Origin: Escherichia phage vB_EcoM-172859UKE1
Direction: 5' to 3' (one strand)
Sequence record: MZ234025.1
DNA: 64,000 bases
This document shows, in pieces, positions 1 to 64,000 of the stretch; within the stretch, counting starts at the first letter, position 1; each line of letters opens with the position of its first letter. The notes beneath the pieces are model-generated. The model had not been told where the DNA came from. It did no database searches and saw only the letters and a list, made by a program, of their open reading frames with translations. The position numbers and the translations under genes were made by a program.

Positions 1-697
1 CGAGAAAGTTGTAGGTGATATGTCTCGTGCTAAGGCACTTAAATCTCTTTTCCGTATTGTGACCCCGTATCTGACTATTAAAGATATTCCGTGTGTTGCA
101 ATTAACCATACCGCAATGGAAATTGGCGGATTGTATCCTAAAGAGATTATGGGCGGTGGTACAGGTATTCTTTATTCTGCCAACACAGTGTTTTTTATCT
201 CTAAACGTCAGGTTAAAGAAGGTACAGAATTGACCGGTTATGACTTCACGTTGAAAGCAGAAAAATCTCGCACTGTTAAAGAAAAATCTACTTTCCCAAT
301 CACGGTTAATTTTGATGGTGGTATCGACCCATTCAGCGGCTTGCTAGAAATGGCAACTGAAATTGGTTTTGTAGTTAAGCCTAAAGCTGGTTGGTATGCT
401 CGCGAATTCCTTGACGAAGAAACAGGTGAAATGATTCGTGAAGAAAAATCATGGCGTGCTAAAGCTACTGATTGTGTAGAATTCTGGGGACCTTTGTTTA
501 AACACAAACCTTTCCGAGATGCAATTGAAACTAAATATAAACTAGGTGCTATCTCTTCTATTAAAGAAGTTGATGACGCTGTTAACGACCTTATTAATTG
601 CAAAGCAACAACTAAAGTTCCGGTTAAAACTTCTGATGCTCCGTCTGCAGCAGATATAGAAAACGACCTTGACGAAATGGAAGATTTCGATGAATAA
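1..697 (+). CDS. uvsX: UvsX RecA-like recombinase, C-terminal portion (5' end outside window)
   Basis: Frame open from window edge to stop at 695-697; acidic tail DLDEMEDFDE and overall match to T4 UvsX as recalled; followed by 40 and 41 as in T4. Confidence 0.9.
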   Translation, partial: EKVVGDMSRAKALKSLFRIVTPYLTIKDIPCVAINHTAMEIGGLYPKEIMGGGTGILYSANTVFFISKRQVKEGTELTGYDFTLKAEKSRTVKEKSTFPITVNFDGGIDPFSGLLEMATEIGFVVKPKAGWYAREFLDEETGEMIREEKSWRAKATDCVEFWGPLFKHKPFRDAIETKYKLGAISSIKEVDDAVNDLINCKATTKVPVKTSDAPSAADIENDLDEMEDFDE

Positions 698-1031
698 TCT
701 CGATGATTTAAATCTAGAAATCGTTGATGAATCCCCTTCTTCGGAAGGGGAAGACATTCGCAAAGAACGAGTGTTTAATGAATCTCTTAAAATTGTCCGT
801 TCAGCAATGGAAAATGTCATTCAAGAGATTCTGATTACACTTGAAGACGGTTCTCATCATATAGTCTATATTACAAAACTAGACTGGGTTGATGGTAAAA
901 TCGTAATGGACTTTGCAGTTCTTGACCAGGACAGAAAATCAGAACTTGCACCACATGTTGAAAAATGTGTTACAATGCAAGTACAACAAGCTTTTAATGA
1001 ACGAACCAAGAAAAAATTTAAATTCTTTTAA
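669..1031 (+). CDS. 40: gp40-like protein (position of T4 gene 40)
   Basis: 120-aa ORF between uvsX and 41, T4 synteny; alternative in-frame ATG at 690. Confidence 0.55.
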   Translation: MTKWKISMNNLDDLNLEIVDESPSSEGEDIRKERVFNESLKIVRSAMENVIQEILITLEDGSHHIVYITKLDWVDGKIVMDFAVLDQDRKSELAPHVEKCVTMQVQQAFNERTKKKFKFF

Positions 1032-1040
1032 GGAGTTATC

Positions 1041-2483
1041 GTGGTAGAAATTATTTTGTCTCATCTAGTATATGACCAGGCTTATTTTTCTAAGGTCTGG
1101 CCTTATATGGATTCTGAGTATTTTGAGCGTGGACCGGCAAAAAACGTCTTTAAAATTATAAAGAGCCACGTTAACGAATATAATGCAATGCCATCTATCA
1201 ATGCATTAAAGGTGGCTTTAGATAACAGTTCTTTAACTGAAGCCGAATATAAAGGAACTTCAGACCTAATTGAAAAATTGGCTGATACTCCTGAAGACCA
1301 CGAATGGTTGGTTAAAGAAACTGAGAAATATGTCCAGCAAAAAGCGATGTATAATGCTACATCCAAAATCATTGAGATTCAGTCTAATGCTGAACTACCT
1401 CCAGAACAACGTAACAAGAAAATGCCTGACGTAGGAGCTATTCCTGATATTATGCGTCAAGCACTTTCAATTTCGTTCGATAGTTATGTTGGACATGACT
1501 GGATGGAAGACTACGAAGCACGCTGGCTTTCTTATCTAAATAAAGCACGTAAGGTCCCGTTCAAATTAAACATTTTGAATAAAATCACTAAAGGTGGTGC
1601 TGAAACAGGTACACTGAATGTTTTAATGGCTGGTGTTAACGTTGGTAAATCTTTAGGCCTTTGTTCACTCGCTGCAGATTATCTTCAAACAGGTCATAAT
1701 GTTCTTTATATTTCCATGGAAATGGCTGAAGAAGTTTGTGCTAAGCGTATAGATGCAAACATGCTTGACGTATCACTCGATGATATCGATGATGGTAACG
1801 TATCTTATGCTGAATATAAAGCCAAGATGGAAAAATGGCGTTCAAAATCCACATTAGGACGTTTAGTAGTTAAACAGTATCCTACTGGTGGAGCTAATGC
1901 TAATACATTTCGTGCATTGCTTAATGAGTTAAAACTTAAGAAGAACTTTGTGCCATCTGTAATCATGGTTGATTACTTAGGTATTTGTGGGTCTTGTCGT
2001 ATCAGAGTTTACACTGAAAATAGCTACACCTTAGTTAAAGCTATCGCAGAAGAACTTCGTGCATTAGCAGTAGAATCTGAAACAGTTCTATGGACTGCAG
2101 CTCAAGTAGGACGTGCAGCATGGGATGCTTCGGATATGAACATGAGCGATATTGCAGAATCAGCAGGTTTACCAGCAACAGCAGATTTCATGTTGGCCGT
2201 AATTGAAACCGAAGAACTTGCACAAGCTGAACAACAACTTATCAAACAAATCAAATCACGATACGGTGATAAGAATAAGTGGAATAAATTCCTGATGGGT
2301 GTACGTAAAGGCAACCAGAAATGGATTGAGATTGAGCAAGAAGGCATGAACACACCTAACACAGTAAATGAAAACGCAGGTGCTCAGATGCGTCAGGCAG
2401 AGGTGAATCGTACGGAACGCGTAGGTAAAGCCAAAGCAACACGTGCTGACCTAGATAGCTTAGCCAATGAGTTAAAATTTTAA
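1041..2483 (+). CDS. 41: gp41 replicative DNA helicase (DnaB-like)
   Basis: GTG start after aggag; Walker A GVNVGKS; near-colinear with T4 gp41 as recalled. Confidence 0.95.
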   Translation: MVEIILSHLVYDQAYFSKVWPYMDSEYFERGPAKNVFKIIKSHVNEYNAMPSINALKVALDNSSLTEAEYKGTSDLIEKLADTPEDHEWLVKETEKYVQQKAMYNATSKIIEIQSNAELPPEQRNKKMPDVGAIPDIMRQALSISFDSYVGHDWMEDYEARWLSYLNKARKVPFKLNILNKITKGGAETGTLNVLMAGVNVGKSLGLCSLAADYLQTGHNVLYISMEMAEEVCAKRIDANMLDVSLDDIDDGNVSYAEYKAKMEKWRSKSTLGRLVVKQYPTGGANANTFRALLNELKLKKNFVPSVIMVDYLGICGSCRIRVYTENSYTLVKAIAEELRALAVESETVLWTAAQVGRAAWDASDMNMSDIAESAGLPATADFMLAVIETEELAQAEQQLIKQIKSRYGDKNKWNKFLMGVRKGNQKWIEIEQEGMNTPNTVNENAGAQMRQAEVNRTERVGKAKATRADLDSLANELKF

Positions 2484-2489
2484 TAAAAA

Positions 2490-2512
2490 GGAGACTTCGG
2501 TCTCCTTTCGGG
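2490..2512 (+). terminator. UUCG-tetraloop hairpin after gene 41 (ggagacTTCGgtctcc)
   Basis: Perfect 6-bp stem with TTCG loop directly after the stop codon. Confidence 0.5.
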
Positions 2513-2571
2513 GTTTACATCTTCCTCTAGGCATGATATGATGAACTTACCCCAACCAAGAGGAAAACATT

Positions 2572-2946
2572 ATGAATATGTCTCAAGCAATTTTTACTGC
2601 AATCACCGAAAACACAACTGTTGAAGTAGTTTCTCCACTGGCAACCTACGTTATTCTTGCTCCTAAAACTATTGTATCTCGTATGGAAAACACAGGCAAA
2701 CGTATCGTACAAATAGTTGGAGCCGGAAATCAAAAACTTGATTATCTACGAACCATCAAAGCTTATGAACATTTCCAACTCGAAAAAGGTTCTCCTATTC
2801 AGGTAGAACTCGTAAATGGTGATATCGTTCGAGCAATGTTCCATCATTTCTATGCATTGAATGACCCATCTAAAGCGGTTCGTTTAATTGCATACGATGC
2901 AAACCAAAACGAAATCAACGCAGATATATCTAAATTACGTTTTTAA
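2572..2946 (+). CDS. hypothetical protein (124 aa)
   Basis: ORF with upstream SD (aggaaaacattATG); same strand as neighbours; no recognisable motif. Confidence 0.5.
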   Translation: MNMSQAIFTAITENTTVEVVSPLATYVILAPKTIVSRMENTGKRIVQIVGAGNQKLDYLRTIKAYEHFQLEKGSPIQVELVNGDIVRAMFHHFYALNDPSKAVRLIAYDANQNEINADISKLRF

Positions 2947-2996
2947 GTTTACTTCTCCAGTAGTTGTGTTATTATAGACCTATCAACTACTGGAGA
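2947..2996 (+). promoter_or_regulatory. Early sigma70-type promoter embedded in stem-loop (GTTTAC 2947-2952, TATTAT 2970-2975)
   Basis: 17-bp spacer; perfect 13-bp inverted repeat tctccagtagttg / caactactggaga flanks the -10. Confidence 0.6.
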
Positions 2997-3001
2997 ACAA
3001 A

Positions 3002-3319
3002 ATGAAAACCATCGATTGTAAAGCAGAATTTAAGATTTTTTATCACGGTTCAAGTAGTTCAGCTAACATCGAAAACATGCTTTGTCCTCCTGAGGAAACA
3101 GGAGTTCTGTCTGAAACTGGACGTAAGAAAAACTTGGATCGTGTATTCTTTACTGAAGATATAGGTTTAGCAAAGATTTATGCAGGACGAGCAGCACGCT
3201 CTTATGGAGGTGAACCACGTCTCTATCGAGTAATTTCTCCGGTAGATGTAGTTCAAATGAATGATACTAAAGGTGCTACAGTTTATCACGCTGAATGGGC
3301 ATTTTGCGAGGAAATATGA
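3002..3319 (+). CDS. small Arr-like ADP-ribosyltransferase candidate (105 aa)
   Basis: FYHGSS motif followed ~30 aa later by VFFTED and GEPRLYRV, resembling rifampin-ADP-ribosyltransferase (Arr) FYHGT...IYFS...YIYIVEP layout; SD ggagaacaaaATG; stop overlaps dmd start. Confidence 0.4.
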   Translation: MKTIDCKAEFKIFYHGSSSSANIENMLCPPEETGVLSETGRKKNLDRVFFTEDIGLAKIYAGRAARSYGGEPRLYRVISPVDVVQMNDTKGATVYHAEWAFCEEI

Positions 3320-3504
3320 GCAAATTAACTAAAGTTACTTTTATTGGCTGGTTTAAAAATGATAATATGTTCACTAAAGATATCATGTTATCAGGCGACC
3401 GTGAAGAAATCGAGTGGGTTGCGGTACAACTCGCTGAAGTGAACAGTGCACTTGTTAAAGCATTTCTTAATGATGAGAAAGTTTTCGAAGCAGATTTTCG
3501 ATAA
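3316..3504 (+). CDS. dmd: Dmd, antitoxin/discriminator of mRNA degradation
   Basis: MSKLTKVTFIGWFKNDNMFTKDI...EVNSALVKAF matches T4 Dmd (60 aa) as recalled; ATG 3316 preceded by gagga; ORF-track start 3295 is probably too far upstream. Confidence 0.8.
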   Translation: MSKLTKVTFIGWFKNDNMFTKDIMLSGDREEIEWVAVQLAEVNSALVKAFLNDEKVFEADFR

Positions 3505-3517
3505 TTTTAAAATAACT

Positions 3518-3560
3518 GTTTACAAGCACCACATACTGTGTTACTATCTTTCTATCAACT
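3518..3560 (+). promoter_or_regulatory. Early promoter (GTTTAC at 3518-3523) upstream of lipoprotein gene
   Basis: GTTTAC followed by A/T-rich -10 region ttactat. Confidence 0.45.
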
Positions 3561-3575
3561 ACAGAGGAAATTGAA

Positions 3576-3944
3576 ATGAAAAAATTAATCGCTTTAGCAA
3601 TGGTATTTGGATTAACCGGATGTGGTGCCCATGGCTTTATCCCTAATAACGTTGGCCAACTGATTTACAATCCGAATGTTAAACAATATGAACAACCTAA
3701 AGTTGAAGTGGAAGACCCGGTTACTGTAGGTAATCGAATGATTCAAGCTGATGCTCATGCTCAACGTTATCGTGATTCTGATACTGTAGCATTGTCAAAA
3801 GAACAACGCGTTAAAGAACATTGCTTACAGGCTACTGAAATCGCATTCATTCGCTATGTTGAAACAACCGGTAAAGAGCCTACCCAGAAACAAATCGCGA
3901 ATAACTACGTCCAGTGTATTGAACGTTTAAACAAATTTAATTAA
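3576..3944 (+). CDS. putative lipoprotein (signal peptide, lipobox LTGC)
   Basis: N-terminus MKKLIALAMVFGLTGCGA; strong SD gaggaaattgaaATG. Confidence 0.6.
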   Translation: MKKLIALAMVFGLTGCGAHGFIPNNVGQLIYNPNVKQYEQPKVEVEDPVTVGNRMIQADAHAQRYRDSDTVALSKEQRVKEHCLQATEIAFIRYVETTGKEPTQKQIANNYVQCIERLNKFN

Positions 3945-3947
3945 TTG

Positions 3948-3990
3948 GTTTACACCAAAGTTAAAACAAGATACTATAAACATAACAAAT
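3948..3990 (+). promoter_or_regulatory. Early promoter (GTTTAC 3948-3953, TACTAT about 3972-3977)
   Basis: Consensus -35-like GTTTAC and A/T-rich -10. Confidence 0.45.
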
Positions 3991-4005
3991 CAAGAGGAAA
4001 TTAAC

Positions 4006-4254
4006 ATGGAATTATTCGTAGCTAGTTCAGTAGCAGTTTTAATCGCAGGTATTGGTTCAATCATCATTTACATGTTGCCTTGGGTAATCGCACTTATTCG
4101 TGGCACAAAAAGCACAACAGCAATCTTCTTCGTATCTTTACTCTTTAACTGGACGATGGTTGGTTGGATTGGAACTTTAATTTGGTCTATCGTTGCCGAA
4201 AAGAAATCTGCTCTACAGCCTCAACAAGTAATTATTATTCGCGAAAAAGAATAA
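4006..4254 (+). CDS. small two-TM membrane protein, superinfection-immunity (Imm) family-like
   Basis: YMLPWVIALIRG...NWTMVGWIGTLIWS pattern resembles Imm-type small membrane proteins; SD agaggaaattaacATG. Confidence 0.5.
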   Translation: MELFVASSVAVLIAGIGSIIIYMLPWVIALIRGTKSTTAIFFVSLLFNWTMVGWIGTLIWSIVAEKKSALQPQQVIIIREKE

Positions 4255-4258
4255 ACTT

Positions 4259-4300
4259 GTTTACATTATAGATGGACTATAGTATAGTAGTCCTATCAAA
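4259..4300 (+). promoter_or_regulatory. Early promoter in stem-loop (GTTTAC 4259-4264; ggactat/atagtagtcc imperfect inverted repeat around -10)
   Basis: Same atagtagtcctatc cassette recurs at 24882 and 25392. Confidence 0.55.
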
Positions 4301-4317
4301 TCAACTAAGGAGTTAAA

Positions 4318-4611
4318 ATGAAAAAGTTATCATTGGCAGCAATCTTACTTGCAGTATCATGTGCACCGGCTCCAGTTACGGCAGGTTATGATAAAGACCT
4401 CTGTGAGTGGTCAATGACTGCAAATCAAGAAGATGTTGAACAACAAATCTTCTCTGATATCATGAACATCACTAAACGAGACCGTCCTAATATGGTTAAT
4501 AAAGTTGTTGAACAACTTAAGTCTGGCGGTAACATGCAGTACAACTATGTTTTGTATTGTGACCCTAATTTCGATAACAAAGATATCGTAACCGAAATCA
4601 CAGGTGAATAA
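4318..4611 (+). CDS. sp: Spackle periplasmic protein (superinfection exclusion)
   Basis: Signal peptide plus GYDKDLCEWSMTA...GGNMQYNYVLYCD matching T4 Sp (97 aa) as recalled. Confidence 0.85.
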   Translation: MKKLSLAAILLAVSCAPAPVTAGYDKDLCEWSMTANQEDVEQQIFSDIMNITKRDRPNMVNKVVEQLKSGGNMQYNYVLYCDPNFDNKDIVTEITGE

Positions 4612-4612
4612 C

Positions 4613-5263
4613 ATGATTTATTACATGCACAAAAATGCGCCATTTAAATATGGTAAATTTCCTAATGCGCAATGTTATAATATAACGCCGAATGAAAATA
4701 ATAACGGATATCATATTGGTGTAATTTTTGTAATTGTTAAAGATAACGAAATCGTTGCCTGGGCAGATTTTAAAGGTACAACATATGATGTTAATCCTGT
4801 GCCTTTCACATATTACAATATAATGGATTTGGCATATGATTATAATTGGTTTAATCATGACGCGTTGGTTCATATTGAAGGTGTAGGATTTGACATCTCC
4901 TATTCTAGCTATTCATTATGTCCTATGAGCCGAGCTCACGGTAAAGATGTATCATATCTTTCAATTCGGAAACGTGTAAACTTCAAACGTAGTACAGAGT
5001 ATGTTGGTGGACTCTTTGTTAAAGATAATAAAATAACCCGTATTAGTTATCCTCTAAGTGTAGGTCAAAAAGATGTTGATGTTGATTTAGACTTAACTGA
5101 AAATAACATTAATCATATTGCTTCTGTATATTTTGATATCGATGAAAAAATTGTAGTGTGTGGATACGAATTACCACCTGAAGAAAAGGCTGAAGCAATT
5201 GAAGTCGAATTAGAAATTTCTGTTGATGACCAAATATTTAATGCATTTATGAATCGAGGTTAA
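4613..5263 (+). CDS. hypothetical protein (216 aa; position of T4 61.2)
   Basis: ORF appears AT-rich by eye; ATG 4613 after aggtga; ORF-track start 4604 is GTG. Confidence 0.5.
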   Translation: MIYYMHKNAPFKYGKFPNAQCYNITPNENNNGYHIGVIFVIVKDNEIVAWADFKGTTYDVNPVPFTYYNIMDLAYDYNWFNHDALVHIEGVGFDISYSSYSLCPMSRAHGKDVSYLSIRKRVNFKRSTEYVGGLFVKDNKITRISYPLSVGQKDVDVDLDLTENNINHIASVYFDIDEKIVVCGYELPPEEKAEAIEVELEISVDDQIFNAFMNRG

Positions 5264-5264
5264 A

Positions 5265-5462
5265 ATGACTACTGCAATTTGCACGGGTTCTAAAATTAGT
5301 GTTTTTACAAGTTTTGAAGATTATGAAGTTGTTTCAAAACACCAATACCATATTAGCGTAAAAGCTAATGATGGTGTAATTTGGAATATTCCACAGTATG
5401 AAGGCACTACATATGAAGTCACAGATATAAATGGTGACAAAGCAATCTTTGTAATTGATTAA
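5265..5462 (+). CDS. hypothetical protein (65 aa)
   Basis: ORF immediately after preceding stop; same strand. Confidence 0.4.
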   Translation: MTTAICTGSKISVFTSFEDYEVVSKHQYHISVKANDGVIWNIPQYEGTTYEVTDINGDKAIFVID

Positions 5463-5481
5463 ATATACTCAGGAGGTACCT

Positions 5482-5949
5482 ATGGGTATTATTAACACTG
5501 CAATAGATTCTGTTTACGCATATAAGTTTATTCGACTAATGCAAAAACCTTTTACCGAATGGAAAGCATACGAAGCCAAAATCATCGATGAACGTGGAAG
5601 TGTTCTTAAACGTCCTTCCACTCCTGAAGAGAAAGCGGCTTATACACCTTTTCATGCTTCAGTTCGTTCAATGAAGCGAATGATGAGCACTGTTCCAGGT
5701 CTTAATGGAATGGCCTCAATGATGTCTGCCTGGAGTGCTGTAGCTTCACGCTATAACATTACGGAAGAACAGCAGAAAGAAATATTTAAAGAACTCCCTT
5801 TATTTGAGGATATGGTTGCTGGTGATTCAGGTGGCAGCCCTCAAGCTATTGCATCAGGAACAACTACAGGTGCAGTAGTAAATAAAGGTCCAGAACAAAT
5901 TCCTTCCAAGAAAAGAAAGCGAATTAAAGTAAATATTAATAAGTTGTGA
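5482..5949 (+). CDS. hypothetical protein with basic C-terminal tail (KKRKRIK)
   Basis: ATG 5482 preceded by aggagg; ORF-track start 5455 is upstream of the SD. Confidence 0.5.
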   Translation: MGIINTAIDSVYAYKFIRLMQKPFTEWKAYEAKIIDERGSVLKRPSTPEEKAAYTPFHASVRSMKRMMSTVPGLNGMASMMSAWSAVASRYNITEEQQKEIFKELPLFEDMVAGDSGGSPQAIASGTTTGAVVNKGPEQIPSKKRKRIKVNINKL

Positions 5950-5988
5950 TAAGATGGCCTTATTAATTTAAGGCCTCTGGAGAATACT

Positions 5989-7011
5989 ATGGCTGAATGG
6001 ATAGATAATGAATTTGCTTATCGCGCGTTTTCTCACCTACCTCGTTTTAGACAAATCAATAATTCAAGCACATTTAAATTAACATTTCGATGTCCAGTTT
6101 GTGGCGACTCCCAGACAGATGCAATGAAAGCTCGCGGATGGTATTATGGCGGTACTCCTGGTAATGTACATTGTTATAATTGCCAATACCACAATACAAT
6201 TTCCGGATACTTAAAAGAGTATGATGAAGAGCTTTATCGCGAATATCTAATGGAAGTTCGTAAAGAAAAAGCTAGAATGGAACCAAAGATTGAAAAGGTT
6301 CCTGAACATAAACCAGAACCGGAGAAAAAGACTATAAATTCTTTGCCGTCTTGTTCTCGTCTGGACAAGCTGCCCGAAGAGCATCCTATTGTGAAATATG
6401 TTAAGTCTCGGTGTATTCCTAAAGAATCGTGGAACAGATTATGGTTCACATTAGAATGGCCTAAATTGGTCAACAAGATTCAACCTGGTACGTATAAGAA
6501 AGAGATTCCCGAACCACGTTTAGTGATTCCTATTTTTAATAAAGACGGGAAGGCCGAGTCATTCCAAGGACGTGCACTTCGTAAAGATGCTCCTCAGAAA
6601 TATATCACTATTAAAGCGTTTGAGTCTGCAACAAAAATTTATGGTGTTGAACGTGTTAAGGAAGGAGACGTCTGGGTAATGGAAGGTCCTATTGATAGTT
6701 TATTCATACCCAATGCAATCGCTATTACAGGCGGCTCAATAGATTTAGATGTGGTACCATTTAAAGAACGTCGGGTATGGGTAATGGATAATGAACCTAG
6801 GCATCCAGATACTATAGCTCGTATGAAGCGATTAGTTGATGCAGGCGAACGTGTCATGTTCTGGGACCGAGCTCCATGGAGATCAAAGGATGTGAATGAT
6901 ATGGTAATGAAAGAAAATGCAACACCACAAGAAATTTTAGAATACATGAAACAGAATATTTCAAGTGGGTTGCATGCTAAAATGAGATTATCTCATTATT
7001 CTAAGATTTAA
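5989..7011 (+). CDS. 61: gp61 DNA primase
   Basis: Zn-finger CPVCGDS...CYNCQ near N-terminus and Toprim-like region; T4 synteny. Confidence 0.9.
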   Translation: MAEWIDNEFAYRAFSHLPRFRQINNSSTFKLTFRCPVCGDSQTDAMKARGWYYGGTPGNVHCYNCQYHNTISGYLKEYDEELYREYLMEVRKEKARMEPKIEKVPEHKPEPEKKTINSLPSCSRLDKLPEEHPIVKYVKSRCIPKESWNRLWFTLEWPKLVNKIQPGTYKKEIPEPRLVIPIFNKDGKAESFQGRALRKDAPQKYITIKAFESATKIYGVERVKEGDVWVMEGPIDSLFIPNAIAITGGSIDLDVVPFKERRVWVMDNEPRHPDTIARMKRLVDAGERVMFWDRAPWRSKDVNDMVMKENATPQEILEYMKQNISSGLHAKMRLSHYSKI

Positions 7012-7205
7012 ACAAGCCCTATAATAGCAAAGGCCAAATCGACTACAGTATCCAATGGAACAGAAGGAACTATAATACCATTAGCAACTAACAATGGTGC
7101 GATACCGAAGTTCCATGAAATAATGCCACCTACAACTATTGCGGCGATAGCAGTTTTCTTTTTATTGCCTTTAATAGCATTGATTAACGATGGAAGTTTA
7201 AACAT
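7008..7205 (-). CDS. small hydrophobic membrane protein (65 aa), antisense to the early gene block
   Basis: Consensus SD AAGGAG 5 nt upstream of ATG on minus strand; two hydrophobic segments; lies in 61-56 gap and overlaps the last 4 nt of 61. Confidence 0.45.
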   Translation of the reverse strand: MFKLPSLINAIKGNKKKTAIAAIVVGGIISWNFGIAPLLVANGIIVPSVPLDTVVDLAFAIIGLV

Positions 7206-7293
7206 AATATCTCCTTAGTTACCTATTATTTATTACGCTTTATAAAATTAATGTTAGAATTAACTCTCTTATACTGAATTGAAAGGAAAAATA

Positions 7294-7815
7294 ATGGCAC
7301 ACTTTAACGAATGTTCACAACTTATTTCTGGTGTTGATAAAGCAGAAGAAGCTTATTTTAATGCTCTGATTCACGAAGATAAAGACCCACTGCAGGTAAT
7401 GCTTGATATGCAGAAATCTTTACAGGTTCGTCTGGCAAATGACAAGCCTGAACATAACAAACATCCTGATGAATTGGCTACTGCTGGTGATGTTGTTGAT
7501 TGGCTGCGTAATCAGAAAGATTATATTGATGATGAATTCCGTGAACTGCTGACTTCACTTGGTGGTATGAGCAATGGTGAAAAAGCCGCCAGCAGTGTAT
7601 GGAAGCCGTGGAAGGCACAACATGCTGAATATCGTAATCGTCGTATCGATGAACTGTCTCCTGAAGACCAGCTTGAAATTAAATTTGAGATGATTGATAT
7701 TCTGCACTTTGTTCTGAACATGTTCCAAGGTCTTGGGCTTTCTGCTGAAGAAATCTTTAAACTTTACTACTTGAAAAACCAACACAACTTTGAACGCCAG
7801 GATAACGGTTACTAA
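7294..7815 (+). CDS. 56: gp56 dCTPase/dUTPase (MazG-like dCTP pyrophosphatase)
   Basis: MAHFNEC... start after gaaaggaaaaataATG; high similarity to T4 gp56 as recalled. Confidence 0.9.
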   Translation: MAHFNECSQLISGVDKAEEAYFNALIHEDKDPLQVMLDMQKSLQVRLANDKPEHNKHPDELATAGDVVDWLRNQKDYIDDEFRELLTSLGGMSNGEKAASSVWKPWKAQHAEYRNRRIDELSPEDQLEIKFEMIDILHFVLNMFQGLGLSAEEIFKLYYLKNQHNFERQDNGY

Positions 7816-7821
7816 TTAAGT

Positions 7822-7829
7822 TATAAATA
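7822..7829 (+). promoter_or_regulatory. Late promoter TATAAATA upstream of soc
   Basis: Exact TATAAATA about 30 nt upstream of the soc ATG. Confidence 0.6.
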
Positions 7830-7860
7830 CACCTGTAATTAAACAACAAAGGAGTTAATT

Positions 7861-8097
7861 ATGGGTGGTTACGTTAATATCAAAACCTTTACACATCCGG
7901 CTGGCGAAGGCAAAGAAGTTAAAGGTATGGAAGTTTCTGTACCGTTTGAGATTTATTCAAACGAACATCGAATTGCAGATTCCCATTACCAAATCTTTCC
8001 GTCAGAAAAGGCAGCTTATTCTGATGTCGTTTCTGATGCAGCAACTTGGAAAACTAAGAACGCTGCAATGTTTACCCCTACGCCAGTAAGCGGTTAA
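7861..8097 (+). CDS. soc: Soc small outer capsid protein
   Basis: GYVNIKTF...HYQIFPSEKAAYS matches T4 Soc as recalled; SD aaaggag. Confidence 0.8.
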   Translation: MGGYVNIKTFTHPAGEGKEVKGMEVSVPFEIYSNEHRIADSHYQIFPSEKAAYSDVVSDAATWKTKNAAMFTPTPVSG

Positions 8098-8104
8098 ATA
8101 ATTT

Positions 8105-8137
8105 AAGGAATCCTTCGGGATTCCTTTTTTTTTTTGT
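8105..8137 (+). terminator. Rho-independent terminator after soc (ggaatccTTCGggattcc + T11)
   Basis: Perfect hairpin with UUCG loop followed by long T run. Confidence 0.8.
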
Positions 8138-8144
8138 TTCTACA

Positions 8145-8190
8145 GTTTACAACCACTAAAAACTGTGTTAAGATATTCTTACTTACTCAA
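8145..8190 (+). promoter_or_regulatory. Early promoter (GTTTAC 8145-8150)
   Basis: GTTTAC then A/T-rich -10 (taagat) upstream of ORF 8203. Confidence 0.4.
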
Positions 8191-8202
8191 GAGGAGAACA
8201 AT

Positions 8203-8430
8203 ATGTTAAATCGTTGGATTAAACCTAATAACACATTAGGTGCTTTGATTGCTCAAGAAGTTTCGTTGAAATACGGTCTTGGATATTACGATGATGTAGT
8301 CGTACACTCATTCATGATGGATGGTGAAGACGTCAAATTTAATGCCGAAATCCGTTGGGATGATGGTGGTGTTCGTTTTGTTCGAGGAACAATTAATGCT
8401 TACGATACTGAAGAAGTTGTTTGCTGTTAA
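8203..8430 (+). CDS. hypothetical protein (75 aa)
   Basis: ATG 8203 preceded by aagaggaga; ORF-track start 8134 precedes the promoter. Confidence 0.5.
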   Translation: MLNRWIKPNNTLGALIAQEVSLKYGLGYYDDVVVHSFMMDGEDVKFNAEIRWDDGGVRFVRGTINAYDTEEVVCC

Positions 8431-8443
8431 ACCAGGCGAAGGT

Positions 8444-8632
8444 ATGATGCCTATTCCTGATACACATGAAAAGGCTTGGGAATACATTGGTGACGGCATG
8501 ATGGAAGAAGTTATTCGTCCTAAGTCTGCTTCAAACTCTTCAAGTTATAATCATTCATACGTATCGTCTTGGTCTGGTGATTCTGGGTCAAGTTATTCTG
8601 ATTGTGATTCAAGCTCAGGGAGCTGCGAATGA
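8444..8632 (+). CDS. hypothetical small protein with Ser-rich C-terminus
   Basis: ATG 8444; low-complexity tail SSSYNHSYVSSWSGDSGSSYSDCDSSSGSCE. Confidence 0.3.
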   Translation: MMPIPDTHEKAWEYIGDGMMEEVIRPKSASNSSSYNHSYVSSWSGDSGSSYSDCDSSSGSCE

Positions 8633-8808
8633 ACAAGATAGTTAAATGGTTTAAAAGCTGGGACGATGGTGTCGGTCCAGAAGATTGGCTGGATGTTCTT
8701 GAAGAGAATATGGCTAAAGAATTCCAGAAACATGAAGAAAAGCTCGTCGAAGATGAAGGCGAACGTATTGTAAAACTTTATATGGGTGAACCATCGAGGA
8801 AATTATAA
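8629..8808 (+). CDS. hypothetical small protein (59 aa)
   Basis: ATG overlaps previous stop (ATGA) and its stop overlaps next ATG (TAATG); below ORF-track size cutoff. Confidence 0.3.
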   Translation: MNKIVKWFKSWDDGVGPEDWLDVLEENMAKEFQKHEEKLVEDEGERIVKLYMGEPSRKL

Positions 8809-9272
8809 TGGATGCTATGCTATTTAAAATGTATTTGCTTGAAGCCAAGTCATTTAAACATATACCAGTGGAAGATAAGACTCCACTAGAAATAGCTATT
8901 CTCATTAACAAAAGTCTAAATAATCCGCAATATATCGTAGAAGAATTCTGCAAATTGCAGATTCCTAAAGGTTACAAAATTCGTGTAGAGCGAGTTGGAG
9001 CTATTACTCGTTCTAAAAATTCTCCGTTTAGTCTTGAAGAAGGCATAAAGGACTTAGGTTATGAATCTACGGAAAATGCAGTTTATGTGAATCCTGAAAA
9101 GCGTTTAGACTTGTTTGAAAAGCGAGACCATAAGTATTTTGCCAAAAAATACTTTATTACATCATTAGCAGATTTAGTCCATTTGCAACGAGCTATTTGG
9201 AAATTTTTTAAGACAAAAGGTGTAGCACTAGAAACATTCTCTGAACCGGCTAGTTTTTATCTAGGTGAATAA
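8808..9272 (+). CDS. hypothetical protein (154 aa)
   Basis: ORF with SD gaggaaattataATG. Confidence 0.5.
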   Translation: MDAMLFKMYLLEAKSFKHIPVEDKTPLEIAILINKSLNNPQYIVEEFCKLQIPKGYKIRVERVGAITRSKNSPFSLEEGIKDLGYESTENAVYVNPEKRLDLFEKRDHKYFAKKYFITSLADLVHLQRAIWKFFKTKGVALETFSEPASFYLGE

Positions 9273-9453
9273 TATGGACCTTATGAGTATGTTTGACGAG
9301 CCTGAAGTTGAGGCTCCTAAAGTGCATCGTAGTGAACTTGTTGATGAACTAGATAGTATTATACAACGACACGGCTTTAGTTTACCTGTTGAAGCCCTGA
9401 AAGACCTTGCATCTTATTATGACGACCCTCCACCATGGAGTCCTTGGAAATGA
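9265..9453 (+). CDS. hypothetical protein (62 aa)
   Basis: ORF overlapping previous stop. Confidence 0.35.
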   Translation: MNNMDLMSMFDEPEVEAPKVHRSELVDELDSIIQRHGFSLPVEALKDLASYYDDPPPWSPWK

Positions 9454-9669
9454 AAGAGAAATTGAAAGAGAAATTCTTACTAGAAATCAAGGAAAAAGAC
9501 TTTGAGACATGGTATCGAATGGTGAAAGGGCTGACATTGCTTTTTAAAGCATCGTTATTCATGTTAGAACAACCTGGTCCTGATGGGCCTTTAGTAGGAA
9601 AGCTTAAAAAGTAGTTTACATTCCCTCCTCTCGTGTTATGATAGGCTTATCTTTAAATGGAGGTCTATC

Positions 9670-10251
9670 ATGACATGTCAATCTGAACTTCAAGAACGCG
9701 AATACCTAACAAATCTGATTGATAGCAAATTCACCCGCCAAGAACAAAACATTCTCTGGGCCTGCACCGATTCTAAGGAAGACCCGGATTTCCACTATGA
9801 ATTAGACCATCTTGTTCGTAAGCATATGACTTCTACAGTGCCAGTAGAACTCTACCGTGGTGTAACTCCAGAAGAAGTAGAACGTCTTTCCCTTCTTTCT
9901 GTGGGATGCCATTGGTCTCCTGGACGAGTAACATCGTTCACAACTGATTTCAGTACAGCTCGTCAATTCTCCGGGAGATGGGAATATCAGACGTACACTA
10001 TTCTTAGTCTCAGGAATGCTCCATTCATTTTTGATTACTACCAAAACATGGTTAACATTGTACTTGCCGGAAAGAACCCTAAGCATGTTATGGAAGAAAC
10101 GCGTGTTGACGTCCTAGATATGATTGAATCTGAACAAGAATACATGGTCTCAGGTATCTCTAGATTTGAGATTGTGGAAATTGAAGAGTTAGAGTATGAC
10201 CCTTTGTCTCGAGTATACAAAATCATTCACTTAAAGATGTTGAATTTTTAG
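9670..10251 (+). CDS. ADP-ribosyltransferase, ModA/ModB family (paralog 1)
   Basis: R-S-E class motifs: YRG, STxxS-like FTTDFS, E-x-E (EQEY); tandem with a paralog; T4 synteny (modA/modB near dda). Confidence 0.6.
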   Translation: MTCQSELQEREYLTNLIDSKFTRQEQNILWACTDSKEDPDFHYELDHLVRKHMTSTVPVELYRGVTPEEVERLSLLSVGCHWSPGRVTSFTTDFSTARQFSGRWEYQTYTILSLRNAPFIFDYYQNMVNIVLAGKNPKHVMEETRVDVLDMIESEQEYMVSGISRFEIVEIEELEYDPLSRVYKIIHLKMLNF

Positions 10252-10308
10252 TGTACAAACTCTACCTACGATGATACTATACTTTTATCAACCACAGGAG
10301 AAACCTAA

Positions 10309-10917
10309 ATGTTTATGCCGTATAACGAGTGTGAAATTGAAGAAATGGTTCGTCGTGCTCAAAACCCCGAATATCAAGATGTATTGCAGTACGAAATTGA
10401 TAGTCAATTCAGCGACATTGAACAAAGTGTACTGTGGCAGTGTATGGAAAACAAGCCAGACTGTATTCAACAGGAGTTAAGTTCAATCGTTCGTAGAAAT
10501 TGGACGTCTTCTGTTCCTGAGACAATGTATCGTGGAATCTCTAAGAAAACTATGGCCACACTCGATGATAAAGGTATTGGTAGTATTATTAAATTTGACA
10601 GAGTAATGAGCTTCAGCCCAGTGTTCGGTGTAGCACGTAACTTTGCTTCGTATAATTTTTACGGAACATTTAATATGTTCTGCATCAAAGATGCACCATT
10701 TGCTTTCAACTTCCGTGAACATATGCTTAATATGATTCTGGCTGCACCATCTTGTGAGTTCAATGGAGCTTTCCCTGAAGCGACAAGACGGTCTAATGCT
10801 AGACTTATATCTGACGAATGTGAATTTATGCTCCCTATAGGGACTACACTGCGTGTAGATTCTATTATTCAAGATGGACGTTATACAATCTGGAATCTGT
10901 CTATTGTCAGTTACTGA
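10309..10917 (+). CDS. ADP-ribosyltransferase, ModA/ModB family (paralog 2)
   Basis: Shared blocks with 9670 ORF: VLWQC, SSVPETMYRGI, DAPFAFNF...MLNMILA, ECEF. Confidence 0.6.
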   Translation: MFMPYNECEIEEMVRRAQNPEYQDVLQYEIDSQFSDIEQSVLWQCMENKPDCIQQELSSIVRRNWTSSVPETMYRGISKKTMATLDDKGIGSIIKFDRVMSFSPVFGVARNFASYNFYGTFNMFCIKDAPFAFNFREHMLNMILAAPSCEFNGAFPEATRRSNARLISDECEFMLPIGTTLRVDSIIQDGRYTIWNLSIVSY

Positions 10918-11069
10918 CTGAATTGGAATAACCGGATGGAACTCAGAACCATTATAACACATAAAAAATTAAAGCATTTTATGAAAAAAGAGTGTACACT
11001 ACCTGAGGGCATGATATTATAAGCTTATCAGCTAAATGACCTAACGTCCGTAAGACAGAGGAAAATATT

Positions 11070-11816
11070 ATGTTGTCAAATAATAAAATTAACAAAATCA
11101 ATCGTCGTCTTGACCACACCAGAGCTTCTGCGAAGAGACGCTCTAAGGATTTTAACTTAGACTTTAATTACCTTAAAAACATTCTTGATCAAAAGGTCTG
11201 CGCTTACTCAGGTGAATCTTTTAATAACTCTGTTGAAGGTGAGAAATTATCCTTAGAACGTTTTAATAATGATATCGGCTACATTAAAGGTAATGTTATC
11301 CCAGTTAAGAAAAAATATAACACGGCTCGTTCTGATTTAACATTAGAAGAACTTATTGAGAAACGTGATGCCATTGCAAGACGTATCGCTAATCCTTCCG
11401 CCCGTAAAGTAGAGAAACTTAATCTCGACGAGAAGAAATGGGCCCAAATTAAAAAGGTTTATGGTACTATTTTAAAAATCCGAGCAAAACGTGAAAATCG
11501 TGTTAAGCATATGGCAAACATGATGAAAAATCAACCTTTATCTAACGAATCTAAACTTAGAATTGTTGCTTTGAAAGCACGCATTAATGGCTCACATCAA
11601 GCAGAAGGCCATGAACTTACTAAACTCAACGTTCTTCTTAAAGGCTCTGACTGGAAAACTAAAACTAAATTAACTGACGCTGAATCGCTTTTCGATACAT
11701 ATGATAAAGTTATCCAAGGTCTGCAACGTTTTGAAAAGATTGGTTTCATTGGTAAATTAAAATTGAAACGTGGCTTACCACTTAGCGCATCATTATTCCA
11801 ACTGATTAAAGGTTAA
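11070..11816 (+). CDS. Srd-position protein with N-terminal degenerate HNH-like motif
   Basis: CAYSGESF...LSLERFNNDIGYIKGNVIPV...N resembles the C.YCG...IDRID..GY..NV motif of phage HNH endonucleases but lacks the Cys ligands; basic helical C-terminal half. Confidence 0.45.
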   Translation: MLSNNKINKINRRLDHTRASAKRRSKDFNLDFNYLKNILDQKVCAYSGESFNNSVEGEKLSLERFNNDIGYIKGNVIPVKKKYNTARSDLTLEELIEKRDAIARRIANPSARKVEKLNLDEKKWAQIKKVYGTILKIRAKRENRVKHMANMMKNQPLSNESKLRIVALKARINGSHQAEGHELTKLNVLLKGSDWKTKTKLTDAESLFDTYDKVIQGLQRFEKIGFIGKLKLKRGLPLSASLFQLIKG

Positions 11817-11818
11817 TT

Positions 11819-12130
11819 ATGGTTTATGTATATGCAATAGTTTATCGAGATATGGAAGGATTTACTGTCCCGGTTCCACTTGATGAGCATCGTCCTGCAG
11901 TATTTTTTAGAAAAGATATTGCAGATAAAGTTTTCGATACTTTGAAAACACAGTATAAAACGGATTTAAAAATGGGAGTTCTAAGAATGGTCGAAACTCC
12001 GCGTAAGTTCTGGTTTAATAAGCTTGAAATGAAACACGTTAAACTAGATGCGGAGACGCAAAAATTGTATCAACGAATCCTGGACACAGGACGTATTGTT
12101 AGTATTCCAATTGCAGGGACTTTACGATGA
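11819..12130 (+). CDS. hypothetical protein (103 aa, dda.1 position)
   Basis: ORF tightly packed between neighbours; stop overlaps dda start. Confidence 0.4.
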   Translation: MVYVYAIVYRDMEGFTVPVPLDEHRPAVFFRKDIADKVFDTLKTQYKTDLKMGVLRMVETPRKFWFNKLEMKHVKLDAETQKLYQRILDTGRIVSIPIAGTLR

Positions 12131-13440
12131 CATTTGATGATTTGACTGAAGGCCAGAAAAACGCCTTCAACGTTGTTATGAACGCTATTAAAGAAAAGAA
12201 ACATCACGTAACTATTAATGGGCCTGCTGGTACAGGTAAAACAACCCTTACTAGATTCATCGTTGAAGCCCTTATTTCTTCTGGAGAATCAGGTATTATT
12301 TTAGCAGCCCCTACACATGCTGCTAAAAAGGTTCTAAGCAAACTTGCGGGTCAAGAAGCATCGACTATTCATAGCATTCTTAAAATCAACCCAACTACAT
12401 ACGAAGAAAACGTATTATTTGAACAGAAAAAGGTTCCAGACTTAGCCTTGTGTCGTGTACTGTTATTTGATGAAGCGTCAATGTGCGACCGTTCTCTGTT
12501 TAAAATAATGTTAGCTAGTATCCCTAAATGGTGTACAGTAATTGGAATCGGCGACCGATGCCAGATTCGTCCGGTAGACCCAGGCGAATCAACTGCGTAT
12601 CTAAGTCCTTTCTTCACTCACAAAGACTTCGTGCAATGCAACCTTACAGAAGTTAAACGTAGCAATGCACCAATTATTGATGTTGCGACTGATATTCGTA
12701 ACGGCAAATGGATTTACGATAAAGTAGTTGATGGGCACGGTGTTCACGGATATACAGACCTTAAATCGTATATGATGAACTATTTTAACGTCGTTAAAAC
12801 TCCTGAAGACCTTTTCGAAAATCGAATGATGGCATTCACAAATAAGTCGGTGGACAAGTTAAATTCAATTATTCGCCGAAAACTTCTTGAAACAGAAAAA
12901 CCATTTATTAAAGACGAAGTCATTGTTCTACAAGAGCCGTTTACTAAGACATATAAGCTAGATGGTAAAAATATGACCGAAATGCTTTTCAATAACGGTC
13001 AATTCGTTCGTATTCGAGATGCTGTAGAAACTTCTACATTCGTTAAAGCACGTGGTGTTTCAGGCGAATATATGATACGATACTGGAATCTTACAGTAGA
13101 AACGTATGGGGATGATGAAGAATACATCCGCGAAGATATAAAGGTTATTTCTTCTGAAGAAGAGCTTTATAAATTCAATTTGTTTTTGGCTAAGACCGCA
13201 GAAACATACAAATTTTGGAATAAAGGTGGTAAAGCTCCATGGAGCGAATTCTGGGATGCTAAACGTATGTTCACTAAGGTGAAGGCACTACCAGTATCAA
13301 CCTTCCATAAGGCCCAGGGTATGTCTGTTGACACGGCCTTTGTTTATACACCGTGTATCCATTACGCCGATTCAGAATTAGCTAAACAGTTATTGTATGT
13401 CGGCACAACTCGTGGTCGGTTTGACGTCCATTTTATTTGA
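12127..13440 (+). CDS. dda: Dda DNA helicase (SF1B)
   Basis: Walker A GPAGTGKTT; helicase motifs; length as T4 Dda. Confidence 0.9.
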   Translation: MTFDDLTEGQKNAFNVVMNAIKEKKHHVTINGPAGTGKTTLTRFIVEALISSGESGIILAAPTHAAKKVLSKLAGQEASTIHSILKINPTTYEENVLFEQKKVPDLALCRVLLFDEASMCDRSLFKIMLASIPKWCTVIGIGDRCQIRPVDPGESTAYLSPFFTHKDFVQCNLTEVKRSNAPIIDVATDIRNGKWIYDKVVDGHGVHGYTDLKSYMMNYFNVVKTPEDLFENRMMAFTNKSVDKLNSIIRRKLLETEKPFIKDEVIVLQEPFTKTYKLDGKNMTEMLFNNGQFVRIRDAVETSTFVKARGVSGEYMIRYWNLTVETYGDDEEYIREDIKVISSEEELYKFNLFLAKTAETYKFWNKGGKAPWSEFWDAKRMFTKVKALPVSTFHKAQGMSVDTAFVYTPCIHYADSELAKQLLYVGTTRGRFDVHFI

Positions 13441-13449
13441 GAGAAAATT

Positions 13450-14127
13450 ATGAGCACTGATGTTATTATAGATTTTGAAACATTCGGCAATACATCAAAA
13501 GCGGCTGTTATTGACCTTGCGGTTATTGCATATAATTCCGACCCTGAAGTTGTTGAATCATTTGAAGAACTTGTTCAACGAGGTAAGCGAATTAAATTTA
13601 ATTTAGCTTCTCAGAAAGGGAAGCGAGTTTTCGCTAAATCCACTATGAAATGGTGGAAAGAACAATCGGCTGAAGCACGTAAAAACTTGGCTCCGTCTGA
13701 AGACGATGTCACTACGCTTGAAGGCATTAAAATCTTTTTAGACTATTGCCGAGCTAATAAAGTTGACCAATGGAAATCACAGATGTGGTGTCGTGGTATG
13801 AGCTTTGACTTCCCGATATTGGTCGATTTGATTCGTGACCTCTATCGTGATGAAGGTGTTCCTGAACCAGAGATTGATACTGATAAATTAGAACCGGTTA
13901 AATTCTGGGCTCAACGTGATATTCGTACGGCAATCGAAGCTTACTCGTTGACACGAGGATTAAGTATGTGTCCATTACCGATGGGTACGCTAAAAGGATT
14001 CGTTGCCCATGATAGTATTCATGATTGTGCTAAAGATATTTTGATGTTAAAATATGCTCAGCGTTATGCGCTTGGTCTTGAAGATGTCCCTGAGAATCCT
14101 GACCCGTTAAGTGTAAAACAGCGATAA
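13450..14127 (+). CDS. dexA: DexA exonuclease A
   Basis: DEDD-like N-terminus (IIDFETFG), T4 synteny after dda. Confidence 0.8.
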   Translation: MSTDVIIDFETFGNTSKAAVIDLAVIAYNSDPEVVESFEELVQRGKRIKFNLASQKGKRVFAKSTMKWWKEQSAEARKNLAPSEDDVTTLEGIKIFLDYCRANKVDQWKSQMWCRGMSFDFPILVDLIRDLYRDEGVPEPEIDTDKLEPVKFWAQRDIRTAIEAYSLTRGLSMCPLPMGTLKGFVAHDSIHDCAKDILMLKYAQRYALGLEDVPENPDPLSVKQR

Positions 14128-14132
14128 AATCA

Positions 14133-14162
14133 GTTTACAACCAAGGACGGTTGGAGTATAAT
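14133..14162 (+). promoter_or_regulatory. Early promoter cassette GTTTACAACCAAGGACGGTTGGAGTATAAT
   Basis: GTTTAC 14133-14138 and TATAAT 14157-14162; near-identical cassette at 14689 and 60653. Confidence 0.65.
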
Positions 14163-14192
14163 CTTTCTATCTTAACCAAACGGGAAACAATT

Positions 14193-14687
14193 ATGAATAT
14201 CAATACTACGTCTACTTACATCCTGAAAGACGAAAAACAAATCAACTGGTACGGTGCTTCAGTGCGAGCTTATGAAAAGTTTTGTGAAATTTTAGGTGCC
14301 ACTCAAGGTAATAGTTTCACTATTGTTAACTTCATTAAACAAGTTGAAGGCCCTTGGTTATTCTTAGAAATTAAAAATTCATACGGTACAATTTCTACTA
14401 CTGCCATCCCAAGCACCGACTTTGAACTGTTGATTGAAGAAGCACCTGTTAAAGATGGTCTCCACTTTGATATGGATATCGTTTGTATGTACGGTACTCT
14501 GATTAAGCCTATTGAGCCTACTGATTTATTGTGTAAATATGTTTCAATTCGACGCCCATTCGATGGTCCAGTAAATGGATGGGTAACTGATCAGTGGATT
14601 GAAGATGGGGTTGAACTTCTGAACGTTGTTCATGCCGGTGATTTTAGTGTGGTTCCACGTAGTGCAGTAGTTAATATTCTAAATTAA
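14193..14687 (+). CDS. hypothetical protein, member of tandem paralog family (C-terminal DQWIEDG...GDF.VV motif)
   Basis: ATG 14193 downstream of promoter; shares C-terminal block with 14749 and 15214 ORFs. Confidence 0.55.
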   Translation: MNINTTSTYILKDEKQINWYGASVRAYEKFCEILGATQGNSFTIVNFIKQVEGPWLFLEIKNSYGTISTTAIPSTDFELLIEEAPVKDGLHFDMDIVCMYGTLIKPIEPTDLLCKYVSIRRPFDGPVNGWVTDQWIEDGVELLNVVHAGDFSVVPRSAVVNILN

Positions 14688-14688
14688 T

Positions 14689-14719
14689 GTTGTACATCCA
14701 AGGATGGATGGAGTATAAT
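14689..14719 (+). promoter_or_regulatory. Early promoter cassette GTTGTACATCCAAGGATGGATGGAGTATAAT
   Basis: TATAAT 14714-14719; paralog of cassette at 14133. Confidence 0.6.
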
Positions 14720-14748
14720 GAATTCAATTTAACAAAGAGAGAAAAATT

Positions 14749-15204
14749 ATGATTACTATTGGTGAAATTAAGCGTGTATCAACTGCATCCCGGTCTAAAG
14801 CCGCAGGTCGTCTGGTTGAAGTGGTAGGACTTCGCACAAATGGCATGGGACGCATTAAAGAAGTTAAAGTTCGAATCATTCCTAGTTTTGGACGTCAGGA
14901 TACTCAGCACGCTTACGTAAGTCCTAAATTCTTGGAAACTCCTGTGAGCGCTCATTTTGCTTCTACTGAACCTAATGCACAGTTCAAATGGGCCTTGTGT
15001 AAAGGTGTTGAATTCCAGACTGATAAAGAATTTGACTTCATCGATGAATACGGTTATCCAAGCAAAACTGATACTATGTGCGGCTTCATTAGTGACCAAT
15101 GGGTTGAAGATGGTGAAAAGTTATACAATATCGTATTCTTAGGTGACTTCCGAGTTGTTAAAGAATCTGAAATCACTCGTTATGTGTCTCCTCGTAAAGC
15201 TTAA
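14749..15204 (+). CDS. hypothetical protein, tandem paralog family member 2
   Basis: VSTASRSKAAGRLVEV... and C-terminal GFISDQWVEDGEKLYNIVFLGDF shared with next gene. Confidence 0.55.
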   Translation: MITIGEIKRVSTASRSKAAGRLVEVVGLRTNGMGRIKEVKVRIIPSFGRQDTQHAYVSPKFLETPVSAHFASTEPNAQFKWALCKGVEFQTDKEFDFIDEYGYPSKTDTMCGFISDQWVEDGEKLYNIVFLGDFRVVKESEITRYVSPRKA

Positions 15205-15213
15205 GGAATTATT

Positions 15214-15633
15214 ATGAATATTGTAAATCTCTCTACAGGTGATTACGTATATGTATCTGTTGCTTCTCGCTCTAAAGTTGCCGGGAAGTTGGTTGAAGTT
15301 CTTTCTGTGAGTGATCCGGTTTTTGGTCGTAACCAAGTTAAAGTTCGTGACGCCGATGGTAACATTGGTTACGTTAAAAGCCAATTTATTGAACCAGAAG
15401 AAAAAGCGTTCAAATGGAAACTGGGCAGATCAGTTTTAGTTGTAAAAGACTACGAGTTCACCATTGCCGCTGCGACAGATGGAACACCGTGGACAACGAA
15501 TCAAGTTGCTGGTTTTATTTCGGACCAATGGGTGGAAGATGGTGTTAAGCTTTATAACATTGTTTTCGCTGGGCAGTTCATGGTAGTTCCTGAGTTCCAA
15601 ATCAAAAAATATTGTCCAGCATCTTTTGCATAA
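15214..15633 (+). CDS. hypothetical protein, tandem paralog family member 3
   Basis: VSVASRSKVAGKLVEV... and GFISDQWVEDGVKLYNIVFAGQF. Confidence 0.55.
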   Translation: MNIVNLSTGDYVYVSVASRSKVAGKLVEVLSVSDPVFGRNQVKVRDADGNIGYVKSQFIEPEEKAFKWKLGRSVLVVKDYEFTIAAATDGTPWTTNQVAGFISDQWVEDGVKLYNIVFAGQFMVVPEFQIKKYCPASFA

Positions 15634-15637
15634 AGTT

Positions 15638-15666
15638 GTTTACTTCTCCTCCGGTTTTGATATTAT
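15638..15666 (+). promoter_or_regulatory. Early promoter (GTTTAC 15638-15643, TATTAT 15661-15666)
   Basis: 17-bp spacer; ggtt..aacc inverted repeat around -10. Confidence 0.55.
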
Positions 15667-15692
15667 AACCATATCAACCAGAGGAGAATAAT

Positions 15693-16217
15693 ATGTTAGT
15701 TTACCGCGTAGAACGTAGTTTTTGTACTCAACGTGAATCATTACCAGGAATTGCTATCGAAGATGGTAAAGCCGTCAGAATTTGGGAAACCTCTTGGAAT
15801 AAAGAACCTCGTTCGCCGTATGGTTGGTCGGGCACCGACAACTCTGAAGAAACATGGGAGTTCCTTGATAAGCATGGAATACTCTCAGGTAACTTCTACC
15901 ATCACGGCGACAACTATAATGTCCCTAATCGTCCTACAGTAAATGAAGACAAACTCCTTGAACAAAATATCTTAAGATACTATAGAATTGAGCACACATT
16001 TGAATTGAGTGAAGATTGGGCTCAAGGGTTCTATTTTGGATTTGAAAGTGTTGACGCGGTTTATGCATGGTTTGATGACCAGGTGGATGTTGAACTCTTG
16101 AAAGCTAAAGGATACTACATCGCGGTCTATGAAGCACCTGATTTCATCCTCGGAAGTTGTCAATTAATGTTTAGACGTTCATTGGCAGAACAAGTTGATT
16201 TTATTTTGCTAAAATGA
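15693..16217 (+). CDS. hypothetical protein (174 aa)
   Basis: ORF with SD cagaggagaataatATG. Confidence 0.5.
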   Translation: MLVYRVERSFCTQRESLPGIAIEDGKAVRIWETSWNKEPRSPYGWSGTDNSEETWEFLDKHGILSGNFYHHGDNYNVPNRPTVNEDKLLEQNILRYYRIEHTFELSEDWAQGFYFGFESVDAVYAWFDDQVDVELLKAKGYYIAVYEAPDFILGSCQLMFRRSLAEQVDFILLK

Positions 16218-16274
16218 TGTACAACAACTATGGTCTATGATACTATAGACCTATCAAAACAAGAGGAGAATATT

Positions 16275-16502
16275 ATGAAACGTCAAATCATTAAAAACGT
16301 AACTACTGATTCAAACATCGATGAGTTTGAAGATGTTCTGTTTAATCCTGATTTAGTTGTTGTACAGAAAAACTGGACCGAATTTTTATGCTACACTGAA
16401 GTGGTTTACGTTTATGAAAAACTCGGCGATGAAATGCCTATCTATGGTATCTTCCGTGAAATCACTGAAAACGGTACAACTTATTGGAAGGAAACTTACT
16501 AA
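16275..16502 (+). CDS. hypothetical protein (75 aa)
   Basis: ATG 16275 after aagaggagaatatt; promoter with tatagacctatc cassette upstream. Confidence 0.45.
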
Positions 16503-16915
16503 TGGCTAATAAATTCCGCGTTAACTCATGGTACCAATTTATAGATAAACGTGCCCAAGAAGAGTTTATTAAAGACCACACTGATAATGGGATTTATGCA
16601 CGACGTCTTGGCATGGAACCATTTAAAGTATTAGATGTTGACCATCTTGGTCGTCCTACTAAAATTGTGACATCTACTGGCACGGTTGGATACGCAACAG
16701 GCGGTGATATCCTTGATGAAAACTTTATCTGGCTCTCCACGAATGAAGCAGAGTTCTTTGACGAAGTTGAAAATCCATATCTAGCGTCCGAAGAGCAAGA
16801 TTCTGGTGAACTTGACGAATTGTCTGAATTTCCGGTGATGACGATTACTATCGAAAATAACGACCAGGCATGGTCTTTGTATCAAATGTTGAAAGCTCAC
16901 TTTAAGGAACAATAA
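16502..16915 (+). CDS. hypothetical acidic protein (137 aa)
   Basis: ATG 16502 overlaps previous stop (TAATG); ORF-track start 16484 is TTG. Confidence 0.45.
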
Positions 16916-17094
16916 TGCCGTTATACGACTATAAATGTCAATCTGAAGATTGTGGTCATGAATATGAAAAAATTAAAAGGATTTCTGAACGAGAAAACGA
17001 TGTTTGCCCTGAATGTCATCGTCTGTCTACTCGTCGGGTTTCTGCTCCTAAACATGTGAACGGTGGTTTTTACGACTTACTTAAGAAGGGTTAA
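16915..17094 (+). CDS. zinc-ribbon small protein (59 aa), FmdB-like CxxC...CPxC
   Basis: [18 protein letters not shown]...NDVCPECH; ATG overlaps previous stop (TAATG); not in ORF track (<60 aa). Confidence 0.5.
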   Translation: MPLYDYKCQSEDCGHEYEKIKRISERENDVCPECHRLSTRRVSAPKHVNGGFYDLLKKG

Positions 17095-17096
17095 TT

Positions 17097-17522
17097 ATGG
17101 CTTTTAAAGGTTTTGAAGTTGGTAAGAAATATCGTATTATCAAAGGACAGGAAGATAATTTCTTGAGAATTCTTAATACGACTGGTAAACGTCTTAATAC
17201 TAATCTGCATACTACTTTATTGTCCAAAGATTTTATTGTGGAAGAGATGATTGGTTACGGCGTTTCTGTGATTGCTGTAGAAGCCGTAGGCGATTATGGC
17301 CGAACTATTCATAGTATGCAAGGTGATATTCTGCTTTATGGTGCAGAATTTAAATTCTTTGAAGAAGTTCCGGAACCAGATACAGCTGTCGATTTCAAAA
17401 AAGGCTCTATAGAATTTGTTGATGGTTCGGTGATCGTATCAGGCGATGTGGTCATTACAGTTAAAAGTGAACAAGGGCGTTTGGCTGCAATTGATGCACT
17501 TCAGAAAATTAAATTTAAATAA
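17097..17522 (+). CDS. hypothetical protein (141 aa; position and length of T4 goF)
   Basis: ORF directly upstream of gene 39; assignment positional only. Confidence 0.4.
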   Translation: MAFKGFEVGKKYRIIKGQEDNFLRILNTTGKRLNTNLHTTLLSKDFIVEEMIGYGVSVIAVEAVGDYGRTIHSMQGDILLYGAEFKFFEEVPEPDTAVDFKKGSIEFVDGSVIVSGDVVITVKSEQGRLAAIDALQKIKFK

Positions 17523-17541
17523 GGGCTTCGGCCCTTTTTGC
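17523..17541 (+). terminator. Terminator hairpin gggcTTCGgccc + T run
   Basis: Hairpin with UUCG loop after stop. Confidence 0.6.
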
Positions 17542-17585
17542 TTTAGATTTCGGATGATAGAATACCTTCATAACGAGGAGACAAC

Positions 17586-19403
17586 ATGATTAAAAATGAA
17601 ATTAAGGTATTGTCAGATGTAGAACATATTAAGAAACGCAGTGGCATGTATATTGGTTCTTCGGCCAAAGAAGCCCACGAGCGTTTTTTGTTTGGTAAAT
17701 ATCAACAAGTTGAATATGTTCCTGGTCTGGTTAAATTAATCGATGAGATTATTGACAACTCGGTTGATGAAGCTATTCGTACATCATTTAAGTTTGCAAA
17801 TAAAATTGATGTGCAAATTAAAAATAATCAAGTTTCGGTGGAAGATAACGGACGTGGTATTCCTCAAGGTTTAGTTACCGACCAAAATGGTGAACAGATT
17901 CCTGGGCCTGTAGCAGCCTGGACTATTCCAAAGGCTGGTGGTAACTTTGGCGATGACTCTGAACGCAAGACTGGTGGTATGAACGGCGTCGGGAGTAGTT
18001 TAACTAATATCTTCTCTACGTTGTTTACAGGCATCACGTCAGATGGCGAAAATGAAATCACTGTTAACTGTTCAAACGGAATGGAAAACAAATCATGGTC
18101 TTCTAAGAAATCTAAAGGTAAAGGCACTAAAGTAATCTTCACTCCTGATTTCACTTCATTTGAAGAGCATAATTTATCTCAAATTTATTTAGATATTACT
18201 TTAGACCGACTTCAAACATTGGCAGTCGTTTATCCTGACATCAAGTTCACATTTAATGGTAAAAAGGTTGATGGTAATTTTAAACGATTTGCTAAACAAT
18301 TTGGTGAAGATAACATCATTCAAGAAAATGATAAAGTCTCTATAGCATTCACAACATCACCAGATGGCTTCCGTCATTTAACTTATGTGAATAACATCCA
18401 TACTAAAAATGGTGGTCATCATGTTGAATGCGTAATGGATGATATCTGCGAACATCTTTTGCCAGGTATTAAAAAGAAATATAAGGGTATTGAAGTCACT
18501 AAAGCTCGTGTTAAAGAATGTCTCACAATGTTGATGTTTATTAGAGACATGAGCAATATGCGTTTTGATTCTCAGACTAAAGAACGTTTAACGTCAACGT
18601 ATGGTGATATTCGTAATCATATCCAATTAGATGCTAAGAAAATTGCTCAGGCACTTCTTAAAAACGAAGCCTTGATTATGCCTATTGTTGAAGCAGCATT
18701 AGCTCGTAAATTGGCGGCAGAAAAGGCTGCGGAAACTAAAGCAGCTAAAAAGGCAACTAAAGCTAAGGTTCATAAGCATATTAAAGCTAACCAATGTGGT
18801 AAAGACGCAGATACGACATTGTTCTTAACAGAAGGTGATTCGGCAATTGGTTATCTCATTGATGTTCGTGACCGTGAACTACACGGCGGATTCCCATTAC
18901 GTGGTAAGGTGATGAATAGCTGGGGTATGTCGTATGCTGATATGATGAAGAACAAAGAGCTCTTTGATATCTGTGCTATCACAGGTCTTATTCTTGGTGA
19001 AAAGGCAGAGAATACGAACTATCGTAATATTGCAATTATGACCGATGCCGATCATGATGGTCTTGGAAGTATTTATCCGGCTTTGCTTGCTTTCTTTAGT
19101 AATTGGCCCGAATTGTTCGAACAAGGACGTATTCGCTTTGTTAAAACGCCTGTAATTATTGCACAAATTGGCAAAACTCAAAAATGGTTTTATACTGTAG
19201 CTGAGTATGAAGAAGTTAAAGATACACTGCCTAAGCATAGTATTCGATACATCAAGGGATTGGGCTCCCTTGAAAAGTCAGAATATCGTGAAATGATTCA
19301 GAATCCTGTGTACGACGTAGTTAAACTTCCTGAAAATTGGAAAGAACTCTTTGAAATGTTGTTGGGTGATGATTCAGAACTTCGTAAAGAATGGATGTCC
19401 TAA
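17586..19403 (+). CDS. 39: DNA topoisomerase II large subunit, fused 39+60 form (GyrB-like ATPase + Toprim)
   Basis: GHKL ATPase motifs plus Toprim TEGDSA in one 605-aa ORF; no gene-60 bypass gap. Confidence 0.9.
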   Translation: MIKNEIKVLSDVEHIKKRSGMYIGSSAKEAHERFLFGKYQQVEYVPGLVKLIDEIIDNSVDEAIRTSFKFANKIDVQIKNNQVSVEDNGRGIPQGLVTDQNGEQIPGPVAAWTIPKAGGNFGDDSERKTGGMNGVGSSLTNIFSTLFTGITSDGENEITVNCSNGMENKSWSSKKSKGKGTKVIFTPDFTSFEEHNLSQIYLDITLDRLQTLAVVYPDIKFTFNGKKVDGNFKRFAKQFGEDNIIQENDKVSIAFTTSPDGFRHLTYVNNIHTKNGGHHVECVMDDICEHLLPGIKKKYKGIEVTKARVKECLTMLMFIRDMSNMRFDSQTKERLTSTYGDIRNHIQLDAKKIAQALLKNEALIMPIVEAALARKLAAEKAAETKAAKKATKAKVHKHIKANQCGKDADTTLFLTEGDSAIGYLIDVRDRELHGGFPLRGKVMNSWGMSYADMMKNKELFDICAITGLILGEKAENTNYRNIAIMTDADHDGLGSIYPALLAFFSNWPELFEQGRIRFVKTPVIIAQIGKTQKWFYTVAEYEEVKDTLPKHSIRYIKGLGSLEKSEYREMIQNPVYDVVKLPENWKELFEMLLGDDSELRKEWMS

Positions 19404-19430
19404 GCTCCTTCGGGAGCTTCATTTTAATTT
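19402..19430 (+). terminator. Terminator hairpin aagctccTTCGggagctt
   Basis: Perfect stem with UUCG loop then T-rich tract. Confidence 0.55.
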
Positions 19431-19445
19431 TAATAAGGCTTAATT

Positions 19446-20546
19446 ATGAAAGTTATGTTTATCCCATCTCGTGCAGCCCCATTTAATCCTGACCGTGTAC
19501 AAGGTGGCCTTGAAGCAGTACATTTAAATGTGTTGAAATATCTTGTGTCCATCGGTGCTGATATTGATTATATCGGCTTTGATAATGACACGTTTGGTGA
19601 CTGGAAAGTTACACACCATCCTGTTGGTCATCTGGCTAAATTCAGTCTAGGTATGAGTTATACTATGGCTCGTAAGATTGTTGAACTAGCCAGCATTAAT
19701 GAATACGATTTCGTTGTTACAATGGAACCGACCAAACTAACGGTCCAAGCAATTAAAGATGCTGGACTCTCTAAAGTTCATAAGAATTTTATGGCTACAC
19801 CGTTTGAACCAGTGTCTCGTGGTATTGTTCAAATTTGGGATCAGACTATCCAGATTCACAAGAACGGTGGGAAGAGCTATGCTCCTACTAAAGCATTCCG
19901 TGAATTTGAACGTAAATATTGTCATATGACTTCAGCTCTTACTGACAAAATTGATTATGACTACTGGCGTGAAAATCCATTATTTGAACCTGATGACTAC
20001 CCGGTTATTTGTTTGAATGAAAAACCTGAAGTTCTTCCGGCAACTGAGTTGATTATTAGTGCTCAACGTTATGACACTAAGATGCGTCGCACTGATGTTG
20101 CTCTTGAAGCAATTAAAGCACTAGGCGAAAATGGTATTGGTTATTGTCCAAGCAAATGGGCACCACCAGCTAAATATCCTGTTATTATTGATGCTCCACA
20201 CAGTGAAATCATGGAACGTCTTAAAACAGCTAAAGCACTTATTAATACATGCCCTGACACAGGTACGGTAGAGAATAGTTCTATTGAAGCTATCTCTAAA
20301 GGTGTCCCTGTAATCCAGTTAGTTTTTAAGGATTATCCTCATGCGACATTCGAATACGATCCAGATACTGTGCGTGTAGAAATTGATTCCTCTACTCCTA
20401 AGAAAGAAGTAGTTGCGCTTTACACAAAAGCTGTATTAGAATTCACTGACACATACGAAGCTCGAGTTAAACGTGCTGAAGCAGTATGGAAGAAGTATAA
20501 CCGAGATGCAGTTGTTGCGATGTGGGATAAAATCTTCACAGCGTAA
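19446..20546 (+). CDS. GT-B fold (GT4-like) glycosyltransferase; candidate DNA hmC sugar transferase
   Basis: N-terminal MKVMFIPS...GGLEAVHLNVL and C-terminal ENSSIEAISKGVPVI donor-binding motif typical of GT4 enzymes; located between 39 and rIIA. Confidence 0.55.
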   Translation: MKVMFIPSRAAPFNPDRVQGGLEAVHLNVLKYLVSIGADIDYIGFDNDTFGDWKVTHHPVGHLAKFSLGMSYTMARKIVELASINEYDFVVTMEPTKLTVQAIKDAGLSKVHKNFMATPFEPVSRGIVQIWDQTIQIHKNGGKSYAPTKAFREFERKYCHMTSALTDKIDYDYWRENPLFEPDDYPVICLNEKPEVLPATELIISAQRYDTKMRRTDVALEAIKALGENGIGYCPSKWAPPAKYPVIIDAPHSEIMERLKTAKALINTCPDTGTVENSSIEAISKGVPVIQLVFKDYPHATFEYDPDTVRVEIDSSTPKKEVVALYTKAVLEFTDTYEARVKRAEAVWKKYNRDAVVAMWDKIFTA

Positions 20547-20638
20547 ATCCTGAATAGCCTGAGGCACTATTACACATAAGATGATAAATTATATGGTCTT
20601 TAGTAATAGTGCCCTAGGAATCTACTGAAGAGAATATT

Positions 20639-20839
20639 ATGAGAACATATAACGTGGACTTGGAACTTTTTGATAAAGCAGTGCTCCGGGAATTCCGGCT
20701 TATCCAAAGATTTTTTGATATCGAGTCAGCAGAGTCCTTTAAAGAACGCTTTAAAGAAATTAGATATAAAATACAAACCGATACAGCTACTAAAGAAGAA
20801 CTTCTTGAAGTAGCAGAAATTTTTAAACGTAACTTGTGA
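20639..20839 (+). CDS. hypothetical protein (rIIA.1 position)
   Basis: 66-aa ORF directly upstream of rIIA. Confidence 0.4.
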   Translation: MRTYNVDLELFDKAVLREFRLIQRFFDIESAESFKERFKEIRYKIQTDTATKEELLEVAEIFKRNL

Positions 20840-20851
20840 TGAGAGAAAAAT

Positions 20852-23065
20852 ATGATTATTGAAACGGCTAAAGAAACGATTATTGGTTCAGGCGGTAAGA
20901 GCACAGCATTTACTATTCAAGGCAATAGCAAAGTTTATAAGATTTTGTCTAATGACCTTTATACAAACAAAGAATTGGCTTGTGTACGTGAATTAATCAC
21001 AAACTGTATCGATGGACAAATTCTTAACGGTTGCACTGATAAGTTTATTGTTCAGGCTCCAGGTCGTTTAGACCCACGTTTTGTAGTTCGAGACTTTGGT
21101 CCTGGTATGAGTGATTTCACCATTCGAGGTAATGACGAAGAGCCAGGAATCTATAACTCATATTTTGCTTCAACTAAAACATCGAGTAACGATTTCATTG
21201 GTGGATTCGGACTCGGCTCTAAAGCTCCACTAGCATATACCGATACGTTTAACCTTACGTCTTATCACAACGGTGAAGTTCGTGGTTACGTAATCTACCA
21301 AGATGACACGGGTCCACAAATTAAGCCAACCTTTGTAGATAAGATGGGCCCTGATGACCGTACGGGTGTAGAAGTAGTTGTACCGGTTAACCCAGAAGAT
21401 TTTGAAAAGTTCGCATCCGAAATTGCTTATGTTATGCGTCCTCTCGGCGATATTGCAGAAGTTCGTGGTGTTAAAGATATTAAATACTTCCCGGAATTCG
21501 ATGATGTTTATTTAGCCAAGGAAGCTCCATGGGGTGAACGTGGTAATATCATGGCTGTTTATGGCGGTATTGTATATCCAATCGGAAGTGTTATTAAAGA
21601 ACAAACATGGATGATGACACGATGCACTACAGCTTATATTAAATTCCCAATGGGTGAACTAGATGTTGCTCCGTCTCGCGAAGCATTGTCATTTGATAAA
21701 CGTACAGTAGCAAATATCCATAAACGCGTTGCAGAAATCGATGCTAAATTGTTCGCTGAAGATTCTAAGAAATGGATTGATTGTAAATACCCACGACATG
21801 TGTTCCGCGAAATTGATTCTCTTGGCTATACCGCTCGTAAATACATGGAAAAGGCCGGGTCTAATATTGAATCACTGAAATACTCTAAAGAACAACTAAC
21901 TTATTCTGAGTTGTACAAACGTTTTAAAATGGGACCTGAGTGGTGTAATCTTGGTGTCGTATACGATATCGTTGAATCCCCTCGTCTTCGTCGTATTCGT
22001 GAAAGTGGTAGCTCATCATCAACCATTTCAATTAACAGCCTGATTGGCATTAACATTAAAAACGTTGAAATTGTTATTGACGATGTTAAGGGACGCGTTC
22101 CATTAATGCGAGCTCTTAATTCAATTGAAATGTCTAAAGACGAGGTTAAATTATCCGGTAAAGTTCCACGCGGTTTTGGTAAAAGCGTACTATTCGTTGA
22201 CCCTACAGACGAAGACGCAATGAAACTTCTGGAACGCCTTAAAGTTATCTTTGATGGCGACAACATTAACATGTACAAGACTTCAGAGCTTTTACAAATC
22301 GTTAAGCCATGGATTGAAGTCAGGAAACGGACTAATGAGCCTCGTCCTAAATCCCCGAGTGCTCATCGATTCTTTAAGAATGAAAACGATGTTTGGGTAT
22401 CAGAAGACCTCTTTATTCCGGCAAGTGAAGCAGATGAAATCCAAGGTTATGCTATAGTTCGTAATCGTTCTAATGCTGAATGTCTTGACGCAGATAAAGG
22501 TTGGTTGAACTATGACTCCAATTTCTTGACCCGTATTGCTGATTTGTCAGGTATTAAAGAGTTCACTGTAGTTCGTCCACAGATTGCTAAGAAAGTTCGT
22601 AAACTTGGTGAAGTAGAATGCTTGTTCGAAAAATCAATTAATGACTATATTACGCTAATTGATAAAGTGGATTATGATGAGTATGTATCACCAAGTCGTA
22701 GAGCACAGCCTTATTTGAATCATATTACTCGTAACGAAGAGCTTAACTTCCTTAGTAAGTATTTTAGCTCTAAGAACAAAGAAATCAGTAAAGACTTTGC
22801 AAAACTCTCAACAGTAAATAATCGTTGGGGATGGAATCGATTCGCAGGTGCTACTAATACAGACCTGAATAAGAAGTTAGAATTGTGTGCTAAAATTTTC
22901 GATAAGCTTAAAGATAATGCTTACGATAATGATGATAAAATGGTTATTGAATTCGAAACCAATTATCATATTGTGTCAGAATACATGGGACGACGTGGTA
23001 CTCTTTCCAAAGAACAGGTCGCTCAAATCGTTAAATTCATGAAGGCCGTGGAAGCGGCCAAATAA
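20852..23065 (+). CDS. rIIA: RIIA lysis-inhibition/Rex-exclusion protein
   Basis: 737 aa with N-terminal GHKL-like ATPase region; followed by rIIB. Confidence 0.9.
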   Translation: MIIETAKETIIGSGGKSTAFTIQGNSKVYKILSNDLYTNKELACVRELITNCIDGQILNGCTDKFIVQAPGRLDPRFVVRDFGPGMSDFTIRGNDEEPGIYNSYFASTKTSSNDFIGGFGLGSKAPLAYTDTFNLTSYHNGEVRGYVIYQDDTGPQIKPTFVDKMGPDDRTGVEVVVPVNPEDFEKFASEIAYVMRPLGDIAEVRGVKDIKYFPEFDDVYLAKEAPWGERGNIMAVYGGIVYPIGSVIKEQTWMMTRCTTAYIKFPMGELDVAPSREALSFDKRTVANIHKRVAEIDAKLFAEDSKKWIDCKYPRHVFREIDSLGYTARKYMEKAGSNIESLKYSKEQLTYSELYKRFKMGPEWCNLGVVYDIVESPRLRRIRESGSSSSTISINSLIGINIKNVEIVIDDVKGRVPLMRALNSIEMSKDEVKLSGKVPRGFGKSVLFVDPTDEDAMKLLERLKVIFDGDNINMYKTSELLQIVKPWIEVRKRTNEPRPKSPSAHRFFKNENDVWVSEDLFIPASEADEIQGYAIVRNRSNAECLDADKGWLNYDSNFLTRIADLSGIKEFTVVRPQIAKKVRKLGEVECLFEKSINDYITLIDKVDYDEYVSPSRRAQPYLNHITRNEELNFLSKYFSSKNKEISKDFAKLSTVNNRWGWNRFAGATNTDLNKKLELCAKIFDKLKDNAYDNDDKMVIEFETNYHIVSEYMGRRGTLSKEQVAQIVKFMKAVEAAK

Positions 23066-23074
23066 GGAAACATT

Positions 23075-24022
23075 ATGTACAATATTAAATGCTTGTCCCA
23101 AGAAGAACAGTTAGAAGCTTACGGCCTGGTTGAATCAGGCAAATGGACTCGTAAAGAAATTGCCGATTACTTCGACATTTCAACAGATACTCTTCGTAAG
23201 ATTGTTAAGAATTTTAAAGCAGAAGGCGTTGTCCCTGAAGCAAACGATGCCTCTTATGTAATCGAAGAAGTTCCAGAAAATGATGAACCTATTATCGGCG
23301 GACATCGTCCTGAAATCGTATGGAACGCGTCATCTAAATTTATTTCAATTATTGAAGGACGCGTAGCATACAATGCGACTCCATCAAGTCATGCAAATTT
23401 TGAAGAAATTAAAGCTAATCTGGTCGCAGGAAACCTTAGTAAAGCTGTCGAACTTATTAACATCAAGAAAGCTATTAGTAAGTTTGTTGACGGTAATGTC
23501 GTTATTGAAGGTGGTAGTTTATTTTATCAAGGTATAGAGATTCGTTCTGGCCTGGTTAATCGTATTATTGATTCTATGGAAAAAGGCGAAGACTTTAAAT
23601 TCTATCTACCGTTCCTTGAAAACCTGTTAGAAAACCCAAGCGAAAAAGCTGTACAACGTTTATTCGACTTCTTGGTTGCAAATGATATTGAAATCACTGA
23701 AGATGGGCATTTCTACGCGTGGAAAGTAGTTCGTAAAGATTATTTAGATTGCTATAGCGGTACATTTGATAACTCACCAGGTAAAGTTGTTTCAATGCCT
23801 CGTACTCGTGTTAACGATGATGATACACAAACCTGCTCCCGTGGTCTACATGTTTGCGCTAAATCGTATATTCGTTACTTTGGTTCTAGCTCAGATAAAG
23901 TTGTTAAGGTTAAAGTTCATCCACGTGATGTTGTATCTATCCCAGTTGACTATGGCGATGCTAAGATGCGTACTTGTCGTTATGAAGTAATTTCAGACGT
24001 TACTGAATTATTTGCAGAATAA
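23075..24022 (+). CDS. rIIB: RIIB protein
   Basis: 315 aa, T4 synteny and length. Confidence 0.85.
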   Translation: MYNIKCLSQEEQLEAYGLVESGKWTRKEIADYFDISTDTLRKIVKNFKAEGVVPEANDASYVIEEVPENDEPIIGGHRPEIVWNASSKFISIIEGRVAYNATPSSHANFEEIKANLVAGNLSKAVELINIKKAISKFVDGNVVIEGGSLFYQGIEIRSGLVNRIIDSMEKGEDFKFYLPFLENLLENPSEKAVQRLFDFLVANDIEITEDGHFYAWKVVRKDYLDCYSGTFDNSPGKVVSMPRTRVNDDDTQTCSRGLHVCAKSYIRYFGSSSDKVVKVKVHPRDVVSIPVDYGDAKMRTCRYEVISDVTELFAE

Positions 24023-24027
24023 TAATT

Positions 24028-24050
24028 GGGGACTTCGGTCCCCTTTTTTC
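24028..24050 (+). terminator. Terminator ggggacTTCGgtcccc + T6 after rIIB
   Basis: Perfect hairpin, UUCG loop, T run. Confidence 0.75.
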
Positions 24051-24063
24051 TTTAGGGGTAATT

Positions 24064-24351
24064 ATGATTCATCCATTTGACGTATCAGAATCCAAAATTG
24101 CTAATCTTCGTGGTCATCATAAGTGTAAATCAGTTTATTGTGCTAAATTGGTAAAACATCCTGGCGATGCACACTATGGTTGGTTAGAATGCGACGAAGT
24201 TGTTATTGAAATCCCACTGGTAGATGCAGAATATCTTGAAGAAGGTGACCGCATTTATTTTGGCGAACTACACATCAGAGGTATCTATGGTAAAGACGAA
24301 CTTGGGACTGTTGAGACTGAAGAATCTTCCGACATTTATCCTGTCGAATGA
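24064..24351 (+). CDS. hypothetical protein (95 aa)
   Basis: ORF after rIIB terminator. Confidence 0.4.
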   Translation: MIHPFDVSESKIANLRGHHKCKSVYCAKLVKHPGDAHYGWLECDEVVIEIPLVDAEYLEEGDRIYFGELHIRGIYGKDELGTVETEESSDIYPVE

Positions 24352-24367
24352 GTTTTTGACTAGTGAA

Positions 24368-24844
24368 ATGAAGGTGAAGATTGCTGACACTGCTCGGTAT
24401 TCCCTGAGCCAAAATCCTGACCAAAACAAAGAAGACGTTGTTCGACGTTGTAAGGTTGCAGTCTTTGCAGAGTATGTAGTAGCAAATTGGCTAGACGGAT
24501 ATGTTAATAAAGGTAATGAAGACGTAGAAGACCCGTACACGTATGCATGGGACGTTTTAGCTCATCCTAAATACTGCGGGTTACGTGTCGAAGTCAAGAC
24601 GCACCAGATCGATTCTAAATGGATTTCGGTTACCACAGGATACAGTGGTGATTATCCAGGTGGCAACGGAATCAACATAGGGCCCTTCTTGAATCATCGA
24701 GTCGCAGATTGCATTATTATATTAGATGTCAAAGAAACCTCACCTGACGTCTTCTCTTATTCTATAAAGTTCGTGGGAGACCATGAGGACCTAAAGAAAA
24801 TCGTCCGCAAGAGCAACTACAACGGGTGGTATCTTCATCTTTAA
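24368..24844 (+). CDS. putative PD-(D/E)xK-type nuclease (position of T4 denB)
   Basis: D...EVK motif (DVLAHPKYCGLRVEVKTHQ); ATG 24368; positional equivalence to denB only. Confidence 0.35.
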   Translation: MKVKIADTARYSLSQNPDQNKEDVVRRCKVAVFAEYVVANWLDGYVNKGNEDVEDPYTYAWDVLAHPKYCGLRVEVKTHQIDSKWISVTTGYSGDYPGGNGINIGPFLNHRVADCIIILDVKETSPDVFSYSIKFVGDHEDLKKIVRKSNYNGWYLHL

Positions 24845-24856
24845 TTTCATAAAAGT

Positions 24857-24886
24857 GTTTACAACTAAGTAGGACTATGATATAGT
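24857..24886 (+). promoter_or_regulatory. Early promoter in stem-loop (GTTTAC 24857-24862, TATAGT 24881-24886)
   Basis: aggactat...atagtagtcct inverted repeat. Confidence 0.6.
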
Positions 24887-24912
24887 AGTCCTATCTAAAA
24901 GAGGATAACATT

Positions 24913-25176
24913 ATGAAATTTAAATTTTTCTACGCAAAACATAAAGTAACAGGCGAATTTGTTTCAATGTACAACACCGCCGATGACGAAGGGATGATTT
25001 ATACCCATTTGGGTCTATCTCATTGGGACTCAGACGTGCCTTATATGTCATCTGAAGCCGAAATAACTCGTTTAGTTAACGGACATATGAACGACCATTT
25101 TAGTGTTATTCTTTCTAAAGACCTTAAAGAGGTTATCAACAAAGGATATATGGAACTCGCGGAAGTTGAGATATGA
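24913..25176 (+). CDS. hypothetical protein (87 aa)
   Basis: ORF with SD aagaggataacattATG. Confidence 0.5.
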   Translation: MKFKFFYAKHKVTGEFVSMYNTADDEGMIYTHLGLSHWDSDVPYMSSEAEITRLVNGHMNDHFSVILSKDLKEVINKGYMELAEVEI

Positions 25177-25368
25177 GTTCTAAAATGTGGATCGGAATAT
25201 GGTTGCTTAGTATCCCTATGATTTGTATAATATCTTCAATTGCATTGAGGTACTTATGAAAAATGCACTTCTTATTGTACTAAGAACAATTTGTGATACG
25301 GGTTTTTACATTGCATGTTCGTTCACTGGAACATGGTTGGCTTTAACATATTTTAATGTAATTTAATT

Positions 25369-25398
25369 GTTTACATCAAGGTAGGATTATGGTATAGT
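25369..25398 (+). promoter_or_regulatory. Early promoter in stem-loop (GTTTAC 25369-25374)
   Basis: aggattatggtatagtagtcct cassette. Confidence 0.55.
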
Positions 25399-25426
25399 AG
25401 TCCTACTGAAACATGAGGAACACAAA

Positions 25427-25627
25427 ATGGCTAAGCTTTTTAAAGATGTTGAAATTGGTGAAAAATTTGTCCTGAATAATGGTCAGCAGCTTATTCGTGT
25501 AGCTTCTATCGCCGGACAAACTCATAACTGTATCGCCCCAACGTGTTGGACTCGATTCTTTATTGAAGATGACACTGAATGTTTAACTGTTGAAGAGCTT
25601 TTTGAACGTTCTGATATAGCCGAATAA
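25427..25627 (+). CDS. hypothetical protein (66 aa)
   Basis: SD catgaggaacacaaaATG. Confidence 0.45.
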   Translation: MAKLFKDVEIGEKFVLNNGQQLIRVASIAGQTHNCIAPTCWTRFFIEDDTECLTVEELFERSDIAE

Positions 25628-25629
25628 AA

Positions 25630-25666
25630 TTGTACAAACTCTTGAGAGCAGAGTATAATGCTCTCA
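25630..25666 (+). promoter_or_regulatory. Early promoter cassette TTGTACAAACTCTTGAGAGCAGAGTATAATGCTCTC
   Basis: TATAAT 25654-25659 inside gagagca/tgctctc stem; near-identical cassette at 53514. Confidence 0.65.
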
Positions 25667-25703
25667 TGGATTACAAAAACATTAATCAATTGAGGAAATT
25701 AGC

Positions 25704-26150
25704 ATGTCCAAATATTTAACTCGTAAAGACCTTCTGGCAGTTGGCGGTGAAGTTGTTGCAGTAGTTCGTAACGGCGAATACGGTTCTGAAGTTTCTAAAG
25801 AGTTTCGTTCTCGTGAAGGTTTTTACTTCTTTGTTAAAGGTTCATCTGATTGGCGACAAGTAGCAGCACGATTCTTTGTAGGACGTCAACGTTCTAAACA
25901 AGGGTTGGATGCAATTCTTTCTCACATTCGTCAAGGCCGTTCGCAACTAGCCCGTACTATGGGCACTAACAATATTGAATATGATGTAATCTTTGTTGCA
26001 GCTAAGAACATGAAACCACTGACCACTGGTTATGGTAAAGGTCAATTGACTCTGGCATTCACTCGCAACCATACATCAGAATATCAAACACTCACTGAAA
26101 TGAACCGTCTTCTGGCAGATAATTTCAAATTCATTCTGCAGAGTTACTAA
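25704..26150 (+). CDS. ndd: Ndd nucleoid disruption protein
   Basis: [11 protein letters not shown]...[14 protein letters not shown]...[20 protein letters not shown]...[11 protein letters not shown] matches T4 Ndd as recalled. Confidence 0.85.
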
Positions 26151-26157
26151 TTTATAC

Positions 26158-26190
26158 AGGCCTATTAAGTTGGGCCTTTAATTTATTTTT
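26158..26190 (+). terminator. weak hairpin + T-rich tract after ndd
   Basis: aggcc/ggcct stem with 10-nt loop then tttaatttattttt. Confidence 0.3.
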
Positions 26191-26202
26191 GAGGTAATTA
26201 AA

Positions 26203-26349
26203 ATGATAGCATGGATTATTGCATTGCTGTGTTGGTCGTTTTTATTCGTTAACACTTTAGTTACAGGCGAAACAACAGTATTTCAACAGGCCGTATCACA
26301 AGGTACCTTAGCGGTCTTAGCTCTTCTTAACGTGTTAAAAGGCGAGTAA
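26203..26349 (+). CDS. small membrane protein (48 aa; ac-like position)
   Basis: Hydrophobic N-terminus; SD gaggtaattaaaATG; below ORF-track cutoff. Confidence 0.35.
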   Translation: MIAWIIALLCWSFLFVNTLVTGETTVFQQAVSQGTLAVLALLNVLKGE

Positions 26350-26489
26350 TGATTAAGAAAATCGTAGCAGGAGCCTTCGGGCTCTTGTTGTTGATTACGG
26401 TTCTGTACTACGGTGTGATGTTTGGGCTAATCCAAGTAGTGCTTTTCATTTCAGATGTTATAATGGTTATTCGTTCATTAATATGGTGA
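26349..26489 (+). CDS. small membrane protein (46 aa)
   Basis: ATG overlaps previous stop (TAATG); two hydrophobic stretches. Confidence 0.35.
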   Translation: MIKKIVAGAFGLLLLITVLYYGVMFGLIQVVLFISDVIMVIRSLIW

Positions 26490-26493
26490 AAAT

Positions 26494-27819
26494 ATGCAAT
26501 TGAATTCTCGTAATCTAAAAAGTATTATTGATAACGAAGCCTTAGCATATGCGATGTACACCGTTGAAAACCGTGCAATCCCAAACATGATTGATGGATT
26601 TAAGCCGGTTCAACGTTTTGTGGTTCATCGTGCGTTAGATTTGGCTCGTGGTAATAAAGAAAAATTTCATAAACTTGCGTCAATTGCAGGCGGTGTTGCA
26701 GATTTAGGTTATCACCATGGTGAATCTTCTGCACAAGATGCAGGTGCATTGATGGCTAACACATGGAACAACAACTATCCACTGTTAGATGGCCAAGGCA
26801 ACTTTGGTTCTCGAACAGTCCAAAAAGCTGCAGCATCTCGTTATATTTTTGCTCGTGTAAGTAAAAATTTCTATAACGTATATAAAGATACTGAATATGC
26901 TCCAGCTCATGAAGATAAAGAACACATTCCACCAAAATTCTATCTTCCTATTATTCCGACAGTTCTTTTGAATGGTGTCTCTGGTATTGCAACCGGTTAC
27001 GCAACAAATATTCTGCCTCATAGTTTTAAATCAGTCAAAAAGGCCGTATTACAAGCTCTTCAAGGTAAAAATGTCACTAAGCCAAAAGTTGAATTCCCGG
27101 AATTCCGTGGTGAAGTACATGAAGTTGATGGGCGTTATGAGATTCACGGAACATATAAGTTCACATCTCGCACTCAAATGCAGATAACTGAAATCCCATA
27201 TAAATTCGACCGTGAAACGTATGTGAGTAAGGTTCTCGACCCGTTGGAAGACAAAGGTCTAATCTCATGGGAAGACGATTGTGGTGAACACGGCTTTGGG
27301 TTTAAGGTGAAGTTCCGTAAAGAGTACTCGCTTCCTGATGATGAAGAGCTACGTCATGAAAAAATCATGAAAGATTTTAGTCTCATCGAACGTCGTTCAC
27401 AAAACATCACAGTGATTAATGAAAAGGGTAAATTAGCAGTCTACGATAACGTAGTGGACTTAATCAAAGATTTTGTTGAAGTCCGTAAGACTTACGTTCA
27501 GAAACGTATTGACAACAAAATCCTTGAATCTGAAAAAGCATTTAAACTTGCTTTTGCTAAGGCACACTTCATCAAAAAAGTTATTACAGGTGAAATTGTG
27601 ATTCAGGGCAAGACTCGTAAAGCTTTGACTGAAGAGCTAGCACAAATCGAAATGTATAAAGAACATGTCGATAAACTGGTAGGTCTTAACATCTTCCATA
27701 TCACTTCCGACGAAGCACGTAAACTGGCAGAAGAAGCTAAAGCTAAGAAAGAAGAAAATGAGTATTGGAAGTCTACTGATGTTGTGACAGAGTACACTAA
27801 AGACTTGGAGGCACTTTGA
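26494..27819 (+). CDS. 52: DNA topoisomerase II medium subunit (GyrA-like)
   Basis: NMIDGFKPVQRF... GyrA N-terminal motif; 441 aa as T4 gp52. Confidence 0.9.
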   Translation: MQLNSRNLKSIIDNEALAYAMYTVENRAIPNMIDGFKPVQRFVVHRALDLARGNKEKFHKLASIAGGVADLGYHHGESSAQDAGALMANTWNNNYPLLDGQGNFGSRTVQKAAASRYIFARVSKNFYNVYKDTEYAPAHEDKEHIPPKFYLPIIPTVLLNGVSGIATGYATNILPHSFKSVKKAVLQALQGKNVTKPKVEFPEFRGEVHEVDGRYEIHGTYKFTSRTQMQITEIPYKFDRETYVSKVLDPLEDKGLISWEDDCGEHGFGFKVKFRKEYSLPDDEELRHEKIMKDFSLIERRSQNITVINEKGKLAVYDNVVDLIKDFVEVRKTYVQKRIDNKILESEKAFKLAFAKAHFIKKVITGEIVIQGKTRKALTEELAQIEMYKEHVDKLVGLNIFHITSDEARKLAEEAKAKKEENEYWKSTDVVTEYTKDLEAL

Positions 27820-27895
27820 GTGCCCTAGTCTTAGGATTTCTCGGTGCAATAGCTGCACTAGTGATTTGGCTGTATTGGTTGGACAAACATGATTA

Positions 27896-27915
27896 GGGAG
27901 CTTCGGCTCCCTTTT
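27896..27915 (+). terminator. Terminator hairpin gggagcTTCGgctccc
   Basis: Perfect hairpin with UUCG loop + ttttg. Confidence 0.6.
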
Positions 27916-27936
27916 GTGCATTTTTCTCACAAAACA

Positions 27937-27965
27937 GTTTACATGTGCTTCAAACATGATATTAT
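27937..27965 (+). promoter_or_regulatory. Early promoter of motA (GTTTAC 27937-27942, TATTAT 27960-27965)
   Basis: 17-bp spacer; tattatagacctatc cassette. Confidence 0.6.
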
Positions 27966-28004
27966 AGACCTATCAAAACAAAACAACCGAATTGGAGAAA
28001 TAAA

Positions 28005-28637
28005 ATGTCTAAAGTTGCTTACATCATCAAAGCTTCCGAAAACGCTCTTAATGAAAAAACTGCTGCAATAATGGTTTACATCATTAAGAACAACTTCACC
28101 ACTGCTGCCAATGTCCGTGAAGCTCTGGAAGCGGAATACAATGCATCGGTTGTTAACTCTAACATTGGTGTATTGATTAAGAAAGGTTTAGTCGAAAAAT
28201 CTGGTGATGGACTTATAGCAACAGGCGAAGCAATGGATATTATCCAAAAAGCTGCAGACCTATTTGCTCAAGAAAATGCTCCAGAACTTCTTCAGAAACG
28301 TAACACCAGAAAAGCACGTGGAGTTACTCCTGAAATGCATGAATTAGCAAACTTTGTTTTTGAAAATATTAAAGATAAAGTTGAAGTTAAAGAAATTGGT
28401 GAAAACCGTAGTAACTTGGAAGTTCGATTTGCAAAACGAGTTCTAGGTATTCGTCAGATCGAAATTCGTCGAGATGGTTCTCTTAGAATCTTTGCATACA
28501 ACATGTCAGAAACTGAATCAAAGCTGTTTACTTCTCTTGAAAATGATGTTAAGATTAAGATCGGTGGTAAATATACTTACATTGACTTCCCTAATGTGTC
28601 CAAAGAAATCATTACCCTTGTAACTAACGTACTGTGA
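28005..28637 (+). CDS. motA: MotA middle-transcription activator
   Basis: MSKV.YIIKAS...VVNSNIGVLIKKGLVEKSGDGLI matches T4 MotA as recalled. Confidence 0.85.
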   Translation: MSKVAYIIKASENALNEKTAAIMVYIIKNNFTTAANVREALEAEYNASVVNSNIGVLIKKGLVEKSGDGLIATGEAMDIIQKAADLFAQENAPELLQKRNTRKARGVTPEMHELANFVFENIKDKVEVKEIGENRSNLEVRFAKRVLGIRQIEIRRDGSLRIFAYNMSETESKLFTSLENDVKIKIGGKYTYIDFPNVSKEIITLVTNVL

Positions 28638-28647
28638 GGAATACATA

Positions 28648-28977
28648 ATGAATAAGCTGAATATTATTAACGAACTTCGTAAATGTGCAGAACCTACTCA
28701 GGAAGGATGGGATATTTGGTACCACGGGGCTTATTTAGGGACAATTGTAAAGATTAAAGCAGGCCAATATATGGTTATTCGTGAAAATAATGACGCACCA
28801 TTTGGCCTTCGTAAAAACTACATGGCAGCGATCAGTTCATTTGTTGATGCCGCTTACGAAATCTATAAAGAAGATTATAAAGAATATCAGCAGTCACAAC
28901 CGGTTATTCGTTCGATCGGTGTAAATAAACAAGCACAAAAATCTATTTGGCAACGTATTAAAGGATGGTTTAAATGA
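28648..28977 (+). CDS. hypothetical protein (109 aa)
   Basis: ORF, SD tgaggaatacataATG. Confidence 0.45.
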
Positions 28978-29435
28978 AAACTTTTAAAGAACGTTTAGCT
29001 CTGTTAGATAAAGCTTTGTCGCGTGAGACTCCGGAAAGTCTGGCTGCTAAATTAGCTTCTTACGGCGGTGAATATACAGAACAAAATGTTTTAGATGAAG
29101 TTCCTGAAATCTGTTGGCAGACTCTGTATTGGGATGAAAACCAAAAGTATCAACGACGAATTGTCTGCGCAGCCAACCGTTTTAAATTAAAAGATGGACG
29201 AACTCTTATTATTCCAGGTGCTCGTCATTATTCTAAAGATATGGCAGAAGTTTTAGATGTAGTTAAACCTCAATTAGTTACTCAACAAGTTTGTGATGAT
29301 GACCAAGGGTTTATTGACCAATATAGTAATTATTGGACACGTGAAGAAGCAATGATTATTGCAACTTACGCTGGACAAGTACGTATTGAACGTGGTGGTA
29401 ATGAAAAAGAACTTTACTCTGAGGACCTTTACTAA
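28974..29435 (+). CDS. hypothetical protein (153 aa)
   Basis: ATGA overlap with previous gene. Confidence 0.45.
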
Positions 29436-29716
29436 TGAATCTTAAACAACTCCAGATTGATGCTATTGAAGCCCACATTAATCATATCAAACGCCTGAAT
29501 GCTATGATGGAAGAAAATTATGGTATGTATGCTAATCAGCCTGGTTGGGATGCTTTAGACCATCCTTATTTGGTTAATTTATGTAAAGGTGATACGTTAG
29601 CAATTATTCGTGATGGGTTAAAACCTTTCTTGCGCGACATGTATATTAAAATGAACGAAGAAATTATTGGCTCGTTGCAATATCAATTAAGGAAATTAGA
29701 TGATGAGAATAATTGA
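29435..29716 (+). CDS. hypothetical protein (93 aa)
   Basis: TAATG overlap with previous gene. Confidence 0.4.
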   Translation: MNLKQLQIDAIEAHINHIKRLNAMMEENYGMYANQPGWDALDHPYLVNLCKGDTLAIIRDGLKPFLRDMYIKMNEEIIGSLQYQLRKLDDENN

Positions 29717-29918
29717 TTCTAAAGCAGATTATTTTAATTCTGTTAATGATAAGAATAAAGCTTTAATTCGCCACTTTATTACTGAGATGGGATATACTAA
29801 CTCTAAAGATTTGAAAGAGCACATTATAGAATGTTCTGTGGCTAAAAAGTTTTCTTTTACCGATAAATGTTTAAACGAGGTTATAAAGCATTATGAACAA
29901 TCTTGTAGCAAAACATGA
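29700..29918 (+). CDS. hypothetical protein (72 aa)
   Basis: ORF overlapping neighbours by a few codons. Confidence 0.35.
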   Translation: MMRIIDSKADYFNSVNDKNKALIRHFITEMGYTNSKDLKEHIIECSVAKKFSFTDKCLNEVIKHYEQSCSKT

Positions 29919-30001
29919 TTTCAATAAGGCTTCTGTCCATAAGGACAAGAAGAAATCAGAACTTCAATCTAAACGCAAACAAAAACATAAGGGTAAAGAC
30001 T

Positions 30002-30301
30002 ATGCTTACTAAAATCAAAGAAAATCCTGCCACTGAACTTGTTATTCGTTGTGAAGAACTTGCAGAGCTTTATCAGGTTAACCGAGAAGTGTGTCGTAGT
30101 GTTATCGTAGATATGGCAGATGAAGTATGTTCTCGTATTCCTTTTAGTGTCGATTTCAATCACATGAAGCCTGGTGAAATCACTATCGTCTTTGGTTCTG
30201 ACTATACTGAAGAACGGGCTCTTAACGCCCTAGAATATGAAATGTCGTTTTTCGACATACAGGACTATATTGATAGTTATAAGGAACGATATGAGTCATA
30301 A
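30002..30301 (+). CDS. hypothetical protein (99 aa; arn region of T4)
   Basis: ATG 30002 after aagggtaaagact; ORF-track start 29915 overlaps previous gene. Confidence 0.4.
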   Translation: MLTKIKENPATELVIRCEELAELYQVNREVCRSVIVDMADEVCSRIPFSVDFNHMKPGEITIVFGSDYTEERALNALEYEMSFFDIQDYIDSYKERYES

Positions 30302-30452
30302 TCTTCAGAACGTAGTAGAGGCCGAACGCGAGCGTGAGGCTTTAGTCTATAATGAACTATTAGCTCTGTTCTTAGCCTTAAACTCGTACGAACAGGAAGA
30401 CTACATTGATTACGTTAAAAGCGTAGAAAAAGCCGTTTACAATCAACACTGA
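30291..30452 (+). CDS. hypothetical small protein (53 aa)
   Basis: ATG 30291 preceded by aaggaacgat. Confidence 0.35.
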   Translation: MSHNLQNVVEAEREREALVYNELLALFLALNSYEQEDYIDYVKSVEKAVYNQH

Positions 30453-30498
30453 TAATGGTACTATATCCATATCAACTAAGTGGAATGAATAAAACGTT

Positions 30499-30771
30499 AT
30501 GAATAAAGACATTGAAATCGTACGTGAAATTATTACTATTGCTTCTATTTTGATTAAATTCTCTAGGGAAGATATTGTTGAAGACCGAGCAAGTTTCATC
30601 GGATTCTTGAATGAGATTGGAATTAAAAAAGATGGTCGGCAGCTAAATCAGAATTCGTTCAGAAAACTAATTACAAATTTAACTGCCGAAGAAAAGAAAA
30701 CACTGATTAGTGAATTCAATGAAGGTTTTGAAAATATTTATCGTCATTTAGCGATGTATTCTAACAACTAA
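30499..30771 (+). CDS. asiA: AsiA anti-sigma70 factor
   Basis: VREIITIASILIKFSREDIVE...LNQNSFRK matches T4 AsiA as recalled. Confidence 0.9.
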   Translation: MNKDIEIVREIITIASILIKFSREDIVEDRASFIGFLNEIGIKKDGRQLNQNSFRKLITNLTAEEKKTLISEFNEGFENIYRHLAMYSNN

Positions 30772-31431
30772 TTATTTAGCCCTTCCTAGTATTCGGATCG
30801 CTTGGTTGCATATAGCCGCTAAGCGATCTTCCTCAAGTATATTACTCCCCTTATACCAATACATCGTCACAGTTCCGGCATAGATGTTATCCAAATTAAA
30901 GTATGGACAACTATACATATAAGAAAGTTCGGCAGTCTTAGATTTTGTAGGCAAAAATGCAAATTCTGATTTAGATGAGAAATGACGGCCACTTAAATGA
31001 ATTATATATTCATTGGCCGTTTTATCCACCGGGAATCCGCCAAGGGACTTTTCAGAAATTGTGCTAGGTAGTTTGCCTTCATAAGCTATAAGGTCGACAA
31101 AATAATTTAAGTTTTTAGGTCTGAAAGAATACACAGCACTAAAATCTGCACCAGATGAGATATGAACTATTTGCAGTTGTTCTAGAGCCGCAGATTCAAA
31201 ACGTAAAGCTCGTTCTTTTTGGATTATTTCAGTATAAGTATCATACTTAGCTCTTACATAATAATCCAGCAAAATACTTCCTTTGTACCATATTAGTGCC
31301 ATTAGGAACAAAAGAATAATTACCGCTACTCGAGACATTAAAACCTTTCCAGTAGCGTTATCTTTGAAAATACGATCTAGCAACCCAAATAGAATATCAC
31401 TAGGCGAAAATGATACTTTTGGTGTTGCCAT
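30772..31431 (-). CDS. t: Holin T
   Basis: FSPSDILFGLLDRIFKDNATGKVL..., single TM, 219 aa; matches T4 T as recalled. Confidence 0.9.
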   Translation of the reverse strand: MATPKVSFSPSDILFGLLDRIFKDNATGKVLMSRVAVIILLFLMALIWYKGSILLDYYVRAKYDTYTEIIQKERALRFESAALEQLQIVHISSGADFSAVYSFRPKNLNYFVDLIAYEGKLPSTISEKSLGGFPVDKTANEYIIHLSGRHFSSKSEFAFLPTKSKTAELSYMYSCPYFNLDNIYAGTVTMYWYKGSNILEEDRLAAICNQAIRILGRAK

Positions 31432-31440
31432 AATACCTCC

Positions 31441-31992
31441 TTACTTAAAGATATTTATAATCGCTTTGACAATAGATTTGTTTTCAAGGTCAGGGAATTT
31501 AGGGAATTCGCCGCCAAGATGTTCATGTTTTTCTAAAAGGGCAAAGAATTTTTTGAGCTCTTTAAATTTTCGTTTTTCTTCTCTATTAGCAACCTCTGCG
31601 TCAATAAGAGAACTTAAAACACTGAATAATTTATAGAGTTCATGAATTTTCTTATCACGTTGAACTACGCGTTTATATGCTTCATCTTCCTTCCACCCGT
31701 CGTCGGTCCAAATGTCAAATTCACCAGGTTCTTCTGTAGTAACATTTTGAAGAGCACCTGGAGTGTCAATAACAATTTTTTGCTTATCATAAGTCCATAC
31801 TGTTTTTCCACGATGGTCTTCAACATATACCCATTCTTGTTCACGTTCATCAAATACAACAGCATAGCCTTCTTTAGGGTCTAAAGGTTTTTTTGGTGTC
31901 GAATGAGCCGGAAATCCTACGCCTTTTAATGGTTTATAATTTTCTTCTTTGTAAAATTCTTTAGTGTCAAAATAATAATGATAGAGTTTCAT
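31441..31992 (-). CDS. 38: gp38 tail-fibre assembly chaperone (T4-type, 183 aa)
   Basis: MKLYHYYFDTKEFYKEENYKP...FDIWTDDGWKEDE; T4 length and synteny. Confidence 0.85.
   Translation of the reverse strand: MKLYHYYFDTKEFYKEENYKPLKGVGFPAHSTPKKPLDPKEGYAVVFDEREQEWVYVEDHRGKTVWTYDKQKIVIDTPGALQNVTTEEPGEFDIWTDDGWKEDEAYKRVVQRDKKIHELYKLFSVLSSLIDAEVANREEKRKFKELKKFFALLEKHEHLGGEFPKFPDLENKSIVKAIINIFK
31452..31459 (-). promoter_or_regulatory. Late promoter TATAAATA (minus strand) upstream of t, inside 3' end of gene 38
   Basis: Plus-strand tatttata is the reverse complement of TATAAATA. Confidence 0.5.
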
Positions 31993-32001
31993 ATTATAAA
32001 A

Positions 32002-32017
32002 AGGGACCGAAGTCCCT
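32002..32017 (-). terminator. Hairpin gggacTTCGgtccc between genes 37 and 38 (minus strand)
   Basis: Reverse complement of plus-strand agggaccgaagtccct. Confidence 0.4.
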
Positions 32018-32022
32018 TCTCC

Positions 32023-35000
32023 TTATGCTAAACGAACGATATAGTTAAAAGCAACGTTTTTAACCGTGTTTTCTGTATTTCCTGTGGCATTTACAGTTAT
32101 TGTATGACCATGAGAACCAATCGCTACCGAATGAGAGTGGGCACCAATACCTACAGTATGTGTATGGGCACCAATACCAACGGTGTGGGCATGGTTACCC
32201 GTAGAGCTAGTAGTACCAGACCAAGAGTGTGTATGGTTACCTTCTGTTGACGACTTTGCAATATATTGGCTTGTACCAGGCACGACACCGTTGCTTAGGC
32301 CAAAACCAACAACCTGGGTTCCGCTAATTTGAGTAGATCCATTAGGATATATTCCTGTTGGTTGATTATTAGGACCCCTTGGGCCGGTCTGTGAGTGTTG
32401 GTGGTTCCCTGCTGCGCCAGTAGTACCGCTTACTGTATGGTTATGGTTACCCGTTGTATTGCTAGTCTTCGTACCATAATCAAAACTTGAAGATGTTTTA
32501 GTACCGTAATCAAAACTAGAAGTGGTTTTAGTACCCAAATCTGTGCTTGATGCACTTGCACTATGGCTATGTGACTTAACACCGTCTGCTTCTGTACTCA
32601 ATACAGCACGCCCCGATGGTTTACCCTTGATAGTTTGACCACGCATATCAGGCAGAGCGCCGGAAGGATACACCGCAGCTAACTTAGGATACAAGCCAAC
32701 ATCAAAGGTTTGACCTTCCATAATAGCGTAACCGTCAGGAGGAGTATCCGTTGGCCAAGGAATCGGAGCACCAATTGGGTAACTCGACACAATATCCGTC
32801 TTAAGGTTATTTATTGTGGTATTCAAGTTAGCAAAGTTGCCAGAACCACCGGTGATATTACCATCAGTACCGAATTGAGCATTACCAACTTTTAATGGTT
32901 TTGAAAAAAGAACATCGTCGGTTCTAAATGCAACCCCATGACCTAATGCATTATTATATAAGTTAAGTTCATCTGAACTACCACTCCCATTACCAACGTA
33001 CCATTTAACCGTATTAGCTTTTTTACCCTGAATATAAACAGCGTTGGTCAATGAAGCCGAGTTAATAATAAGCGCGGCGTTATTAGCGTTAATTGTGATA
33101 GCTTGCCCTGATGTTGTTCCACTAGTTTCTACTTTAAATCTTCCACCACCGATATCAACATCATGATCCATGGAAACTTTACCAGTACTTAATGTAATAT
33201 AGAACGGACGTAAATTAGAAATACCACCTGATTCACCAGCATTCTGTGGAGTTGGAATAATATAAAGCTTATCTTCAGAACGACGGAAAATAGCACCGTA
33301 TTCGGCATTCCAAATTCTTAATGCATCAGCAGTTCCGCCAATTTTAACTTGTCCAGTAATAGAAGAACCACCTTGGACAAACAAACCGTTAGACATAGTA
33401 ACATTGCCACCAAAAGAACCTGTACCGGAGGCACTTATATTACCAAGGCCTATAATATGGCCTGTTTCGACAGTTCCGTTAAATTTAAAGTTAACCGGAC
33501 CTACTGTTTGACCTGACGCAGGATTAGTGCGTTGTGCATAAAAATAATATCCATGTCCGTCAGCTACTTCAAAAACTGTTTCACGAGTACGATCGCCAGA
33601 TGCGTTAAATGAATTACCCCACGCTTTAATAGATACATAACTTTTATTCTGACCTTCACGAGTACCACCAGCCCACAGTATAGTTTTAGTGCCATCTGCT
33701 GCTGTAGGAGCGTCAAGTTGAATACCGTCGGGTCTAGCACCAGTAAGAACTAATCCGTTATCAAATTTAATTCTTTGTATTGAAGATACTGTTCCGTTAG
33801 CATAAAACCGTACGTTATTAGAGCCAGTTACCAATTTTAAAATACCAGGGTTAACTTCCATGCCTTCTTGAGTATTAATATTAGTTTGGCCTTTACCGCG
33901 GAAATAGTGGGACAATTTCCCGCCGGAGTTATAACCGATATGAGTTTGCCCATCACCTGCGTTATTCACATCAGCCTGAGTTTGGACTGATAAAAGAGCG
34001 GCATTAGTACCGGGCATAATCCATGTAGCGCCCTGGTCTTCTGAACGACCAAATAATCCTTTGCGTGTACTGCGGAAACTGTCAGGTGTAATAGATGCAA
34101 TAGAATTCCAATTACCTACTAAATCATAAACACCCTGCTTAACGTATTTTAAACCAGTGGCGGCATCGCCCAAAGCAATATATCTTTCTCCCATTGGAGT
34201 AGGAGAACCGTAGTTGTTAGTATTTTCGTCAGCAGTAATTGTGCCAATAGCAAGTGAACGACGTAATACCATGGCGCCATCATTACGAAGACCCATTAAT
34301 TTAGTAGTAGGTGTATTTCCATTCCACCAAGAAATTTCATCATTCTTACCAGTTTGAGCTGAAGCGATTTCATGGTAAATGGTTCCGCCTGATTTAGCTC
34401 GAACTTTACGAAGATAATTTATACCATTTTCTTCGCCTGTTCCAGGATAAACATATTGAACTAATGATTGCGAATCGTATTGTCCAAATGCTTTTGTATC
34501 AAAAACTATAGTTTTTGTATTAATCTGCGGAGCAGAAACTACCCCAGTAGCTGAATTAATATTACCAGAAGCAGAAATATTACCTTTGCTGACAAATAAA
34601 TCGCCCGTGTCAACTTGGAAATTACCATTTCTATTAAAAGTCCAGTATTTTGAAGTCCCAGTTTCATCGATATAATGGAACTTAAAACTGCCTTCAGCAA
34701 CCAATGTACCCGCTGAAAAAGTACCATCTTTATAACGTTGCTTAATTAACGGGTTATATTCTGAAGTAGCGGTTGTTGCGGAAATATCCATGAAAATAGG
34801 GGCTTTTGCTGTGTGTTGACCAGCCCAAGAACCAACTCCGGTGGCCTTATAAGCAAATTCGATATATCCACCAGATGCAACATTTTGTGAGCCTATTAAA
34901 TTAAATGTACCTGTCTGAGTATAGTTACCTACATGAGTTACATTACCGTTAATATCCCCGCCCTTAGCAAAGCCTAGGCTAATAATATTACCGAGGTCAT

Positions 35001-35124
35001 CTTTAGTAAAAAGAGTTCGATCTTTTAAGTTTATCGCTAATTCGCCTTCGGCTAATTGTGCTGCAGTAGGATTAACTCCTGCCACTTTGCTTCTTTTAAA
35101 TTGTATCTGTTTTAATGTAGCCAT
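32023..35124 (-). CDS. 37: gp37 long tail fibre distal subunit
   Basis: 1033 aa; C-terminal His-box repeats ([33 protein letters not shown]); T4 synteny. Confidence 0.9.
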
Positions 35125-35132
35125 AAGTCCTC

Positions 35133-35795
35133 TTAATAATAGCCGAAATCTTGAACAGAATCTTTAATTACAATCTGGTCGAAACGAGGAACATGATTAG
35201 CCTCAGACGCCGGATTCTGTGAGAAAAAGTTTGGTGCTGTTAAAGTACCAGTCATGGTATCGCCTTTACGCAATACGCGGGAATTTGCGTTATCCGTAAC
35301 AATATTTATTCGTCCATCAACATAATCTTTTCTTGTGAGATCATTTGCTGCAACCGGAGCAGTAGCGTTAGAACGGACAGGACCAATTGCATAAAAACCG
35401 CCCTTAGTGCTGATATCACCAGTACGAGCGTTAATAACAACAGTTCGGTCTGCTGAACCTTGTGATGACTTAAAACCAATACCATTCCACGAAACGATGT
35501 CAATATTTGCCATATCAAAAGTAGCTGCATCACCGTTACCTGGATAAACACCACACTGTTGACTACTACCTACAGTAGGAACATGTACGCCTCCGTTAAA
35601 TCGAACAGTTGCAGCGTAAGTACCGCCATTAGCTTTAGAAACGAAATCGTTATCAGCCGCTTGTGGTTTATTATATTCTGAATAGAGTTTAAACGTTTTA
35701 TACAGGACGTCATCACCTGCTGGCATTAAAGGGAAATTACCTTGATGCCATATGACAGCACCGCCAGTTGTACTACCAGCTTTTAAATCGGCCAT
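35133..35795 (-). CDS. 36: gp36 long tail fibre distal connector
   Basis: 220 aa, T4 length and position. Confidence 0.85.
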
Positions 35796-35819
35796 AGTTG
35801 TCTCCTTATATGTATACCA

Positions 35820-35827
35820 TATTTATA
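35820..35827 (-). promoter_or_regulatory. Late promoter TATAAATA (minus strand) upstream of gene 36
   Basis: Plus tatttata at 35820-35827. Confidence 0.6.
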
Positions 35828-35834
35828 CAAAAAT

Positions 35835-35852
35835 GGGAGACCGAAGTCTCCC
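35835..35852 (-). terminator. Hairpin gggagacTTCGgtctccc after gene 35 (minus strand)
   Basis: Same 18-nt palindrome as at 44161 and 59069. Confidence 0.6.
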
Positions 35853-35857
35853 TAAAT

Positions 35858-36985
35858 TTATTCTGATGCTTCTTTAAATTCTTGTCCAAATACCTTACCG
35901 GTATCAGTTGAAGATTGAGTAGGTAATGTCATTATGTCTGGGGCACTTAAAGACTCTGAAACATAATTTACACGAATACCATTTATACCAAACTCAGCAG
36001 GTTTTGAAACGCTTCCATTACATGATACTTCAGTGAATATAACGTTTCTTAATCCACCTTGCCCGACTGGAGCTGTACGATAACAATAAATCGTGAACCC
36101 GTCAGCACCAGCAGGAATTTCTATGTAGTCTTCATATATCTTCCATTCACCTGCAGCCCCATCAAAGTTTGTATCCTTAAATGAAATAGGTGAAGTAGAA
36201 GGAGATTTAAAGAAACGAATAGAAAGTCGTGTCGTCCCTTGTGCTAACAAATCGGCATCAGCCATTAGTTGGAATTTCATATAAAGGAAATCTCCAGGCT
36301 TCAATTTATACCCAGCGAGAGGTGTAATAAGGGATGTTGTAGGCATCCTTTTAATTTCATTATTAGTACCTCCAACGGCAGATAAAAATGTGTCTGTCGA
36401 TTCATACGTACGACTAGGGAAGCCGGTAGCACCAATATCGTCGATCGTGTCATACACAACATCAAGTGGTGTACTATAGTCGGTTGAAGTTTTCTTATTA
36501 CTATACTTAATATGTTCTAGTGCTATAGCATTCTTACCAGAAATATAAAATGCCGAATAAGAAATGTCCACTATATTTAAAACTTGTTGAGCTAATGGAA
36601 TAGCAGAACTTCCGGCTTTATTAAACCATGTAAGAACTTCAGGCGGAAAGTTTGTTTTAGCGTTAGTAACAAGAGCAAATATAAAATTTGAAGCATATGT
36701 GTCCATGAAAGTAACAAATGCACTTGACGTTGTGTCGTTTTCAGTAGAGAAATTATATGACTTAGATTCAACTACTGCACCTGTTGTAGGATTTATTACA
36801 CGAACGTTTAATCCAACAGAAAAAACCTGGGACCCAAGTGGATTATCCTGGAACTTAATATAAGCAGGAGATGTTGATAGCGGACAAGAGCCCGCTATGC
36901 TTAATTTAAATCGTACTGAATTGCTTTCCGATAAAAATGGCGTTTGGACGTATCCTTGTCCAAACTTAGCCATAAATTTTTCCAT
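35858..36985 (-). CDS. 35: gp35 tail fibre hinge connector
   Basis: 375 aa, T4 length and position. Confidence 0.85.
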   Translation of the reverse strand: MEKFMAKFGQGYVQTPFLSESNSVRFKLSIAGSCPLSTSPAYIKFQDNPLGSQVFSVGLNVRVINPTTGAVVESKSYNFSTENDTTSSAFVTFMDTYASNFIFALVTNAKTNFPPEVLTWFNKAGSSAIPLAQQVLNIVDISYSAFYISGKNAIALEHIKYSNKKTSTDYSTPLDVVYDTIDDIGATGFPSRTYESTDTFLSAVGGTNNEIKRMPTTSLITPLAGYKLKPGDFLYMKFQLMADADLLAQGTTRLSIRFFKSPSTSPISFKDTNFDGAAGEWKIYEDYIEIPAGADGFTIYCYRTAPVGQGGLRNVIFTEVSCNGSVSKPAEFGINGIRVNYVSESLSAPDIMTLPTQSSTDTGKVFGQEFKEASE

Positions 36986-36993
36986 AATACCTC

Positions 36994-39900
36994 TTATTCA
37001 ATCCACTCGAATTTAACAGATTTATTCACAGGGTCTGGAATAATGCGGACATTACCAATCCTTAAGAAATCCCTTATTGTCAAGTTTCCGATTGTTGCAT
37101 TATCAGAAGGTAAAGCACCAATATCAGAAGGTTGAGGAGGGTTTCCACCATCAAATACCTGAACAAAACTTGACCAAGAATTTTTGGTTTTCTGCCATGT
37201 ACGTGTCCAACGGGTTGTACGTGCTTCTGGAGTTGTTGGATAAGTAATCCAATCTTGGTAAAGTGAATCAAGTGTGTTACCAAACTGAGTCAGTGTACCA
37301 GGAGATTTAACTTCTTCGCCACGTTCTAAGTATGGAAGCCCAGTCACTTCATTAGTTTTTTCAACCATTTTAAAATAACCTGGGAACTGGTTATAAGTGG
37401 CTGAATCGTTAATATCAATTGACCAGAATCCTACATTATCAGATGTTGGCGCACGGGTATATAAATCGGATGTTTTAGTACCCTGAGAACGAATTCTCGA
37501 GTTAACAGTTAAACCGCCTGAATTTATAGTAGCACCTTTGGCAATGATTAAGCCTTCACCAATCGTTACTTGGCCAGATGCATTATTAATAGCCAAAGGA
37601 CGTAATCCATTAAATCCGCCAGTCTGATCACCCGATGCAGTGAGCATAAAATAGGTATTAGCAGCATCATTGCGAATAAAGAATCCGTAATCACCACTAA
37701 TTGCTCTGAAAGCATTTGCAGACTTGCTAATGAATTCACCATTGGCTGTAACTGAACGACCAAATGTTGCAACGCCATTCGCATTTAACGTGCCTGAAGC
37801 GTTAACATTTATTGGCATCACAGTACCGTTAATGCTAAACGTTATATTCCCAGCTTTATTACGTTGAGAATAAAAGTGATTAGATGTTTCATCACCAACT
37901 TCAAACACAGTCGAACGAGACGTATCACTTCCACCACCAAACTGATTTCCCCAAACTCTGATAGACATCGTCTGCGCTGGGTTAGTTCCAGTCTGAGGTC
38001 CTTTTTCAAAAATCAGACGAGTTGCCGTTCCGGTATTAGAAATAGTTAATGTACTATTTGCCGAAACTGAACCACCAAACGTAGCAGTACTAGATGATAC
38101 AAGAGGGGCACTCAGATTCGTTTGTTGAGTTAAGGTTAGTGAACCATTAACCGTCTGTGCAATGTCCCTACGAATGAACTGAGATGAATCTAGGCCATCT
38201 AATAAATTTGCGTCAGCAGCTTTTGCTTTTAATGGCAAATAGTTAGCAAGTACACGGTTTAATTCATATGGTGATACCGCATAACTATTTTTCTCATATG
38301 ATTCTAAAGGTTGTGTTGAACCAACTGTATCATTACCAACAAATGTAATAGAACCGGATGAAGTTTTAACGAATCCACGAATCGCCGTAGTAGCAGCCCA
38401 TGTCGGTTCAGACTGGACAATCCATTTTAAATTCTTAGGAGATACAGCAGTATTAGCAGAAGTTCCTGTTACAGTTTCAGCCTGAGTAGCAACCTTAATT
38501 ACGCCTTCAGACGTTTCAGTGGACTTAGTCCCTAAAAGCTTTTTAGGAGTAATAAGAACATCATCTAAAGTTCCTGCATTAGATTCTGCCTGGGTCGCTA
38601 CGCGAAGTGTACCACGTTGTGTTTCATTTGCTTTAGAAATATCAAGAGTATAATGGTTCCACAAGGTTCCTTCTTCAATAAGTCCGGAATCAGAATTAAC
38701 ACTGGTACGGTCAGAAGAATCAAAATGAGTTTTAATTTTCAGTGGAGTTGAGATACGAGTATCATCAGTTCCAGTATCAAATTCAACTTGCGTAGCAATT
38801 TCGGCTATGCCGGATAATCCTTCCGTAGCTTTCCTATCATTTAACGTCTTAGGCGTTACTGCACGTGTATAATCAGTCCCAGCATTAGTTTCTGTTTGCG
38901 TAGCAATTTCAATTAAACCAATACGTCCATCAGTAGATGTTTTCTTATGTAGTGTTTCAGGAGTTACTACAGCGTGAGAATAACCTGCTTGAGATTGTCC
39001 AGCAATTACTTCACTATCAACAGCTAAAATTACTGCACCTTGTTGAGCATAAGTTGCTTTATATTGGTCAAGGGCTTTAGGAGAAATAGTTAAATTATTT
39101 ACGGTTTTATTATAAACGTTAGTGCCTGCGGCCCCACGAGTTTCAGCAGGAGTAGCAGAAGTAGTTGATACATATTTAACTATACCAGATAGTGTTTCAG
39201 AACCCTGACGTGCCTGCAATTTCTTAGGTGTAATAATCGTTGTGTCATCAAGACCAGCATCGGTTTCAGTCTGAGTAGCAATTTCAGCAAGTCCGCGACG
39301 AGTTTCAGTTGCTGTACGCTCATTTAGTTTTTTAGGCGTAACAATAGTATCGTCAACAAATGTTGCTGTGGAATTCTGGTTAACTTGTGCTGTTGTAGCA
39401 ATTTTAGCGATACCACGTCGAGCTTCAGTTGCTGTACGATTTGCCAACGTTTCAGGAGTAATAGCCACTTCTTTAGCTGGAGTATTCTCTAAATCAACAT
39501 TTGCTTGCGCTTGAGTAGCAAGAGCAATAACACCTAAACGAGCTCGTGTAGCATCAGTTCCAGCATCAACACGTTCTACCGTAGGGACATTCTGTTGCAC
39601 AACCCAATAATGGGTGTCAGAATCGGTATCTTCAATATATGCTAATTCTAATACAGGAACATATGAATTAGTACCATTGAATTCCAATTCAGTAACAGAA
39701 ACCCATTGAGCATCAGGTGGATATTCAGAACGTTTAGGGAACTGAAGCAATGCAACAGAAGAAGCAATTGTATCACCTTCGGCAGCTTTAATTTTTACTG
39801 TTTGGCCTTTACGCATGTAGTTCATTGAAATTTTAACAGTGTCACCACTCAAAATTCCGCTAGGCAGCGTAAGAGTAATAGTTCCGGTTGTAGCGTTATT

Positions 39901-40869
39901 TGTGCCAAAAATAAGAACTTCTTCATTTGGACGAATATTTGAATCCGCACGGATAATACGAAGACGCGATTTCTGGTCGCCTTCCCATATACGCCATAAA
40001 CTATTTGCAGCATCAAAAACAAAAAACGCGTCAGAGTCATTTCTGCCTTCGGCAATATGAGTCCCGACTTCACCAATAGACGTTGTATCATCAAATGTTT
40101 TAACAATTGTATGATACAGTGGGTTTAATCCGTCTAAATCAACTAGGTGGATTATATCACCATTGTTAGCATTACGTGGAAGTGTAATGTTGATTGGTGC
40201 TGCACTAGTAAAACGACGAACGATAAAATCATTTGCTTGTGCTTGATATGGTGTCGCAGGTGTAACAGTGATTGATTCTTTACCATAATCAGTAATATAC
40301 ATCTGCCACAAACGATTACTAAACACAAACAATAGTTGTGAACGTGGACGCGTCATTAAAACTGTACGAACTTGTTCACCTCTAAAGTTTAAAATACTCT
40401 GCACAGACGCGTTAATCTGTACTTTAACTGTCCCGGTTCTTCCACCAATATCAGCCAAAACAACAGTATCACCATCAACCGGCGCATTTGGCAATGTGAA
40501 AACCATATCATTGCCGGCACCAGTGTTAACTGAAATCGATTCACCTGAAGAAAGTTGATAAGTCCCAGAAGCGACAGTTATCCATTGTGCATCGGTACGA
40601 ACTGCACGCCATTGTAAAAGGTTAAATGCCCCGGAAGGAGACACGATATCATTTATTGCTTGATATAAACGGTTGTCATAAAGAACAACAAATCCTTTGT
40701 TATATCCACGCGTAGAATCATATACTTGAACGGTGTTTTCTTGTACCAGGAAGTCAACGTTTACGCCATCAGTACCTACTGTACGGTCGGCTAATGCTAC
40801 GTTAACAATCTTGTCGCCACCGGCGTCCAGACCGTCTTCGGCTCTGAACTTACGTTTGATGTCGGCCAT
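36994..40869 (-). CDS. 34: gp34 long tail fibre proximal subunit
   Basis: 1291 aa with about seven ~40-aa internal repeats (...IATQ.E...GTDD..I.TPKKL). Confidence 0.9.
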   Translation of the reverse strand: MADIKRKFRAEDGLDAGGDKIVNVALADRTVGTDGVNVDFLVQENTVQVYDSTRGYNKGFVVLYDNRLYQAINDIVSPSGAFNLLQWRAVRTDAQWITVASGTYQLSSGESISVNTGAGNDMVFTLPNAPVDGDTVVLADIGGRTGTVKVQINASVQSILNFRGEQVRTVLMTRPRSQLLFVFSNRLWQMYITDYGKESITVTPATPYQAQANDFIVRRFTSAAPINITLPRNANNGDIIHLVDLDGLNPLYHTIVKTFDDTTSIGEVGTHIAEGRNDSDAFFVFDAANSLWRIWEGDQKSRLRIIRADSNIRPNEEVLIFGTNNATTGTITLTLPSGILSGDTVKISMNYMRKGQTVKIKAAEGDTIASSVALLQFPKRSEYPPDAQWVSVTELEFNGTNSYVPVLELAYIEDTDSDTHYWVVQQNVPTVERVDAGTDATRARLGVIALATQAQANVDLENTPAKEVAITPETLANRTATEARRGIAKIATTAQVNQNSTATFVDDTIVTPKKLNERTATETRRGLAEIATQTETDAGLDDTTIITPKKLQARQGSETLSGIVKYVSTTSATPAETRGAAGTNVYNKTVNNLTISPKALDQYKATYAQQGAVILAVDSEVIAGQSQAGYSHAVVTPETLHKKTSTDGRIGLIEIATQTETNAGTDYTRAVTPKTLNDRKATEGLSGIAEIATQVEFDTGTDDTRISTPLKIKTHFDSSDRTSVNSDSGLIEEGTLWNHYTLDISKANETQRGTLRVATQAESNAGTLDDVLITPKKLLGTKSTETSEGVIKVATQAETVTGTSANTAVSPKNLKWIVQSEPTWAATTAIRGFVKTSSGSITFVGNDTVGSTQPLESYEKNSYAVSPYELNRVLANYLPLKAKAADANLLDGLDSSQFIRRDIAQTVNGSLTLTQQTNLSAPLVSSSTATFGGSVSANSTLTISNTGTATRLIFEKGPQTGTNPAQTMSIRVWGNQFGGGSDTSRSTVFEVGDETSNHFYSQRNKAGNITFSINGTVMPINVNASGTLNANGVATFGRSVTANGEFISKSANAFRAISGDYGFFIRNDAANTYFMLTASGDQTGGFNGLRPLAINNASGQVTIGEGLIIAKGATINSGGLTVNSRIRSQGTKTSDLYTRAPTSDNVGFWSIDINDSATYNQFPGYFKMVEKTNEVTGLPYLERGEEVKSPGTLTQFGNTLDSLYQDWITYPTTPEARTTRWTRTWQKTKNSWSSFVQVFDGGNPPQPSDIGALPSDNATIGNLTIRDFLRIGNVRIIPDPVNKSVKFEWIE

Positions 40870-40899
40870 TCGTTTTTCCTTTATTGTTTCAATAATACT

Positions 40900-40907
40900 T
40901 ATTTATA
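40900..40907 (-). promoter_or_regulatory. Late promoter TATAAATA (minus strand) upstream of gene 34
   Basis: Plus tatttata 40900-40907. Confidence 0.6.
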
Positions 40908-40910
40908 CCA

Positions 40911-40950
40911 GTTTACGCTTTCAAATGAGTATGTTACTATAGACAAGTTG
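40911..40950 (+). promoter_or_regulatory. Early promoter of rnh (GTTTAC 40911-40916, ...TACTATAGAC)
   Basis: Divergent from gene 34 late promoter. Confidence 0.5.
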
Positions 40951-40972
40951 ACTAACTGAACAAGAGGTTCAT

Positions 40973-41890
40973 ATGGATTTAGAAATGATGTTGGATGAAG
41001 ATTACAAAGAAGGTATTGCACTTGCCGACTTTAGTAACATTGCATTGGCAGCTGCATTAAACAACTTTGAAGACGGCGATAAAATTACTGTTCCGATGGT
41101 TCGTCATGTAATCTTGAATTCAATTCGTAAAAACGTAGTGATGTTCCGTAAGCAAGGCTATACAAAATTTGTATTGTGTATGGATAATGCTACTTCAGGT
41201 TATTGGCGTCGGGACTTTGCTTACTATTACAAGAAAAATCGTAAAACCGATCGTGAAGCTTCAAAGTGGGATTGGGAAGGATATTTTACTGCACTTCATC
41301 AAGTCGTTGATGAGATTAAGAAATATATGCCATACGTTGTAATGGATATTGACAAATACGAAGCGGATGACCATATCGGTGTATTAACTAAATATTTGTC
41401 ATTAGCCGGTCATAAGGTATGTATTGTTGCATCAGATGGCGACTTTACACAATTACACAAATATCCTAACGTTAAACAGTGGTCGCCACCACAGAAAAAA
41501 TGGGTTAAAATTAAGAACGGTTCTGCTGAAATTGATTGCATGACTAAAATTCTTAAAGGTGACCGTAAGGATGGTGTCGCATCGATTCGAGTTCGTGGCG
41601 ACTTCTGGTTTACCAGAGTTGAAGGTGAACGAACTCCAAGCATGAAAACATCAATTATTGAAGCAATTGCTAACGACCGTTCTCAAGCTGAAGTATTATT
41701 AAGTGCAGAAGAATATAAACGGTATCAAGAAAATTTGGTTCTCATTGATTTTGATTATATCCCTGATAATATTGCTTCAACCATTATAGAGTATTATAAC
41801 TCATATAAACCACAACCTAAAGGCAAGATTTATTCATACTTTGTAAAATCTGGTCTTTCTAAATTAACAAGTGTAATTAATGAATTCTGA
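40973..41890 (+). CDS. rnh: RNase H (5'-3' exonuclease/FEN)
   Basis: 305 aa; N-terminus and length match T4 RNase H as recalled. Confidence 0.9.
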   Translation: MDLEMMLDEDYKEGIALADFSNIALAAALNNFEDGDKITVPMVRHVILNSIRKNVVMFRKQGYTKFVLCMDNATSGYWRRDFAYYYKKNRKTDREASKWDWEGYFTALHQVVDEIKKYMPYVVMDIDKYEADDHIGVLTKYLSLAGHKVCIVASDGDFTQLHKYPNVKQWSPPQKKWVKIKNGSAEIDCMTKILKGDRKDGVASIRVRGDFWFTRVEGERTPSMKTSIIEAIANDRSQAEVLLSAEEYKRYQENLVLIDFDYIPDNIASTIIEYYNSYKPQPKGKIYSYFVKSGLSKLTSVINEF

Positions 41891-41897
41891 GGTAAAC

Positions 41898-42167
41898 ATG
41901 GCTAAGAAAGAAGCAGTTGAATTTAATCAAGATGTGCATGGTGAAGAACTGGCTAAACTAGTCAAGGAAGCTTCCGATAACAAACTTAAAATTTCTGGTT
42001 ATAATGAACTGATTAAAGACATTCGTACTCGTGCTAAAGAAGAGCTTGGCGTCGATGGAAAAATGTTTAATCGTTTGTTAGCTCTTTATCATAAAGACGC
42101 TCGTGACCAATTTGAAGCTGAAAATGAAGAGGTAGTCGAGCTTTATGACACAGTTTTCACTAAGTGA
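41898..42167 (+). CDS. dsbA: DsbA double-stranded DNA-binding protein (late transcription enhancer)
   Basis: 89 aa from ATG 41898 (SD tgaggtaaac); T4 synteny. Confidence 0.7.
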   Translation: MAKKEAVEFNQDVHGEELAKLVKEASDNKLKISGYNELIKDIRTRAKEELGVDGKMFNRLLALYHKDARDQFEAENEEVVELYDTVFTK

Positions 42168-42483
42168 TATTAAACCGGTTGATGAGGCCGGTTTATCTGA
42201 ACAAGAATTAGCAGTAAAACACGATAAAGATGATATCGCTAAATTGCTTGACCGACAAGAAAACGGATTCATTATCGAATCCATGGTTGAACAATTTGGT
42301 ATGTCTTATTTAGAAGCAACAACTGCTTTCTTGGAAGAAAATTCTATTCCAGAAACACAATTTGCTAAATTTATTCCTACAGGAATTGTTGAAAAAATTA
42401 CAAGCGAAGCAATTGACGAAAACATGCTTCGCCCATCAGTTGCTCGTGGTGAAAAAACTAATACGTTAGATTTCTTATTATGA
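42145..42483 (+). CDS. 33: gp33 late-transcription coactivator
   Basis: 112 aa, T4 length and position. Confidence 0.8.
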   Translation: MTQFSLSDIKPVDEAGLSEQELAVKHDKDDIAKLLDRQENGFIIESMVEQFGMSYLEATTAFLEENSIPETQFAKFIPTGIVEKITSEAIDENMLRPSVARGEKTNTLDFLL

Positions 42484-43133
42484 TTAAAATACGCATGCCT
42501 CCTGATGGAGAACGTTATATTAACGGAAAATCGGTATACAAACTATACTTGATGTGCAAACAACATTTTAATGGTCGGTATGACGTAATCAAATATAACT
42601 GGTGCATGCGTGTTTCGGATAATGCGTATCAAAAACGTCGAGATAAATATTTCTTTGAAAAACTAGCAGAGAAATATAAATTGAAGGAACTCACCTTGAT
42701 ATTCATAAGCAACTTAGTTGCTAACCAAGACGCATGGATTGGTGAGATATCAGACGCTGATGCATTAGTTTTCTATAGGGAATATATTGGACGTCTCAAA
42801 CAAGCTAAAGAGTCGTTTGCTGAAGACGTACGTAACATCTACTATTTCAGTAAGAAAGTTGAAGTTAGTGCGCTTCAAGAGATATTTGATTATAATAACA
42901 ACGTTCAGTCGAGCTACATATTTAAATTGCTACAAAGCAATATAATTTCATTTGAAACTTTCTTATTGTTGGACTCATTTTTGAATATTATAGATAAGCA
43001 CGACGAACTCACCGATAACTTAGTCTGGCAAAATTATTCTACCAAATTAAAGGCATATCGAAAAATACTTCAAATCGATGGAAATGCTGCTAAGAAATTG
43101 TTCATAGAAACAATCAAATCATGTAAGTATTAA
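42480..43133 (+). CDS. 59: gp59 helicase loader
   Basis: 217 aa, T4 length and position between 33 and 32. Confidence 0.85.
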   Translation: MIKIRMPPDGERYINGKSVYKLYLMCKQHFNGRYDVIKYNWCMRVSDNAYQKRRDKYFFEKLAEKYKLKELTLIFISNLVANQDAWIGEISDADALVFYREYIGRLKQAKESFAEDVRNIYYFSKKVEVSALQEIFDYNNNVQSSYIFKLLQSNIISFETFLLLDSFLNIIDKHDELTDNLVWQNYSTKLKAYRKILQIDGNAAKKLFIETIKSCKY

Positions 43134-43162
43134 GCTTTATTTCTTGTGTGTTAAAATTACTT

Positions 43163-43170
43163 TATAAATA
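43163..43170 (+). promoter_or_regulatory. Late promoter TATAAATA upstream of gene 32
   Basis: Exact TATAAATA about 80 nt upstream of ATG. Confidence 0.55.
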
Positions 43171-43251
43171 AATCATACCAGCTACGAGGTATAAGTGTCG
43201 TAGCAACCAACTGTAAATAAATTAAATAATCTAAATAAAAGGTAATAATCC

Positions 43252-44154
43252 ATGTTTAAACGTAAATCTACTGCTGACCTCGCTGCTCAAATGGCTAAAC
43301 TGAACGGTAACAAAGGTTTCTCTTCAGAAGATAAAGGCGAATGGAAGCTGAAGCTAGATGCATCAGGTAATGGTCAAGCGGTAATTCGTTTCTTGCCAGC
43401 AAAAACTGATGATGCACTACCATTTGCAATTCTTGTTAACCACGGTTTCAAGAAAAATGGTAAATGGTATATTGAAAATTGCTCTTCTACACACGGCGAT
43501 TACGACTCTTGTCCTGTATGTCAGTACATTAGTAAAAATGACCTGTACAATACCAACAAAAATGAATATTCTCAACTGAAACGTAAAACTTCTTATTGGG
43601 CTAATATTCTGGTTGTTAAAGACCCTCAAGCTCCAGATAACGAAGGTAAAGTATTTAAATATCGTTTCGGTAAAAAGATTTGGGACAAAATCAATGCAAT
43701 GATTGCTGTTGATACCGAAATGGGTGAAACTCCAGTTGATGTTACTTGTCCGTTTGAAGGTGCCAACTTCGTTCTGAAAGCTAAGCAGGTTTCTGGTTTT
43801 AGCAACTATGACGAATCTAAATTCTTGGGTCAATCTGAAATTCCTCGTATTAATGACGAAGCATTCCAGAAAGAACTATATGACCAGATGGTAGACCTTA
43901 CTACTTTGACGGCTAAAGACCAGTTCAAATCCTTTGAAAAATTAAATGAATCTTTCGCTAAGGTTCTTGGTACTGCCGCTCTTGGTGGTGCAGCAGCCGC
44001 AGCAGCTTCTGTTGCAGATAAAGTTGCTTCTGACCTTGACGATTTTGATAAAGACATGGAAGCCTTTAGTTCTGCAAAAACTGAAGATGACTTCATGAGC
44101 TCTACCTCATCCTCTGATGATGGCGACCTCGATGACCTGTTAGCTGGTCTATAA
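43252..44154 (+). CDS. 32: gp32 single-stranded DNA-binding protein
   Basis: [23 protein letters not shown]...; Zn-binding C-x-H...CPVC; acidic C-terminus; ~85% identity to T4 gp32 as recalled. Confidence 0.95.
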
Positions 44155-44160
44155 TAAATT

Positions 44161-44182
44161 GGGAGACTTCGGTCTCCCTTTT
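44161..44182 (+). terminator. Terminator gggagacTTCGgtctccc + ttttg after gene 32
   Basis: Perfect 7-bp stem, UUCG loop. Confidence 0.7.
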
Positions 44183-44208
44183 GAGTATCTGTAAATTGCC
44201 GAAAAAGT

Positions 44209-44245
44209 TGTTTACTTCTTCCATGGATGTGTTAGTATAGACCTA
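44209..44245 (+). promoter_or_regulatory. Early promoter (GTTTAC 44209-44214, ...gttagtatagacctatc)
   Basis: tatagacctatc cassette shared with promoters at 2971, 16245, 27963. Confidence 0.5.
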
Positions 44246-44267
44246 TCAACAACATGAGGAAATCAAA

Positions 44268-44660
44268 ATGGAAATCGGAAAATCTTATATCATTAACCCT
44301 TTATTTAAAGACGACTTTGTTCAAGAAGCACCACATAATAACGCTAAGATGTTAAAATTGATTGAACTCCACGGGCCTAGTTTTGTTGTAAACGGAATGG
44401 AACCTGATTATGATAGCGATACGTCAAACGTAGTAAGTGTAACTATGGAAGATGGTACTGTATGTTCTGCCGGTGGTGAAATTGAAACTTATTTTGAGAT
44501 TTATCCTGACGAGTTCAAATACTTTATTGAGGTAGATTTAGTAAAGCCTCAATCTACTAACGAAGGTATAGCTTTAGGTGTAACAAAAATCCATTGTATC
44601 GTAGATGAAACCAACGTCGACGAAATCATCAAACTTTTGCAAAAAACCTTTAAAAAGTAG
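44268..44660 (+). CDS. hypothetical protein (130 aa, frd.3 position)
   Basis: SD catgaggaaatcaaaATG. Confidence 0.5.
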   Translation: MEIGKSYIINPLFKDDFVQEAPHNNAKMLKLIELHGPSFVVNGMEPDYDSDTSNVVSVTMEDGTVCSAGGEIETYFEIYPDEFKYFIEVDLVKPQSTNEGIALGVTKIHCIVDETNVDEIIKLLQKTFKK

Positions 44661-44722
44661 TGTACAACAAGATAGGGTTATGTTATAGTAGCCCTATCAA
44701 ATCAAAAGTGAAGGAGAATAAA

Positions 44723-44971
44723 ATGAGATTGCAACGACAGAGCATCAAAGATTCTGAAGTTAGAGGTAAATGGTACTTCAACATCGTTGGTAAAGACGCT
44801 GAACTCCTTGAACAAGCTGAAGAAGCTTTACGTGAAATGGGTTGGAACGAAGAATGTGACGGATGTCCACTCTACGAAGATGGTGAAAGTGCAGGATTCT
44901 GGATTCACCACTCTGATGTTGAATCGTTTAAAGCTGATTGGAAAGTTGTTAAGAAAAATCTGAGGAAATAA
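44723..44971 (+). CDS. hypothetical protein (83 aa)
   Basis: ATG 44723 after gaaggagaataaa; ORF-track start 44660 precedes the promoter. Confidence 0.45.
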   Translation: MRLQRQSIKDSEVRGKWYFNIVGKDAELLEQAEEALREMGWNEECDGCPLYEDGESAGFWIHHSDVESFKADWKVVKKNLRK

Positions 44972-44973
44972 TT

Positions 44974-46660
<1,687 letters not shown>

Positions 46661-46915
46661 ATGATTTTACGTTTTATTAATTCATATGGCACCACAATTT
46701 TTGAAATGAAAAATCCTACCGAACTAGATATCCCTTCACCGAATAGTGAAATCACAGTTAAAGGTGAACGATTCATTTGTTATTCACATGAACGAATTTA
46801 TGAATATCGTGAATTCTGTGGTGGATTCGGTATAGAAAAAGAACCGTTGGTTTATTTCAATATCACAGTCTTGACACCTAAAGAATATGAAGAAATTATT
46901 GCTGAGGATAATTAA
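46661..46915 (+). CDS. hypothetical protein (84 aa, nrdA.1 position)
   Basis: ATG follows td stop directly. Confidence 0.4.
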   Translation: MILRFINSYGTTIFEMKNPTELDIPSPNSEITVKGERFICYSHERIYEYREFCGGFGIEKEPLVYFNITVLTPKEYEEIIAEDN

Positions 46916-47002
46916 CGCTTCAGTTTAAAAGTGTATAATAAATTAACGGGATAAATACTATCCCGTTTGGAGTAATGTCTATCAACCTATACTGAGGAAT
47001 AT

Positions 47003-49258
47003 ATGCAAGTAACTAAGAGCAGTGGTGTATCCCAAAATTTTGATGCACAGAAAATTATTCAAGTCTTAACTTGGCAATGTGAAGGAACACAAATTGACCC
47101 ATATGAATTGTACGAAGAAATTAAGACCCATCTTGTCGATGGGATGAGCACCAAAGATATTCAGAAGATTTGTATTAAAGTTGCAGCTAACTCGATTTCT
47201 GTCGAAGAACCTGATTATCAGTATGTCGCCGCCAAAGGGCTAATGTTTGCACTTCGTAAAGATGTATATGGGCAGTTTGAACCGCCTGCTTTTATCGACC
47301 ATATTTCTTATTGTGTTAATGAAGGCAAATATGACCCTGAGCTGTTGTCTCAATATTCAGCAGAAGAAATCATTTATCTCGATTCACAGATTAAACATGA
47401 ACGAGACTTTGACCTGACTTATGCTGGTGCTATGCAGCTTAAAGAAAAATATCTAGTTAAAGATAAAACAACTGGGAAGATTTATGAAACTCCACAGTTT
47501 GCTATCATGGCTATTGGCATGGCCTTACACCAAGACGAAACTCATGACCGTTTGAAACATATTATTCGTTTTTATGATGCCGTTTCTACTCATCAAGTTT
47601 CATTGCCAACCCCAATTATGGCAGGTGCTCGTACTCCAACTCGCCAGTTCTCTAGTTGTGTAGTTATTGAAGCCGGTGATTCGTTAAAATCTATTAACAA
47701 AACTTCAGCATCAATTATTGAATATATTTCTAAACGAGCTGGTATTGGTATCAACGTTGGTATGCTTCGTGCAGAAGGTTCTAAGATCGGTATGGGTGAA
47801 GTTCGACATACGGGTGTTATTCCATTCTGGAAACATTTCCAAACTGCAGTAAAATCTTGTTCTCAAGGTGGTATTCGTGGTGGTGCTGCTACAGCGTATT
47901 ATCCGATGTGGCACTTAGAAGTAGAGAACCTATTAGTTCTGAAAAATAACAAAGGCGTGGATGAAAACCGTATTCGACATATGGACTACGGAATTCAGAT
48001 TAATGACCTCATGATGGAACGCCTTGGTAAAAATGATTATATTACTTTATTTAGCCCTCACGAAATGTCAGGCGAACTATACTACTCGTTCTTTGAAGAT
48101 CAAGATAAATTCCGTGAGCTTTATGAGAAAGCTGAAAAAGACCCAACAATCAGAAAGAAAAGAATCAAAGCACTAGAACTCTTTGAATTGTTCATGACTG
48201 AACGTTCTGGTACTGCTCGAATTTATCCACAGTTTGTTGATAACACGAATAACTACACTCCATTTATTCGTGAAAAAGCTCCAATTCGTCAGAGTAACTT
48301 ATGTTGTGAAATCGCTATTCCAACTAATGATGTGAATGGTCCTGATGCTGAAATTGGTTTATGCACATTATCTGCTTTTGTATTGGATAAATTTGATTGG
48401 CAAGACCAAGATAAAATTAATGAACTTGCTGAAGTACAAGTACGTGCACTTGATAACCTGTTAGACTATCAAGATTATCCGGTTCCAGAAGCTTTAAAAG
48501 CTAAAAAGCGTCGTAATCTTGGTGTTGGTGTTACGAACTATGCTGCATGGTTAGCTTCTAACTTTGCTTCATATGAAGACGCTAACGATTTGACTCATGA
48601 ATTGTTTGAGAGATTGCAATATGGCCTTATCAAAGCTTCAATCAAACTCGCCAAAGAAAAAGGATGTTGCGAGTATTATTCAGACACTAAATGGTCTAGA
48701 GGCGAATTACCTATCGACTGGTACAATAAAAAGATTGACCAAATCGCAGCCCCGAACTACGTCTGTGACTGGGAAGAACTTCGAGCTGAACTCAAAGAAC
48801 ATGGAATTCGTAACTCAACGTTGTCTGCACTCATGCCTTGTGAGTCAAGCAGTCAAGTATCAAACTCTACAAACGGGATTGAGCCCCCACGTGGTCCAGT
48901 AAGTATTAAAGAATCTAAAGAAGGCAACTTCCGTCAGGTTGTTCCTAATATAGAACATAACACGAGTCTTTACGACTACGCGTGGAAACTTGCTAAGAAA
49001 GGTAATAAACCTTATTTAACCCAAGTTGCTATCATGTTGAAATGGGTGTGCCAATCTGCTTCTGCTAATACTTACTACGACCCTGCAGTATTTGAGAAAG
49101 GTAAAGTGCCAATGTCAGTAATGCTTGACGATCTGCTTTACTTCTGGTACTTTGGCGGAAAAAACCTCTACTATCATAACACTCGTGATGGGTCAGGTAC
49201 AGATGACTACGAATTAGAAACACCTAAAGCTGAAGATTGTTCTGCTTGTAAGCTTTAA
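47003..49258 (+). CDS. nrdA: ribonucleotide reductase class Ia large subunit
   Basis: 751 aa; ATP-cone N-terminus; C-terminal CxxC... Confidence 0.95.
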   Translation: MQVTKSSGVSQNFDAQKIIQVLTWQCEGTQIDPYELYEEIKTHLVDGMSTKDIQKICIKVAANSISVEEPDYQYVAAKGLMFALRKDVYGQFEPPAFIDHISYCVNEGKYDPELLSQYSAEEIIYLDSQIKHERDFDLTYAGAMQLKEKYLVKDKTTGKIYETPQFAIMAIGMALHQDETHDRLKHIIRFYDAVSTHQVSLPTPIMAGARTPTRQFSSCVVIEAGDSLKSINKTSASIIEYISKRAGIGINVGMLRAEGSKIGMGEVRHTGVIPFWKHFQTAVKSCSQGGIRGGAATAYYPMWHLEVENLLVLKNNKGVDENRIRHMDYGIQINDLMMERLGKNDYITLFSPHEMSGELYYSFFEDQDKFRELYEKAEKDPTIRKKRIKALELFELFMTERSGTARIYPQFVDNTNNYTPFIREKAPIRQSNLCCEIAIPTNDVNGPDAEIGLCTLSAFVLDKFDWQDQDKINELAEVQVRALDNLLDYQDYPVPEALKAKKRRNLGVGVTNYAAWLASNFASYEDANDLTHELFERLQYGLIKASIKLAKEKGCCEYYSDTKWSRGELPIDWYNKKIDQIAAPNYVCDWEELRAELKEHGIRNSTLSALMPCESSSQVSNSTNGIEPPRGPVSIKESKEGNFRQVVPNIEHNTSLYDYAWKLAKKGNKPYLTQVAIMLKWVCQSASANTYYDPAVFEKGKVPMSVMLDDLLYFWYFGGKNLYYHNTRDGSGTDDYELETPKAEDCSACKL

Positions 49259-49313
49259 GACTTTTGATTATAATTTACTCATGGATGAGTTAATAACTAA
49301 GTGAGAAAATATA

Positions 49314-50489
49314 ATGAGTACAGTTTTTAACACACAACAAGTCGATGTTTTGAATGAACCGATGTTCTTTGGTTCTGGTCTTGGCCTCGCACGTTACGAT
49401 ATTCAGCGTCATAAAGTTTTTGAAGAACTTATCGAAAAGCAGCTCTCGTTCTTTTGGCGTCCCGAGGAAGTAAACTTGATGTTGGATTCGGCCCAGTTTA
49501 ATAAGCTTCCACAGTTCCAACAGGACATCTTTACAAACAATCTTAAGTATCAATCATTATTAGATTCTATCCAAGGCAGGGCCCCATCTGCGGTACTTAT
49601 GGCACTGATTTCTGACCCTTCATTAGATACATGGGTTGCAACATGGACATTCAGTGAAACTATTCACTCTCGTTCGTATACTCATATTATGCGAAATCTT
49701 TATACCGATCCGTCCAAAGTATTTGATGAGATTGTATTAGACGAAGCAATCATGAAACGAGCTGAATCAATAGGTAAATATTACGATGATGTTCTAGTCA
49801 AGACTCGTCATTGGGAAAATGCTAAGGAAAATTATGAGTGTTCAATAGGCTCATGCCAGCAGAATGATATTGAGATGTACGAAGAAATAATGTTTAACGC
49901 CAAGCGTGATTTAATGAAGTCTCTTTATCTCTGTTTGCATGTTATCAACGCCTTAGAAGCTATTCGTTTTTACGTATCATTTGCGTGTACTTTCAACTTC
50001 CATAAAAATATGGAAATTATGGAAGGTAATGCAAAGATTATGAAGTTCATTGCTCGTGACGAACAACTCCACCTCAAGGGTACTCAGTACATTATCCGTC
50101 AACTTCAATCTGGTACTGATGGTGATGAGTGGGTTCGAATTGCTAAAGAATGTGAACAAGAAGCAGTTGACATTTTTATGGAAGTAAATAGTCAAGAGAA
50201 GGAATGGGCTGCACACCTCTTTAAAGATGGTACATGTCCAGGTATCAATACGCAGAGTATGTGTGCTTTTGTTGATTACTTGACTGTGTCTCGTATGAAA
50301 CAGTGTGGTTTGCCATGTCCAATTACTGATGCTCCGACCAAGCATCCGTATCCTTGGATTCGTGAATATCTGAACTCTGATTTAGTTCAAGCAGCTCCTC
50401 AGGAAGTTGAAATCAGTTCTTATCTTGTCGCACAAATTGATAATGATGTAGACCAAAATGTAATCAATTCATACAAAAAATATTTCTAA
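49314..50489 (+). CDS. nrdB: ribonucleotide reductase class Ia small subunit (uninterrupted)
   Basis: 391 aa continuous ORF, di-iron/tyrosyl radical protein features. Confidence 0.95.
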   Translation: MSTVFNTQQVDVLNEPMFFGSGLGLARYDIQRHKVFEELIEKQLSFFWRPEEVNLMLDSAQFNKLPQFQQDIFTNNLKYQSLLDSIQGRAPSAVLMALISDPSLDTWVATWTFSETIHSRSYTHIMRNLYTDPSKVFDEIVLDEAIMKRAESIGKYYDDVLVKTRHWENAKENYECSIGSCQQNDIEMYEEIMFNAKRDLMKSLYLCLHVINALEAIRFYVSFACTFNFHKNMEIMEGNAKIMKFIARDEQLHLKGTQYIIRQLQSGTDGDEWVRIAKECEQEAVDIFMEVNSQEKEWAAHLFKDGTCPGINTQSMCAFVDYLTVSRMKQCGLPCPITDAPTKHPYPWIREYLNSDLVQAAPQEVEISSYLVAQIDNDVDQNVINSYKKYF

Positions 50490-50493
50490 GGAC

Positions 50494-50512
50494 GGGACTT
50501 CGGTCCCACTTT
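50494..50512 (+). terminator. Hairpin gggacTTCGgtccc after nrdB
   Basis: UUCG-loop hairpin immediately after stop. Confidence 0.5.
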
Positions 50513-50515
50513 ATT

Positions 50516-50926
50516 ATGAAAGATATTGCCGCCGAATATTCCTTTATTAAATATACAGAATTGGAGCTATTAGAAGATGCAACAATTAAAACAGTTGATG
50601 TCCCTAATAAGAAAAATGTCATATACGCTATTGCTATAGATGACGAACTTGTGTATATTGGTAAAACCAAGAATTTAAAGAAACGCATTAACTATTATCG
50701 AACAGCCATAAATCGAAAAGACCAGACTTCAGATTCAAGAAAATCACTTATGATTTTGGATGCCTTAATGCAAGGCAAAAAGGTTGAATTCTGGGCCCGC
50801 CAATGTTTTGACCTTTCAGTCACCAACGAACTTGGTTCAATGACCATCGCAACAATGGACCTTGAAGAACCGCTTTTTATCAAAAAGTTCAACCCGCCTT
50901 GGAATATCCAACATAAGAAAAAGTAG
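50516..50926 (+). CDS. denA: endonuclease II (GIY-YIG family)
   Basis: VIYAIAIDDELVYIGKTKNLKKRINYY GIY-YIG motif; 136 aa as T4 DenA. Confidence 0.85.
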   Translation: MKDIAAEYSFIKYTELELLEDATIKTVDVPNKKNVIYAIAIDDELVYIGKTKNLKKRINYYRTAINRKDQTSDSRKSLMILDALMQGKKVEFWARQCFDLSVTNELGSMTIATMDLEEPLFIKKFNPPWNIQHKKK

Positions 50927-50955
50927 TTTACATACCACAAGGATTGTGGTACAAT
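50926..50955 (+). promoter_or_regulatory. Early promoter (GTTTAC 50926-50931, TACAAT 50950-50955)
   Basis: 18-bp spacer upstream of rnlA. Confidence 0.5.
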
Positions 50956-50971
50956 TTAAAAAACTAACTGA

Positions 50972-52105
<1,134 letters not shown>

Positions 52106-52167
52106 TGGTTTACAAACACCAAGGATGGTGTTACTATGGCTTTTATCAACAACACGAGGAGAAAATT

Positions 52168-52668
52168 ATGAATATGCAATTGATTACTAACGATATGGTC
52201 GTAACCGCTTTTGGAGACACAACTGACGGAATCCGGGTCTTTAAGAAAGGACGTCCAGTTGGTTATCTTACTGACCTACGTGTTACACTGGCCAAAAATC
52301 TTAAAAAGAAAGTAAAACAAAAAGAGTATTCCACCCGATACGCTGAAGAGAAACGCGAAGCGATGCCGGAAGCAGTTAATGCCATGGTAGAATTTCTTCA
52401 AAACAATTTGACTAAATATGACGCTAATGTGTTCATTAATATTAGTCAACCAAACGTACATATCGCAGGTATAAAATTCTACATTATTTGCGACCCTCTT
52501 ACCGACAAATTCAACCGCCTCGGAATTTCAAGTCCGTATCATACAGCAGAAGAGTTGTGTGTATTGTTTGAATCGTACAAAATCCAGTGTGATGGTTTGA
52601 AAACCGTTCTTATCAATGGATTATCCCGAGATGAAATCATTGAGATTATTAAAACATGCTTAAAGTAA
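52168..52668 (+). CDS. alc: Alc (host transcription shut-off on cytosine DNA) position
   Basis: ATG 52168 after acgaggagaaaatt; promoter GTTTAC 52108; ORF-track start 52105 overlaps promoter. Confidence 0.55.
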   Translation: MNMQLITNDMVVTAFGDTTDGIRVFKKGRPVGYLTDLRVTLAKNLKKKVKQKEYSTRYAEEKREAMPEAVNAMVEFLQNNLTKYDANVFINISQPNVHIAGIKFYIICDPLTDKFNRLGISSPYHTAEELCVLFESYKIQCDGLKTVLINGLSRDEIIEIIKTCLK

Positions 52669-53012
52669 ATCCTATTTACGCTATAGTAGCAGCTTTTGCT
52701 CTAGTTTCTACGGTAACAATAGTTGTCTTAAACAACAAAGTTGATTCGTTGAATACTGAATTAGCTTCTGTCAAAGAGACCGCTAAAAACAATGCTAAAG
52801 TATTAGACGACTTCAAGGTTCAATATCAGTCAATCGAAGAAATGACTTATAAGAACCGTGTTTTAGTTGACCAACTTAAGGCCGAAAATGAAAAGCTCCG
52901 TAAGGATTCGAAGAAGAAGAACGTGGTGGCAAGTAAACCAGGATTGGTCGAAAAACAAATCAACAAGTCCTTCGATTCCTTTGCAGAAGACCTCAGGAAG
53001 CTCTCAGAATGA
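52656..53012 (+). CDS. membrane-anchored coiled-coil protein (118 aa)
   Basis: N-terminal TM segment IYAIVAAFALVSTVTIVVL. Confidence 0.45.
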   Translation: MLKVNPIYAIVAAFALVSTVTIVVLNNKVDSLNTELASVKETAKNNAKVLDDFKVQYQSIEEMTYKNRVLVDQLKAENEKLRKDSKKKNVVASKPGLVEKQINKSFDSFAEDLRKLSE

Positions 53013-53299
53013 TTAAATTAATCGCAGTTGTATTATCTATTGGCATTTTGGCTGGATGTGCCCAGGATGTGCCCTTAAGCCCTAAAGAAACTTTACATCC
53101 GCCATGGCCTGAATCTATTGTTGAATATAACCAGAAATGGCAAGTAAAGGTTATTGATGGTAATCCATGGGTTGGAATGCCATTTGAAGACTCTCAAGAA
53201 TTTCGTATCTGGTTAAACGACGTAAAAAGATATGTACATGACCAGAAGACTATGTTATGTTATTATCGTAGTGGTTTAAAAGAGGAAAAATGCCAATGA
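53009..53299 (+). CDS. putative lipoprotein (lipobox LAGC)
   Basis: MIKLIAVVLSIGILAGCAQ. Confidence 0.5.
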   Translation: MIKLIAVVLSIGILAGCAQDVPLSPKETLHPPWPESIVEYNQKWQVKVIDGNPWVGMPFEDSQEFRIWLNDVKRYVHDQKTMLCYYRSGLKEEKCQ

Positions 53300-53514
53300 C
53301 TAAAGAACAGCATGAATACATTAAAGGGCTTATCTATGAATCTGAAATGGCGGCTATGATTTATGGGCGCCAGATTCAACGATTAGAATCTTTGCCTCCG
53401 ACTAATGACCGCTTGTTAGTTCAGTCTCGTGCTAATCTGAAAAATGAATATCAGAATAAGTGGGCAGTAGCGACTAAAGCTCTTCATGAGTATATTGAAT
53501 CTTTAGTAAAATAG
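53290..53514 (+). CDS. hypothetical protein (74 aa)
   Basis: Overlapping start with previous gene. Confidence 0.4.
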   Translation: MPMTKEQHEYIKGLIYESEMAAMIYGRQIQRLESLPPTNDRLLVQSRANLKNEYQNKWAVATKALHEYIESLVK

Positions 53515-53560
53515 TTTACAAACTCTCGGGAGCAGAGTATAATGCTCCTATGGATAATTG
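53514..53560 (+). promoter_or_regulatory. Early promoter cassette GTTTACAAACTCTCGGGAGCAGAGTATAATGCTCC
   Basis: Near-identical to cassette at 25630; -10 inside stem. Confidence 0.65.
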
Positions 53561-53571
53561 AGGAAATCTAA

Positions 53572-53870
53572 ATGAAAACATTACTAGAGAATTACATCAA
53601 ACGGTCTGATGAGTATATTGATATCTGCCGTGGAATGTCACTTGTCAATTATGACAAAGATGCAGCAAAGGCACTAGATGAAGCAGGTAAAGCTCTTCGT
53701 AAAGCTGCTAAAGAAAAAGGGTTGGATTTGCAACAACTCAAAAGTCATATGATTAAATTTATTTCTTCAAACGTTAGAAGTACGTCAATTAATAAAAACG
53801 TCGCTGAAATTAATAAAGACCGGCGAGAGCATAACATTCGTATTCTTGAAACTTTCTTAGGAATAAAATA

Positions 53871-53871
<1 letters not shown>
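53572..53871 (+). CDS. hypothetical protein (99 aa)
   Basis: SD attgaggaaatctaaATG. Confidence 0.45.
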
Positions 53872-54957
<1,086 letters not shown>

Positions 54958-54958
<1 letters not shown>

Positions 54959-55149
54959 TGAAACGATTATATGAAGTGATTGAGGCCATCGAACGGCATA
55001 AAGAATATTTGTTTGTAGCCTGGCCTTTAGTAAATGGACAGTTCGGTATTGATGTGCTGGACTATGAGCATGAAGAACGTTTGGACGGTGGTATATTTGA
55101 TAACGTCGACCAGGCAATTGAATGGTTAAATGAAAACTATGTACGATAA
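54958..55149 (+). CDS. hypothetical protein (63 aa)
   Basis: TAATG overlap with pseT stop. Confidence 0.35.
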
Positions 55150-55354
55150 ACATCATGAAATCGAAGATGAAGCATACAAAATGCTTCGTAAACTAGTGGG
55201 ACTTAATATGAGTCCTACATTAATCAACAAACTCGCAGGAATTCGTAATGATCTGAATACTCGTTACAAAGGCGAATATCATGTAGAGTTTGTTCCTGTA
55301 GGTGAACCGACCGAGCGATTTGTTGTTCGAGTTAAAGTAAATACTGTACACTGA
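55130..55354 (+). CDS. hypothetical protein (74 aa)
   Basis: ORF in cd.x region. Confidence 0.35.
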   Translation: MKTMYDKHHEIEDEAYKMLRKLVGLNMSPTLINKLAGIRNDLNTRYKGEYHVEFVPVGEPTERFVVRVKVNTVH

Positions 55355-55361
55355 GGTAATT

Positions 55362-55637
55362 ATGTTCCCAACTTATTCTGAAATTGTAAAGGTAGTCTTC
55401 AGTCAGATTATTGCTAATAATATGTTTGAAGTGCTTGATAATGCAGCCGAACTCAGAGTTCATGCTCAACTAACTCATGTACTCAATGCTTTGCTCCCAG
55501 ACCAAGTAGATTCTATTGCTATTACTCTTCTCCCTGGGTCTGCACACGTCATAGTGGTATTTGATCTTGACGGTGATTTAGTTATCCAATGTGATATCAA
55601 TTTCGGTACACAAAAAATTGAATGCAAAGCAATTTAA
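55362..55637 (+). CDS. hypothetical protein (91 aa)
   Basis: SD tgaggtaattATG. Confidence 0.4.
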   Translation: MFPTYSEIVKVVFSQIIANNMFEVLDNAAELRVHAQLTHVLNALLPDQVDSIAITLLPGSAHVIVVFDLDGDLVIQCDINFGTQKIECKAI

Positions 55638-55697
55638 TGGTTTACAACATGGTGGAGTTGTGATACTATAACTCTACCAACAAATGAGGAAATAGAA

Positions 55698-55934
55698 ATG
55701 CTAAGTGAAAACCCAATTACAGTACACGAATTTCAGATTAAAGTAAAAGAATTTGCTCAAGCACTCATCAATAAAGTGTCTGAACGTTTCCAAGATGCAA
55801 CATTACGAGTTATTCAAGAATCTCCACGTTCTTTTCTCATAATCGTTAATCCTAAAGATGGTGACCAAATTACTAATCTTAAATTAGGCAGTGATGGTCT
55901 TGTTGAAGCAACTCGAGTATATGGAACACTATAA
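55698..55934 (+). CDS. hypothetical protein (78 aa)
   Basis: Promoter GTTTAC 55640 and SD aatgaggaaatagaaATG. Confidence 0.45.
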   Translation: MLSENPITVHEFQIKVKEFAQALINKVSERFQDATLRVIQESPRSFLIIVNPKDGDQITNLKLGSDGLVEATRVYGTL

Positions 55935-56054
55935 TGAGAGCTATCTCATTACTATCGAGAATGGTCATAAATCTGAGCACTACCAACTTAGCCTGTCTAA
56001 TCCGGTTAAAGGTATTGTTGAATCAGAATCTGTTTATATCTCCTAAGGATTGTT

Positions 56055-57047
56055 ATGTTACCTGTCGTCGGAAAACTTATTTCTCCAAAAGAACTGGCTG
56101 AGATTATTCCTTTGTCGGAAGCTTACGCATCACAAGTGGCTTCTCATCGCGAACAAGTTAATTCGATTATGAACGGTGAAGACCCACGCAAACTTATTGT
56201 TGTAGGTCCTTGTTCAATTCATGACCCTATTGCTGCTGTTGAATACGGCAAACGTCTGGCTGAACTTCAAACTCGTCTTCCTAATGTTCTGTTAGTGATG
56301 CGCGTTTATTTTGAAAAGCCTCGAACTACCGTAGGTTGGAAAGGTCTTGTAAATGATCCATATCTTGACGGAAGTTTTGATATGAACCACGGTCTTATAG
56401 TTGCACGAACATTGTGTCGTAAACTTCTACGTATGGGACTTCCATTAGCAACTGAAGTATTAGACCCATTCACGATTAAGTATCTTTCTGGTATTTTCTC
56501 ATGGGTTGCTATTGGCGCCCGTACGACTGAAAGTCAGACACATCGTGAAATTGCTTCAGGTCTACCGATGTGCGTAGGCTTCAAGAACGCAACCAATGGT
56601 TCTATTAAAGTAGCTACAGACGCGATGTATAGTGCCGCCTGGCCTCATCGGTATATGGGTATGGACGTCGATGGTACTGTAGGCATTGTTGAAGCTGAAG
56701 GTAATCAGAATACGCATATCGTATTGCGTGGCGGGACCAACGGCCCGAACTATCATTCTTCTGATATTCAAGAAGCTTCTAACAAAGCAAGGGCAGTAGG
56801 TCTGAATCATTATGTAATGGTTGACTGTAGCCATGCAAACGCTGCTGGGCATTATAGCAATCAAATTGGTATTGGTAAAAATTTAGCAGCTAATGATTTG
56901 GTCAAAGGAATTATGATAGAATCATTCCTACATGAAGGAAATCAAAAAATTTCTGATAATATGTCCTATGGCGTTTCCGTTACCGATGCGTGCATCAGTT
57001 GGGAACAAACTAAAGAGCTGTTAACTTATATTAATAAGGTTCAATAA
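56055..57047 (+). CDS. 3-deoxy-D-arabino-heptulosonate-7-phosphate (DAHP) synthase, class I (AroG/AroF-like)
   Basis: Colinear with E. coli AroG as recalled: VVGPCSIHDP, MRVYFEKPRTTVGWKGL.NDP, AIGARTTESQ.HRE.ASGL, GFKN.T.G.IKVA; stop overlaps cd ATG. Confidence 0.8.
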   Translation: MLPVVGKLISPKELAEIIPLSEAYASQVASHREQVNSIMNGEDPRKLIVVGPCSIHDPIAAVEYGKRLAELQTRLPNVLLVMRVYFEKPRTTVGWKGLVNDPYLDGSFDMNHGLIVARTLCRKLLRMGLPLATEVLDPFTIKYLSGIFSWVAIGARTTESQTHREIASGLPMCVGFKNATNGSIKVATDAMYSAAWPHRYMGMDVDGTVGIVEAEGNQNTHIVLRGGTNGPNYHSSDIQEASNKARAVGLNHYVMVDCSHANAAGHYSNQIGIGKNLAANDLVKGIMIESFLHEGNQKISDNMSYGVSVTDACISWEQTKELLTYINKVQ

Positions 57048-57628
57048 TGAAAGCTAGCACATATCTTCAAATTGCTTATTTGATTTCTCAAGAATCAAAA
57101 TGTTGTTCATGGAAAGTTGGTGCCGTCATTGAAAAAGATGGACGCATTATTTCTACAGGTTATAATGGCTCTCCTTCAGGTGGTACAAACTGTTGCGAAC
57201 ATGCATCCGAAAACGGCTGGTTGAAGAATAAACCAAGCCCGGCTATTTCTGATGGGCAGAAAGAAGGCACTACAGCATTTGGACGGGCAGATAATTTTGT
57301 TTTGGCTAAAGAACATCGGGCTGCTCATAGTGCATGGTCTGCTAATAACGAAATCCATGCAGAATTGAATGCAATTTTGTTTGCAGCTCGTAAAGGTAAT
57401 TCTATTGAAGGTGCTACGTTATATACTACGCTTTCTCCGTGTCCTGATTGCACTAAAGCTATCACACAATCAGGCATTAAAAAGGTCGTATATGCAGAAT
57501 TATATGACCGGTCTCCTGAAAATTGGGCAGACATTCTTAAACAAGCTGGTATTGAAGTAATTCAGTACTCTCGTAATAATCTTCGTTCTCTGAATTGGGA
57601 ACAAATTCGAAACTTTTGTGGTGAATAA
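57047..57628 (+). CDS. cd: dCMP deaminase
   Basis: Zn-binding HAELNAI...PCPDC motifs; 193 aa as T4 Cd. Confidence 0.9.
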   Translation: MKASTYLQIAYLISQESKCCSWKVGAVIEKDGRIISTGYNGSPSGGTNCCEHASENGWLKNKPSPAISDGQKEGTTAFGRADNFVLAKEHRAAHSAWSANNEIHAELNAILFAARKGNSIEGATLYTTLSPCPDCTKAITQSGIKKVVYAELYDRSPENWADILKQAGIEVIQYSRNNLRSLNWEQIRNFCGE

Positions 57629-57629
57629 T

Positions 57630-57926
57630 ATGATTTTAACTGAACAAGAAACTATGGTTCTTCGTGAACGTATTAAAACTATTCTGTCTGTAGGTGTTCA
57701 TTGTGTTGTATTTGAAAAGGCTAATGGTGATGTTCGTACGATGTTTGCCTCCCGTGATGAACTTGAAGTCAAATATGAAAATAGAAATCCAGCAACAGAA
57801 GTTCGTTCTGAACCTCGTGAATCAGTTCGAGCATTCGATACCGAGTTAGGTCAGTGGCGTTCTTTCCGCCTTGATAAAGTAATTTCGGTTGATGGTACTC
57901 CGGTAGAACGTTTGCTTCTTATGTAA
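57630..57926 (+). CDS. hypothetical protein (98 aa)
   Basis: ATG 57630 two nt after cd stop. Confidence 0.4.
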   Translation: MILTEQETMVLRERIKTILSVGVHCVVFEKANGDVRTMFASRDELEVKYENRNPATEVRSEPRESVRAFDTELGQWRSFRLDKVISVDGTPVERLLLM

Positions 57927-57983
57927 TATGCTTTACGAATAGTATGGTATTATTAATCTATCGTCAAACAACAAGGAAATAAG

Positions 57984-58316
57984 ATGTCTGAAGTACAACT
58001 CCCAATTCGTGCTGTTGGTGAATATGTCATTCTGGTTTCTGAACCCGCTCAAGCAGGTGATGAAGAAGTTACCGAATCAGGACTTGTGATTGGTAAACGT
58101 GTTCAAGGTGAAGTTCCTGAACTATGTGTAGTTCATTCTGTAGGTCCTGATGTTCCTGAAGGTTTTGTTGAAGTCGGTGATTTGACTCCACTACCAGTTG
58201 GACAAATTCGAAATGTTCCGCATCCATTTGTGGCTTTGGGACTTAAACAACCTAAAGAAATTAAACAGAAATTCGTAACATGCCACTATAAAGCTATTCC
58301 GTGTCTTTATAAGTGA
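57984..58316 (+). CDS. 31: gp31 co-chaperonin (GroES-like)
   Basis: [21 protein letters not shown]...; 110 aa; near-identical to T4 gp31 as recalled. Confidence 0.9.
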
Positions 58317-58317
58317 T

Positions 58318-58325
58318 ATAAATAA
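58318..58325 (+). promoter_or_regulatory. Late promoter TATAAATA upstream of rIII
   Basis: Exact TATAAATA right after gene 31 stop. Confidence 0.5.
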
Positions 58326-58440
58326 CTATATGAAGAGAACACTCTTCTAAGCGGTAGCCTACAACTGAGAGACTTGTCGAAAGAAGGTGAAATTCAGACG
58401 AACGTGGCTACTAAATATTATCTCGAATTGAGAATTTAAA

Positions 58441-58689
58441 ATGATTAAACAATTACAACACGCTCTTGAACTGCAACGAAACGCATGGAATAATGGTCAT
58501 GAAAACTACGGCGCATCTATTGATGTTGAAGCCGAAGCTCTTGAAATCCTTCGTTATTTCAAACATCTGAACCCGGTCCAGGCAGCTTTGGCTTCTGAAC
58601 TGGAAGCAAAAGATGAACTGAAATATGCTAAGCCTTTGGCTTCTGCAGCTCGTAAAGCAGTACGTCATTTTGTTATTACCCTGAAATAA
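58441..58689 (+). CDS. rIII: RIII lysis-inhibition accessory protein
   Basis: MIKQLQHALELQRNAWNNGHENYGASIDVEAEALEILRYF; 82 aa as T4 RIII. Confidence 0.85.
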   Translation: MIKQLQHALELQRNAWNNGHENYGASIDVEAEALEILRYFKHLNPVQAALASELEAKDELKYAKPLASAARKAVRHFVITLK

Positions 58690-58883
58690 GTGTTAGGTGA
58701 GTCACTACCTTAGTGTGAAGTTAAAATCGAGGAGCCGTCGAACTATGTTTTACGGTGTACCTCTTGAATGTTGACGAGGTTTATGGTTATCCTGTCGTTA
58801 AATATCCAAAACCTATGTTCCCTTCGAGGGCTTGCGCAGGCAATGTCAATAAGTCCTGCATTTTCATTTAAAGAGAATTTATA

Positions 58884-59063
58884 ATGGCAAAACAAGCTAA
58901 AGCAAAGAAAGCAGTTGAAAAGAAAGTTGATGGTACCTCTAAACGCGCTGGATACAAGCGTGGGTCGAACTATCGTATTAATCAAACAGTTGAGAAGATC
59001 ATGCGCAGAGCACGTGCAGTTCTTCGAGATGATGCTTCTCGTTTTGGAAAGGTTATTGCATAA
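58884..59063 (+). CDS. small basic protein (59 aa), unannotated by ORF track
   Basis: ATG 58884; MAKQAKAKKAVEKKVDG...; followed directly by terminator hairpin. Confidence 0.4.
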   Translation: MAKQAKAKKAVEKKVDGTSKRAGYKRGSNYRINQTVEKIMRRARAVLRDDASRFGKVIA

Positions 59064-59068
59064 TTTTA

Positions 59069-59090
59069 GGGAGACTTCGGTCTCCCTTTT
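59069..59090 (+). terminator. Terminator gggagacTTCGgtctccc + tttt
   Basis: Identical palindrome to 44161. Confidence 0.65.
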
Positions 59091-59122
59091 GTGCGTTTAG
59101 GGCAGAAAAAGTTTAAAAAGAT

Positions 59123-59152
59123 GTTTACTCTCCTGTAGGATGTGTTACTATA
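59123..59152 (+). promoter_or_regulatory. Early promoter (GTTTAC 59123-59128, ...TACTATAGAC)
   Basis: Upstream of ORF 59194. Confidence 0.5.
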
Positions 59153-59193
59153 GACTTGTACCACCTAATCGATAAAACAAACCGGAGAACAAA

Positions 59194-59562
59194 ATGAAAA
59201 TCAATCTGAACTCATACATCAAATGTAAAGACCACGACGGTTATAAAGCTATCGAAATTAAAGAATTCCAGTGGATGTTATACAAAGAGCAATTTGAGTT
59301 CGTAGGTTGTATGACCCCTGAAGGTCCTTCAGATGATTTCTCTTGGAAAATTGTGTTAGCAAACTTTTTCACAGGTGACACATACGAATTAAAAACTATT
59401 ATTACCGGTAAAATTCGTTCAGAAACATATGTTGACGAAGAAACCGGTTACTCTGAAGATGTTACATGGTATCAAAATGGACGCATTACAGCAGATAACC
59501 TGATCGAAAAAATGAAAGCCAAAGGTGTTTTAAATTTAGACAATTGGATTAAAGTTGCATAA
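59194..59562 (+). CDS. hypothetical protein (122 aa)
   Basis: SD accggagaacaaaATG. Confidence 0.5.
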   Translation: MKINLNSYIKCKDHDGYKAIEIKEFQWMLYKEQFEFVGCMTPEGPSDDFSWKIVLANFFTGDTYELKTIITGKIRSETYVDEETGYSEDVTWYQNGRITADNLIEKMKAKGVLNLDNWIKVA

Positions 59563-59566
59563 AACA

Positions 59567-59606
59567 GTTTACTTTGGTACAGGTTATGTTATTATAGACC
59601 TGTACC
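59567..59606 (+). promoter_or_regulatory. Early promoter in stem-loop (GTTTAC 59567-59572, TATTAT 59590-59595; ggtacaggt/acctgtacc)
   Basis: Perfect 9-bp inverted repeat flanks -10. Confidence 0.6.
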
Positions 59607-59636
59607 AACAAACAACTTAAACATCTGGAGAATAAA

Positions 59637-60002
59637 ATGAACTACATCAACTTCGAACGTAAATATGTTTCTAACGGTATCGCTGGTTCTTCTGAAGTTA
59701 TTTGCTTATGGAAATACGAAAACGGTACAGTTTGTGAAATCGAACAGTGCATGACTCCTAATTACGTTTATATGCGATTTGAAAATGGCATCACGGTTTC
59801 AATCACGATGGAAGGTTCCAACTTCAAAATTGCATTAGATGACGATTTCCGTCAGCGTGATTTAGGTACTCATCCTTGCTGGAATGGTGTTAATCGTAAA
59901 CTTCTGGTTAAAACTTGGATTCGTCATATCCTGAGTAACCGAGCTAAACCTGAACATCTCGAAGCAATCTTTGATGTAGTTCTTAACGAATTTGATATCT
60001 AA
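59637..60002 (+). CDS. hypothetical protein (121 aa)
   Basis: SD tctggagaataaaATG. Confidence 0.5.
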   Translation: MNYINFERKYVSNGIAGSSEVICLWKYENGTVCEIEQCMTPNYVYMRFENGITVSITMEGSNFKIALDDDFRQRDLGTHPCWNGVNRKLLVKTWIRHILSNRAKPEHLEAIFDVVLNEFDI

Positions 60003-60009
60003 ATTAATT

Positions 60010-60025
60010 GGGAGCTTCGGCTCCC
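60010..60025 (+). terminator. Hairpin gggagcTTCGgctccc
   Basis: UUCG-loop hairpin after stop. Confidence 0.5.
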
Positions 60026-60037
60026 ACTGAGGAAATT

Positions 60038-60652
60038 ATGTTTAAAGTTAATACTTTTTATAAAATGAATTTTAAAAATGGGGATATTACTCCACGCCTT
60101 AAAAACATGTTCTCATATGACCTTATTGAGCCTTTTGAAGTTTTAGAAGTTACTGATGCCGGCTCAGTTTGTGAAATTAGAACTTCTGAAGGTAAAATTT
60201 ATCAGGCCGGTGTTGGTAAATTCAGTAATTGTTTTACTTTAATATTCTCGACCGATTTAGATGAGCATTTTATTGAATGTCCTAACCCTAAGGTCTATGA
60301 AGTTCCACATCAAGAAACTAAGAAAAATGGACCGCACGAATATACGAAGGTTGAAACTCCTCACGGCGTGATGTGGCGACATAACTCTCCTTTTGGAAGT
60401 AAAGGAACATTTGCTCAACTGGCTAAGCCCTACGACGATGAAAAATATGTAGTAGTCCTTTTATCTGAACAGGGTACTCAAGACCGTGGATGCCAGCGTT
60501 CCGGTTTATTGAGTGAACTCGAAGCTCATAACCTAGCACGTGAATTCGTTGAGAAAAATCCTGGTTCTGAAGCTCTAGTCATGAAAGCAATTACTCAATA
60601 TATCACTGCTCAACCTGTTGTTCATCCGGTAGAAATTAATTTCATTAAGTAG
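60038..60652 (+). CDS. hypothetical protein (204 aa)
   Basis: ATG 60038 after ctgaggaaatt; ORF-track start 60008 lies within the hairpin. Confidence 0.5.
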   Translation: MFKVNTFYKMNFKNGDITPRLKNMFSYDLIEPFEVLEVTDAGSVCEIRTSEGKIYQAGVGKFSNCFTLIFSTDLDEHFIECPNPKVYEVPHQETKKNGPHEYTKVETPHGVMWRHNSPFGSKGTFAQLAKPYDDEKYVVVLLSEQGTQDRGCQRSGLLSELEAHNLAREFVEKNPGSEALVMKAITQYITAQPVVHPVEINFIK

Positions 60653-60682
60653 TGTACATCCAAGGACGGATTAGAGTATAAT
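60653..60682 (+). promoter_or_regulatory. Early promoter cassette GTGTACATCCAAGGACGGATTAGAGTATAAT
   Basis: Paralog of cassettes at 14133 and 14689. Confidence 0.6.
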
Positions 60683-60706
60683 GATTTCTTTAGTAAGTGG
60701 AAAAAT

Positions 60707-60904
60707 ATGAAATTTTTAATAGCACAAACAGTCCAATTAAAAGGTGTTGGAATCCCTGGGATGATTTTTAAAGTTCTCAACGAATTTAAAACTGCCGCTG
60801 GAATTATCAATGAAGCGTATGCTGTTCAATGGGTTGATGGGACTTCTGACATACGTATGGGTAAAGAGTTATCTCCTATTAAAGGGTTGAAACATGTTGA
60901 ATAA
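60707..60904 (+). CDS. hypothetical protein (65 aa)
   Basis: ORF downstream of promoter cassette. Confidence 0.4.
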   Translation: MKFLIAQTVQLKGVGIPGMIFKVLNEFKTAAGIINEAYAVQWVDGTSDIRMGKELSPIKGLKHVE

Positions 60905-61112
60905 ATTAATCCAGAAATTGTTTGGTACGGAAATGATTGAAGTTACTTATCGTGTAACCGACGTTTTTCCATATTACGCGGAAAACCGTTTAGAACCATA
61001 CGTTACGTCAATTAAAATGCCTAAAAATGACAGAAATTTATCTATCGAAGACCGTATACCTGGATACGGACATTGGGCTGATGTTGAAATTATAAGTGTT
61101 AAAGATGTCTGA
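60894..61112 (+). CDS. hypothetical protein (72 aa)
   Basis: Overlapping start with previous gene. Confidence 0.4.
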   Translation: MLNKLIQKLFGTEMIEVTYRVTDVFPYYAENRLEPYVTSIKMPKNDRNLSIEDRIPGYGHWADVEIISVKDV

Positions 61113-61563
61113 ATTAGAAATAAGAAGTAATTTCAAATGGCCGTCATGTGCATTAAGTAACTTTGCTCAATGGCCTTTTGTTATGGATGGTATTCAATTC
61201 GGAGGTCTTGAAGGATTTCTCCAAGGATGTAAGGTGAAAAATGTTGAACAACAAAGACGTATATTTGGGTTGTCTGGATTGGCTGCACAGCAAGCTGGAA
61301 GGTCTTACGCAAGAGCTCAGGACCGTGGGACTCTCTTCTGGTTAGGAGTTCCATTTTCAAGATACTCCGAAGCGTGGAAAGAATTATACACAAATGCATA
61401 TTTTGAAGCCGCGATCCAAAACAAGGGGTTTCGTGATGCCTTACAAGCCTCTAAAGGAAAAATTTTGAAGCACAGCATGGCCAGCCACCTAACAAAAGAT
61501 GATACAATACTAACTGAAGATGAATTTATTGACGTGTTAAACCTATTAAGAGACTCTTTATGA
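61105..61563 (+). CDS. NADAR (YbiA/DUF1768-like) domain protein
   Basis: FKWPSCALSNFAQWPF...GLEGFLQGCK...F motif layout typical of NADAR/YbiA family; ATG 61105. Confidence 0.5.
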   Translation: MSELEIRSNFKWPSCALSNFAQWPFVMDGIQFGGLEGFLQGCKVKNVEQQRRIFGLSGLAAQQAGRSYARAQDRGTLFWLGVPFSRYSEAWKELYTNAYFEAAIQNKGFRDALQASKGKILKHSMASHLTKDDTILTEDEFIDVLNLLRDSL

Positions 61564-62384
61564 AGCCTACTATTTTGACTGATATTGATGGTGTATGTTT
61601 AAGCTGGCAATCTGGACTTCCTTATTTTGCCCAAAAATATAACCTTCCATTAGAACATATTTTAAAAATGATTCAGGACGAAAAATTTATTTCTCCTGGT
61701 AAACTGTTCAATACCGACGATAACCTTGGTAAACAATTAATAGAAAAATATAATAGCTCTGATTTTATTCGTTACTTAGCGCCTTATTCTGATGCTCTTC
61801 GAGTTATCAATAAACTAAAAGAAGACTATAATTTTGTAGCCGTGACGGCGCTAGGTGATTCAATTGATGCTCGATTGAATAGACAATTTAATTTGAATGC
61901 TTTGTTCCCAGGCGCTTTCTCTGAAGTAATGATGTGTGGACATGATTCTTCAAAGGAACAATTATTCGAACTAGCTAAAACAAAATATAACGTGATTTGT
62001 TACGTTGACGATTTAGCTCATCATTGTGACCATGCGGCAGAAATTCTTAATGTACCGATTTATTGGTTGGCTCGTGGTGAACGTGACGCCATTCCTCGTA
62101 CTGCACAACGTGTACACACGTGGGATGATATTGAATCTCGTTTGGTTCCACCCGAGCATAATTCAGATTCAGATCGTGAAGACCTTTTAAAACGATTGGC
62201 GGATTTGCTTAAAGAATCTGGTGCAACAAGTCCAGGTGCATGGCCTAATCAAATTGGTGGCCCCTCGACAACACGTACTCCATATACCTGGCGAACCCCA
62301 GGACCAACTGATATGCAGCCGTGGTGGACGATTCAAAACTTTCCTTTAGATTCGTCTAAATGGACTTGGTCTATAAATTGTTAA
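61560..62384 (+). CDS. HAD-superfamily hydrolase (putative nucleotidase/phosphatase) with Trp/Pro-rich C-terminal tail
   Basis: N-terminal HAD motif I LTDIDGV; ATGA overlap with preceding gene. Confidence 0.5.
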   Translation: MKPTILTDIDGVCLSWQSGLPYFAQKYNLPLEHILKMIQDEKFISPGKLFNTDDNLGKQLIEKYNSSDFIRYLAPYSDALRVINKLKEDYNFVAVTALGDSIDARLNRQFNLNALFPGAFSEVMMCGHDSSKEQLFELAKTKYNVICYVDDLAHHCDHAAEILNVPIYWLARGERDAIPRTAQRVHTWDDIESRLVPPEHNSDSDREDLLKRLADLLKESGATSPGAWPNQIGGPSTTRTPYTWRTPGPTDMQPWWTIQNFPLDSSKWTWSINC

Positions 62385-62393
62385 GGGTTAATT

Positions 62394-62663
62394 ATGTTTG
62401 TAGTTCATGATATTACAGATGGCAAAAATACCACACGTGACTACGGTCACGTTAACATGTTCTTTCGAGACTGGCCATTGTTTCGTTCAGTAAAAGACGC
62501 AGAAATATTTAAAGAGTGTGTTGAACAAGGGTTCATCTACATTTCAGAATACTATGTTGAAGGACTCGGTAAATGGATTACAACTTATCAGAAAACGCTG
62601 AAATCGCTTCTAGATGAAGTGGCTTATAATAGAACCGTAACCAAAATCGAGGACATCAAATGA
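62394..62663 (+). CDS. hypothetical protein (89 aa)
   Basis: ORF whose stop overlaps ligase ATG. Confidence 0.4.
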   Translation: MFVVHDITDGKNTTRDYGHVNMFFRDWPLFRSVKDAEIFKECVEQGFIYISEYYVEGLGKWITTYQKTLKSLLDEVAYNRTVTKIEDIK

Positions 62664-64000
62664 TTTTAGATATTTTAAACCAAATAGCTGCGATCGGTTC
62701 TACTAAAACAAAACAGGAAATCCTTAAGAAAAATAAGGACAACAAATTACTTGAACGTGTGTATCGTTTAACATATGCACGTGGTATCCAGTATTATATT
62801 AAGAAATGGCCAGGACCAGGTGAAAGGTCTCAAGCGTATGGTCTTCTTGAATTAGATGACATGTTGGATTTTATTGAGTTCACATTAGCCACTCGTAAAC
62901 TCACTGGTAATGCTGCAATTAAAGAGCTCATGGGTTATATCGCTGATGGTAAACCTGATGATGTAGAAGTCCTTCGTCGTGTAATGATGCGCGACCTTGA
63001 AGTAGGTGCTTCAGTGTCTATCGCGAATAAGGTGTGGCCTGGACTTATTCAATTGCAACCACAGATGTTAGCATCTGCATATGACGAGAAATTGATTACT
63101 AAAAATATTAAATGGCCCGCATTTGCCCAATTAAAAGCAGATGGTGCTCGTTGTTTCGCTGAAGTTCGCGATGATGGTGTTCAATTCTTTTCTCGTGCCG
63201 GCAACGAATATCATGGTCTTACTCTATTAGCGGATGAACTAATGGAAATGACTAAAGAAGCTCGTGAAAGACACCCTAATGGGGTTTTAATCGACGGTGA
63301 ATTAGTTTATCATTCATTTGATATTAAAAAGGCTGTGAGCTCAGGAAATGACCTGTCGTTCTTATTTGGTGATAATGAAGAATCCGAAGAAGTACAGGTT
63401 GCAGACCGTAGCACTTCAAATGGTTTAGCAAATAAATCTCTTCAAGGGACTATTTCTCCTAAAGAAGCGGAAGGTATGGTTCTTCAAGCCTGGGACTACG
63501 TTCCTTTAGATGAAGTCTATTCTGATGGCAAAATTAAAGGTCAGAAATACGATGTTCGTTTTGCTGCTCTTGAAAATATGGCTGAAGGCTTTAAGCGAAT
63601 TGAGCCAATTGAAAATCAGTTAGTTCGTAATCTTGACGAAGCTAAAGTGGTTTATAAAAAATATGTTGACCAAGGTCTTGAAGGTATTATCCTTAAAAAC
63701 CGTGATTCATATTGGGAAAACAAACGCTCTAAGAATCTAATTAAATTTAAAGAAGTTATTGATATCGCTTTAGAAGTTGTAGGATACTATGAACACTCTA
63801 AAGACCCTAACAAATTAGGTGGTGTCGAACTCGTATCACGATGTCGTCGTATTACAACCGATTGCGGTTCAGGTTTTAAAGATACAACTCATAAAACAGT
63901 TGACGGTGTAAAGGTTCTTATTCCTTTAGACGAGCGTCATGATTTAGACCGTGAACGATTAATGACCGAAGCTCGTGAAGGTAAATTAATTGGACGTATC
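62660..64000 (+). CDS. 30: gp30 ATP-dependent DNA ligase, N-terminal ~447 aa (3' end outside window)
   Basis: MILDILNQIAA...; adenylation motif region KADGAR; open to window end. Confidence 0.9.
   Translation, partial: MILDILNQIAAIGSTKTKQEILKKNKDNKLLERVYRLTYARGIQYYIKKWPGPGERSQAYGLLELDDMLDFIEFTLATRKLTGNAAIKELMGYIADGKPDDVEVLRRVMMRDLEVGASVSIANKVWPGLIQLQPQMLASAYDEKLITKNIKWPAFAQLKADGARCFAEVRDDGVQFFSRAGNEYHGLTLLADELMEMTKEARERHPNGVLIDGELVYHSFDIKKAVSSGNDLSFLFGDNEESEEVQVADRSTSNGLANKSLQGTISPKEAEGMVLQAWDYVPLDEVYSDGKIKGQKYDVRFAALENMAEGFKRIEPIENQLVRNLDEAKVVYKKYVDQGLEGIILKNRDSYWENKRSKNLIKFKEVIDIALEVVGYYEHSKDPNKLGGVELVSRCRRITTDCGSGFKDTTHKTVDGVKVLIPLDERHDLDRERLMTEAREGKLIGRI

Follow-up and report, generated by a model that had tools for sequence, protein, structure and literature searches.

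Why does an almost identical promoter, with a stem-loop around its -10 box, stand in front of two unrelated genes of one phage? The question was raised by a 64,000-nt stretch of the genome of Escherichia phage vB_EcoM-172859UKE1 (MZ234025.1), hereafter the window, whose source is an RB69/JS09-like, T4-like Mosigvirus (97-99% identity to Mosigvirus genomes) with the early genes of the window on the + strand. A sequence-only reading had reported near-identical cassettes upstream of ndd and in the pseT.x region, and both copies were recovered, letter for letter, at 25630-25671 and 53514-53555. Moreover, a motif search with a degenerate 31-mer and with a 37-mer whose stem positions were left free matched just these two focal sites with each pattern, the expectation from shuffles being 0. 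The account that we consider probable as a whole is that of paralogous T4-type early-promoter cassettes in which the helix is selected, read-through RNA would be insulated, and ORFs would be shuffled in the manner of promoter-early stem-loops (PeSLs).

Position and sequence of the focal copies

The two cassettes comprise the following elements:

25628..25703, + strand: copy 1 intergenic cassette, extending between the stop codon of ORF 25427-25627 and the ndd ATG (25704)
25631..25659, + strand: copy 1 predicted early promoter, -35 TGTACA (25631-25636), 17-nt spacer, -10 TATAAT (25654-25659)
25643..25666, + strand: copy 1 hairpin, TGAGAGCA (25643-25650), 8-nt loop GAGTATAA, TGCTCTCA (25659-25666)
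53515..53571, + strand: copy 2 cassette, extending between the stop TAG (53512-53514) that ends ORF 53290-53514 and the ATG at 53572
53515..53543, + strand: copy 2 predicted early promoter, -35 TTTACA, 17-nt spacer, -10 TATAAT (53538-53543)
53528..53549, + strand: copy 2 hairpin, GGGAGCA (53528-53534), loop GAGTATAA, TGCTCCT (53543-53549)

By sequence match, the predicted promoters agreed with the sigma-70 consensus at 10/12 positions in copy 1 and 11/12 in copy 2, each being the best in its neighbourhood, and the TG extended -10 element was absent from both. The sequence features of a T4-type early promoter (Pe) were present, namely a GTTTAC-type -35 box, an A-rich UP-like region and TATAAT, while just 5' of the -35 box an A/T-rich stretch contained the stop codon of the upstream gene (gaaTAAaatTGTACA in copy 1, gtaaaaTAGTTTACA in copy 2). 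At the other end, the Shine-Dalgarno (SD) sequence ATTGAGGAAAT was followed by the ATG at 25704 and 53572, respectively, and the likeness between the copies reached as far as this SD, with one 19-nt indel on the way. Among the 378 pairs formed by the 28 early promoters of the window, the focal pair was the most alike, with 24/28 identical positions outside the hexamers against a mean of 11.7 +/- 3.5 over promoter pairs. The ORF downstream of copy 2 encodes 99 aa (phrog_2364, function unknown). Gene duplication was ruled out as the origin of the repeat, since the proteins encoded downstream of copies 1 and 2 had no mutual similarity.

A helix around the -10 box under selection

As the sequence-only reading had it, TATAAT sits in the loop of a gagagca/tgctctc-type stem in both copies. 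The bases that immediately follow the -10 box pair with the spacer, which places the box in the loop of a hairpin of 8-13 bp; the last T of TATAAT forms the closing pair, and the remaining -10 bases occupy the 8-nt loop. In copy 1, outer pairs (CUC...GG) lengthen the helix to 25640-25670, and in copy 2 the outermost pair is G.U in the window and A-U in the SSE1 and metagenome copies. RNA folding of each copy bore the structure out, with -13.9 kcal/mol (z -3.26) for copy 1 and -12.2 kcal/mol (z -2.57) for copy 2.

The -10-enclosing helix is under selection and is maintained by compensatory substitutions. The sequences used for covariation came from pattern scans of DNA and from blastn searches of phage genomes; protein searches with Ndd and the 99-aa ORF returned 3 and 1 near-identical loci, respectively, too few for covariation. 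In the focal family, 97.7% of the cells of the 8-bp helix were paired, both sides had changed at 4/8 pairs, and the covariation score was reached by 0/500 shuffles. When the AGNCCTAT promoters were pooled with this family in the same register, 94.3% of the cells were paired, with both-side changes at 6/8 pairs (17 cells). Slid registers, on the other hand, gave pairing in 35-53% of cells in the focal family, and in 33-53% over the focal family and the pooled alignment together. Furthermore, all 8 non-Watson-Crick standard pairs of the focal family were G.U or U.G on the + (coding) strand, and the ndd-upstream orthologue in Dhakavirus had other arms, CGAGAATCAT/ATGGTTCTCG. A known structured RNA was discarded as a candidate, the whole window giving no match to Rfam at the gathering threshold.

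Distribution of the cassette family

The focal cassette family was found by blastn in 731 phage records, and each of the close Mosigvirus records listed presented it in 3-4 places. The family spans Mosigvirus, Dhakavirus and Tequatrovirus and precedes at least six different genes, with sites upstream of motB in Tequatrovirus (T4 and others), of 55.2 in Dhakavirus IME281, of ndd, of the 99-aa pseT-region ORF, and of pseT itself in ESCO47. In addition, a metagenome contig (L027) carried family members on both sides of one ORFan. The T4 member, TTTACAAACTCTTGGGACCAGAGTATAATGGTCCC directly upstream of motB, forms a 13-bp hairpin; its -35 box is of the GTTTAC type and is preceded by A-rich sequence. 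A cassette of 40-60 bp is common to the three genera in front of different genes, and copies 1 and 2 are paralogous members of one T4-type early (host sigma-70) promoter cassette family. The literature searched contained no mapping of transcription starts for the sequence upstream of T4 motB or in any Mosigvirus.

Pairing in the other early promoters of the window

A total of 28 candidate early promoters were detected within 53.6 kb of early DNA, most of them before small ORFs of unknown function. Strong pairing was seen in about 14/28 and a small spacer-internal hairpin in another 5, and about half of the 28 were without notable pairing. Those with distinctive pairing or family membership, besides the focal copies, are these:

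4260..4317, + strand: early promoter, -10-enclosing hairpin GGACTAT / GTAGTCC
16218..16274, + strand: early promoter, -10-enclosing hairpin GGTCTAT / ATAGACC
24858..24912, + strand: early promoter, -10-enclosing hairpin GTAGGACTAT / GTAGTCCTAT (z -2.7)
25370..25426, + strand: early promoter, -10-enclosing hairpin GGTAGGATTAT / GTAGTCCTACT (z -2.8)
44661..44722, + strand: early promoter, -10-enclosing hairpin GATAGGGTTAT / GTAGCCCTATC (z -4.6)
55641..55697, + strand: early promoter, -10-enclosing hairpin TGGTGGAGTTGT / ATAACTCTACCA (z -4.8)
59568..59636, + strand: early promoter, 11-bp perfect hairpin round the -10, TTGGTACAGGT / ACCTGTACCAA (z -3.2)
2948..3001, + strand: early promoter, spacer pairing with the SD region, TTCTCCAGTAGTTG / CAACTACTGGAGAA, 14 bp (z -6.2)
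15639..15692, + strand: early promoter, spacer-SD pairing TTCTCCTC / GAGGAGAA plus GGTT/AACC (z -5.4)
2514..2571, + strand: early promoter after a UUCG-loop terminator, spacer TTCCTCT pairing with SD AGAGGAA
9615..9669, + strand: early promoter, spacer CCTCC complementary to SD GGAGG
14134..14192, + strand: family 2 early promoter, small spacer-internal hairpin AACC aaggac GGTT
14691..14748, + strand: family 2 early promoter, spacer hairpin ATCCA agga TGGAT
60653..60706, + strand: family 2 variant, 18-nt spacer
50927..50980, + strand: early promoter, spacer hairpin ACCACA aggat TGTGGT
52109..52167, + strand: early promoter, spacer hairpin ACACCA agga TGGTGT

The cassette at 25370..25426 and copy 1 flank the 66-aa ORF 25427-25627. 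In the paired promoters, the 3' arm either fell in the region of the start site or coincided with the SD sequence, and the complementarity of the spacer to its own downstream region exceeded that to the downstream regions of other promoters (6.73 vs 5.19, permutation p<5e-5). Moreover, the RNA from -35 to ATG of the 28 promoters showed a mean z of -1.6 (p 1.4e-4), and the leaders taken from the predicted start had a folding energy of about 0 kcal/mol. No difference between sense and antisense folding energy was found over all 28 promoters (Wilcoxon p 0.89), the preference for the sense strand being confined to the nine -10-enclosing hairpins (8/9).

The pattern of spacer-downstream pairing was also present in ESCO47, in which the orthologue of promoter 15639 kept the pairing with other bases (TTCTCCTCTAG / CTAGAGGAGAA) and the spacer hairpin of 52109 read ACGCCA, giving a G.U pair. 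Pairing was lost in some orthologues, such as the ESCO47 counterpart of promoter 2948. In T4, the pattern appeared at 4/10 candidate early promoters, among them the ones upstream of dmd, motB.2 and motB.

Two further cassette families had been proposed for the window. The pattern of the second matched exactly at 14141 and 14698, while the similar copy at 60653 fell outside it because of a 1-nt insertion (18-nt spacer). For the third, all eight sites were found within 1-2 nt of where they had been placed, but they do not constitute a separate cassette family. Their motif, AG(A/T/C)CCTATCAA, is a common consensus just after the -10 in the early promoters of this phage, to which the spacer is complementary in a subset of them.

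Predicted behaviour of the hairpin in read-through RNA

Transcription would start about 7 nt after TATAAT, leaving the 5' arm of the hairpin upstream of the start. Because of this position, the hairpin could form only in read-through RNA, and the mRNA of the promoter itself would have an unstructured leader. From this layout we infer the function of the cassette hairpin, which in read-through RNA would mark the end of the upstream unit and serve as an insulator, either by attenuating read-through or by shielding the 3' end of the upstream mRNA. Wherever the SD itself serves as the 3' arm, the fold may also mask the downstream ORF from translation in read-through RNA, and pairing of this kind is present by sequence at promoters 2948, 15639, 2514 and 9615. 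Translational masking is inapplicable to the focal copies, since their hairpins end 37 nt (copy 1) and 22 nt (copy 2) ahead of the ATG and leave the SD unpaired.

No U-tract was found after the focal hairpins, whose tails are uggauuac and auggauaa, and a terminator scan was silent on the + strand. The reading as intrinsic terminators was rejected for the missing U-tract, and for the same reason the terminating function that forms half of the PeSL concept is not apparent in the sequence. Intrinsic terminators likewise place a stable hairpin immediately 3' of the stop codon, but the focal stems are followed by only 0-3 T in 8 nt. The genuine terminators of the window are separate GC-rich UUCG-loop hairpins with T runs after them. 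The nine -10-enclosing hairpins were confined to promoters that lack a separate terminator in front, a suggestive association that was not significant. The question thus raised is the role of a hairpin lacking a U-tract where two early transcription units meet.

A broader proposal is that promoter-embedded helices, rather than being terminators, are a subfamily-wide RNA-level marker of transcript origin, with open leaders in RNA from the own promoter and insulation of read-through RNA, by a hairpin closing the upstream unit or by a masked SD. We put this forward tentatively, as possible though somewhat unlikely. If true, it would amount to a design principle shared by Tevenvirinae early regions in general, with their dozens of tandem early promoters, and would explain the co-evolution of the spacer with start-site and SD sequences. 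Accounts of transcript-origin marking by hairpins are limited to a few promoters of the late or middle class.

Alternative explanations

The copies might have converged: each would be a strong early promoter close to the optimum, and the inverted repeat would arise as a side effect of the promoter consensus. T4-type early promoters do have an extended consensus outside -35/-10 (Hinton 2010; Nolan 2006), and unrelated promoters of the window are already 42% identical outside the hexamers. However, the focal pair lies 3.5 sd over background with its 24/28 non-hexamer positions and shares the SD context too, its stem positions vary only as compensated pairs, a pattern that selection acting on the promoter sequence would not by itself lead one to expect, and pairing drops to 33-53% of cells in slid registers. 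Together with the single ORFan flanked by two family members in contig L027, these data make convergence very unlikely. An operator, in which a dimeric phage protein binds the inverted repeat and shuts off the early promoters, would suit the twofold symmetry centred on the -10 box and a shut-off mechanism described as unknown for T4 early promoters (Hinton 2010; PMC3014915). The arms, however, are wholly different (GAGAGCA, GGACTA, GGTGGAGTT, TTGGTACAGGT) and keep their complementarity only, the signature of nucleic-acid pairing. The operator was rejected because the arms covary instead of being conserved, and we hold it to be scarcely conceivable.

Another explanation is structure at the DNA level, in the form of a cruciform or single-strand hairpin that either exposes the -10 box in single-stranded form and so aids the open complex, or is a target of recombination or structure-specific nucleases, in which case it would give rise to the shuffling hot spots. 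It finds backing in the helix axis, which in two promoter families unrelated in sequence falls at one fixed point, the first TA of the -10, and in the mapping of some mini-circle crossovers within the stem-loop (Arbiol 2010, PMC2839356). Nevertheless, a G.U pair on the coding strand is an A.C mismatch on the other, and a cruciform requires pairing of both. Stems of 7-8 bp with 8-nt loops are poor at cruciform extrusion, which also counts against this explanation, and the neighbouring spacer-SD pairing over 30-40 nt is sensible in RNA, not in DNA. We therefore give DNA-level structure little credence. More weight is due to an action on translation, by which the hairpins would distinguish transcripts by origin, RNA from upstream being poorly translated or coupled and local RNA open. 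It accords with spacers complementary to the SD at 2514, 2948, 9615, 15639 and upstream of T4 motB.2 (up to 14 bp), with the retention of pairing through changed bases in the ESCO47 orthologue of 15639, with unstructured leaders from the predicted start, and with the precedent of T4 e, soc, 49 and I-TevI (PMC3014915). Yet the 3' arm of the -10-enclosing hairpins stops 18-37 nt before the ATG, leaving the SD free, and the spacer-internal hairpins are unable to mask it, so that we regard this explanation as unlikely.

Indel edges and ORF shuffling

Under the preferred account, that of paralogous early-promoter cassettes with a selected helix, the common cassette sequence would provide enough homology for phage recombination to delete, insert or swap ORFs between cassettes, and such homology-driven exchange would constitute PeSL-mediated modular shuffling. 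The cassettes had been said to mark the boundaries of shuffled accessory ORFs, which was borne out by the comparison with ESCO47 and by an event upstream of motA, but not by SSE1 nor at copy 1. Several of the insertion/deletion edges that separate Mosigvirus genomes fell at cassettes. With respect to ESCO47, 8/22 collinearity-break edges fell within cassettes, which make up 4% of early DNA, and two segments had both edges in cassettes. In particular, copy 2 formed the left edge of a 481-bp indel, promoter 2514..2571 that of a 447-bp segment missing from ESCO47, and the -35 box of promoter 14691 that of a 940-bp segment also missing there. The event upstream of motA involves the following element:

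27938..28004, + strand: single hybrid cassette upstream of motA

At this locus, HX01 and NBG1 have two near-identical cassettes flanking a 71-aa ORF (NBG1 CDS 4308-4523), a clean difference between a cassette-ORF-cassette unit and a single cassette. Copy 1 itself coincided with no indel edge, and the comparison with SSE1 yielded cassette edges in 0/10 cases; there, the genomes differ by homing-endonuclease ORFs, one deletion internal to an ORF and a single divergent stretch. A 503-bp difference of SSE1 (9714-10216) was rejected as a PeSL-type deletion because both of its edges lie inside ORF 9670-10251. Furthermore, 25/41 intergenic gaps hold a cassette, so the enrichment of cassette edges beyond the tendency of indels to end between genes is modest. 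Overall, the results favour the idea that short regulatory cassettes steer gene gain and loss in T4-like phages. For annotation, the cassettes reliably mark early-gene starts and likely indel sites in therapeutic-phage genomes.

Comparison with known systems

The assignment of the focal cassettes to the PeSLs was upheld, as every sequence-level feature that defines these elements is present (Arbiol 2010, PMC2839356; Comeau 2014, PMC4122927). Their layout is a stop codon in an A/T-rich stretch, a sigma-70-like promoter, a stem-loop, and an SD with ATG; the stem-loops fall into five positional subclasses, with overlap of the -10 among the two commonest positions, and for those of RB49 and phi1 both terminator activity and mini-circles have been demonstrated, some of the crossovers mapping inside the stem-loop (Arbiol 2010, PMC2839356). 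Judged by these features, the focal pair is a PeSL-type cassette, a new and largely ordinary example of a kind already known. It has in common with the RB49/phi1 elements the layout, the repetition before small accessory ORFs, the indel edges and the cassette-ORF-cassette units. It differs from them in the -35 box (T[T/G]TACA vs TTGACA), in stems that are not poly-G/poly-C, and in the genus, which is Mosigvirus (related copies occur in Tequatrovirus and Dhakavirus). Thus, PeSL-type cassettes are now extended to the RB69/JS09 group, and one family, that upstream of T4 motB, is common to three genera before unrelated genes. Moreover, the covariation and the coding-strand G.U pairs added by the present analysis are evidence absent from the original PeSL papers that the stem is selected for pairing.

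Regarding T4 early promoters, the Pe consensus extends beyond -35/-10 and a conserved helix was not described (Hinton 2010), and hairpins were not mentioned for the 57 early promoters predicted in RB69 (Nolan 2006). The motB-upstream member belongs to the same family as the focal copies, whose downstream genes are different. In T4 e, soc, 49 and I-TevI, the promoter lies inside an SD-masking hairpin and only long transcripts fold (PMC3014915). The focal hairpins resemble these in having the 5' arm upstream of the predicted start, so that promoter-proximal transcripts would be open, but the T4 cases involve late (or middle) promoters with the SD/AUG masked, whereas the focal ones belong to early promoters and stop short of the SD.

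The PeSLs of PST/T4 and nt-1/KVP40 (PMC4122927) occur in the same phage subfamily and have the same promoter type, TTTACW...TAYWAT. Their stem-loop is just upstream of the promoter, while the focal one encloses the -10 and is without a U-tract. Plasticity of the ndd region has been reported as well (ndd.4/.5 vs ORF268/269; Comeau 2014, PMC4122927). Finally, the arrangement of a UUCG-loop terminator followed by a promoter, as in the PeSLs of Comeau 2014, was found in the window at 2490/2514, 44162/44211 and 59070/59124.

Paired promoter cassettes before ndd and in the pseT region

Both strings quoted in the sequence-only reading were found as given, at the following positions:

25630-25671, + strand: copy 1, between a 66-aa ORF (25427-25627) and ndd (ATG 25704)
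53514-53555, + strand: copy 2, preceding a 99-aa ORF (ATG 53572)

A 31-nt degenerate pattern matched at these two copies only, as did a 37-nt pattern in which all stem positions were free, with 0 matches expected in shuffles in both cases. Both copies had a -35 box T[G/T]TACA, a 17-nt spacer and TATAAT, matching the sigma-70 consensus in 10/12 (copy 1) and 11/12 (copy 2) positions, the best match in each neighbourhood. The helices were formed by TGAGAGCA (25643-25650) and TGCTCTCA (25659-25666) in copy 1, and by GGGAGCA (53528-53534) and TGCTCCT (53543-53549) in copy 2, the 8-nt loop of both holding bases 1-5 of the -10 box, with RNA folding energies of -13.9 kcal/mol (z -3.3) and -12.2 kcal/mol (z -2.6), respectively. 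Since Ndd and the 99-aa protein showed no similarity, the cassette alone is repeated.

By sequence, the focal hairpins are not intrinsic terminators: no U-tract follows them and the + strand terminator scan does not report them; the genuine terminators of the window are separate GC-rich hairpins with UUCG loops, followed by T runs. The hairpins are also unlikely to be the operator of a symmetric repressor, as the arms vary in sequence with complementarity kept, and an Rfam search returned no matching family.

Covariation of the helix in other phages

Using the copy-2 cassette as blastn query, 731 phage records were found, and variants were gathered by scanning viral contigs, metagenome contigs and fetched records for the pattern.

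Stem arms of the focal family and their genomic location
T4: GGGACCA : TGGTCCC, upstream of motB
Other Tequatrovirus: GGGACCA : TGGTCCT, upstream of motB
Dhakavirus IME281: GGGACCA : TGGTCCT, upstream of 55.2
Window, copy 2: GGGAGCA : TGCTCCT, upstream of the 99-aa pseT-region ORF
SSE1: AGGAGCA : TGCTCCT, upstream of the 99-aa pseT-region ORF
ESCO47: GGGAGCA : TGCTCCT, upstream of pseT itself
Window, copy 1: GAGAGCA : TGCTCTC, upstream of ndd
Metagenome contig L027, left: GGGAGCA : TGCTCCC, upstream of a 114-aa ORFan
Metagenome contig L027, right: GGGGTCA : TGACCCC, after the same 114-aa ORFan

Across 11 distinct aligned variants, standard pairs occupied 97.7% of cells, and only 35-53% paired in slid registers. 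Both sides had changed in 4 of the 8 pairs, with a covariation score reached by 0 of 500 shuffles. Pooled in the same register with the AGNCCTAT promoters, the family retained 94.3% pairing, and both sides had changed in 6/8 pairs and in 17 cells. Moreover, every wobble cell of the focal-family alignment (8/8) was G.U or U.G on the + strand, which suggests that the structure is read from the coding strand, RNA being the simplest case. The cassettes have a promoter-like architecture and a selected coding-strand helix whose 5' arm precedes the predicted start site. The focal family has spread before unrelated genes, and cassettes coincide with several indel edges.

In Mosigvirus and Dhakavirus, an early promoter set in a hairpin lies upstream of ndd, the orthologous promoter of Dhakavirus IME281 having other arms, CGAGAATCAT/ATGGTTCTCG (fetched record L039, 415-506). 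Only a terminator-like GC hairpin and no promoter was found upstream of ndd in Tequatrovirus teqskov (L040, 430-503) and a Karamvirus (L041, 437-506), so the cassette was gained or lost before a conserved gene. In T4 (L038, MT984581.1), the architecture seen in the window recurs upstream of motB and in the candidate early promoters of dmd (~20597, a 15-bp helix round the -10 box), motB.2 (~8203, SD paired with the spacer) and modA.2 (~13171, -10 box and start region paired with the SD). No mention of the hairpin design of the dmd, motB.2 and modA.2 promoters was found in the reviews consulted. New in this analysis are the support that covariation gives to the helix, the placement of the 5' arm before the start site as a rule, and the link to the T4 sequence upstream of motB.

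Pairing across the early promoters

Every + strand intergenic gap was listed, and a total of 28 early-promoter-like sites (-35 box, 16-18 nt spacer, -10 box, SD and ATG) were curated. Pairing between the spacer and downstream sequence is a general, selected property of these promoters. The best uninterrupted helix between each spacer and its own downstream segment scored 6.73 on average, compared to 5.19 with the segments of the other 27 promoters (permutation p <5e-5), and scores of at least 7 were reached by 10/28 own pairs vs. 7.7% of swapped pairs. Furthermore, the RNA from -35 to ATG, i.e. the product of a read-through polymerase, folded better than dinucleotide shuffles (mean z -1.6, t-test p 1.4e-4; z < -2 in 9/28), while leaders taken from 7 nt 3' of the -10 box folded at ~0 kcal/mol. 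Three layouts were found, all of which place the 5' arm before the predicted start site (promoters named by window start):

Hairpin round the -10 box: 4260, 16218, 24858, 25370, 25631, 44661, 53515, 55641, 59568
Shine-Dalgarno sequence paired with the spacer: 2514, 2948 (14 bp), 9615, 15639
Small spacer-internal hairpin: 14134-14162, 14691-14719, 50927-50955, 52109-52137, 60653-60682

The five spacer-internal hairpins have variable stems (AACC, ATCCA, ACCACA, ACACCA) and share an SD-like loop, AAGGA(y). The ESCO47 orthologue of 50927 has ATGGAC as its loop, and the orthologue of 52109 has an A-to-G change that gives a G.U pair. A second family claimed from the sequence alone was recovered at 14141 and 14698, but carries one extra base at 60653. 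The eight sites of a proposed third family are all present, but do not form a separate family, since AG(A/T/C)CCTATCAA is the sequence that the early promoters of this phage share directly 3' of the -10 box.

Cassettes at indel edges

The proposal that cassettes mark the boundaries of shuffled ORFs held in part. Upstream of motA, HX01 and NBG1 have a 71-aa ORF between two near-identical cassettes, and the window and SSE1 have one (window 27938-28004), whose left part matches the left cassette of HX01/NBG1 and whose ATG-proximal part continues into motA, as a crossover inside the shared ggagaaataaaATGtctaaa block would produce. Between ESCO47 and the window, 8/22 collinearity-break edges fell within cassettes (binomial p 1.6e-6, with cassettes making up 4.1% of the early DNA). 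Among the segments concerned, 2520-2966 (ORF 2572-2946) is bounded by cassettes 2514 and 2948; 14699-15638 (two MotB-like paralogues) by the -35 boxes of cassettes 14691 and 15639; and 53579-54059 begins directly 3' of copy 2, so that in ESCO47 the putative promoter cassette would drive pseT directly.

In the comparison with SSE1, 0/10 edges lay in a cassette, the differences being homing-endonuclease ORFs, one within-ORF deletion and one divergent stretch, and no indel edge was found at copy 1. As 25/41 intergenic gaps contain a cassette, much of the edge association is explained by indels that end between genes. Moreover, the ESCO47 spacers differ from those of both window cassettes, so the edges mark homology ends and not necessarily crossover sites.

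Three homing-endonuclease ORFs of SSE1, the closest relative (at window 7287, 42483 and 46967-47024), are absent or shorter in the window; such ORFs, not promoter cassettes, explain most window-SSE1 differences. ESCO47 also lacks segments 44957-45200 and 60039-60698, whose edges lie at SD/ATG microhomologies (e.g. gaggaaat..ATG), not promoter boxes, a pattern that could be explained by recombination between similar ribosome-binding sites of adjacent genes.

Proposed function

The cassettes display every sequence-level feature of the promoter-early stem-loop (PeSL) elements, including the subclass whose stem-loop overlaps the -10 box; on these features, the PeSL reading of the focal cassettes appears correct and well supported. 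Their likeness to T4 early promoters and the 57 early promoters predicted earlier in RB69 (Nolan 2006) suggest that the sites fire as early promoters. The hairpin would form in read-through RNA only, where it may insulate the unit upstream, through attenuation or by protecting the 3' end, or, in promoters with spacer-SD pairing, mask the SD; precedents for this role are T4 e, soc, 49 and I-TevI (PMC3014915). Cassette homology may also serve as a recombination substrate, as in the PeSL model.

Terminators and gene content of the window

UUCG-tetraloop terminator hairpins of the form GGNNNCTTCGGNNNCC occur seven times in the window vs. 0.02 expected:

2490-2505, 44162-44177 and 59070-59085, + strand
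35836-35851, - strand
also 24028, 27896 and 60010

Four of the seven are the identical 16-mer GGAGACTTCGGTCTCC, three of these preceding an early promoter by 10-50 nt, in line with the 'terminator then promoter' PeSL layout (Comeau 2014, PMC4122927). None was found in the window upstream of promoters with the hairpin round the -10 box.

The window shares 97-99% identity with Mosigvirus genomes (SSE1, HX01 and JS09 among them). Its gene order is uvsX, gene 41, then rIIA, rIIB, denB, ndd, ac, gene 52 and motA, followed by the tail-fibre genes on the opposite strand and, beyond them, rnh, gene 32, frd, td, nrdAB, denA, rnlA, alc, pseT, cd, gene 31 and rIII. The gene annotated as RNA polymerase ADP-ribosylase is preceded by an extra ModA/ModB-like ADP-ribosyltransferase paralogue (phrog_832; 9670-10251), which has a 503-bp internal deletion in SSE1 and is missing from ESCO47 together with ORF 9444-9614. 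Finally, 14749-16217 holds tandem MotB-like ORFs (14749-15204 and 15214-15633; phrog_1671) with no counterpart in ESCO47, then a 174-aa ORF (15693-16217) that is kept in ESCO47 and annotated there as a transcriptional regulator.

Follow-up and report, generated by a model that had tools for sequence, protein, structure and literature searches.

The two overlapping open reading frames (ORFs) at 61105–61563 and 61560–62384 of Escherichia phage vB_EcoM-172859UKE1 (MZ234025.1) correspond to the T4 genes 30.3 (adfN) and 30.2. They are best explained as adjacent, translationally coupled early genes with separate functions, and we give this whole picture a probability of roughly 80%. The AdfN part and the independence of the two genes are firmer than the whole and can be held with high confidence. 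The role of AdfN against the DarTG1 defence is already known from work published in 2023–2026. Gene 30.2, a widely conserved T4-like gene of unassigned function, could be narrowed to an NT5C-like HAD phosphatase, with nucleotides as its likeliest substrates.

Locus and gene order

The stretch of DNA analysed, called the window here, is 64,000 nucleotides long. It shares 99.5% DNA identity with Escherichia phage mogra (Mosigvirus), and the window is that of a T4-like phage of the Mosigvirus type. All features given here lie on the plus strand. The homologue of gene 30.4 (60894–61112, 72 aa; PHROG 2042) shows 53% identity to T4 gp30.4 and overlaps the start of adfN by 8 nt. It is followed by adfN (61105–61563, 152 aa), encoding a phage-type NADAR DNA ADP-ribosylglycohydrolase, and by gene 30.2 (61560–62384), a HAD ORF of 274 aa that starts with MKPTILTDIDGVCLSW and ends with ...GAWPNQIGGPSTTRTPYTWRTPGPTDMQPWWTIQNFPLDSSKWTWSINC. 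Both ORFs run exactly as the sequence-only reading had placed them, stop codons included. They were found by tblastn in 1510 (adfN) and 1438 (30.2) phage records. Therefore, neither of them is a chance ORF. The context on the downstream side consists of the gene 30.1 homologue (62394–62663, 89 aa; DUF3045, Pfam PF11243 with an E value of 1.4e-26, and synteny with T4) and of the 5' part of gene 30, the ATP-dependent DNA ligase (62660–64000), which runs off the window. The DNA ligase that had been named as a neighbour is thus present downstream from 62660, past 30.1. Its position was inferred through the annotation of mogra, in which the locus 4761–6254 corresponds to 62660–64153 in window numbering at 99.5% identity.

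The stop codon of adfN (TGA) and the start codon of 30.2 (ATG) share the four nucleotides ATGA at 61560–61563, as read from the sequence. The same 4-nt overlap is present in T4. It suggests that the translation of adfN and 30.2 is coupled. A promoter and terminator scan of 58300–64000 gave counts that did not exceed those of shuffled sequence, and therefore no inference was drawn on transcription units.

AdfN, a phage-type NADAR enzyme

The ORF at 61105–61563 is the orthologue of T4 gene 30.3/adfN and thus encodes an already characterised enzyme. Its product shows 96% identity to T4 gp30.3 across all 152 aa. The first possible start codon is a GTG at 61096; the ATG at 61105, which gives the 152 aa, is the start used by T4 and its relatives. 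The ORF reads ...KWPSCALSNFAQWPFVMDGIQFGGLEGFLQG..., which contains the WP/LSNF/W/GLEGF pattern from which a NADAR-type protein had been proposed, and this proposal was borne out. Pfam PF08010 (Phage_30_3) matched with an E value of 2.1e-69 and a score of 232 bits, well over its cut-off of 36 bits, and the match covered profile positions 1–138 of 138. The AlphaFold model (pLDDT 93.9) has the NADAR fold. In the Foldseek search of the PDB, the top three matches of the model were YbiA (2b3w), PnNADAR (8bau), and the G. lovleyi NADAR (8bat), and only these three NADARs reached a probability of at least 0.97. The window protein did not match the Pfam NADAR profile PF08719 directly at E values up to 1. 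Its place in the NADAR superfamily is therefore based on the fold and on sequence links of a transitive kind: 14 of 37 AdfN family members match Pfam NADAR (best E value 1.5e-7), and the family profile matches YbiA 2b3w with an E value of 0.0017.

The codons of catalytic E36 (GAA, 61210–61212) and K43 (AAG, 61231–61233) were read from the sequence at 61210–61233, within the motif GLEGFLQGCK. The codon of H123 (CAC) lies at 61471–61473, directly after the modelled strand 120–122. None of the three residues varies in the family alignments of 37–38 sequences. A predicted C-terminal helix (aa 138–151; 61516–61557) is complete in the window protein. The RB69 allele, on the other hand, is alignable to aa 1–137 only.

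The function of this enzyme was established by experiments with the T4 orthologue and its relatives. T4 AdfN counters DarTG1 as a DNA ADP-ribosylglycohydrolase with specificity for guanine (PMC11825919; PMC12945103). Deletion of adfN made T2 and T4 sensitive to DarTG1, and RB69 was rescued by ectopic expression of AdfN (PMC11825919). Purified T4 AdfN strips ADP-ribose off DNA, its E36A and K43A substitutions impair it, and the C-terminal truncation of RB69 AdfN lowers activity (PMC11825919). G-ADPr is hydrolysed by AdfN and C-ADPr is not (PMC12945103). The phage gp30.3 subfamily is marked by a histidine where other NADARs carry their catalytic Glu/Asp in the last strand (PMC11125620; PMC11825919). 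The T4 protein fails as an antitoxin in uninfected cells (PMC11825919; PMC11125620), and its full activity reportedly requires an additional T-even factor (PMC11825919).

By analogy with T4, AdfN of this phage would act during infection on phage DNA modified by host DarT1, in which it would hydrolyse the N-glycosidic bond that joins ADP-ribose to guanine. The removal of ADP-ribose would restore replicable DNA, and the DarTG1 defence would be defeated. E36 and K43 would bind and activate ADP-ribose, with H123 substituting for the third catalytic acid, and full activity would require the C-terminal helix. Since the three residues and the helix are all intact, the phage is predicted to be resistant to DarTG1, unlike its genus-mate RB69. 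The removal of ADP-ribose from guanine by this particular allele is likewise expected from the analogy. A Mosigvirus with an intact adfN, which should resist DarTG1, is the sole addition made here to what is known of AdfN. An intact adfN may be useful in host-range prediction or in the design of phage-therapy cocktails. More generally, AdfN illustrates well how DNA damage inflicted by a defence system can be reversed by a phage-borne orphan antitoxin-like enzyme.

Gene 30.2, its HAD core and its C-terminal tail

The assignment of the second ORF to the HAD family was confirmed by its catalytic motifs and its modelled fold. The HAD phosphatase core with a C1 cap spans aa 1–195 (61560–62144) and carries D8 and D10 in motif I, T96 in motif II, K132 in motif III, and D150 and D151 in motif IV. 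In alignments of 30 and 49 sequences, D8, D10, K132, D150, and D151 are invariant and T96 is nearly invariant; D150 and D151 are also nearly invariant in a set of 34 tail-less sequences. The model shows a Rossmannoid HAD fold in which motifs I and II are separated by a full helical C1 cap. The curated profiles gave low scores. Pfam HAD_2 scored 16 bits, below its cut-off of 23.8, and the only NCBIfam match was TIGR01428 with 12.7 bits against the 125 needed. The protein can be regarded, by its motifs, as a member of a divergent HAD family that is missed by curated models. The Pfam NT5C profile (PF06941) did not match the gp30.2 of the window; among its relatives, 6 of 49 close and 37 of 92 distant ones were matched (best E value 4.2e-10). 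In the profile checks as a whole, PF08010 was matched, and PF08719, HAD_2, and NT5C were not reached by the window proteins themselves, though relatives match NADAR and NT5C.

NT5C was the sole PDB profile match, the best Foldseek match, and the commonest Pfam family among the distant relatives of gp30.2. The 5'(3')-deoxyribonucleotidases of NT5C type are the nearest family to gp30.2, which lies outside the reach of the PF06941 profile. In the HMM alignment to 2jao (E value 0.2), W16, F43, and Y64 of gp30.2 stand opposite F18, F44, and Y65, and the three gp30.2 residues are all invariant in the family alignment. F18, F44, and Y65 of cdN are presumably the cap aromatics that hold the base and the sugar. 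A helical C1 cap normally encloses small substrates. Because the NT5C-type enzymes are nearest, a nucleoside monophosphate is the likeliest substrate. The substrate class was inferred in this way, and we put the chance that it is a nucleotide at slightly less than even. A small-molecule HAD phosphatase with a non-nucleotide substrate, such as a sugar phosphate, phosphoglycolate, or a cofactor intermediate, is rather unlikely, as the sequence signals favour NT5C. It is improbable that gp30.2 heals nucleic-acid ends as a 3'-phosphatase, akin to the HAD phosphatase domain of T4 polynucleotide kinase, and so makes nicks ready for the neighbouring ligase. Pnkp is a capless HAD phosphatase, whereas gp30.2 is modelled with its full helical C1 cap. 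Moreover, C1-capped enzymes and NT5C score higher for gp30.2, and PseT is already encoded by T4-like phages. In the preferred reading, gp30.2 would be a Mg2+-dependent HAD phosphomonoesterase in which D8 acts as the nucleophile and D10 as the acid/base, T96 and K132 bind the phosphate, and D150 and D151 bind Mg2+. Its helical C1 cap would usually imply a small-molecule substrate, with a nucleoside monophosphate the most likely one. No experimental function or biochemical data for gp30.2 were found in the literature searched.

The core is linked to the tail by a predicted amphipathic helix (aa 202–220; 62163–62219). Its protein sequence is identical in six of seven Mosigvirus relatives, and one substitution is found in 308Ecol101PP. 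The Trp/Pro/Thr-rich tail that follows (aa 225–274 and the stop codon; 62232–62384) is predicted to be disordered, with a pLDDT below 50. The sequence-only reading had considered that the end of this ORF could be a frameshift or sequencing artefact, in which case the last 50–80 aa would not be translated as read. The unusual W/P/T-rich composition, the low model confidence, and the poor alignment to T4 past the TWRTPG motif, which is common to both proteins, are in keeping with such an artefact. However, 149 independent phage records carry the tail at a nucleotide identity of at least 80% with this frame open, and the other two frames hold short ORFs only. The tail was compared codon by codon with T4 and with seven fetched Mosigvirus relatives, and the tails of these relatives differ in length by whole codons, through indels of 3, 6, or 9 nt. 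The dN/dS values are 0.05–0.17 against RB69, AV116, O157tp6, and ST0, and the comparison with RB69 counts nine synonymous and two non-synonymous changes. Tails of at least 40 aa were found in 56 of 100 gp30.2 family sequences, and the enrichment in them was 3.4-fold for W, 3.2-fold for P, and 2.3-fold for T. Across Mosigvirus, the tail keeps the reading frame and is subject to purifying selection. Such tails are characteristic of the family, and the chance of an artefact is negligible. Because profile hits were obtained and the tail is present and in frame in relatives, the core annotation of the two ORFs stands. The disordered tail, placed after the amphipathic helix, would most plausibly be a docking element.

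Two overlapping genes, probably not one module

It had been suggested that the NADAR and HAD genes could form, together with the ligase and ADP-ribosyltransferases, a single anti-ADP-ribosylation or repair module. In variants of this reading, gp30.2 would be the T-even factor of AdfN, or an enzyme acting further on the ADP-ribose that AdfN sets free or on a phospho-ribose remnant. The ATGA overlap fits a module, as do the adjacency of adfN and 30.2 in Tevenvirinae and in Acinetobacter Twarogvirinae phages, the similar counts of phage records, and the additional T-even factor reported for AdfN. The adjacency in T4-like phages is explained by the synteny of the whole cd-31-rIII-30.x-30 block. 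In the HIDEN-SEQ transposon screen of T4 under DarTG1 (bioRxiv 10.1101/2025.11.20.689424, Data S6), the log2FC was –7.25 for 30.3, a drop of ~150-fold, and only –0.12 (71 sites, p 0.61) for 30.2. All 72 sites of 30.2 tolerated transposon insertion, and no minimal-medium phenotype of 30.2 was seen in the same study (log2FC –0.10 in M9 vs LB); the main text of that report does not mention 30.2 (bioRxiv 10.1101/2025.11.20.689424). This published screen showed for the T4 orthologue that 30.2 is dispensable for the evasion of DarTG1. The module reading finds no support in these data and is already largely refuted for DarTG1; in general it is very improbable. A role of gp30.2 as the missing helper of AdfN was rejected because of its neutrality under DarTG1 in the HIDEN-SEQ tables.

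Six distant AdfN loci were searched for 30.2 with tblastn and HMM. The pair was found in one of them, that of an Acinetobacter phage. No 30.2 homologue was present within 4 kb of the AdfN homologue in Aeromonas avDM5, Vibrio D485, Sinorhizobium phiN3, Brevundimonas Marchewka, and Ralstonia RSP15. These five loci speak against the single module, and an obligate linkage of NADAR and HAD genes was ruled out by them.

The only other significant hit under DarTG1 in the T4 screen was 30.4 (log2FC –1.79, padj 0.014; bioRxiv 10.1101/2025.11.20.689424). We detected 30.4 solely in enterobacterial T-even-type phages. It is conceivable, though unlikely, that 30.4 and not the HAD gene is the T-even-specific factor needed for full AdfN activity, encoded in the same cassette. 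A separate idea, with less support than that of 30.4 as the helper, is that the W/P-rich tail of gp30.2 could serve to dock a nucleotidase to some complex of the phage or the host, as part of an unscreened counter-defence.

In comparison with known systems, gp30.2 shares the HAD core and the C1 cap with the NT5C-type enzymes (cdN/mdN; PF06941; 2jao, 2i7d, 1mh9, 3bwv), as well as the DxDGV(L)xx[F/W]xSGL motif I region. The identity to them is 14–20%, and they have nothing that corresponds to the additional helix of gp30.2 or to its disordered W/P/T-rich tail of 50 aa. T4 gp30.2 (conserved hypothetical, PHROG 420) is the orthologue at the same position, with 86% identity over the HAD core, 69% over 265 aa, and TWRTPG in its tail. 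The tails themselves have diverged, and the distal GGIEYLYNRPT...FQGAF end of T4 is missing from the window protein, which ends with ...SKWTWSINC. AdfN has the same fold as the DarG1 and DarT-associated NADAR antitoxins and YbiA (PF08719), with Foldseek TMq values of 0.46–0.67, and has the SNF...E..Q..K core motif in common with them. Guanine-ADPr hydrolase chemistry is shared with the DarG1-type NADARs in the case of the T4 orthologue. However, the identity of the window AdfN to these proteins (8bat, 8bau, 2b3w) is only 15–18%, the third catalytic Glu/Asp of the DarG1 type is replaced by His, and the N-terminal extension of DarG1 is missing. The closest counterpart is T4 gp30.3/AdfN, an orthologue at the same site between 30.4 and 30.2, with conservation of the C-terminal helix as well as of E36, K43, and H123. 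The window protein differs from it by K11R, E89P, I120V, M125I, H128G, and D139A, none of them at known functional residues. In RB69, a Mosigvirus of the same genus, the phage's own adfN allele is truncated and inactive, whereas the allele of the window is of full length with 152 aa.

The adfN locus and its genes

The T4-type block cd - 31 - rIII - 30.9 ... 30.1 - 30 lies on the + strand of the window at 56–64 kb. The 1.8 kb around adfN and gene 30.2 was 99.5% identical to Escherichia phage mogra (Mosigvirus), and 655 phage records matched it. The sequence-only reading had placed a NADAR gene and a HAD gene here, and both ORFs were found at exactly those coordinates. By synteny and sequence, the first (61105–61563, +; 152 aa counted from the ATG) is the orthologue of T4 30.3, renamed adfN by Johannesman et al. 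(Nat Commun 2025, PMC11825919), with 96% identity over 152 aa. The second (61560–62384, +; 274 aa) is the orthologue of T4 30.2 on the same grounds, with 69% identity over 265 aa. The two genes share an ATGA at 61560–61563. The NADAR and HAD annotation was essentially right. An internal out-of-frame ORF, 30.3' (75 aa), is annotated in T4. Its frame in the window (61241–61468, +) meets a stop at codon 35, so this phage has not conserved it as coding sequence. Directly upstream of dCMP deaminase is a gene for DAHP (3-deoxy-7-phosphoheptulonate) synthase of the AroF/G/H type (56055–57047, +; 330 aa; NCBIfam E 1e-136). About 140 phage records, most of them Mosigvirus-type, carry this gene with its annotation, and as an auxiliary metabolic gene it is already known from Mosigvirus.

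AdfN and DarTG1

The window AdfN matched Pfam PF08010 (Phage_30_3) with an E value of 2.1e-69. The Pfam NADAR model gave no direct match to this protein and was matched by 14 of 37 AdfN family members (best E 1.5e-7). The family profile found E. coli YbiA in the PDB (E 0.0017), with the alignment spanning the SNF...E..Q..K motif. The AlphaFold model was confident (pLDDT 93.9), and its only credible Foldseek matches were the NADAR structures 2b3w, 8bau and 8bat. Family-member matches, family profile and modelled fold tie the window AdfN to the NADAR superfamily.

T4 and T2 become sensitive to DarTG1, a bacterial defence system whose toxin DarT1 ADP-ribosylates phage DNA, when adfN is deleted (PMC11825919). 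Purified T4 AdfN takes ADP-ribose off DarT1-modified DNA, and AdfN is impaired by either E36A or K43A (PMC11825919). In vitro activity was also reported in PMC11125620 and PMC12945103, where a histidine substitutes for the catalytic Glu/Asp in phage "gp30.3" NADARs, and the T4 enzyme hydrolyses G-ADPr but not C-ADPr. In HIDEN-SEQ, a T4 transposon screen, 30.3 had a log2FC of –7.25 under DarTG1 (bioRxiv 10.1101/2025.11.20.689424). RB69 is DarTG1-sensitive because a 1-nt insertion in its adfN deletes the last helix, and it was rescued by adfN expression (PMC11825919). The alignment of the RB69 allele to the window protein stops at residue 137. The codons of E36 (61210–61212, +), K43 (61231–61233, +) and H123 (61471–61473, +) and the C-terminal helix (aa 138–151) are all present in the window; therefore, adfN is intact in this Mosigvirus. 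From the intact gene we infer that this phage would resist DarTG1. The shortened adfN of RB69 (L003, 365–821) stops 42 nt ahead of gene 30.2, and therefore the ATGA coupling of the window and T4 is lost in RB69.

A gene 30.4 homologue (60894–61112, +; 72 aa) overlaps the start of adfN by 8 nt. Besides 30.3, 30.4 was the only significant gene in HIDEN-SEQ under DarTG1 (log2FC –1.79, padj 0.014; bioRxiv 10.1101/2025.11.20.689424). Because no obvious Shine-Dalgarno sequence precedes adfN in the window, loss of translational coupling to adfN is the simplest explanation of this signal; the authors of the screen argue against widespread polar effects in their data (bioRxiv 10.1101/2025.11.20.689424). 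A real helper role of gp30.4 for AdfN is improbable. gp30.4 was detectable solely in enterobacterial T-even-type phages, in 721 records versus 1510 for AdfN.

Outside Tevenvirinae, the AdfN homologue (at about 4001–4450 of each locus) lies within a tRNA gene cluster in Aeromonas avDM5 (L010) and Ralstonia RSP15 (L014). It adjoins RNA ligase and tRNA nucleotidyltransferase genes in Sinorhizobium phiN3 (L011) and Brevundimonas Marchewka (L013). Such neighbours hint that these four homologues may act on RNA and not on DNA.

The HAD core and the tail of gp30.2

No curated model exceeded its threshold for gp30.2: HAD_2 of Pfam scored 16 bits, below the 23.8 cut-off, and NCBIfam gave nothing useful. 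The protein belongs to PHROG 420, labelled "unknown function". Two alignments, of 30 and of 49 relatives, showed the motif I aspartates D8 and D10, K132 of motif III and the motif IV pair D150/D151 to be invariant and T96 of motif II nearly so; D150 and D151 were also nearly invariant in a 34-sequence tail-less set. The model is confident for aa 1–195 and places a helical C1 cap around aa 16–86. Foldseek returned 110 PDB matches at E ≤0.001, the best 50 of which were all HAD-superfamily entries, headed by the cytosolic 5'(3')-deoxyribonucleotidase 2jao (E 2.4e-8). On its motifs and predicted fold, gp30.2 is a putative divergent HAD phosphatase.

Three results from sequence favour NT5C as the closest family. 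The sole PDB match of the family profile was 5'(3')-deoxyribonucleotidase, and invariant W16, F43 and Y64 of gp30.2 aligned with F18, F44 and Y65 of cdN. Among close relatives, 6 of 49 gave weak NT5C matches. When 1.84 billion representative proteins were searched with a profile, 1063 relatives came up, and NT5C was the commonest Pfam match among 92 distant ones (37/92, best E 4.2e-10). On these results gp30.2 may be read as an NT5C-like phosphatase whose most likely substrates are nucleotides. It is related to NT5C, but membership of that family is not demonstrated.

The Trp/Pro/Thr-rich tail had been suspected of being a frameshift or sequencing artefact, and this suspicion can be dismissed. 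The tail is conserved, being carried in 149 phage records at ≥80% nucleotide identity. Its length differences among fetched relatives are 3-, 6- or 9-nt indels, and its dN/dS is 0.05–0.17 (when compared codon by codon to RB69, AV116, O157 typing phage 6 and ST0), with 9 synonymous and 2 non-synonymous differences from RB69. The tail is genuine. In the model, a helix (aa 202–220) precedes a region predicted to be disordered (aa 225–274). The tail diverges fast between genera, and T4 keeps only the TWRTPG motif. In a survey of 100 family sequences (99 cluster representatives and the window protein), 56 extended at least 40 aa past the HAD core. W, P and T were enriched 3.4-, 3.2- and 2.3-fold in these 56 tails. 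WP and W[RK]xP motifs recur in the family tails; a G[IV]EY...QPT ending, found in 16 of the 56, is absent from the window protein. Tails are a trait of the gp30.2 family, and docking through short linear motifs would be the most natural reading of them. The G[IV]EY...QPT ending, more fully G(T)GIEYL(N/Y)xQPT...GK, is conserved at the C-terminus of many Tequatrovirus- and Klebsiella-type gp30.2 (e.g. T4 L001:3475–4311, P0108, P0104). Compared with RB69, dS is about 5 times higher in the tail (62232–62384; 0.37) than in the HAD core (61560–62144; 0.07), and the distal tail differs in one Mosigvirus, 308Ecol101PP. Both observations suggest a recombination boundary within gene 30.2.

Adjacency of adfN and gene 30.2

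The sequence-only reading had proposed that the two genes, with the Mod-type ARTs, the Arr-like ORF and the ligase, could form a repair or anti-ADP-ribosylation module. This is attractive since full AdfN activity is reported to require a T-even factor (PMC11825919), which gene 30.2 could supply. However, gene 30.2 (71 sites) was neutral under DarTG1 in Data S6 of HIDEN-SEQ (log2FC –0.12, p 0.61; bioRxiv 10.1101/2025.11.20.689424). Insertions were tolerated at all 72 of its sites in the reference library, and it was neutral in M9 versus LB. Moreover, no 30.2 homologue lies within 4 kb of the AdfN homologue in Aeromonas avDM5, Vibrio D485, Sinorhizobium phiN3, Brevundimonas Marchewka and Ralstonia RSP15; among six distant AdfN loci, the pair is kept only in an Acinetobacter Twarogvirinae phage. 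These results speak against gene 30.2 as the T-even factor, and functional coupling of both genes is not supported. Conserved synteny is therefore the best explanation for their standing side by side in T4-like phages.

Gene 30.2 is a known conserved hypothetical, and it is its family, not its function, that is narrowed here. On the other side of the ATGA, the adfN part is known and experimentally characterised, and the function of T4 AdfN is already settled in the literature.
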